NCBI GenBank assembly: GCA_003990765.1
Contig: RBNJ01000211.1
Location: 1 to 36,645, forward strand
Direction: 5' to 3'
DNA: 36,645 nucleotides
From: Jimgerdemannia flammicorona
Taxonomy: Eukaryota
In this document: in pieces, positions 1-36,645 of the stretch
How the letters are laid out: each line of letters begins with the position of its first letter
How positions within the stretch are numbered: position 1 is the first letter of the stretch
Program-made: the position numbers and the translations under genes
The notes under the pieces: model-generated
What the model was told of the DNA's origin: nothing
The model's database searches: none
What the model saw: only the letters and a program-made list of their open reading frames with translations

Positions 1-201
1 GCGTAGAGTAGTGTAGCGTATATTAAAGAGGTGTTTTGGTTAGCCACTAACCGGGGCTCATAACCTATTGTGAAATACTGGAATTTGAGGGATAAAGGAG
101 CAATCTTTATTGATATGCGCGAAGCGCATATTTACGCATTGATGACGTTTCCACTGATGATGTCCTCACACGTGAGCTGCGCCACCTTCACGTGAGCTAC
201 A
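1..201 (-). mobile_element. 5' end of a young Ty1/copia LTR retrotransposon (133-bp LTR 69-201 plus PBS; body lies outside the window)
   Basis: Minus strand reads TGTAGCTC...TATTTCACA (TG..CA termini, AATAAA inside), then ATAGGTTATGAGCCCC, the copia/hemivirus-type PBS. CpG-rich, unlike the flank. Confidence 0.75.
53..65 (-). other. Copia-type primer binding site (internal/half tRNA-iMet type)
   Basis: GGTTATGAGCCCC, 3 nt downstream of the LTR-terminal CA on the minus strand. Confidence 0.7.
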
Positions 202-744
202 TACCGAGTTGACTAGCTAGAAATCTCAACAAAGATATATAGCTAAAGTTGAGATATATAGAATACTAGGTGAATCCTTTCTAATATTGCTGGGAGATCC
301 AACTTATATACAACAGGTTCATATTTTTTGAGAATTTTGAATGATCCAATATAGTATGGTCTAAGTTTCTTTTTTGGACCTATGTTACTTAAAGTTAGAT
401 ACTAGATACTGAGTAATACTTGTTCTTCTTTTTCATAGGTGACTTCTCTTCTATTCTTATTAGTATATACTATTTATATTTTTTGTACTTCTATGAGAGT
501 ATCTTATGCTTACTGAATATTACCTTATATAGTATCAGTGATTTCTTGTACTACTGATACTATAGTTTGAGTTATAACTATTGAAGTTTGTAGATATTGT
601 CTATGGTTCAAATAGAATAGTATCATCTTAGTACTTATACTTGAACTATTGTTTTAGGTAAATTCAACTAGAGTTAGCTTTTTGTCTCAATCATTTTGCT
701 TATAGCTACAGTAGATGCTAAGCATTTGTTTTAGGGTTTGATAG
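202..744 (-). pseudogene. Old host Ty3/gypsy pol, fragment 3: integrase C-terminus with GPY/F region
   Basis: Manual translation: QTLKQMLSIYCSYKQND*DKKLTLVEFT*NNS...KKLRPYYIGSFKILKKYEPVVYKLDLP...RIHLVFYISQL. Joins in frame with 17778-18357 when E1 and one TSD copy are removed (ERIY|QTL). Confidence 0.85.
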
Positions 745-2295
745 TGTAATAAACCAAAACATACCACCCAAATTATAACTTAGCCAGATGACATGAATAA
801 TTAGCATACTTAACCAGATGACATAGGCTTCCAGCATGACATAACTTCCAGTGTATCATAGTTACTCATACCTGTCACAGTTATAATTAGCCAGACATAC
901 TAGAAAGGGTCTGTTTACCTATACAGACTCTGTATATCTACCATAAATAGCAATCTATAGTTAGCAACATAGTAACCAGATAGCAACCAACTTGTATAAA
1001 TTACCCCAGAGACAAGAGTAAATAAACCTTAGTCTGAAATTGAAGCAAAAGACAAGTCTGCCTACTACACTTTAAGAGGAACTCTACAGCTACTGCTAGG
1101 AGATTGTGAGCTTATTTCCCCACTCTGGTCTACTTTTCAATACAAAGTTTGAAGATTTTGCCACCAAGTTCAAGTGAAGAACTTCACCACCTTTAGAATT
1201 ATTAATATGCTTACCAGACTAAGCCTGAAGAATCTGAGTTTGCTGCCAAAAGTTCTAGGAAGAACTTTGCTACCATTTTCAAGAAGTCTGCCAATTCTGG
1301 AGAATCCACATCATCTGCCATTTCTAAGTTATTTGCCACATTCCCAGAAAAGCTGCCTTGTTTAAGCCAGTTTCTAATGCAACTTCACAGTGATCCATTC
1401 ACACAAATGAAGCTAGTCTTTGATGCAACTTTGCTAAGAGACCCTTTCTAAGAAGCTACCAGCACATTTCCCAGTTGAAGCCACTAATTCAGAAGAATCC
1501 ACACTATTGTATTCCTAGTTGAATCCACCATTTTCAAGTTATCTGCATTCCCAGAAGAACCCACACCATCTGAGTAGTATTCCCAGTTGAAGCTGCCAAT
1601 TTAGAAGAATCCATATCATTATATTTCCAGTTGAATTCACTATTTTTGAGTTATCTGCATTCTCAGAAGAACCCACACCATCTGAGTAGTATTTCCAGTT
1701 GAAGCCACTGATTCAGAAGAATCTGTGCCATCCGAGTTATTTCCCAGAAAACCATCAATCTAGAAAGAATCTGTGATATCTGAGTTATTCATTTGTTCCC
1801 AGTGAGCCTGAGTTATCGAGTCATCCGCTGCCAGTATGATTCCCAGTAACATTCAAGATTTAGAAGAATCTATGCCAAATCAAGTTATCTGCCAGATTAC
1901 TAGACCACACCACATAAGGGATCCACTCATGCTATACAAGATCATCATGTAGAAATCACATACTTTTGATCAATACTCTAGAAAGAGAACTGCTAAATTG
2001 CCAGACTGTCATATACAGAGATCATCGCACTATACATGAAATTGTATCAATTCCCAGTTGATCCAAGAAGGAAAGACATACAAATCACTACTACACTAGA
2101 GAACTATCTCAATTAGGAAATTGACATACAAATTGCTCACAGATATCTAGCTTTGACTATTATACCACTAAATACCAAAGACCTCAGGAATCTTAGAACA
2201 TTTTGTTGCTTTTTGACAAAGTAACTGAGGGCTCAAGCCAAACTACATCAACTCCCAACCTTGTAATTTGCCTTCATTGAGCCAGGCACATTACA
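745..2295 (+). repeat. E1 5' LTR (1551 bp)
   Basis: Starts TGTAAT, ends ATTACA. Direct repeat of 16257-17777, with internal tandem repeats. Confidence 0.95.
995..1026 (+). promoter_or_regulatory. Putative LTR TATA box (TATAAA 995-1000) and polyadenylation signal (AATAAA 1021-1026)
   Basis: The TATAAA..AATAAA block recurs in all four E1/E2 LTRs, just downstream of where their otherwise different 5' parts converge. Confidence 0.55.
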
Positions 2296-2297
2296 TT

Positions 2298-2315
2298 TGG
2301 GGGCTCAACTGGAAA
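2298..2315 (+). other. E1 primer binding site, tRNA-Pro type
   Basis: TGGGGGCTCAACTGGAAA, 2 nt after the LTR. Resembles the tRNA-Pro PBS TGGGGGCTCG.CCGGGA after CpG decay. Confidence 0.8.
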
Positions 2316-2852
2316 GATTTCAAATCGATATAACTTTTCAGCTCATAAGAACCTACAGTCAAACTGGATACATTTGATACAACACCAATCTCTACCACTA
2401 TAGGAGAACTAGTTATCACCAGCATCTGGACAGGAAGAGAAGTAATCACATCAAGACTTGCCAACTACCCAGTATCAGAAGGATCCCAACCAGAACCAGA
2501 AGGCAGTATAGCCTGAAATCTCCAACCAGATCAACCAGACAATATAGGTGGCCCTGTTGGAGACTTTGAAGAACTTGCATAAGAACTAGAAGATCTTATT
2601 ACACAAGCCCAGGATCTTACAACCAGATACCCTATACCGGTCCCATCAATCTCACCAACAGAACCTTTACCACAACCCCTCATGGAATTGGAAGTAGCTC
2701 CTACAAGAATACCTAGACTCATTCCACTTTGTCCAAGATCCAGAACACTATCCTCAAGATACCCAAGCACCCCCATCTCCAGTGATAGCTCAGGAAGTGA
2801 ATCAGAATTAGAATCTGGACCAGAACCAGAATCAGAAGAAAGTGATGATAAA

Positions 2853-5800
2853 ATGGGCACCTTATTGCCAACCTTTGCAGGATACCCAGAGGAAGACCCC
2901 AGAGAATTCCTTGATGGAATTGAAGGAATTGCAGCCTTGAGGAATCTCTCAGATGAAAGAAAAATTGCCATCTACAAGGCTCAGCTCAGAGAATTAGTCA
3001 GAGGAATTTTCCACTGAACAGCAAATGACCCAGATTCAGAACTGGTAAGACAGATACAAGTAGCAGCATCTTATGAGCTAGAATATGTGGCCATGGTCCA
3101 CTAGCTCATTGAAAAGTATACAGGAAATGAAACCCACCACAAGGCCTAAGAATCCATCATGGGGATAAAGATAAATCTTGGAGAATCACCCAGAGCCTTC
3201 TTTACAAGAATCCAGAAGAGAATGCATGCTGCTGGATTCAATGCCATCAACCAGGACATTATAGGTCCAATAACCTTCATGAACAGAATTCCCCTGAACA
3301 TTGCCCAGCATGTCTGTACCCTAGGCATCAGAAGGTCTGAAGAGCAAGTAGATGCAGTCCAAGAATTCTTTGATGTCAGATAAGAAACTACCTGGAGTGA
3401 CCATGACAAGAAAGAAGATAAAGAAGACATCCTGGTCAAAGTCCTATAAGGACTCTTCTAAGGACAAGAGAGATCTGAATAAAGAAGGCTAGCTAGGGAA
3501 GGAAAGAAGGACAGAAGTGAAATTCAAGACCTCAGCTCCAAGTTGGACCAATTGGTTGGACAGATTGAAAAACTCACCACATGCGAAAATCAGAGCTACC
3601 AAGACAACAGAGGATACTCACCACAGAGAAGCTAAGGTTATTCACCAAGAGTCAACAGGAATTACCAGCAAGAGGAAAGAAGGTACCCTGTCCAAGATAA
3701 AGCACAAGTCCAATGTTTCCACTGTAGACAATTAGGATATTATGCTACTGAATATAACAATAAAAGAAGTGACCAAAGGGACTCAGAATCATAAAACTGA
3801 AGAAATAACACTTAGTACAAAAAGACTGAAGCTCATCCTGTCAAAGATTTCAAGGAAGCAAGCAATAGTAAAGACTACAGTGATCTAGACTTATACCCTA
3901 CTAAGGTTACCACTCAGAAAACAGTCTATCCAGTGGAGAAAAGGAAGAGACTTGTAGGAAGACCATCCAGGAATGTCAGTAGAAGAATCATCTAAGAAGA
4001 AGATGAAGAACATGAGGAAGAACAAGTAGAAACACCTCCCTGAACTCCCTCACCTTTTGTCCCTGAGACAAACAAGTTGTTACCAGAAGATAAAGAAATG
4101 GAATAAGAAGAATGGGAACCTGCTACCCCAAAGCCCAAAAAGAAGTACACCCCAAAGACTATGCTCAGAGACATCTACAATGAAGTCTAGTAGAAGATTC
4201 AAGAGACCAAGATGGAAGTTCCTCTCCTGCAGTTCCTGCAACTGATACCAGCTAGAGTTTGAAACAAATTGCTGAGAACAACCAGATCTAGCACTGGCTG
4301 AGTCCCAATCCCACAGCAAGAACCAGTCCCCTTCCCTGTCCAAGCAGCTGAAAGACATGTCAGCACCTACCTACATGGAGATATTGGAGGACAAAAGGCA
4401 AAGATCCTTATAGACACAGGAGCAGCTGTCTGTATCATTGCCAAACAGTTCCTGGACACCCTCCAATGGCCCATTGATGGACCATCTAACCTCAGCATCA
4501 TAGTAGTAGATGGAGCCTGAATCCAACCCCTTGGAGAAGTACAAAATATCACCATCTCCCTTGGACACATTCAGTTCTCTATCCCAAAAGCAGTTGACAC
4601 TGAGGCTGTCACCTATGACATGATTCTTAGCACCAACTGGATGAAGGAAATGAATGCAGTTGTTGATATTGGTCAACAAGTACTCAAGTTTGACTACCGA
4701 GGCAAGAAGTACAGAGTTAAGATGACTAGCTATGAGCAATCGAAGAAGAAGAAGAAGGTTACAGGAGGAATATGCCAGTAGCGAAGAATCTACCACAGAA
4801 GAAGAGGAAGAATCTGAAGATGGAAATGATCCCAGACTCAATCCCTGAATTAACCTGGTAGATGACAGACCAGAAGACAATGTGTGGGCCAAGAACATCA
4901 TCCCTATCACCATTGGAGCTATTACAGGAGAAATCAAAGGATGCCCTACCTGCCTCAAGAGACACAAGTGTCCCAAGCATTCCTCCAAGATCATGGGAAT
5001 AAGAAAATCGCCTTGCACAGCCTGCCCAGAGTGCAGAAAGAAGAAGAAGAAATGCAGACATATTCCAGAAACACCTACAACCAAAGCTGCAGAAGTACAA
5101 GCAATTTGGGATCAAGAATCATCTGAGGAAGAAGAAGCTCCTGATCAAGAAGTTCCTGAACAAGAAGTATCTGAAGAAGAAGAGGTTTCTGAACTCATTC
5201 TATAGGATGACCCTTGGAATATAGAAGAAGGACCCAGCACAATCACCATTATCTCCAAGAAAGAAACTCACTAAGAAAAGGCTTTTTGACTAGGAAGATG
5301 TCCACACCAAATGATTTTCCACTCTCCTCGAGACTATTGCTATCAGTGCCATCTACTAGACCAATAGGAGAGACAGAGACCCCAGAGACCAGAACCCCCA
5401 AATACACTTATACAGTTAACCACCTTCCAAGAAGTTACCACTAAGCTGCAGAGTTGATTTAGAGGACAAGGCTTCTTCACCTGAACAGAAATATATCCCT
5501 TGTCTACTCTCCCTCCAACTTATGACCAAGATGGATACTAATTCCCTAGACAACAAGAGATAAATAGCCAGGAACATCATTTTCAAGCAATGGGATATTG
5601 CAACCATGGGAGACACCCTGACTGCCAAGACTGCAGACATCAGAAGATTCACCTCAGTCATGATGTTGTAATCCATACTTTAAAGAAAGGAGACAACAGA
5701 GGCCAGATCCAAAAAAGCCAGACCAAGAAGCCAGAAAGAAGAATCCTCAAGATCTATGATTTGGGAGAAGACATCTAAGCTCTCATCAGACATGCAACCT

Positions 5801-8432
5801 GCCAAGGATGGGCAGAAGATGCCACCAACTTCATGGAAGCCCTAGACCCTACAGGAAGAAGAGGAATCAACTATCTCCGAGATCCCTCTACTGGAGCCAG
5901 ATGGCCACACCTCAACCTTAGAGCTTGGAGGCTCTCTTCTAGTGGAGCCTCAGCCTAAGGAAAGACCGAACTTAGCAAGGATGTTGCCCAATATACCCTG
6001 CTACACCCTAAGGCCAAACCTCTGACCAAAGCCCACCTAGAGGATGTAGGGTATAATCTTCATAGTCTGGAGGATGAATCCATCAAGCCCAGAAAAACAT
6101 TTATAATCAGAACCAAACTAGTCATGCAGTCACCTCAAGGAACTTATATACAACTGACCTAAAGGTCTGAACTTGCCAGATAAGGAATAACTGTGGAAGG
6201 AGGAACCATTGACCCAGGATATACAGGCAAAATCAAGGTTATCCTACACAACAGCAGTGCAGAATGGCACTGAATCATTAGAGGACAGAAGATTGCCCAA
6301 GCAGTCTTCATGAAGGTCAGAACTCCACAATTATAAGAAGTGTCCAAACTAACTGAAGGATCAAGACAAGTCAAAGGATTTGGAAGTTCAGACAAGAAGG
6401 AAGTGCATCTCCTTCAGGTCAACCACCTCAAGAGAAATGCTCCCCAGCAAGTATACTGTCAACCAGTCAAACTGTATAAGAACCTCATCCTGGAGCCTGG
6501 AGAACAAACCACCTTTGAAATCTTTACACTGCCTGACCTCAGAAACCTTTTCTTTGAACCCAAAGAAGATATCTCATACCTGGACATAGAAGGACACACA
6601 TTCCCTGATAAGATGAATCCAGTACACTCCCGAGCAACCAACCAAAGTTGGGAAACCATCATCTTGCCAAAAGGAACCATCATAGGACATCTGGTGCCTT
6701 TTCTCAACTGAACTCATAGGGAAGTTTATGAACTAAACCTATCAGAAAATGGCAAAAGGTCCCAGAAGAAAGAAAAGGCCCCTCTGTAACCCAGGAGACA
6801 GTGAAGCCTTCCACCAACATTGGAGAAGAATTGATACTCCAACAATAGCAACAACTAGTAGAACTTCTCAACAAAAATCAAGATATCTTCACCACTGATT
6901 ATGGCAACCTGCCATACAATCCATCATACCACCACAGCATAAATACAGAAAATGCAACACCCATCTGGCAGAAACTCTATAGAATACTCCATCACTTGAA
7001 AACATTCGAAAAGGAGCACATTCAAGAACTCTTAGACAATGGAGTCATCTGACCATCTACTAGCCCCTGGGCCAGCCCTATACTTATTATACCAAAGAAA
7101 GGAGGATGGAGACTCTGTATGGATTACAGGAAACTCAATTCAGTCACTAAAAAGGATGCCTATTCTTTACTCAGAATCAATGACCTTTTGGATCAATTAT
7201 AAGATACCAGATACTTCAGCAGTATGGACCTTTTTGCAGGATTCTATGGACCCCAAAGACATTCAAAAGACAGCCTTTCTTACTTTAGGAAAACTGTTTG
7301 AATATCTCTGAATGCCCTTTGGACATTGCAATGTACCTCCCACCTTTTAGAGGATGATGAATTCAGTCTATACCTCCTTGATCTACCACTGCCTGATTAT
7401 ATATATAGATGATTTCAACATCTATTCAGCAAATTTTGAAGAACACCTGCACCACTTAGAGGAATTCTTCAAGCTCACCTACAAGAACCACTTGAGATTG
7501 AATATAAGGAAATGCTACTTTGGAAAACAGAAACTTGAATTCCTTGGATTTATAGTTTCGAAAGAAGGAACCCATGCAGACCCAAAGAAAACTGAGAAGA
7601 TTAACAACTAGCCAGTACCCAAAACCCCAAAAGAAACATTATCATTCCTGGTGCTAGTATTCTACTACAAAAGGTTCATCAAGGACTTTGCCCAGAATGC
7701 TGCCCCTATCTGAGTCCTTCTCAAGAAAGGAGTACCTTACAAATAGACAGAATTACAAGAAAAAACCTTCAAGGAACTCAAGAACTGCATGACTACAGTA
7801 CCAATTCTTATATACTCCAATCTGCAGAAGCCATTTATCTTGTATACAGATGCTTCTAAAGATGGCCTCAGAGCAGTTCTAGCCCAAGAAGGACCTGACC
7901 AACAATACTATATGATAGCTTATGCAAGTTGAGCTACCAATCAGCAGCAGATGAACTATGGTAGCACCAAACTGGAATGCCTTACAGTCATTTGGGCAAT
8001 CACTCTGTTCAAGCATTACCTCATTGGAAAAAGGTTCACCCTGATCACAGACCATGTAGCCCTCAAATGGCTATTCAACCACAAGAAACTCACCGGAATC
8101 TTAGCCTGCTGGATCCTTATTCTTTAGGATTATAAAATCACCATTATCTACAAAGCAGGGAAAGCTCACAACAATGTTGATGTACTTTCCCACCAGCCCC
8201 AATGAATTAGAAGAAGGGTGTCTCAAGGAACCACACCCTAAAGGAAGCTCCTCAGACCATCAAGGTATAAGAAGATCTCATCCAAAAAGAACATCAGAAA
8301 GCTCACCAAGGACAGGCGAATATAGAAGAGAAGCTGCAAACAATACACCAACATTGGCCTAACCTCAGAACACAAGTCTGGGATATACTCAAGAAATGTG
8401 ACACCTGCCAGAAGTACTAAGGAAGGAAGAAC
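2853..8432 (+). pseudogene. E1 gag-pol, 5' part: capsid, Zn knuckle, aspartic protease, Cys-rich insert, dUTPase, RT, RNase H, integrase Zn finger
   Basis: PTFAGYPEEDPREFL (2853+), QCFHCRQLG (~3710), ILIDTGAAV (~4405), SPWASP/DYRKLN (~7060-7140), YIDD (~7405), YTDASKDG (~7845), KCDTCQKY (~8395). Many stops of CGA/CAA/TGG origin. Confidence 0.95.
5986..6390 (+). pseudogene. dut: dUTPase domain of E1 (between protease and RT)
   Basis: Motifs DVGYNL, RSELA, GGTIDPGYTG, KIAQ and RQVKGFGSS, i.e. the five trimeric dUTPase motifs in canonical order. Confidence 0.92.
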
Positions 8433-8520
8433 TAGTGCTCTGAATGGATGGAGTTGATCTGGATGAGATTTGATTCAGATTCATCATGTGATGGATTCAA
8501 ATCAACTCAGATTGGTCTTG

Positions 8521-8666
8521 TGATCTGATCCAGATTGATCCAGATTGATCCAGATTGATCCATCCAGATTGATCCATCTGGATTGATCCGGATTGATCTA
8601 TCTGGATTGGTCCATCTGGATTGGTCTATCTGGATTAGTCCATCTGGATTGATTCATCCAGATTGA
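8521..8666. repeat. hAT left subterminal repeats (GATCCAGATT / GATCCATCTGGATT units)
   Basis: Tandem 10- and 14-bp units next to the TIR. Confidence 0.85.
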
Positions 8667-8828
8667 AATCTTTAGTGACATCACCCTTTCTTTTGTTCAT
8701 TTCACTCTTGTTTTTTTTTTCCTGCTGCACTTTGGTGACATCACCCTTTTCTTTTGCTCCCTCTCTTCTTTTGTTCTTTTCTTTGTTCTTTTTCTTTGTT
8801 CTTTTTCTTTATTCTTTCCTGCTGCATC

Positions 8829-11048
8829 ATGAGCAAACAAAACAGCAGCCCTTAATTTGTACGTTGGTCCAGTCTACTCATTTTTCACCCTATAATGATC
8901 ATCAAAAGAGAGAGTATTCGAGGTGGAAATACACTCTCTGCTGACAATGTTAGATTCTTTCTCATATGGACAGTATACAAGCTGCTCATTGAGAGCCAAA
9001 GGGGTGATGGTGGTGGTGGTGGCAATGGTGATGGTGATGGTGGAGATGAGGGAGAATTCTGGCAACAACTCACAGCAGCCCTTCAGACCTCAGAATTTAC
9101 AGACCTCACAGCTATGTACACAGCAGCCTTTTTGGAGCAGCTGATAGTAGATGTAGGTTGCTCACTCAGCTGCCACTTGTTTACTTGTGTTTATTTAAAC
9201 TTCCCCAGCATGACTTAATTCATCTCGTGCTTTTCTTAGGGTCCACAGCTCTATGGCAAGATCTGCCAACTTTATTTGCAACATCTGGTCAAGATGAAGA
9301 AAGGCTGGCAGACATTGTGGGGCATGCCTTTGGTGGCTGAGCTATTGAGTCAATACATCACATGGTAGAGGTCTCAAAAGGAATAGAAGTAAGCCTTTGT
9401 GAGCAATCTTGTGCAACTCGTGCAACTTGTCAGCATGAAACTTGTTGGCATGCAGCTCACTTACTCACTCACTCATGCTCTTTTTCTGAAATACCCATCT
9501 CTATGTTTTATTTAATTTTATTTTTACATAGTCTCCCCCTAAAAAACATCCACACCCATATGCAACCTGTCTGCATGCAACCTGCCTGCATGCAATCCAC
9601 CTGCACACAATCTGCCTACATGTAATCTGCCTACATGCAACCCACCCGCAACCTGCCTGCACGCAATCCACCCATACACAACCCACTCACCTACAACCTG
9701 CCTGCATGCAACCTGCCCGTAACCTGCCTGCACGCAACCTGCCTACATGCAACCCACCTGCACACAACCCATCTGTATGCAACCCATCCACATACTTATC
9801 TTGGTCCCTCAGATCAGGGCTCAGTTTCATTGGAAAGGAGAGTTCAAAGTTATCTGAGTTCAACCACATCCGGCATCTGATCAAATAGAGAAATTTGAGG
9901 GCAAGATGTTTAGCATAAGTAGTACCAGCATTGTCATCAAGGCTTAGGGGTCTACATTCGAATCAGAGCCAATCGAACTTGACCAAGGGGTCCATTGGCC
10001 AGTAGGAGTAACTAATGATGAAGAGAACCATATCTTTATTAATGAATGTGGAGAGGTGGTTGTAATGGTGGTAAGGAACCTCTATGGCGATGAGCTTTGC
10101 CACCATATCAACGAGATTTACAAGGATTGTGTCAAATACCAGGTGGTAGGAAAGAGGGGGCGAAAAAAGCAAGGAGGGGAGGTTTGGACAGGAATTAGGT
10201 ACATATACTGCAACACTAGCAAAGGGTGGGTTCTGGAGTTCCAAAATCCCCTGCACTCATCTCTCTTTTTTTTTAACCCCTCCCCAGATAAATCACACTC
10301 TTTGCTGACATACTCTTTTTGATACAATTCCAGGAATGCACAAGATTCTGTACCCCTATCAGAACTTTAGAAGTGCCATCGAAGAGCAAACTGCATATGA
10401 GTACAACATGGCCTGTGCAGTGATGGTGGCTATAATCTGGGGTTCTTTGAGCAGATTAGTAGAGCATACAGCAGGCCAGCTTAGTGGTGATCTCGGTGCA
10501 GCTGTACATATATTCTTGGTGCAATTTAGTATGCTATATGAGGTGAGGAGCTCCACTTTTTCAGGGTACTGCAGCCCAGGAGGTTTCTGCCCCCCTACAT
10601 GCAAAAAGGACTAACCGGTTGGCATCTGTTTTGGCAGGTTTCTAAGCTGGGGCTCCTGGGGCTGCACCAAGAGCAGGCATCCACCAGCATAGCCTGGCAG
10701 TATGAGATTCTAGGCCAAGGGTTCACCCAACTGTATGCTTGCATCACATCAGAATATGTTGGGTGCAACCTTTCTCTACCCACACACACAGACAACAATG
10801 TCACCCCAGTAATGTTTTATATCCCGGAAAGGAAGGGCCCAATCTGGGAGGATAGTGGCGAAGTCTGGTATGACCTCACCTATAGTTTTGGGGTCCTATT
10901 TATAGCCAACACAGCTGTCCTATTCCAACCACATGACCACCATGGTACTGTTGCCTTTGAGGAGAGCTCAGACACAACAGTTGTCACACTCACAACAGAT
11001 GATAGGCTCATCAAGGCCTGGGACTGGCAGGTGGAGCAGTTTTTGTAA
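8829..11048 (+). pseudogene. Multi-exon cargo gene: putative TET/JBP-like 2OG-Fe(II) dioxygenase
   Basis: Plausible GT-AG introns (donors ~8859, 9153, 9389, ~10225, 10543; acceptors 9239, 9812, 10333, ~10637). The last exon is open, with H-T-D (10785-10793), GEVWYDLTYSFGV..NTAVLFQP and distal HGT (10941-10949). Upstream exons contain stops. Exon model is approximate. Confidence 0.65.
9560..9792. repeat. 15-bp minisatellite (GCAACCTGCCTGCAY) in a predicted intron of the cargo gene
   Basis: About 15 degenerate tandem units between donor GTAAGC (9389) and acceptor CCCTCAG (9812). Confidence 0.85.
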
Positions 11049-11101
11049 GGGTTAGGCAATCTTTCGCAAGGGTTAGGCAATCTTTCATGAGGGTTAGGCA
11101 G
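11047..11101. repeat. Three tandem copies of AGGGTTAGGCA(ATCTTT) directly after the cargo stop codon
   Basis: Direct reading; roughly 21-bp period. Confidence 0.8.
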
Positions 11102-11356
11102 CCATTTTGTGTAGGTTGGGCAGTCTTATGTAGGAGGGTTGGGCTGGGCATCTCTTATATAGCACTAGCTTAGCCATTATATAGGGCCCTACCAGCCCCT
11201 CAGCCCTGATCTTTAGTGCCGCCAGTGCAGTACTGCGGTGCAGGGCCGGGGTGCCCATGGGACCTGAGCCAGCAACTTCGACTATCAGAAACACCCTCCG
11301 ACCACCAGAAGCACCCTCCGACTGCCAGAAGTACCCTCCACCCTGGACTCCTTGGC

Positions 11357-11805
11357 AGCTTGGGGCTGCCCCTATGCCACTGGCAGAGGGCCACAAATTT
11401 TGCGCACTCCCTCTGCCTGCCCCGCCCATCCTGGATACTTGTGGCTTGGGGCTGCCCCTTGCTGTCAGCAGAGGGCTGCAAATTTTGCACACTCCCTCCA
11501 CCAACCCTGTACCTGCCAACCCACCACCGACTCTGCCTACTGACCTGGATGCTGACAGCTTGGGGCTATCTCTCGCTGCTGGTAGAGGGCTGCAAATTTT
11601 GCGCACTCTCTCTACCTACTCCCCCAACCCAGACACTTGTGGCTTGGAGCTGCCCCTTGCTACCAGCAGAGGGCCACAAATTTTGTGCACTCCCTCTACT
11701 GACCCACTGACCTGCCCACTGACCCACCCACTGACCCAGGTACTGGCAGCTTGGGGCTGCCCCTTGCTGCTGGCTGAGGGCCACAAATATTGTGCACTCT
11801 CTCTG
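11357..11805. repeat. Five ~58-bp GC-rich repeats separated by C-rich spacers
   Basis: Unit GCTTGGGGCTGCCCCT...AGAGGGCY.CAAATTTTGYGCACTCYCTC at ~11357, 11442, 11557, 11639 and 11747. Confidence 0.85.
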
Positions 11806-11936
11806 CCGCCAACCCCACCCCACTTGGACTGCAAACTCCAGACCGAGTCCTCAGGTTTTTGTTTCCTTTTTTATTATTTTGAAAGGTATTAAATATTCCA
11901 CAAGGCCAACCATCTTATCTGCAGACCTACTGAATT

Positions 11937-14365
11937 TTAGCAGCCTAAGCCCCACCAAGACTTTAGACACATACATGCCCAGATTGTCTCAGTATTCAGT
12001 GCACACCTCTTTGGGACAATGAGGTCTACCCCACCTGAGAACACCCACTCGATGGGAGCGCTGGAGGCAGGAATCACCAGATAGTCCCAAGCCATACCAT
12101 ACAGGCTGGAGAAGTCTGTTTAATGCAGCTGCATGCCTTGGTGGATAGAGAAGTGGTTAGATTAGTGGGTTAAATTGGCCCAACGCCCACCTGATAACCC
12201 ACCTTCCACCAGTTGAGTACCTCCATGCCCTCCAGCAGAACCATGCAGTCACTGACAAGGTAAATGGTAAGTTCATCTATTGATGGCAGCTCTTCCACTG
12301 ATGGCTCCCTCTTCCTCTTTCTGCTGAAGTAAATGTGGAACAGGAGGGATCCCTTGGTATATTCGTCCAGACTTCAGCCAGAACCTTGCAGTGGTGCATA
12401 GTTTTTCTGGTACCCAGCCCTGATCTTTATGGTATTATAGCTTTAAGCATGGGTCCAGCACTGTTTGAAGAAAAGGAGAGTGAGTTTTTGCAGGGTTTCC
12501 TTTGTTTTGGAAGGGGCAATGGCCACATACTGACATCGACATACTTGTACTGATTGAGTATATGGCAGTATCTGTTTGGGAGTAGTATTTTCTGAGCTTA
12601 CTTAGAGTAACCTCCATGGCATCTCTCTGATCCAGGCTTAACTGTAAATCACTGCAACCCTCTAGCCTGTCCTTGAGCTTGTCCTCTAGCCAGTCAATCA
12701 GAAGGTTATATACTGGTATCGCAGAGCTTATTGTTGGGGTTGTTTGTTTGACTATATTCTTTATATAATCATCGAAATACTGGTAGTTATATGTGGTGAG
12801 ATGTTGCATTGTATAGAGGCAGACAAAATGAGTGTGGAGCCAGAGCAACTACTACTTACTTCCAAAACTCTGACAACATTCCTAAGTATGTCCCACTTGC
12901 TTTCACCTAGAGCCTCGGCCCATATTTCCTTGTCAGCAGCCATCATTGAATCTATTGGCTTTTTTTTTTTTTTTTTTTTTTTAAAAATAAATCTTCCATT
13001 ATCCGAAACAGTTACTTCAGCTGACTGAAGAAAAAAAGGATGCATACTACAGCAAACTCCAGCACATGCTGGATCATTGCAAATATTGAGTTCCAATGCA
13101 TACAGATATCCAATATAAGCTCTTTTGGGGCTAAACTAATTGTCCTACACTGTGCAGTAAATTTGTCTTGTCATTGTGGAGATGATCAGACTGACACAAC
13201 CAGTTTGTGCAGCTTGAAAATTATACTCAGGGCCCCTCCTCTCTCGGATGTTTTGTCTATGTGCAAAAGATAGTCCTGAATAGCAAGGTTCAGTATGTGG
13301 GTCTGATATCGCACACAGCAGCTTTCTGCACTGAAGGCCACATTTTCCTGTTTGAGGCTGGCTGCTAAAACTTGAGTTGTTTGTGGCATTGTCCATCATA
13401 ATGATCAAAATCTGTACTTGAAATATTTGGTCAGCAAATTATGTAAAAATAAATAATCAACAAAATCTGTTTTGTTTAAAGACCTCCCTCAAAACGCCAA
13501 CCTGATGGCAAGCCCCCCTTTTTTTACCTTGGTTGTGATCCCAAGCTCCTGGATACAACTAATAAAAGCATCTGTAATGTTGTCTCCAGAATGAGAGCCA
13601 GCAAGTTTGACAAAGTCAAGGGTGAGAGATTTAAGCTGCCAATTGAGGTCAATTCAATAACGGGTAATGCCTAGAAATGAAATTGCATTGAGGGATGTCC
13701 ATGTGTTGATTGTAAATAAAATTTTACCTGCCGAATTCTGCTTATTGAATGTAAGATTAAATTGGTGAGCTCTTTTATATAATTCAGCTTGCAAAGGTCA
13801 TAGTGCTGCCCTTATTTTACCTGAAGTATCTGGTGGAGATTGTCATGCTCCTTCCTATAGGCCTCCAGGACATCTTTGCGAATAGTATCAGCACTTGGCA
13901 AATATAAATCATGCTTGAGGAGACCAAAGATGCTATGCAATTGATCACTCTCGATAGTTGTAAATGGCTGGTCTGTATATACAATCCAGTGAATGAGCCA
14001 ATTTCGAAATTCTGCTGAAAAGTATGGCTAAATATTTTTGATTAAATGGCATTGTTGGTATAGAAATGGTTGGGCAATTAGATAAATGTACCCACCATAG
14101 CTTGGATGTCAATTTTATTTGTCTCCATATTCTTTTTGATTTTGTCAGAGTACTTGTCTTTTATGTGTCAATTCATGTTCAAGGTCATACTACCAAGCAT
14201 TTTGAACTTCTGGCTGGTGCAGTTTATGAGGATGGATGAAATAATATCATATGTGTGTCAAACAAGTCAATAGGTGTATCTTAATTTTTTACCTATAATA
14301 ATTACAAACAACATCATCTCCTATCTTAGCACAATATTGCCAGATTTTGGAGCGAGGATTGTGTG
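11937..14365 (-). pseudogene. hAT transposase (BED zinc finger, DDE core, C-terminal dimerisation domain), intron-containing
   Basis: RSKIWQYC..VVCNY (BED), DQPFTTIE, FTINTWTS, LAGSHSGDNI, MMDNATNN, HILNLAIQ, HWNSIFAM, VLDPCLKL, DYLVIPASSAPIEWVFS, CMCLKSWW..stop 11937-11939. Start codon not determined. Confidence 0.92.
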
Positions 14366-14544
14366 GAAGGTGTGGAACTATCAGAGATGTTTGACTTGAA
14401 GCATCATCAGTACTATGAACTGTTGAAGACTGATCTGTCAACATGTGTGTTTGCATGTTTGCATGTACATGTGTGTGCATGTGTATGTATTGTATATGCA
14501 TATGTATGTATTGTGTTATGGATGTGTCCAGCATATGAGTCATG

Positions 14545-14785
14545 TGGATGATTTGGATTGGAGGATTTGGTTGAAGAATTCAGATGAGAATTCAGATTGG
14601 AGGATTCAAATTGGAGGATTCGAATTGGAGGATTCAAATTGGAGGATTTGGATTGAGTAATTCGGATTGAGTGATTTGGATTGAGTGATTCGGATTGAGT
14701 GATTCAGATTGAGTGATTCAGATTGGGGTGGTTTGGATGGGTGATTCGGATGGGGCGATTCAGATGGGGTGATTCAGATTAATCT
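14545..14785. repeat. hAT right subterminal repeats (GGAGGATTCRAATT and GATTGAGTGATTCR units)
   Basis: Tandem 14-bp units preceding the right TIR. Confidence 0.85.
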
Positions 14786-14860
14786 GAATTGATTCAGATC
14801 AAACTGTCATGTGATGAATCGAATCTGGATTTGATTCAAATTGACTTATTCGGAGTATTA

Positions 14861-15705
14861 GGAAGAACTATCAAGCACCATTACAACCAATCGCACCACC
14901 AGACAACATCCTTCAGAGATGGGGAATAGATGTAATTGGACCTCTACCAGTTATACTAAGAAGAAATAAATACATTCTTATATTTGTGAAACACCTGACC
15001 AAGTGGCCCAAGGCTTTCCCAATGGAAATCACAGATGCCTTAACCATTGTAGGCCTTCTCCATGGACTCACACTCAGATATGGACTCCCAGAAGAACTTA
15101 TCTCTAACCAAGGCACAGAATTCATCAATAATATAATCACAAGTTATGTCTGAATTCACAAGATCTACCTCAAATGAATAATATCATACCACCCTCAGAC
15201 CAATAGTATGACAGAAAGAATGAACCAGACCATCAAGAAAGGACTTGCCCAAGTCAATCCTATCAATTGGGATCTCTGCTTACCTGAGATCTTATGGGAA
15301 ATTCAGAACACCCCTGCTACCTCCACCAAACAAAAGTCATTCGAGATGATGTTTGCCAAGAAAATCAGAACTGCTGACCATGAGAATCTTGGAGACTTCT
15401 TCAAAAAAGCAAAACAGTTACATAATCAAGCCCAAGGTCAGATTATCAAAGTATAAGAAAGATAAAAGAAGTATTATAACTAGAAACAGAAGGATCAGGA
15501 GATCAAGATTGGAGATCAAGTACTAGTTTGGAGAAGTATAATTGAAACAAATTTTACCGCCAAACTGGAGCCCAAATGGGAAGGACCTTATCTTATATAC
15601 AACATCAGAGGAACCAGCATCTATTTAAGAAGTATGGATAGACGAACCCTGAGGACACTAGTACACATCAATTGCCTCAAACTATATCTTCCTTCTACAC
15701 CATGA
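14861..15705 (+). pseudogene. E1 pol, 3' part: integrase core and GPY/F
   Basis: FQRWGIDVIGPLP, LISNQGTEF, YHPQTNSMTERMNQTIK, KLEPKWEGPY. Stop TGA 15703-15705. Confidence 0.93.
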
Positions 15706-16217
15706 GTCAAAGGATTGATCAGTGCCTCCAGACATTAGTCCTCAGCTCCTTCTAGGCCCTACCAGTTCCTCTACCCCAATTTGGCCAAGCTAATGGAAAC
15801 CCCCTTCAGAAGATCTAAGTTTACCAAGAAAATCTCACCCTGGCCAGATGCCTACTATAAGTCCATTAACTGCAGACCTATTATGCAATTGGTGAACAAT
15901 TGCAGAACCTTCTAGCCCCAGAACAGACCTACATTAGAAATACCACAGGACTGACCAGAAGAGACACTACTGCTACAGACAGACTATACACCATTTACAA
16001 ACAAAATGTTACAGCTCTGATACAGGCACAGTTCTCCCTGAATGACATTCAAGGAATGAACCCTATTACCTATTTGAGCATCATCAATTCCATCAAAATT
16101 CTATTTCCTGAAGAAGAAGAAGAGCCCATAGAATGAAGTGACCCTAGTACAGACAATGAAGATGATAGAACAGGTATAGATACTGAAGCAGCTTATGCTT
16201 ATTGGGATGATGACTGA
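15702..16217 (+). pseudogene. E1 accessory ORF3 (~171 codons, unknown function) between pol and 3' LTR
   Basis: ATG overlaps the pol stop (ATGA). Frame maintained to TGA 16217 apart from deamination-type stops. Homologue in E2. Confidence 0.8.
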
Positions 16218-16256
16218 AGAACAGTCTGGGACAGACTATCCTTCAGTGAGAGCTGA

Positions 16257-17777
16257 TATAATAAACCAAAATGTACCACCCAAATTATAACTTAGTCAGA
16301 TGACATAAACAATTAGCATACTTAACTAGATGATGTAGGCTCCCAGCATAACATAACTTCCAGTATATTATAGTTACTCATGCCCATCACAGTTATAATT
16401 AGCCAGATATACCAGAAAGGGTCTGTTTACTCATACAGACTCTATACACCATACAGACTCTATACACCATACAGACTCTATATACTGTACAGGTCCTATA
16501 TACTATACAGACTCTGTATACCTGCTATAAGTAGCAATCTATAGTTAGCAACATAGTAACCAGATAGCAACTAACCTGTATAAATTACCCCAGAGACAAG
16601 AGTAAATAAACCTCAGTCCAAAATTGAAGCAAAAGATAAGTCTGTCTACCACACTTTGAGAGGAACTCTACAGCTACTGCTAGGAGATTGTGAGCTTATT
16701 TCCCCACTCTGGTCTACTTTCCAATACAAAGCTTGAAGATTTTGCTGTCAAGTTCGAGTGAAGAACTTTGCTGCCTTTGGAATTATTGGTACACTTGCCA
16801 GACTAAGCCTGAAGAATCCAAGTTTGCTGCTAAAAGTTCTAGAAAGAACTTTGCCACCATTTTCAAGAAGTCCACTGATTCTGGAGAATCTATATCATCC
16901 GCCATTTTTAAGTTATTCACCATATTCCCAGAAAAGCTGCCTTGCTCAAGCTAGTTTCTGACACAACTTTGCAGTGATCTATTCATGTAAACGAAATCAG
17001 TCTTTGATGCAACTTTGCCAAGAGACCCTTTCCAAGAAGCCACCAGCACATTTCTCAGTTGAAGCCACTAATTTAGAAGAATCTGTGCTATCATATTCCT
17101 AGTTGAATCTGCCATTTTCAAGTTATCCACATTCTCAGAAGAACCTGTGCCATCTGAGTAGTATTCCCAGTTGAAGCCGCTGATTCAGAAGAATCCATGC
17201 CATCCAAGTTATTTTCCAGAAAGCTGCCGATCTAGGAAGAATCTGCAACATCCAAGTTATTTGTTTGTTCCCAGTGAGCCTGAGTTATCAAGTCATCTGC
17301 CACCAGTACGATTCCCAGTGACATTTAAGAACCCTGCTGATTTAGGAGAATCTGTACCAAATTGAGTTATCTGCCAGATTACCAGACCACACTACATAAG
17401 GAATCCACTTATGCTATACAAGATTGTCATGCAGAAATCACATACTTTTGATTAACACCCTAGAAGGAGAACTGCTAAATTGCCAGACTGTCACATATAG
17501 AGATTGTCATGCTATACATGAAATTATACCAATTTCCAGTTGACCCAAGAAGGAAAGATATACAAATCACTACTATACTAGAGAACTGTCTCAATTAGGA
17601 AATCGACATACAAATTGCTCACAGATATCCAGCTTTGACTATTATACCACTAAGTACCAAAGATCTCAGGAATCTTAGAACATTTTGTTGCTTTTTGACA
17701 AAGTAACTAGGGGCTTAAGCCAAACTACATCAACCCCCAACCTTGTAATTTGCCTCTATTGAGCCAGGCATGTTATA
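16257..17777 (+). repeat. E1 3' LTR (1521 bp)
   Basis: TATAATAAACC...CATGTTATA (decayed TG..CA), followed by TSD ATAG. Preceded by a purine-rich AGTGAGAGCTGA. Confidence 0.95.
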
Positions 17778-18357
17778 ATAGATTCTTTCTGTCTAATCAT
17801 CTATTTGTAGGTAGTATACTGTGGATATTTTCAGTTATACTCCTAGGCTCTTAAAGAGTACTTATCAAAAGTTGCTTGTGAACTTTGTATCTTAATCTGA
17901 GATAATTGCTGATAGTAGTCTATAAAGGTGGAATATATTGTTAATGAATAGCTAAGCTGTTTCTAATGCTATTGCTGTAGTAGTTATTGCAATAAAGTGG
18001 GCCTGCTTACTGAGATAATTAACAAAGACAATAATTACATTCCTTCTCTTCTTAGTTTTTAACAACTAGGCAATGAAGTCTATTCCAATATAGTTCTAAT
18101 TTCAGATGGGAATTGATAGTAATTATAGAGTACTAGCTAATACTTGGTTGCTGGACTTATACCTTTGGTAAATATCATAAGATACAATATAGTTCTTAAT
18201 ATCAGATGTTATTTTGAATCAGTAGAAGTCTTGAGCAATATATTTATATATCTTGTCAAAACCTATATATCTGACTATAGATATATTATAAAGTTCTTGT
18301 AGGATTTATAAATAGATAGGGGTATCAGTGATCCAAATTCTTTTATTGTCAAAGTAT
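17778..18357 (-). pseudogene. Old host Ty3/gypsy pol, fragment 2: integrase Zn finger and core
   Basis: ILQELYN...IGFDKIY...YDIYQRYK...IGIDFI...LSKQAHFI...IISD*DTKFTSNF...TERIY. Confidence 0.88.
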
Positions 18358-19626
18358 TGTAACAAGCAATAGAATTATACTGCTGAAAATCATAAATTAG
18401 CCACAAACTATATCTAGTGCACTAAGCAACCAAGACTGCTTTACTGTACCAATCTGTATATTTAGCCAGAGATATCAGAAACAGTATGTTTATCTATACC
18501 CTCCAGGTATACCATACTCTCAAAGTACACTATATCCTCAAGGTACACTGTACCCTCAAGGAATACTTACCATAGTTAGCAATCTATAGTTAGCAGCATA
18601 GTAATCAGTAGCAACCCTAACTATATAAATTACTCCAGAGACAAAAGTGAATAAACCTCAGTCCAAAAAGTTGAAGCAAACCAAAGAAGTCTCTAAAGAT
18701 TGAGCATTGGTCTCTTTTCCCCACTCCAGTCCACTTTCTGATACAAAGGCTGATTGGTACACTTGCCAGACTAAGCCTGAAGAATCTGAGTTTGCCACTA
18801 AGTTCAAGTGAAGAACTTTGCCACCTTTTGAAGAGAAATCTGCTGCTTAAGAAATAAGCCACTATATTTTGGTTTGCTTGCCAGATAAGCCTGAAGATTT
18901 GCTGCCAAAAGTTCAAGAAAGAACTTTGTTGCCTTTTGAGTAATCTGCTACTTAAGGAATAAGCTACTATTTCCAAGTTATCTATATTTCCAGAGAACCC
19001 TTAAGGAACCTTACCATAAAGCCAGTCTCCTGACACAACTTTGCAGTGATTCATTTGTGCAAATGAAGCCAGTCTTTGATGTAACTTTGCTAAGAATCTG
19101 AGTATTATTCCCAGAGAGCCTGCTGATTCAGGAAGAATCTGTAACATCTGAGTTATGTATCTGAGTTATCTGAGTTATCTGCACCATCTGAGTTATTTGT
19201 TTGTTCCTAGTGAGCCTGAGTTATTGAGTTATCTGCTGCTAGTATTGTTCCTAGTAAGCCACCAATTCAGGAAGAATCTGCACCACTCTCTTTTCTCAGT
19301 GAATCTATACCCAAATCAAGTTATCTGCCAGATTGTATCATCATATAGAAATCACATACTTTTGGAGATCCCTACTCTAGAAGAAAACTTCTAAAATATC
19401 AGACTATCATACATACTATACCACAGATATACAAATCACTACTATACCTAGAGAACTATCTCAATAAGAAAATCACCAGAATCACTTGCAGATATCCAGC
19501 TTTAACTATTATACTACTAAACATCAAGAACATTTTGTTACTTTTAATAAAGTAACTGGGGGCTTAAGCCAAACTACACCAACCCCCAACCTTGTAATTT
19601 GTCTCCATTGAGCCAAACACATTACA
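18358..19626 (+). repeat. E2 5' LTR (1269 bp)
   Basis: TGTAAC...ATTACA. Direct repeat of 27167-28431. Confidence 0.95.
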
Positions 19627-19628
19627 TT

Positions 19629-19646
19629 TGGGGGCTCAACTGAGAA
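19629..19646 (+). other. E2 primer binding site, tRNA-Pro type
   Basis: TGGGGGCTCAACTGAGAA. Confidence 0.8.
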
Positions 19647-20190
19647 GATTTCAAAATTGACATGACTTTTCAGCTCACAAGAACCCACAGTCAAACTGGA
19701 TACATTTAATACAACACCAATCTCTACTACTACAGGAGAACCAGTTATCACTAGTATCTGGACAAAAAGAGAAGTAATCACTTCAAGACTTGCTAACTAC
19801 CCAGTATTAGAAGGATCTCAACCAGAAATCAGTATAGCCTGAAATCTTCAACCAGAGCAACTAGACAATACAGGTGGCCCTGTCAGAGATCTTGAAGAAC
19901 TTGCACAGAAACTAGAAGATCATATTATACAAGCCCAAGATCTTACAGCTAGATACCCCATATTAGTTCCACCAATCTCACCTATAGAACCTTTACCACC
20001 AGCCCTCACAGAATTAGAAGTAGCTCCTACAAGAATACCTAGGCTCATTCCACTTCATCCAAGGTCCAGAACACCACCCTCAAGATACTCAAGCACTCCT
20101 ATCTCCAGTGATAGTTCTGAAAGTAAATCAGGGTCAGAATCCTAATCAGAATCTGGACCAGAACCAGAATCAGAAGAAAGTGATGATGAA

Positions 20191-23100
20191 ATGACCACCT
20201 CACTCTCAACCTTTGCAGAGAATTCCTTGATAGAATTGAAGGAATTGTAGTCCTGAGAAATCTTCCAGATGAAAGAAAAATTGCCATCTACAAGGCTCAG
20301 CTCAGAGAACCAGCCAGAGAAATTTTCCACTGAACAGCAAATGATCTACATTCAGAACTGGCAAGACAGATACAAGCAGCTGTATCTTATAAGCTAGAAT
20401 ATGTAGCCATGGTCCACTGGCTCATTGAAAAATATGCAAGAAATGAAACCCACCACAAGGCTTAAGAATCTATCATAGGGATGAAGATGAATCTTGGAGA
20501 ATTACCCAGAGCCTTCTTTACAAGAATCTAGAAGAGAATGTATGCAGCCAGATTCAATGCCACCAACCAGGACATCATAGATCCAATAATCTTCATAAAT
20601 GGAATTCCCCTGAACATTGTCCAGTATATCTACACTCTAGGCATCAAAAGGTCTGAAGAGCAAGTAGATGTAGCCCAAGGATTCTTTGATATCAGACTAG
20701 AAACTACCTGGAGTGACCATGACAAGAAGGATGATAAAGAAGACATCCTGGTCAAAGCCCTACAAGGACTCCTTTAAGGACAAGAGAGATCTGAAGAAAG
20801 AAGGTCAGCCAAAGAAGGAAAGAAGGATAGGAATGAAATCCAAGACCTCAGTTCCAAGTTGGACTGATTGGTAGGACAGATTGAAAAACTCACTATATGT
20901 AAAAATCAGAGTTATCAAGACAACAAAGGATACCCTCAACAAAGAAGCCAAGGTTATCCACCCAGAGATAACAGGAGCTATCAGTAAGAAGAAAGAAGAT
21001 ACTCTGTCTGAGATAGAGCTCAAGTCTAATACTTTCACTGTAGACAATTCAGATACTCTACCACTGAATGTGACAATAAAAGAAGTGACCAAAGGGACTC
21101 AGAACCACCAAACTGAAGGAATGACACTCAGTACAAGAAGACTGAAGTCCATCCTGTTGAAGATTTTGAAGAAGCAAGCAACAGCAAAGACTATAGTGAC
21201 CTAGACTTGTATTCTACCAAGATTACTATCTGGAAAACAGTCTATCCAGCAGAAAAAAGGAAGAGATCTGTAGGAAGGCCATCCAGGAATATTAGCAGAA
21301 GAATTATTCAAGAAGAAGATGAAGAACATAAAGAGGAATAAGTAGAAACACCTCCTCAGACTCTTTTACCTTTTGTTCTCAAGACAAATGAGTTGCTACC
21401 AGAGGATAAAGAAAGAGAACAAGAAGAATGGGAACCTGTTGTCCCAAAGTCCAAGAAGAAGTACACCCTGAAGAATATGTTCAGAGATATCTACAATGAA
21501 GTCTGGCAGAAGATTCAAGAAGCTAAGATGGAAGTCCCCCTCCTGCAGTTCCTACAACTGACACCAGCTGGAGTCTGAAATAAATTGCTGAGAACTACCA
21601 GATCTAGCACTAGCCAAGTTTCCATCCCACAGCAAGAGCCAGCACCCACACCTATCCAGGCTGCAGAGAGATATGTCAGCACCTACTTACATGGAGACAT
21701 TGGAGTACAAAGGGTGAAAATTCTCATAGACACAGGAGCAGCTGTCTGTGTCATTACCAAATAGTTCCTGGACACCCTCCAATGGCCCATTGATGGACCA
21801 TCCAACCTCAGCATCATAGTAGCAGATGGAGCCCGAACTCAATCCCTTAGAGAAGTACAAAACATCACCATCTCTCTTGGACACATCCAGTTCTCTATCC
21901 CAAAAGCTATTATCACTGAGGCTATTACCTATGACATGATCCTTAGTACTAACTGGATGAAGAAAATGAATGCAGTTGTTGATATTGGTCAACAAGTACT
22001 CAAGTTTGACTACTGAGGCAAGAAGTACAGAGTTAAGGTAACTAGCTATAAGCAATCAAAGAAGAAGAAGGTTACCATCCAAGAGAAATATGCTAGTAGT
22101 GAAGAATCTACTATAGAAGAGGAGGAAGAATCCAAAGATAGAAATTATCCCAGTGAATTAACCTGGTGGATGACAGACCAGAGGACAATGTATGGGCCAA
22201 GAATACTGTTCCCATTACCATTGGAGCCATTGCAGAAGAAATCAAAAGATGCCCTATCTGCCTCAAGAGACATAAGTGCTCTGAGCACTCCTCTAAGATC
22301 ATTGGAATAAGGAATTTGCCCAGCACAGCCTGCCCAGAATACAGAAAGAAGAAGAAGAAATGCAGACATATTCCAGAAACACCTGCAGCTAAAGCTGCAG
22401 AAGTACAAGCAATTTGGGGCCAAGAATTATCTGAGGAAGAAGAAGTTTCTGACCAAGAAGTTCCTGAACAAAAAGCATCCAAAGAAGAAGAGGTCCCTGA
22501 ACTCATTTCCTGAGATGACCCTTGCTGGACACCACCTGAAGACAATGACCCTTGGAATATAGAAGAAGGACCCAGTATAATTCCCATTATTCCCAAGAAA
22601 GAAACTCACCAAGAGAGAGCATTTTGGCTAGGAAGATGTCTACACCAAATGGTCTTCCACTCTCCCTGAGACTACTGCTATCAGTGCCATCTACTAGACC
22701 AATAGGAGAGACAGAGACCCTAGAGACCAGAACCCCTGAATATAGTTGCACAGTCAACTATCTTTTAAGAAGTTACCACCAAGTTGCAAAGCCGATTCAG
22801 AGGATAAGGTCTCTTCACCTGAATAGAAGTATACTCCTTGTCTACTCTTCCCCCAACTTATGATCAAGATAGATACCAATTCCCAAGACAATAAGAAATT
22901 AACAACCAGAAATATCATTTCTAAGCAATGGAATATTGTAACTATGGAAGACACCCAGACTGCTGAGACTGTAGATATCAGAAGATTCACCTCAGTTATG
23001 ATATTGCAATCCATACCTTAAAGAGAGGAGACAACAGAGGTCAGATCTGAAAAAGCCAGACCAAGAAGCCAGGAAGAAGGACTCTGAAGATCTATGATTT

Positions 23101-26100
23101 AGGAGAAGACATCCTAGCTCTTATCAGACATACAACCTGCCAGGAATGAGTAGAGGATACCACCACTTCATGGAAGCCCTAGACCCTACAGGAAGAAGAG
23201 GAATCAACTATCTCCAAGACCCCTCCACTGAAGCCAGATGGCCACACCTCAACCTGAGAGTCTGGAGGCTCTCTGCTAGTAGAGCCTCAGCCCAAGGACA
23301 GCCCAAACTCAGCAAGGATGTTGCTCAGTATACTCTGCTACATCCAAAGGCCAAACCCCTGACCAAAGCTCACCCAGAAGATATAGGATATGATCTTCAC
23401 AGTCTGGGGGATGAATCCATCAAGTCTGGAAAAACATTTATAATCAGAACCAGACTAGCCATGCAGCCACCCCAAGGAGCTTACATCCAACTGACCTCAA
23501 GATCTGAACTTACCAGATAAGGAATAACTGTAGAAGGAGAAACCATTGACCCAGGATATACAGGCGAAATCAAGGTCATTTTATACAACAGTAGTACAGA
23601 ATAGCACCAAATCATTAGAGGACAGAATATTGCCCAAGCAGTCTTCATGAAGGTCAAGACCTCACAATTATAAGAAGTCTCCAAACTGACTGAAGGAACA
23701 AGACAAGCCAAAGGATTTGGAAGTTCATATAAGAAAAAAGTACATCTCCTTCAAGTCAACCACCTCAAGAGGAATGTTCCATAGCAAGTATACTGCCAAC
23801 CAGTCAAACTGCACAAGAATCTCATCCTGGAACCTGGAGAACAAACCACCTTCGAAATCTTTGCACCACCTGACCCCAGAAACCTTTTCTTTGAACCCAA
23901 TGAAGATATCCCACACCTAGACATAGAAGGACATACATTCCCTGACAAGATGAATCCAGTACACTCTCAAGCAACCAACCAAAGTTGGGAAACCATCATC
24001 TTGCCAAAAGGAACTATCTTAGGACATCTGGTGCCTTTTCTCAGCTGAACTCATAGAGAAGTTTATGAACTAAACTTATCAGGAAATGGCAAAAAGTCTC
24101 AGAAGAAAGGAAAGGCCCCTCTGCGACCCAAGAGACAGTGAAGCCTTCCACCAACATTGGAAAAGAATTGACACCCCAACAATGGCAACAACTAGTAGAA
24201 CTCCTCAACAAATATCAAGATATCTTCACCACTGATTATGGTAACCTATCATACAACCCATTATATCACTACAGCATAAATATAGGAAATGCAATATCCA
24301 TCCAGCAGAAACCCTATAGAATACCCCAATACCTAAAGACATTTGAAAAGGAGCACATTCAAGAACTCTTAGACAATGGAGTCATCTGACTCTCTACCAG
24401 CCCCTGGGCCAGCCCTATACTTATTATACCAAAGAAAGGAGGATGGAGACTCTGTGTAGATTACAGAAAACTCAATTAAGTTACTGAAAAGGATGTCTAT
24501 CCTTTGTCAAGAATCAATGACCTTTTAGATCAGTTATAAGATGTCAGATACTTCAGCAGTATGGACCTTTTTGCAGAATTCTACAAGATCTCTATGGACT
24601 CCAAGGATATTCAGAAAACAGTCTTTCTTACTCTAGGAAAACTGTTTGAATACCTCTGAATACTCTTTGGACTTTGTAATATATCTCTCACCTTCCAGAG
24701 GATGATGAATTCAGTCTATGTCCCTTTGATCCACCACTGCCTGATTGTATATATGGATGATTCCAATATCTATTCAGCAAATTTTGAAGAATACCTGCAC
24801 TACCTAGAGAAATTCTTCAAGCTCACCTACAAGAACCACCTGAGGCTCAATGTAAAGAAATACTACTTTGGGAAACAGAAACTTGAATTTCTTGGATTTA
24901 TATATAATTTCAAAAGAAAGGATCTATGCAGACCCAAAGAAAACTGAGAAGATCAACAATTAGCCAGTACCTAAGATCCTGAAGGAAATACTATCATTCC
25001 TGATGCTAGTATCCTACTATAGAAGATTTATCAAGGACTTTGCCCAAATCACTGCTCCCATCTGAGTCCTTCTCAAGAAAGGAGCACCATATAAATAGAT
25101 AGAATTACAAGAGAAAGCCTTCAAGAAACTCAAGAACCACATGACCACAGCATCAATCCTTGTACACTCTGATCTACAGAAGCCATTCATCTTATACACA
25201 GATATTTCCAAAGATGGCCTAGGAGCAGTTTTAGCCCAAGAAGGACCTGATCAACAGCACTATATGATAGCTTATGCAAGACAAGCTACCAATCAGCAGC
25301 AGATGAACTATGGCAGCACCAAACTAGAATGCCTTGCAGTCATATAGGCAGTCACTTTGTTCAAGCATTACCTTATCAGAAAAAGGTTCACTCTGATCAC
25401 AGACCATACAGCCCTCAAATGACTATTCAACTGCAAGAAACCCACCAGAATTCTAGCCTGCTGGATCCTTATTCTTCAGGATTACAAAATTACCATTATC
25501 TACAAAGCAGGGAAAGCTTACAACAATGTTGATGTACTTTCCCATTAGCCTCAATGAACCAGAAGAAGGGTGTTCCAAGGAACTACACCCTAAAGGAAGC
25601 TCCTCAGACTATCAAGGCCCAAGAAGATCTTATCTAAAAGGAATACCAGAAAGCTCACTAAGGATAAGCAACCTAGAAGAAAAGTTGTAAACAATATACC
25701 AACATTGGCCTAATCTCAGAATACAAGTCTAGGACATACTCAAGAAATGTGATGCCTACTAGAAGTACCAAAAAAGGATGAACTACCAAGCACCACTGCA
25801 ACCAATCACACTACCAGACAACATCTTTCAGAGATGGAGAGTAGACATAATTAGACTTCTACCAGTTATACCAAGAAGAAATAAATATATTCTTATATTT
25901 GTAGAACATCTGACTAAGTGGCCTAGACTTTCTCAATGGAAATTGCAGATGCCTTAACCATTGTAGGCCTTCTCTATAGACTCACACTCAGATATAGATC
26001 TCCAGAAGAACTCATCTCTGACTGAGACACAGAATTCATCAACAACATAATTACAAGTTATGGCCAAATTCACAAGATCTACCTCAAACAGACCATATTA

Positions 26101-26630
26101 TATTACCCTCAGATCAATGGTATGACAGAAAGAATGAACCAGACCATCAAGAAAGAACTTATCTTAGTCAGTCCTACTAATTGAGACCTCTGCTTACCTG
26201 AGATCCTATGGAAAATTCAGAATACCTCTGCTACCTCCACCAAACCAAAGTCATTTGAAATGATATTTGCCAAAAAAAAACCAGAACTGCTGACTATGAG
26301 AATCTTGGAGACCTCCTCAAGAAGACAGGACAGTTATGTAATCAGGCCCAAGTTCAGATTACCAAAGCCCAAGAAAGATAAAAGAAGTACTATGATCAGA
26401 AACAGAAAGACCAGAAGATCAAAATTGGAGATCAAGTACTAGTTTGGAGAAACATGATTGAAACAAACTTTGCCACTAAATTGGAGCCCAAATGGGAAAG
26501 ACCTTATCTTGTATACAATATCAGAGGAATCAGTATCTATTTAAGAGGCATGGATGAACAAACCCTGAGGATATCAGTATACATTAATCACCTCAAGATA
26601 TACCTTTCCTATCATGAATCAGACAATTGA
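20191..26630 (+). pseudogene. E2 gag-pol polyprotein (gag, PR, Cys-rich insert, dUTPase, RT, RNase H, IN)
   Basis: ILIDTGAAV (~21725), WRLCVDYRKLN (~24445), YMDD (~24750), YTDISKDG (~25195), TERMNQTIK (~26125). Gag runs into PR in the same frame. Confidence 0.95.
23323..23727 (+). pseudogene. dut: dUTPase domain of E2
   Basis: DIGYDL, TSRSEL, GETIDPGYTGEI, IAQ, RQAKGFGSS. Confidence 0.92.
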
Positions 26631-27126
26631 CCAGTGCCTCCAGACTCTTATTCTGAGTTCATTCCAATCACTCCCAGTTTCCCTTCCACAATTTCAACAA
26701 GTCAATGAAAACTCTCTTCAACGAATCAAGACCTATCAAAAGAACCTCACCTTGGCCAGATATTTACTGCAAGTCCACCAGCTGCAGGCCTACTATATAA
26801 TTGGAGAACAGTTGCAGAACCTCCTAGCAGCAGACCTGACCTACATCAGAAACTCCACCAGTCTCACTCAGAAAAATACCACTACTGCAGACAGACTATA
26901 TACAATCTACAAACAAAATGTCCCAGTATTGACACAGACACAATTCCTCCTGAATAACATTTAAAACATGAACCCTACCACCTACTGGAGTATTATAAAC
27001 CATATTGAAATCCTGTTTCCAGAGGAAGAAGAAGAACCCATTGAATGGAGTGACTTTGACCCAAATGAAGATACTGGTTTAGGTATTGATGCTGAAGATA
27101 CTTATGCACATTGGAATGATGACTAA
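26614..27126 (+). pseudogene. E2 accessory ORF3 (~170 codons, unknown function)
   Basis: ORF 26614-26964 continues in frame past one TAA to TAA 27126. Aligns with E1 ORF3. Confidence 0.8.
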
Positions 27127-27166
27127 AGGATTGTCTGAGGACAGACCATCTTTTAGTGAGGGTTGA

Positions 27167-28431
27167 TATGATGAGCAACAGAATTGTACTACTGAAAATC
27201 ATAAATTAGCCACATACTATATCTAGTGTACTAAGCAACCAAGACTGCTTTACTATATCAATCTGTATATTTAGCCAAAGATACCAGAAACAGTATGTTT
27301 ACCTATACCCTCCAGGTACACCATACTCTCAAGATATACTGTACCCTCAAGATACACTATACTCTCAAGGAACACTTGCCATAGTTAGCAATCTATAGTT
27401 AGCAATATAGTAACCAGTAGCAACTCCAACTGTATAAATTACCCCAGAGATAAGAGTGAATAAACCTTAGTCCAAAAAGTTGAAGCAAACTAAAGAAGCC
27501 TCTAAAGATTGAGCATTGGTCTCTTTTCCCCACTCTGGTCTACTTTCCAATATAAAGACTGATTAGTATGCTTGCCAGACTAAGCCTGAAGAATTCAAGT
27601 TTGCCACTGAGTTCAAGTGAAGAACTTCACTGCCTTTTGAAGAGAAATCTGCCACTTAAGGAATAAGCCACTATATTTTGGTTTGCTTGCTAGATAAGCC
27701 TAAAGATTTGCTGCCAAAAGTTTAAGAAAGAACTTTGCCACCTTTTGAGTAATCTGCTGCTTAAGGAATAAGCTACTGTTTTTAAGTTATCTGCATTCCC
27801 AGAGAACCCTTAAGGAACCTTACCATAAAGCCAGTCTCCTGATACAACTTTACAGTGATTCATTCATACAAACAAAGCTAGTCTTTGATGTAACTTTGCT
27901 AAGAATCTGAGTATTATTCTTAGAGAGCCTGCTGATTTAGGAAAAATCTACAACATCTGAGTTATCTGAGTTACCCAAGTTATCCACACCATCCAAGTTA
28001 TTCATTTGTTCCCAGTGAGCCCAAGTTATTGAGTTATCCACTGCTAGTATTATTCCTAGTAAGCTGCTGATTCAGGAAGAATCTACACTACTCTCTATTC
28101 CTAGTGAATCTACACCCAAATTGAGTTATCTGCCAGATCACATCATTATGCAGAAATCACATACTTTTGGAGATTTCCACTCCAGAAGGAAACTCCTAAA
28201 TTACCAGACCATCATGCATACTATGCTACAGACATACAAATTACTACTACACCCAGAGAACCATCCCAATAAGAAAATCACTAGAATTGCTCACAGATAT
28301 CCAGCTTTGACTATTATACCACTAAATACCAAGAACATTTTGTTGCTTTTAACAAAGTAACTGAGGGCTCAAGTCAAACTACACCAACCCCCAACCTTGT
28401 AATTTGCCTCTATTGAGCCAGACACATTACA
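27167..28431 (+). repeat. E2 3' LTR (1265 bp)
   Basis: Preceded by AGTGAGGGTTGA. Ends CACATTACA, followed by TSD GTAT. Confidence 0.95.
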
Positions 28432-28735
28432 GTATATATATCTGTTTTGAACTAATATATTCTTGTAGACTTTCTTTATGATATTATTGTCTTCTTCAAG
28501 GATTTGTCTGATAATTCTTTATATATTTATATTCTTAGTATACTTCTTCTTAACCTTCTCAAATAGGCTAATAATGATATTGCTAATTACTGTAAAGTCA
28601 TCTTTCTATGTACTTTGGGAGAGTGCATCAGCTACTTCATTCTTAGTTCTAGTAATATTCTTAATTTTGACATCAAAGGGTATAAGAATCTGCATCTATT
28701 GGACCTGTCTTTTGATGAGGATTGGCTATATCTAG
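28432..28735 (-). pseudogene. Old host Ty3/gypsy pol, fragment 1: end of RNase H and linker
   Basis: RQVQ*MQILIPFDVKIKNITRTKNEVADALS. Joins in frame to fragment 2 (VQNRYIY|FDNKRIW). Confidence 0.85.
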
Positions 28736-30599
28736 TGTGATGTACACAACTGATAATACTGGAATAAGGAAGCAATGATGATATATCTTGCAATCACCTT
28801 AATCAAATAATAATCCCAATCTTATAGTATGATAATCAGATGATACTGTCTGATGATCCATTCAATCTATTAGGAAATCTGACCAAAAGAAACAATAATA
28901 ATCTGAGTTAAAATAAAGGCCATATTATTTAAAGAACCTAGACCCAGTATGTCAAGAAGAATCAGAACAAATAAAAATACAATACTTCCTTTTTACTACT
29001 TCAACCAGACCTTCTACCACAGTACTCCTTTACTAAGTCTGAAGAGTCTTGTCCTCAAAGCCATCAAAATGGCTATCTGGTGCTCTGATACTACTGAGCA
29101 TCTGAACTTCTATACTGAAGACCTTGGATATTTTATCAACTACTACTATATAATGACCCAGAAGTTCAAGAATACTACTGACTAAATGACTCTCTGGCAT
29201 GACTATAAAATTGGACACTACCTCTATAATGAAGCCCAAGAAGATGACCAGGAAGACCTTATTGCCAAACTATTAACCACTAACTGGCTGATCAAGAGAG
29301 CTCATCATGTCAACCAAATCTTCCACTATATACTCTGAGCTATAGCTTACTTATCAGGAGTTACTACTAGAAACATAGTCTGCCTCACAACTAAAGAAGT
29401 TAATTGGATGAAAGCTGAAGTTGCCAATTATATTAGGAGCAATATATTACTATAGAAAGTCAATAAACTGAATCCACTCTACCAGGCTTCCATACTACCC
29501 CTCTCTGAGATAACTATTAAGGCCATCTAATAAGTCTTATGGAAATCTTTGAAGGACTACTCGTTACTGTTGAAGTATCTGCAGGAGCTACTATGACTAC
29601 CCATTACTTCATTAGTTATATATTACATCACATTGTATAGAAATCAAACCAAGAAGTCTCAGAAGCTCCTATCTAAGAAAAAGAAGAACACTAAGACTCT
29701 GTCATCAAAACTATCATAGTACCTCAAGATGCCCAAACTGATGAATTCCAAAAAGAAGAATAATAAAGAATCTACTAGTCTTCAGTCTGCCTTCAAGCTA
29801 TGCAAGGGTTAGAGAATATCATTGAAGATGATTGGCCACTATTTTATCTTCTCACTTCTTGGCCAGCACTTTCCCTCTTTAAAGAGTAGTATGATAAAGT
29901 TACAATCCAACAAGGTGATTTGCTTATCACTAGTGAAGGATATCATGCCTTTTAATATAGAGATCAACATTCTTTGCCAGCAGTATAGAATAAAGATATT
30001 TCAGTCTTATTTGATTTAGTTAGTATCACTCTTCATACAAGTATATTATAGTTTAGCCAAATATAGAATAGCCCTCTCATTACCTAAACATTTTTTGTCA
30101 GCAATACAGAATAAGAGTATTCCAACCTTACTCTTACTATCTCAGAAATTGATATGAAAATTATTACAAAACTCAAGATATGAACTACTACTACTATGAA
30201 AATTATTACAAAAAGATACAAGTCAAACTGCTACCATATAAATTGGATACAAGATCTCAGATCACACAAAATTCAAAATACAAGATCACCAACTTGCCAG
30301 GAAACTTTACTAAGAATACTAGGATAACTGTCAGTATACTAGAATCTATAATATATGTACTTTCACCTTCTGCTATTCTAAATGTCTAGTCATATAATTA
30401 ATGACTTGTGATATGCAAACTTCAATGATATGTAAACTCCAACTTGACATGAATGAGAAATACAAACAAATCAAACAGTAGTTGAACTGAACATTGAGCC
30501 AGAACATTATCAGATAAAAAGATAAACAGTATATAAGATAACTAAGTAGTATATTAAGCAGTGCATTCTGCAAGCAGGACATACAAATTACATATCACA
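28736..30599 (+). repeat. E3 putative 5' LTR (1864 bp)
   Basis: Perfect 6-bp inverted termini. Starts where the host pol stops and ends 3 nt before the PBS. The second LTR is not available for confirmation. Confidence 0.75.
28949..29530 (+). pseudogene. Degenerate ORF inside the E3 LTR, possibly related to ORF3 of E1/E2
   Basis: Frame continues past isolated stops: ...HDYKIGHYLYN...KRAHHVNQIF...IAYLSGVTTRNIVCLT... Confidence 0.5.
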
Positions 30600-30602
30600 T
30601 TT

Positions 30603-30620
30603 TGGGGGCTCAACTGGGAA
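30603..30620 (+). other. E3 primer binding site, tRNA-Pro type
   Basis: TGGGGGCTCAACTGGGAA. Confidence 0.8.
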
Positions 30621-31490
30621 AGTTTTCTAAAGACTTGACTATTTGGCTCAAGAACCCAGCAGCCATCTATAGTGAAGAATTCAGGAGAAACTAGTCAGCA
30701 ATAAGACCAGGGCCAATAACTGCCCTCACTCTGTTCAGAACCAGTAATCAGACAACTGAATTAGAAGGAAGAAGTGACCCAGACTATAGTTTAATTACAA
30801 GGAAAAGAAGAAGACTTAGAGGACAACCTAAGCCCATTTCCACCCAAAGTCTAGAATCAGCAGAAGACTTCTTTGAAGAATACCAGACCCTAATCTATAG
30901 GAGAAATTCAGGCAGAAGTAATTATATTACTACTGTTATCACTTAAGCAACTCTATTGAATCAAGTATACTTTGAAATATCTAAAGAAGAAGAAGACTAC
31001 TATTCCTATCTTTCAGAATCAGAGGAAGATAAAGATTGAGGAAGCTAACCAGATCAACTAAGAGATAAATTCAACCTTTACTATTACTCAGACAGCAATA
31101 CAGACCCTTGAAAAGATGAACAGAACCCTACTACTTCACAATAACAAGGGGGTAGACAAATTGAATATCAGCTACATCAGTCCTATTCTAGTTGTCAGAA
31201 TGTCAGTCTCTTGATCTTTCATACCTCATTACTACTCACAAGAAACAAAAAGCTCAAGCCCTCTCAGAACCTCAGTATTTAGTGATCATTATTACTTAAT
31301 CAGAGGACCACCATTATTAAGAACCTCTATACTAGCTTTAATTTGAAAGGCCAGACTCTCTATACCTTCACCAAGACACTGTCTCCTGTCAGCACCACTA
31401 GTTTATCAAGTACCTCCACTATCTCTATCTCAAGCATCATCAAGAAACTCCACTCCAGAACCAGACTCAGACAGTGAAAATGAACCAGAG

Positions 31491-34400
31491 ATGAGCTATC
31501 TTCAGAAATTCCATGGTATAGATAGTGAAGATATTGAGGAATTCTTTGGAGAAATTGAAGTGCAAGTAGCTGCCAAACAATAGAATGTTCAGAGAAAGCT
31601 CAGAATTATAGAATCACTCCTGAGAGGTCCTATCCTATAGAAGTACAACTAAGCTAAGCAAGGCAAATTAGAGGAGAAATCTATATAACAGAATAAGCCA
31701 ACAATCTTTGAGTAAATAGAGATCATATAGATAGATATAATATCCATAAGATCTGGTTCTGCACTCAGTTCAATGGTCTTGAGTGTCAATAAGAAGTATA
31801 AGAAGCCTTGACCTATATTGAGCCAAGTTGCCAATAAAACCCCTAAGGCTTTCTACTATAGGATTCAAGTCCAGATGATTAATACAAACTTACAACCTGC
31901 AGTCCAACTGGCCCTGGCCTCAACTACCTTCCTCAATAGAATATTTCCAGAGCTTTAGAGATAAGTTATCAGGATAGATTACTGAAGTATTGAGTAGTAA
32001 GTTACCAGAGTACAAGGATGCTGGAAAGCAGACTATAGATCACTCCAGCAGATTCAAGAACATTGAGAACCTGCTCAAGCTGAAATTTCAAGAATTCATA
32101 AAATAATTACAGAATAAGAGAATTTCTATCTAAGAGTATAGTTGACCAACTATGAGACCAGACCCCCACCCTCAATTCCAACTCAGTATAGACAGCAACA
32201 GCAGTAGCCCCTACCAAGAGTCCAAGAAGACCCTATGATAATACTCATTAAGTAAATAAAGGATTTGGCCATTGTAGTTGCTCAGCTAAAGAACCAAGGA
32301 GGAAGATAGTAAGATTATTACTGTAATAGTAGACCAGACTACTGGCAGCAAGACAATAGAAGTTCCACTCAGGCCCCACCAGCTATAACTACAAGCCCAT
32401 CAATAATAAGTACTTATATCCCAATATGCTTCAACTGTAGAAACCAAGACCATATTCAGAGATTCTGTCCAAAGAAACAACTCTCACTCAATAACAGAAA
32501 TATCAACCTTATTCAAATAGATGAAGAGACTCAAGAAATAGAAGAGAAAACAGTCTGGCTTTATGGTCAAGAGAATATCTACTATGAAGCCTTCTCTTTT
32601 AAGGTGACTTGAGATGCTGCCTCCATATAGATCAGAGGATGAGGAAGACCTCCTAGGACCCCTCTTCCACCACCACTGCCAGTGATAGTATCTACAGGTA
32701 AGCACTCAAGATATAGCTACTCCTCCTCAGACACTCTCTAGGAAAATAACAAGCAAGTCAGAAGAGACACCCCTGAACTGAAGGCTAGACCTTTAAGGAT
32801 ATCAAGAAGTGCTTTCTTGCCTAACCTTGAAGAAGATGAGCACATAAGTATAGAATCTCTGATTGATGAAATGCCCAATAAAAATAAGAGGACTCACTAT
32901 AAGAGACCCAGACATCAAAGAAATAGTAGACCTCATGAAGCAGCATCTCTTTGGAAACACATCTATATATAAAATACAGGCCTTACATTTGAACAAGTCC
33001 TTAAGAATATACCAGAAGTTAGGCAAAAATTTCTAAAGAAAGTCAAAGAAGATACCAAGAGAATTCCTATTTAAGAACCACATATACTAGAGCCTAGCAC
33101 TATCTATATAGTCTACAAAAACCAATACTAAGAACATTAATCCACAAGACTCACCAATGGAAAATTATATAGTAAAAATGTCAGAATCCTTATCAATACT
33201 GGAGTAGCAGTTTATATTATTACTCAGTGAATACTAGAGAGGATTAGATAAGGAATTGATGAAGGAACTAAAGCAAGAGTCATTATAGTATATAGATCAG
33301 CATCTACCTCTCTTGGAATAGTTAGAGACATACCTATTCAAGTTGGAAAGGCCTGCCTCAATATACTATAAGCCATAGTAACTCTAGTAATCTCTTATAA
33401 TCTGATCTTAGGAACTAATTGATTATACTGAGTTAGAGCTAATATAGATATCAAGAAATAGCTCCTAGCCTCACCTTCTATGAACAGAAGTATAAAATAC
33501 TAATTGAATCAAGAGAATCCTCAAGAAAAGTGAGTCAAATCTCTGAAATAAAATGGTAAGGATATGGAGATATACCTATCTCTACAGAAGATAAAGTAAA
33601 GCCAATTTCCTATAAGAACTAAGAAGTGATTTTGATGCTCTCTGAGACTCTGAAAGTGGTCAAGAAGATCCTTTTGTTGGAGTTGTTAATATTGAGGACC
33701 TGGAGGAAAGTATTAAATAGGCTATTAGTAAATAAGCAATACTTGAGTTTGTAGGACTATCTATATAATCACTACTATCTCTAAAGAAAAACAGAATCAT
33801 ACAAGCCTTCTGCTTAGGCATGTGAATACTACAACTTTTCCACTCACTAAGAGATGATTATAGTAACTGTCAAATTCTTAATCTTAAGAAGATTTCAATA
33901 TTACCAATAGAAGACAAAGATAAGTTGAAACAAGCCCTAGTACTCAGATAAATATAACTACTAACCCTAAAGATATTTAAGAAAACCTATAAGGAAGAAC
34001 AGAAGGTCCTCTCTTACTAATCTCTAGAAACTCTCACAATTGAAGAAAATAACAACAATGCCTACACTATCACTCAAGCTCTTCAGATTACTTTACCTAC
34101 TTATGATAAATATCAAAGGAGATATCCTATAAGGAAGTTAAGCAGTAGAATGAGAAGTTTGTTAAACAAGAACACTGTGATTGTGGTGTGAATATTGAAG
34201 TATTCATCTCAGTAATGATATCTATAAGAGCCAAGTCAAGAGAAAGGATCCTACTCTGCAAGAACTCTGAATTCACTAGGTCTGTCAAAAATGCAAACAG
34301 ATCAACTATAAAGAAGACTGTAAAGCCAAGAGCAAGATCTCTATTTGGGATCTGTCATTAGAATTACTTACAATTATTCACTAGTATTACTGCCCTTACT

Positions 34401-35634
34401 AAGACAACTAAGGAGTCAATCTTACCTTTATCTTCATAGAAGCCCTGGATCTACTTGGAAGAATAGAATTCAATTATACAAGAAACCCAAAGACTAAAGT
34501 ACATTGGCTATTCTTCAAGTCAGAATATATAAAGCCCTCATTTATAATAGCAACTATAGGGGTACCATTTCTCAAAACTCAGCCAGTTATTCAAGTCAAG
34601 TTACGTTACTATTACCTTGGGTACAACCCCCTCTTACACAAACAGAAGGATTAGTTGGATATGATCTCTGCCTTCCCTACTAAGCAATACTGTATCCCAG
34701 AACTATAAGGACCTTTGATCTTCAAATTACACTTGCTATACTATCTGGACACTATAGTTAACTAGCATCAAGATCATTTCTAGCAGCCAAAGAAGTTATA
34801 GTAGAAGGAGGAGTTATTGATCAAGATTATTGAGGCTCACTGAAGGTTATTATTTACAACAGTAACAGAAATCACTAAGTCTTTAATCTCTTAGAAGTTA
34901 TCTATCAGATCCTATTCATCAAGATATTATAACCAACTATCTAGGAAGTAGACTGACTCAGCAGCACCAAGAAAGGATAAGGAGGCTTTGGAAGTACCAA
35001 TAGAACTCAACTACCTATTGAAGTTTACCTAGCAACAGTAGCTCAGTTCTGTCAAATAAAACCACACTTCTGCCATCTCATTCAAGCAAGAGAAGATGTC
35101 ATCCTTCAGTCTTATCAATAAAGAAGCCTAGATATATATCTACCAGAATATGCTAACAATCTAATATTTGAGCCTTCAATTGAACTTTAAGAAAAGTATT
35201 ACCTCCTTTTAGCTAAAGAATAAATTTATGATTAGATATCACCAATTCACATCTCTATCAGAAATTTGGGCTTTGAAGTAGTAACAATTCCTAAAGAAAT
35301 AATACTGAGGTACTTTGAATCACTAATAGATAACTATAAGGAAGAAGTCTTCAAATTCTTGAGAAATAGTAAGCCCTCTCTAGTGAGACTGGTAGTACTA
35401 GAGAGAAAGACTTAGCAATTAAAGATATTAATATTGAAACAACTCTAACAGAGGATCAGCAATAATAGATATAAAAGTTAATAGGAGAATATAAAGATAT
35501 ATTCACTATAATATATAATAACTTCTCACTATATCAATATAGAGAGCATGCTATATATAAAACTAATCCAACAGTACTCATACTGAATACTATATCATCT
35601 GATCAAGTTTGAACAATAACATATAGAAATATTG
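31491..35634 (+). pseudogene. E3 gag-PR-insert-dUTPase-(RT start)
   Basis: Motifs as listed for E3; heavily decayed. Confidence 0.85.
34597..34998 (+). pseudogene. dut: dUTPase domain of E3
   Basis: VGYDL, ASRS, GGVIDQDY*GSLKV, GGFGST. Confidence 0.88.
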
Positions 35635-36645
35635 GTGTCTCTTTCTCCACTACCTTACCAGTCACAATGGTTTGGTAGACAACCTTCTGAGTCCACTTTC
35701 CACAATTATTACCCCCTCTACCTCAGGTTGGTTTGCTGTACCTGTTGCAGGACAGTGGGAGGGAGACAATGGTGATGAGTTGCCCTTTTATTGATGTCTG
35801 ATCAGTGTTTTCTCCACTTTTTCATGGATTCTGGTACCTTCAGCTATGTCTAGAGTGTATCTGTTTTGGTGCAGCACCTTCTTCCTTTTGCCATTACCAA
35901 TAAGATATTGTCTTGGTACATCATGAGTTACATAGAGAGTCAGCTGACCTTGGGTGTCAAGTGCCCAGTGTAGATTACCTGCAGGTTCTTGGTACCTGTG
36001 ATGAGGCCCTCTGGCTTTGGCAAGCTTCTTGGCAAGTGTGGTTCTGGCATAGGTGACTATTTTTCAGGTATTGTTAAGATGGGAGGGAAGATGGCCATCA
36101 CAGATAGAAGGAAGGGCAATTATGGTAAACCAGTAGGGTGTCAGACTGGGGGCAGTTATCAGGGCTGGAGCAGATGCTGCTTCAGTGGGGCCTTTTGATT
36201 GATGTGGAGTAGTTAGGTAGTAGGTATCACTCTCAGCTTCTTTTGGCGATTCAGCAGATTGAGCCCTGGTCATTAGGGGGAGTTGGGGGGCCTGAGGCTA
36301 CCCATTTAAGACATCTTGGCTGTACTCAACTGGAACTGGGAGCTGATATGGCAATGTGATTAAGGCCCACAAGCTTGAGTAGTGGGGTATTGGGGGTCTC
36401 CTCCTGCCTCACGTGTAAGTCCTTTACTCACCTTAACTAAGAGAACCAGGCCTTTGCAAGAGAAGTTATTGAGGTGGGAGGGGTTGTTGGGAGATCTGCT
36501 GACTGGGTGGTGGGTTGGTTGGGGTCTCCAGGGTGGGCATCGTCACCATCTGGTGGAAGGGATCTGTGAACAGAGTGGTGGGCAGGTAGAGATGATATTA
36601 GACAAGGTGGTCTTTCATCAAGAAGGAGTGGGGAGAGAGGGGGGG
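35635..36645 (-). other. Unrelated, more GC-rich segment truncating E3; minus-strand frame weakly resembling integrase C-terminus/GPY-F/chromodomain
   Basis: Composition shift at ~35635. One frame reads LTTPHQSKGPTE...NRYTLDIAEGTRIHEKV...EVEGVII...LVR*W. Confidence 0.35.

Follow-up and report, generated by a model that had tools for sequence, protein, structure and literature searches.

The 36,645-nucleotide stretch of DNA analysed here (the window) contains a dead copy of a hAT transposon, which lies in a Gypsy-type integrase region and carries a five-exon passenger gene. The family to which this passenger belongs most likely consists of divergent TET/JBP-type dioxygenases acting on DNA bases, whose role in active copies of the element would be anti-silencing; we give this overall reading a probability of roughly 65%.

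The hAT insertion is a single element spanning positions 8433-14860 of the window. It is flanked by two copies of an 8-bp TSD, GGAAGAAC, at 8425-8432 and 14861-14868, the right copy being an exact match to the left. A 7-bp TSD was also considered and was rejected, since it would need asymmetric termini and the duplication is an exact 8-bp one. End-to-end comparison gave TIRs of 13 bp, namely TAGTGCTCTGAAT on the plus strand at 8433-8445 and its inverted partner at 14848-14860, which reads TAATACTCCGAAT on the minus strand. The two differ at three positions, all of them transitions, with similarity between the element ends running on for approximately 100 bp. When the window was searched for the TIR with ≤2 mismatches, three matches were found against 0.61 expected, and 3 of 100 shuffles also reached three; hence the TIR by itself counts for little as evidence. 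The third of these matches, at 29432, is unrelated, and no second copy of the element was found within the window. In-silico excision of the element together with one TSD copy produced a continuous integrase-like frame (...KCDTCQKY*GRKNYQAPLQPIAPPDNILQRWGIDVIGPLP...), the host being an older Gypsy-type retrotransposon that was hit in its integrase region. Repeat analysis located a subterminal array at each end, with 10-14-bp units (GATTGATCCATCTG) on the left at 8521-8666, which have inverted matches to the right array, and 14-bp units (TGGAGGATTCGGAT) on the right at 14545-14780. The left repeats are presumed to be transposase-binding sites.

The hAT transposase remnant occupies 11937-14579 on the minus strand and consists, according to the ORF list and Pfam, of many ORF pieces in differing frames. 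One of eight such pieces (11937-12119, minus strand) matched Dimer_Tnp_hAT (PF05699) with an E-value of 1.3e-9 and 38.1 bits (cut-off 21.4); the remaining seven gave no relevant Pfam match for an RNase-H-like DDE core. The motifs ...MDNATNN... and ...C.RY.THILNL... were found by eye in the transposase pieces. The copy thus has an 8-bp TSD, short TIRs and a C-terminal dimerisation domain, all features of the hAT superfamily, and these, along with the host frame restored on excision, bear out the hAT boundaries that had been claimed in a preliminary description of this DNA. Between the transposase and the passenger gene is an intergenic region (11047-11810) in which repeat analysis showed tandem units of 21 and 20 bp besides repeats of approximately 100-200 bp.

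The same description had reported a second, intron-containing gene convergent with the transposase, and we find such a gene with five exons at 8829-11048 on the plus strand. Exon 1 (8829-9152, the 3' end being approximate) has an in-frame TAA at 8853-8855, and exon 2 (9240-9388, with an uncertain 5' end at 9209 or 9240) an in-frame TGA at 9338-9340. Intron 2, of 424 nt, contains a tandem array at 9560-9784 with periods of 15, 45 and 71 bp. Exon 3 (9813-10225) encodes the N-terminal part of the conserved domain (NHIFINECGEVVVMVVRNL...KRGRK...), is collinear with residues 92-183 of the related protein P0005 and has in-frame stops at 9855 and 9945. Exon 4 (10334-10542, MHKILYPYQNF...) is open and corresponds to P0005 residues 167-240. 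Exon 5 (10638-11048), assigned from its ORF and the family alignment, is also open and encodes the catalytic half (...PTHTDNN...FQPHDHHGT...DDRLIKAW). Its HxD motif has the His at 10785-10787 and the Asp at 10791-10793, and the distal His is at 10941-10943 (H50, D52 and H102 of the exon). Hence the HxD and distal His reported earlier in an open last exon are present, as is the upstream exon reading NHIFINECGEVVVMVVRNL, and the motif residues are conserved in the family described below. Directly 5' of the first ATG is a pyrimidine-rich tract (8680-8828, plus strand, read from the sequence) with tandem units at 8762-8817, which is possibly a promoter or 5' UTR.

Exons 3 and 4 cannot be linked in frame by any combination of canonical GT-AG intron boundaries, and a frame defect is therefore likely at this point. 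Furthermore, codon 10764-10766 of exon 5 reads TGC (Cys), at a position occupied by Arg in four of the six family sequences. The damage to the cargo gene amounts to four in-frame stops (8853, 9338, 9855 and 9945), a single break of the frame and the replacement of a conserved Arg by Cys, so the stops noticed earlier in upstream exons are real and a frame break accompanies them. Both genes are destroyed in the examined copy, the cargo being a pseudogene and the transposase fragmented.

The cargo might instead be no functional component of the transposon family, and either stem from a single capture of a piece of a host gene (transduplication) or belong to a separate element nested in the hAT copy. 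The examination of a single copy leaves room for this, as do two metagenome loci carrying relatives of the gene (L001 and L002), where no transposase occurs within 2.9-3.7 kb, on contigs too short to show one. Against it, the gene seems whole, with five exons running from ATG to stop; it takes up the interval from the left subterminal repeats to the transposase's 3' end; and no pair among the 25 longest inverted repeats encloses it. The CpG o/e of the cargo (0.16) is also close to that of the transposase (0.17), which fits one age for the two genes. In addition, Kojima 2025 (Biology 14:1741, PMC12730594) documents seven transposon lineages in rusts, hAT7 among them, that regularly carry TET genes. 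A one-off capture or nesting is for these reasons distinctly improbable, and, to judge from the one copy seen, the gene would be a standing component of its transposon family.

Relatives of the cargo were sought with exon 5 as the query among 1.84 billion representative proteins, and six proteins were returned at E≤0.001. One of these, P0006, proved to be a low-complexity false match, leaving five real relatives, with identities to exon 5 of 78% (P0002), 51% (P0003), 35% (P0004) and 34% (P0005), P0007 being weak. The C-terminal part of the cargo aligns in three segments that are collinear with P0005, an independent protein of 374 aa. The family alignment has 17 invariant columns, which include both His, and the Asp of the HxD is present in all members except P0004; L001, a near-identical copy of P0004, has the Asp. 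A metagenome scan yielded two loci, L001 and L002, 99% identical to each other, and the L001 contig carries an intact three-exon homologue that has three intron positions in common with the cargo gene. When P0005 and the profiles A2 and A6 (A6 at E≤10) served as queries in word-indexed protein searches, the sole proteins recovered were P0005, P0022 and P0002. Sequence words sampled from the window were present at 10% in one soil-metagenome run, with no RNA run among those listed.

On sequence grounds, then, the cargo is a member of a small conserved family with an HxD...H signature. One could still argue from the decay of the copy and the stops in its upstream exons that the HxD...H is fortuitous and the ORFs are non-coding transposon debris. 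The same motifs recur, however, in independent proteins at 34-78% identity, the intact L001 version has introns at identical positions, and the cargo is collinear with P0005, so that this reading is effectively refuted.

We then compared the family with known dioxygenases. Using hhalign, the family profile aligned with seven phage Tet_JBP proteins over 69 columns with scores of 35.6-35.7, E-values of 4.3-4.6e-4 and probabilities of 33-34%, the family profile being very shallow (Neff 1.5). The alignment pairs HxD with HxD, RxG with RRG, GG with GG and HG[ST] with HGV. Each of the seven phage proteins hits PF12851, and a PDB search with the profile built from them recovers TET2, NgTet1 and CMD1. 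In control runs, 100 column shuffles of the family profile gave a maximum of 20.6 and the reversed profile 17.0; the family scored 14.3 against AlkB and 19.5 against YbiX, and known families scored 23.4-24.8 among themselves. Hence, among the three dioxygenase families compared, the catalytic core aligns best with TET/JBP. In the ESM Atlas, the best cluster for P0005 (0.96, with 211 of 256 features in common) is from Basidiomycota and has PF20515 on 15% of its members, and a phage PF12851 cluster was placed 11th at 0.91; exon 5 of the window, compared with named clusters only, gave no usable match. The Atlas taxa, like a Gypsy element carrying a dUTPase, hint weakly at a basidiomycete as the source of the DNA.

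Other results count against TET/JBP. The Pfam Tet_JBP profile (PF12851) and PF20515 had no match at E≤10 in six window pieces, P0002-P0007, P0022 or the three L001 exons, and a PDB sequence search with P0005 and the family profiles A2 and A3 also returned nothing at E≤10. AlphaFold2 models of P0005 from 6-row and 10-row alignments had mean pLDDT values of 36.5 and 37.8, too low for a fold search or for a judgement on the double-stranded beta-helix expected of such enzymes. These missing Pfam and PDB matches would suit a 2-oxoglutarate/Fe(II)-type dioxygenase that is neither TET/JBP nor DNA-acting, for example a small-molecule or protein hydroxylase taken up by the transposon, and so would the generic alignment of the C-terminal half with YbiX/PKHD hydroxylase (GG...H, score 19.5) and the lack, by a count on the sequences, of an Arg at the usual place beyond the distal His. 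In contrast, the Tet_JBP alignment covers both metal motifs with a score of 35.7 that exceeds all controls, the Atlas search leads to PF20515 and PF12851 clusters, and the published passenger dioxygenases of fungal DNA transposons are TET/JBP in the part of PMC12730594 available to us. We consider a dioxygenase of another kind unlikely. The TET/JBP resemblance proposed in the preliminary description thus stands as far as the hhalign score and the Atlas lead are concerned, and finds no counterpart in direct Pfam or PDB matches; taken together, the alignments argue moderately for a TET/JBP affinity of the cargo family.

The arginines around the triad give a mixed picture. The family has the HxD...H triad in common with TET2, NgTET1, CcTET and CMD1, and four of its six sequences also have an Arg shortly ahead of HxD; it differs from these enzymes in having no detectable sequence match to them. 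This first Arg stands seven residues ahead of HxD in P0003, P0004, P0005 and P0022, with Cys in the window and His in P0002, as placed by low-confidence or by-eye alignment. In NgTET1 the His of HxD is His229, shortly after Arg224. According to the parts of the published accounts at hand, 2-oxoglutarate is held by the Arg pairs R1261/R1896 in TET2 and R224/R289 in NgTET1, and the second Arg of TET2, NgTET1 and the phage enzymes is 10-17 residues after the distal His. Counted by eye, neither the window protein nor its relatives have an Arg at 10-17 residues, the position of TET2 Arg1896 and NgTET1 Arg289; four of five subfamilies have one at +20/+21 in by-eye or low-confidence alignments. As there is no Arg at the usual position for the C5-carboxylate of 2-oxoglutarate, a different co-substrate or chemistry on methylated DNA bases is possible. 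CMD1 likewise makes no use of that Arg, and its co-substrate is vitamin C in place of 2-oxoglutarate. Should this unusual co-substrate site prove real, the family could interest enzymologists.

TET/JBP genes reportedly occur on KDZ (Kyakuja/Dileera/Zisupton) and Plavaka transposons of fungi, as described by Iyer et al. in 2014. These systems resemble the window element in that TET/JBP genes travel with fungal DNA transposons, and differ in the transposase superfamily and in having TET types AG and PU. The preliminary description had held that no hAT-TET pairing was described, and this claim of novelty falls because Kojima 2025 (PMC12730594), in the part accessible to us, describes twenty TET-encoding hAT7 families in six Puccinia species (rust fungi). 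In both cases a TET/JBP-like gene accompanies the transposase of a hAT element, and the genome's repeats undergo methylation-driven decay. From the same part of PMC12730594, hAT7 has a 7-bp TSD whereas that of the window element is exactly 8 bp; one hAT7 end begins CAACGG... in contrast to TAGTGC; and in the hAT7 P4 lineage TET is upstream of the transposase in the same orientation, whereas the two genes are convergent here. The hAT7 TET is of the PU type (...GWRK...H.D.D.N.W...), and in a by-eye comparison the window protein lacks those motifs.

There is also a resemblance to the PE type, which PMC12730594, in the text available, places on Zisupton, IS3EU, EnSpm, Plavaka as well as Helitron elements, in Pezizomycetes and Agaricales. 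By eye, the window protein has the same order of motifs, with N[YH]IF[VI][DN]...E[IV]V..[VA]RN near the N-terminus followed by R[KG]....G....SAG, and further on GG.[FW][FY]....[YF][GS]......[AS]N....[WF].P...HGT[TSV] and a late ..RL. Sequence profiles scarcely pick up the PE type (HHpred E 1.4 to CMD1), as is the case for the cargo family. However, the PE hallmark is HxE, whereas the window protein and all its relatives have HxD, and the accessible text does not report it on hAT, the element that the window cargo rides (PMC12730594). The window element hence looks like a different, undescribed version of the hAT-TET arrangement published in 2025. A tentative and rather doubtful extension is that the cargo represents a fourth, undescribed transposon-borne TET-like type, with a PE-like layout, HxD and invisibility to Pfam, which was captured by an 8-bp-TSD hAT lineage independently of hAT7 and which may have another co-substrate or chemistry, in the manner of CMD1 and vitamin C.

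By analogy with these systems, the enzyme of active copies would act on the DNA of the element itself by oxidising 5-methylcytosine, and such oxidation would counter both methylation-based silencing and methylation-driven C-to-T decay. This substrate and this anti-silencing role are both put forward by analogy, and the role for transposon-borne TET is likewise a proposal in the accessible part of PMC12730594. A transposon with its own DNA-methylation eraser would have a direct counter-measure to genome defence. Since the phenomenon is in print for fungi (KDZ, Plavaka and seven rust lineages including hAT7), the window case adds breadth and not a new principle, namely another hAT lineage, of different construction, that carries a divergent TET-like gene. 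That this gene is missed by standard profiles suggests that annotation under-counts such passengers. The CpG o/e is 0.19 for the hAT copy and only 0.08 for the DNA around it, where CpG is nearly gone, and the copy therefore exemplifies an element on the losing side.

The element at 8433-14860 is a hAT transposon of 6,428 bp. Its left end, TAGTGCTCTGAAT, and its right end read on the other strand, TAATACTCCGAAT, form imperfect inverted repeats that differ at three positions, all of them transitions; the end-to-end similarity extends for about 100 bp, and subterminal arrays of 10-14-bp units lie inward of both ends. A pattern search for the inverted repeats gave three matches against 0.61 expected, with three of 100 shuffles also giving three, and the pattern match by itself is weak evidence for the boundaries. 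An exact 8-bp duplication, GGAAGAAC, flanks the element, and in silico excision of the element with one copy of the duplication produces an uninterrupted integrase-like frame of the host retroelement. These flanks establish 8433-14860 as one inserted unit. The transposase lies in pieces on the minus strand, the last of which contains the hAT dimerisation domain (E 1.3e-9); the remaining seven of the eight pieces tested gave no relevant match. The ends, the duplication, the host frame and the dimerisation domain together bear out the TIR- and TSD-bounded hAT of the preliminary description. No further copy of the element was found within the window.

The second, cargo gene opens with an ATG at 8829 on the plus strand, directly past a pyrimidine-rich tract, which itself follows the subterminal repeats of the left end, and was read as five exons. 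The 3' ends of this gene (11048) and of the transposase (11937) point toward each other, with about 900 bp of tandem repeats between them. Exon 4 is open, as is exon 5 (10638-11048), which encodes THTD followed 50 residues downstream by HHGT. In-frame stops occur at 8853, 9338, 9855 and 9945, all within exons 1-3, and among the scanned sites no combination gave an in-frame GT-AG intron joining exon 3 to exon 4. A convergent, intron-containing gene with interrupted upstream exons and an open last exon bearing HxD and a distal His had been described from the sequence, and each of these features was recovered. Two tandem arrays were seen in this region, one within intron 2 (9560-9784, periods of 15, 45 and 71 bp) and one between the genes (11286-11810, 20-bp units together with longer repeats of some 100-200 bp).

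The cargo is a real but rare gene family. A HMMER search of 1.84 billion representative proteins with exon 5 gave six matches at E<=0.001, of which five are real. Identities to exon 5 are 78% for P0002, 51% for P0003, 35% for P0004 and 34% for P0005, with P0007 a weak match. P0006 (412 aa, E 8.5e-6 via four short stretches) is a low-complexity repeat protein, a false match that was excluded from every alignment. P0005 is full-length (374 residues) and collinear with the window segments 9999-10289, 10333-10581 and 10698-10958. A metagenome scan added two contigs from a soil-type metagenome, L001 (1-3666) and L002 (1-2870), which are 99% identical over 2.7 kb. L001 carries an uninterrupted homologue of at least three exons with short AT-rich introns placed as in the window gene (ahead of R[AH]QF, between G and M of ...GMH..., and before the last exon); the L002 homologue has two in-frame stops. 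CpG observed/expected is normal on L001 (1.2) compared with 0.19 in the window element. All family members agree at seventeen alignment columns, which include both His residues. The downstream ORFs of L001 (2320-2945) matched no Pfam family, and short GATTTGA-like repeats resembling hAT subterminal arrays were seen near its right end (~3500-3610).

The preliminary description called the cargo product putatively TET/JBP-like. Against this, no family member matched any Pfam model, including Tet_JBP PF12851 and PF20515, even at E<=10; in its favour is a profile-profile comparison with phage proteins. The reference alignment was built from seven phage relatives of gp2 of mycobacteriophage Cooper, all of which match PF12851 (best E 1.1e-6) at scores below Pfam's gathering score; their profile finds TET2 (E 0.0044), NgTet1 (0.016) and CMD1 (0.76) in the PDB. 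The cargo family aligns to this set with a score of 35.6-35.7 (E 4.3-4.6e-4, probability 33-34%) over 69 columns, pairing HxD with HxD, the following RxG with RRG, GG with GG, and the distal HG[ST] with HGV. None of 100 column shuffles of the cargo alignment exceeded 20.6 (median 14.1), and the reversed alignment scored 17.0. Equal-sized alignments of AlkB and YbiX/PKHD scored 14.3, over an irrelevant 26-column stretch, and 19.5, over the GG...H half only, while the three known dioxygenase families compared pairwise scored 23.4-24.8. In the ESM Atlas the top match of P0005 was a basidiomycete cluster (0.96, 211 of 256 features) with PF20515 on 15% of its members, and a phage PF12851 cluster stood at rank 11; the last exon of the window gave no usable match among the named clusters. 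A PDB sequence search matched no chain, and AlphaFold2 models from shallow alignments of 6 and 10 rows had pLDDT of 36.5 and 37.8, too low to inform on the fold. We put the probability that the cargo family is related to TET/JBP at roughly 0.7.

In TET2 (R1261/R1896) and NgTET1 (R224/R289) two strictly conserved arginines bind 2-oxoglutarate, according to a structural paper on CMD1; in CMD1 itself the second Arg points away and vitamin C takes the place of 2-oxoglutarate. An Arg lies seven residues before HxD in P0003, P0004, P0005 and P0022, another cargo relative. The same position holds Cys in the window (TGC, 10764-10766) and His in P0002. If the ancestral codon was CGC, Cys and His would be the two CpG-transition outcomes, one per strand, which suggests that this CpG decayed separately in two copies. 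Counted on the sequences, no family member has an Arg 10-17 residues past the distal His, and four of five subfamilies have one at +20/+21. A greedy hhalign extension places Leu, Val or Gly opposite the phage Arg of YRxS, in a region of no confidence.

The preliminary statement that no hAT-TET pairing was described is out of date. A literature search yielded one paper directly on the subject, Kojima (2025, PMC12730594); in the portion consulted, TET/JBP genes ride seven DNA-transposon lineages in rusts, including twenty TET-carrying hAT7 families in six Puccinia species, and the TET types PU, AG and PE are defined. The window element differs from hAT7 in its duplication (8 bp rather than 7 bp), in its terminus (TAGTGC, whereas the hAT7 terminus visible in Kojima's table begins CAACGG...) and in its convergent genes, the TET gene of the hAT7 P4 lineage being co-oriented with the transposase and upstream of it. 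hAT7 encodes a PU-type TET, whereas by eye the window protein lacks the PU motifs ...GWRK... and H.D.D.N.W. With the PE type it shares, also by eye, the motif order N[YH]IF..., ...VARN/VVRN..., ...SAG..., ...GG.F......N....W.P...HGT..., ...RL. However, the PE hallmark is HxE, the cargo family has HxD, and the consulted portion reports no PE type on a hAT, where the window cargo sits.

For active relatives, an anti-silencing scheme of two genes is proposed as the most likely mode of action. The genes would be expressed from opposite ends of the element, the transposase cutting and pasting the unit and the second product acting as a TET-like oxidase. Acting on the element, and perhaps on DNA close to it, this enzyme would oxidise 5-methylcytosine, which would relieve silencing and slow deamination to thymine. 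Counter-action to methylation-based silencing is likewise a proposal in Kojima (2025), by its own account without experimental test for the published elements.

The window copy is a fossil, both genes having been lost after insertion. Decayed retrotransposons make up nearly the entire window around it. CpG observed/expected is 0.078 across the window (112 CpG in 36.6 kb), with depletion in every NCG context (0.035-0.108) and over-representation of TpG (1.21) and CpA (1.15). The ratio is 0.19 inside the element compared with 0.09 in the left flank and 0.03 in the right, which argues that the element arrived after decay of the host retroelement had started. This host is a decayed Gypsy-type LTR retrotransposon (5500-8432 and 14869-15700). 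Elsewhere in the window, a second decayed retroelement copy at 23098-24944 has remnants of reverse transcriptase (RVT_1 PF00078, E 6.2e-11) and dUTPase (PF00692, E 1.9e-4, just below the cut-off). By eye, the host pol region also contains a dUTPase-like stretch at ~6160-6330, ...GGTIDPGYTGKIKVIL....
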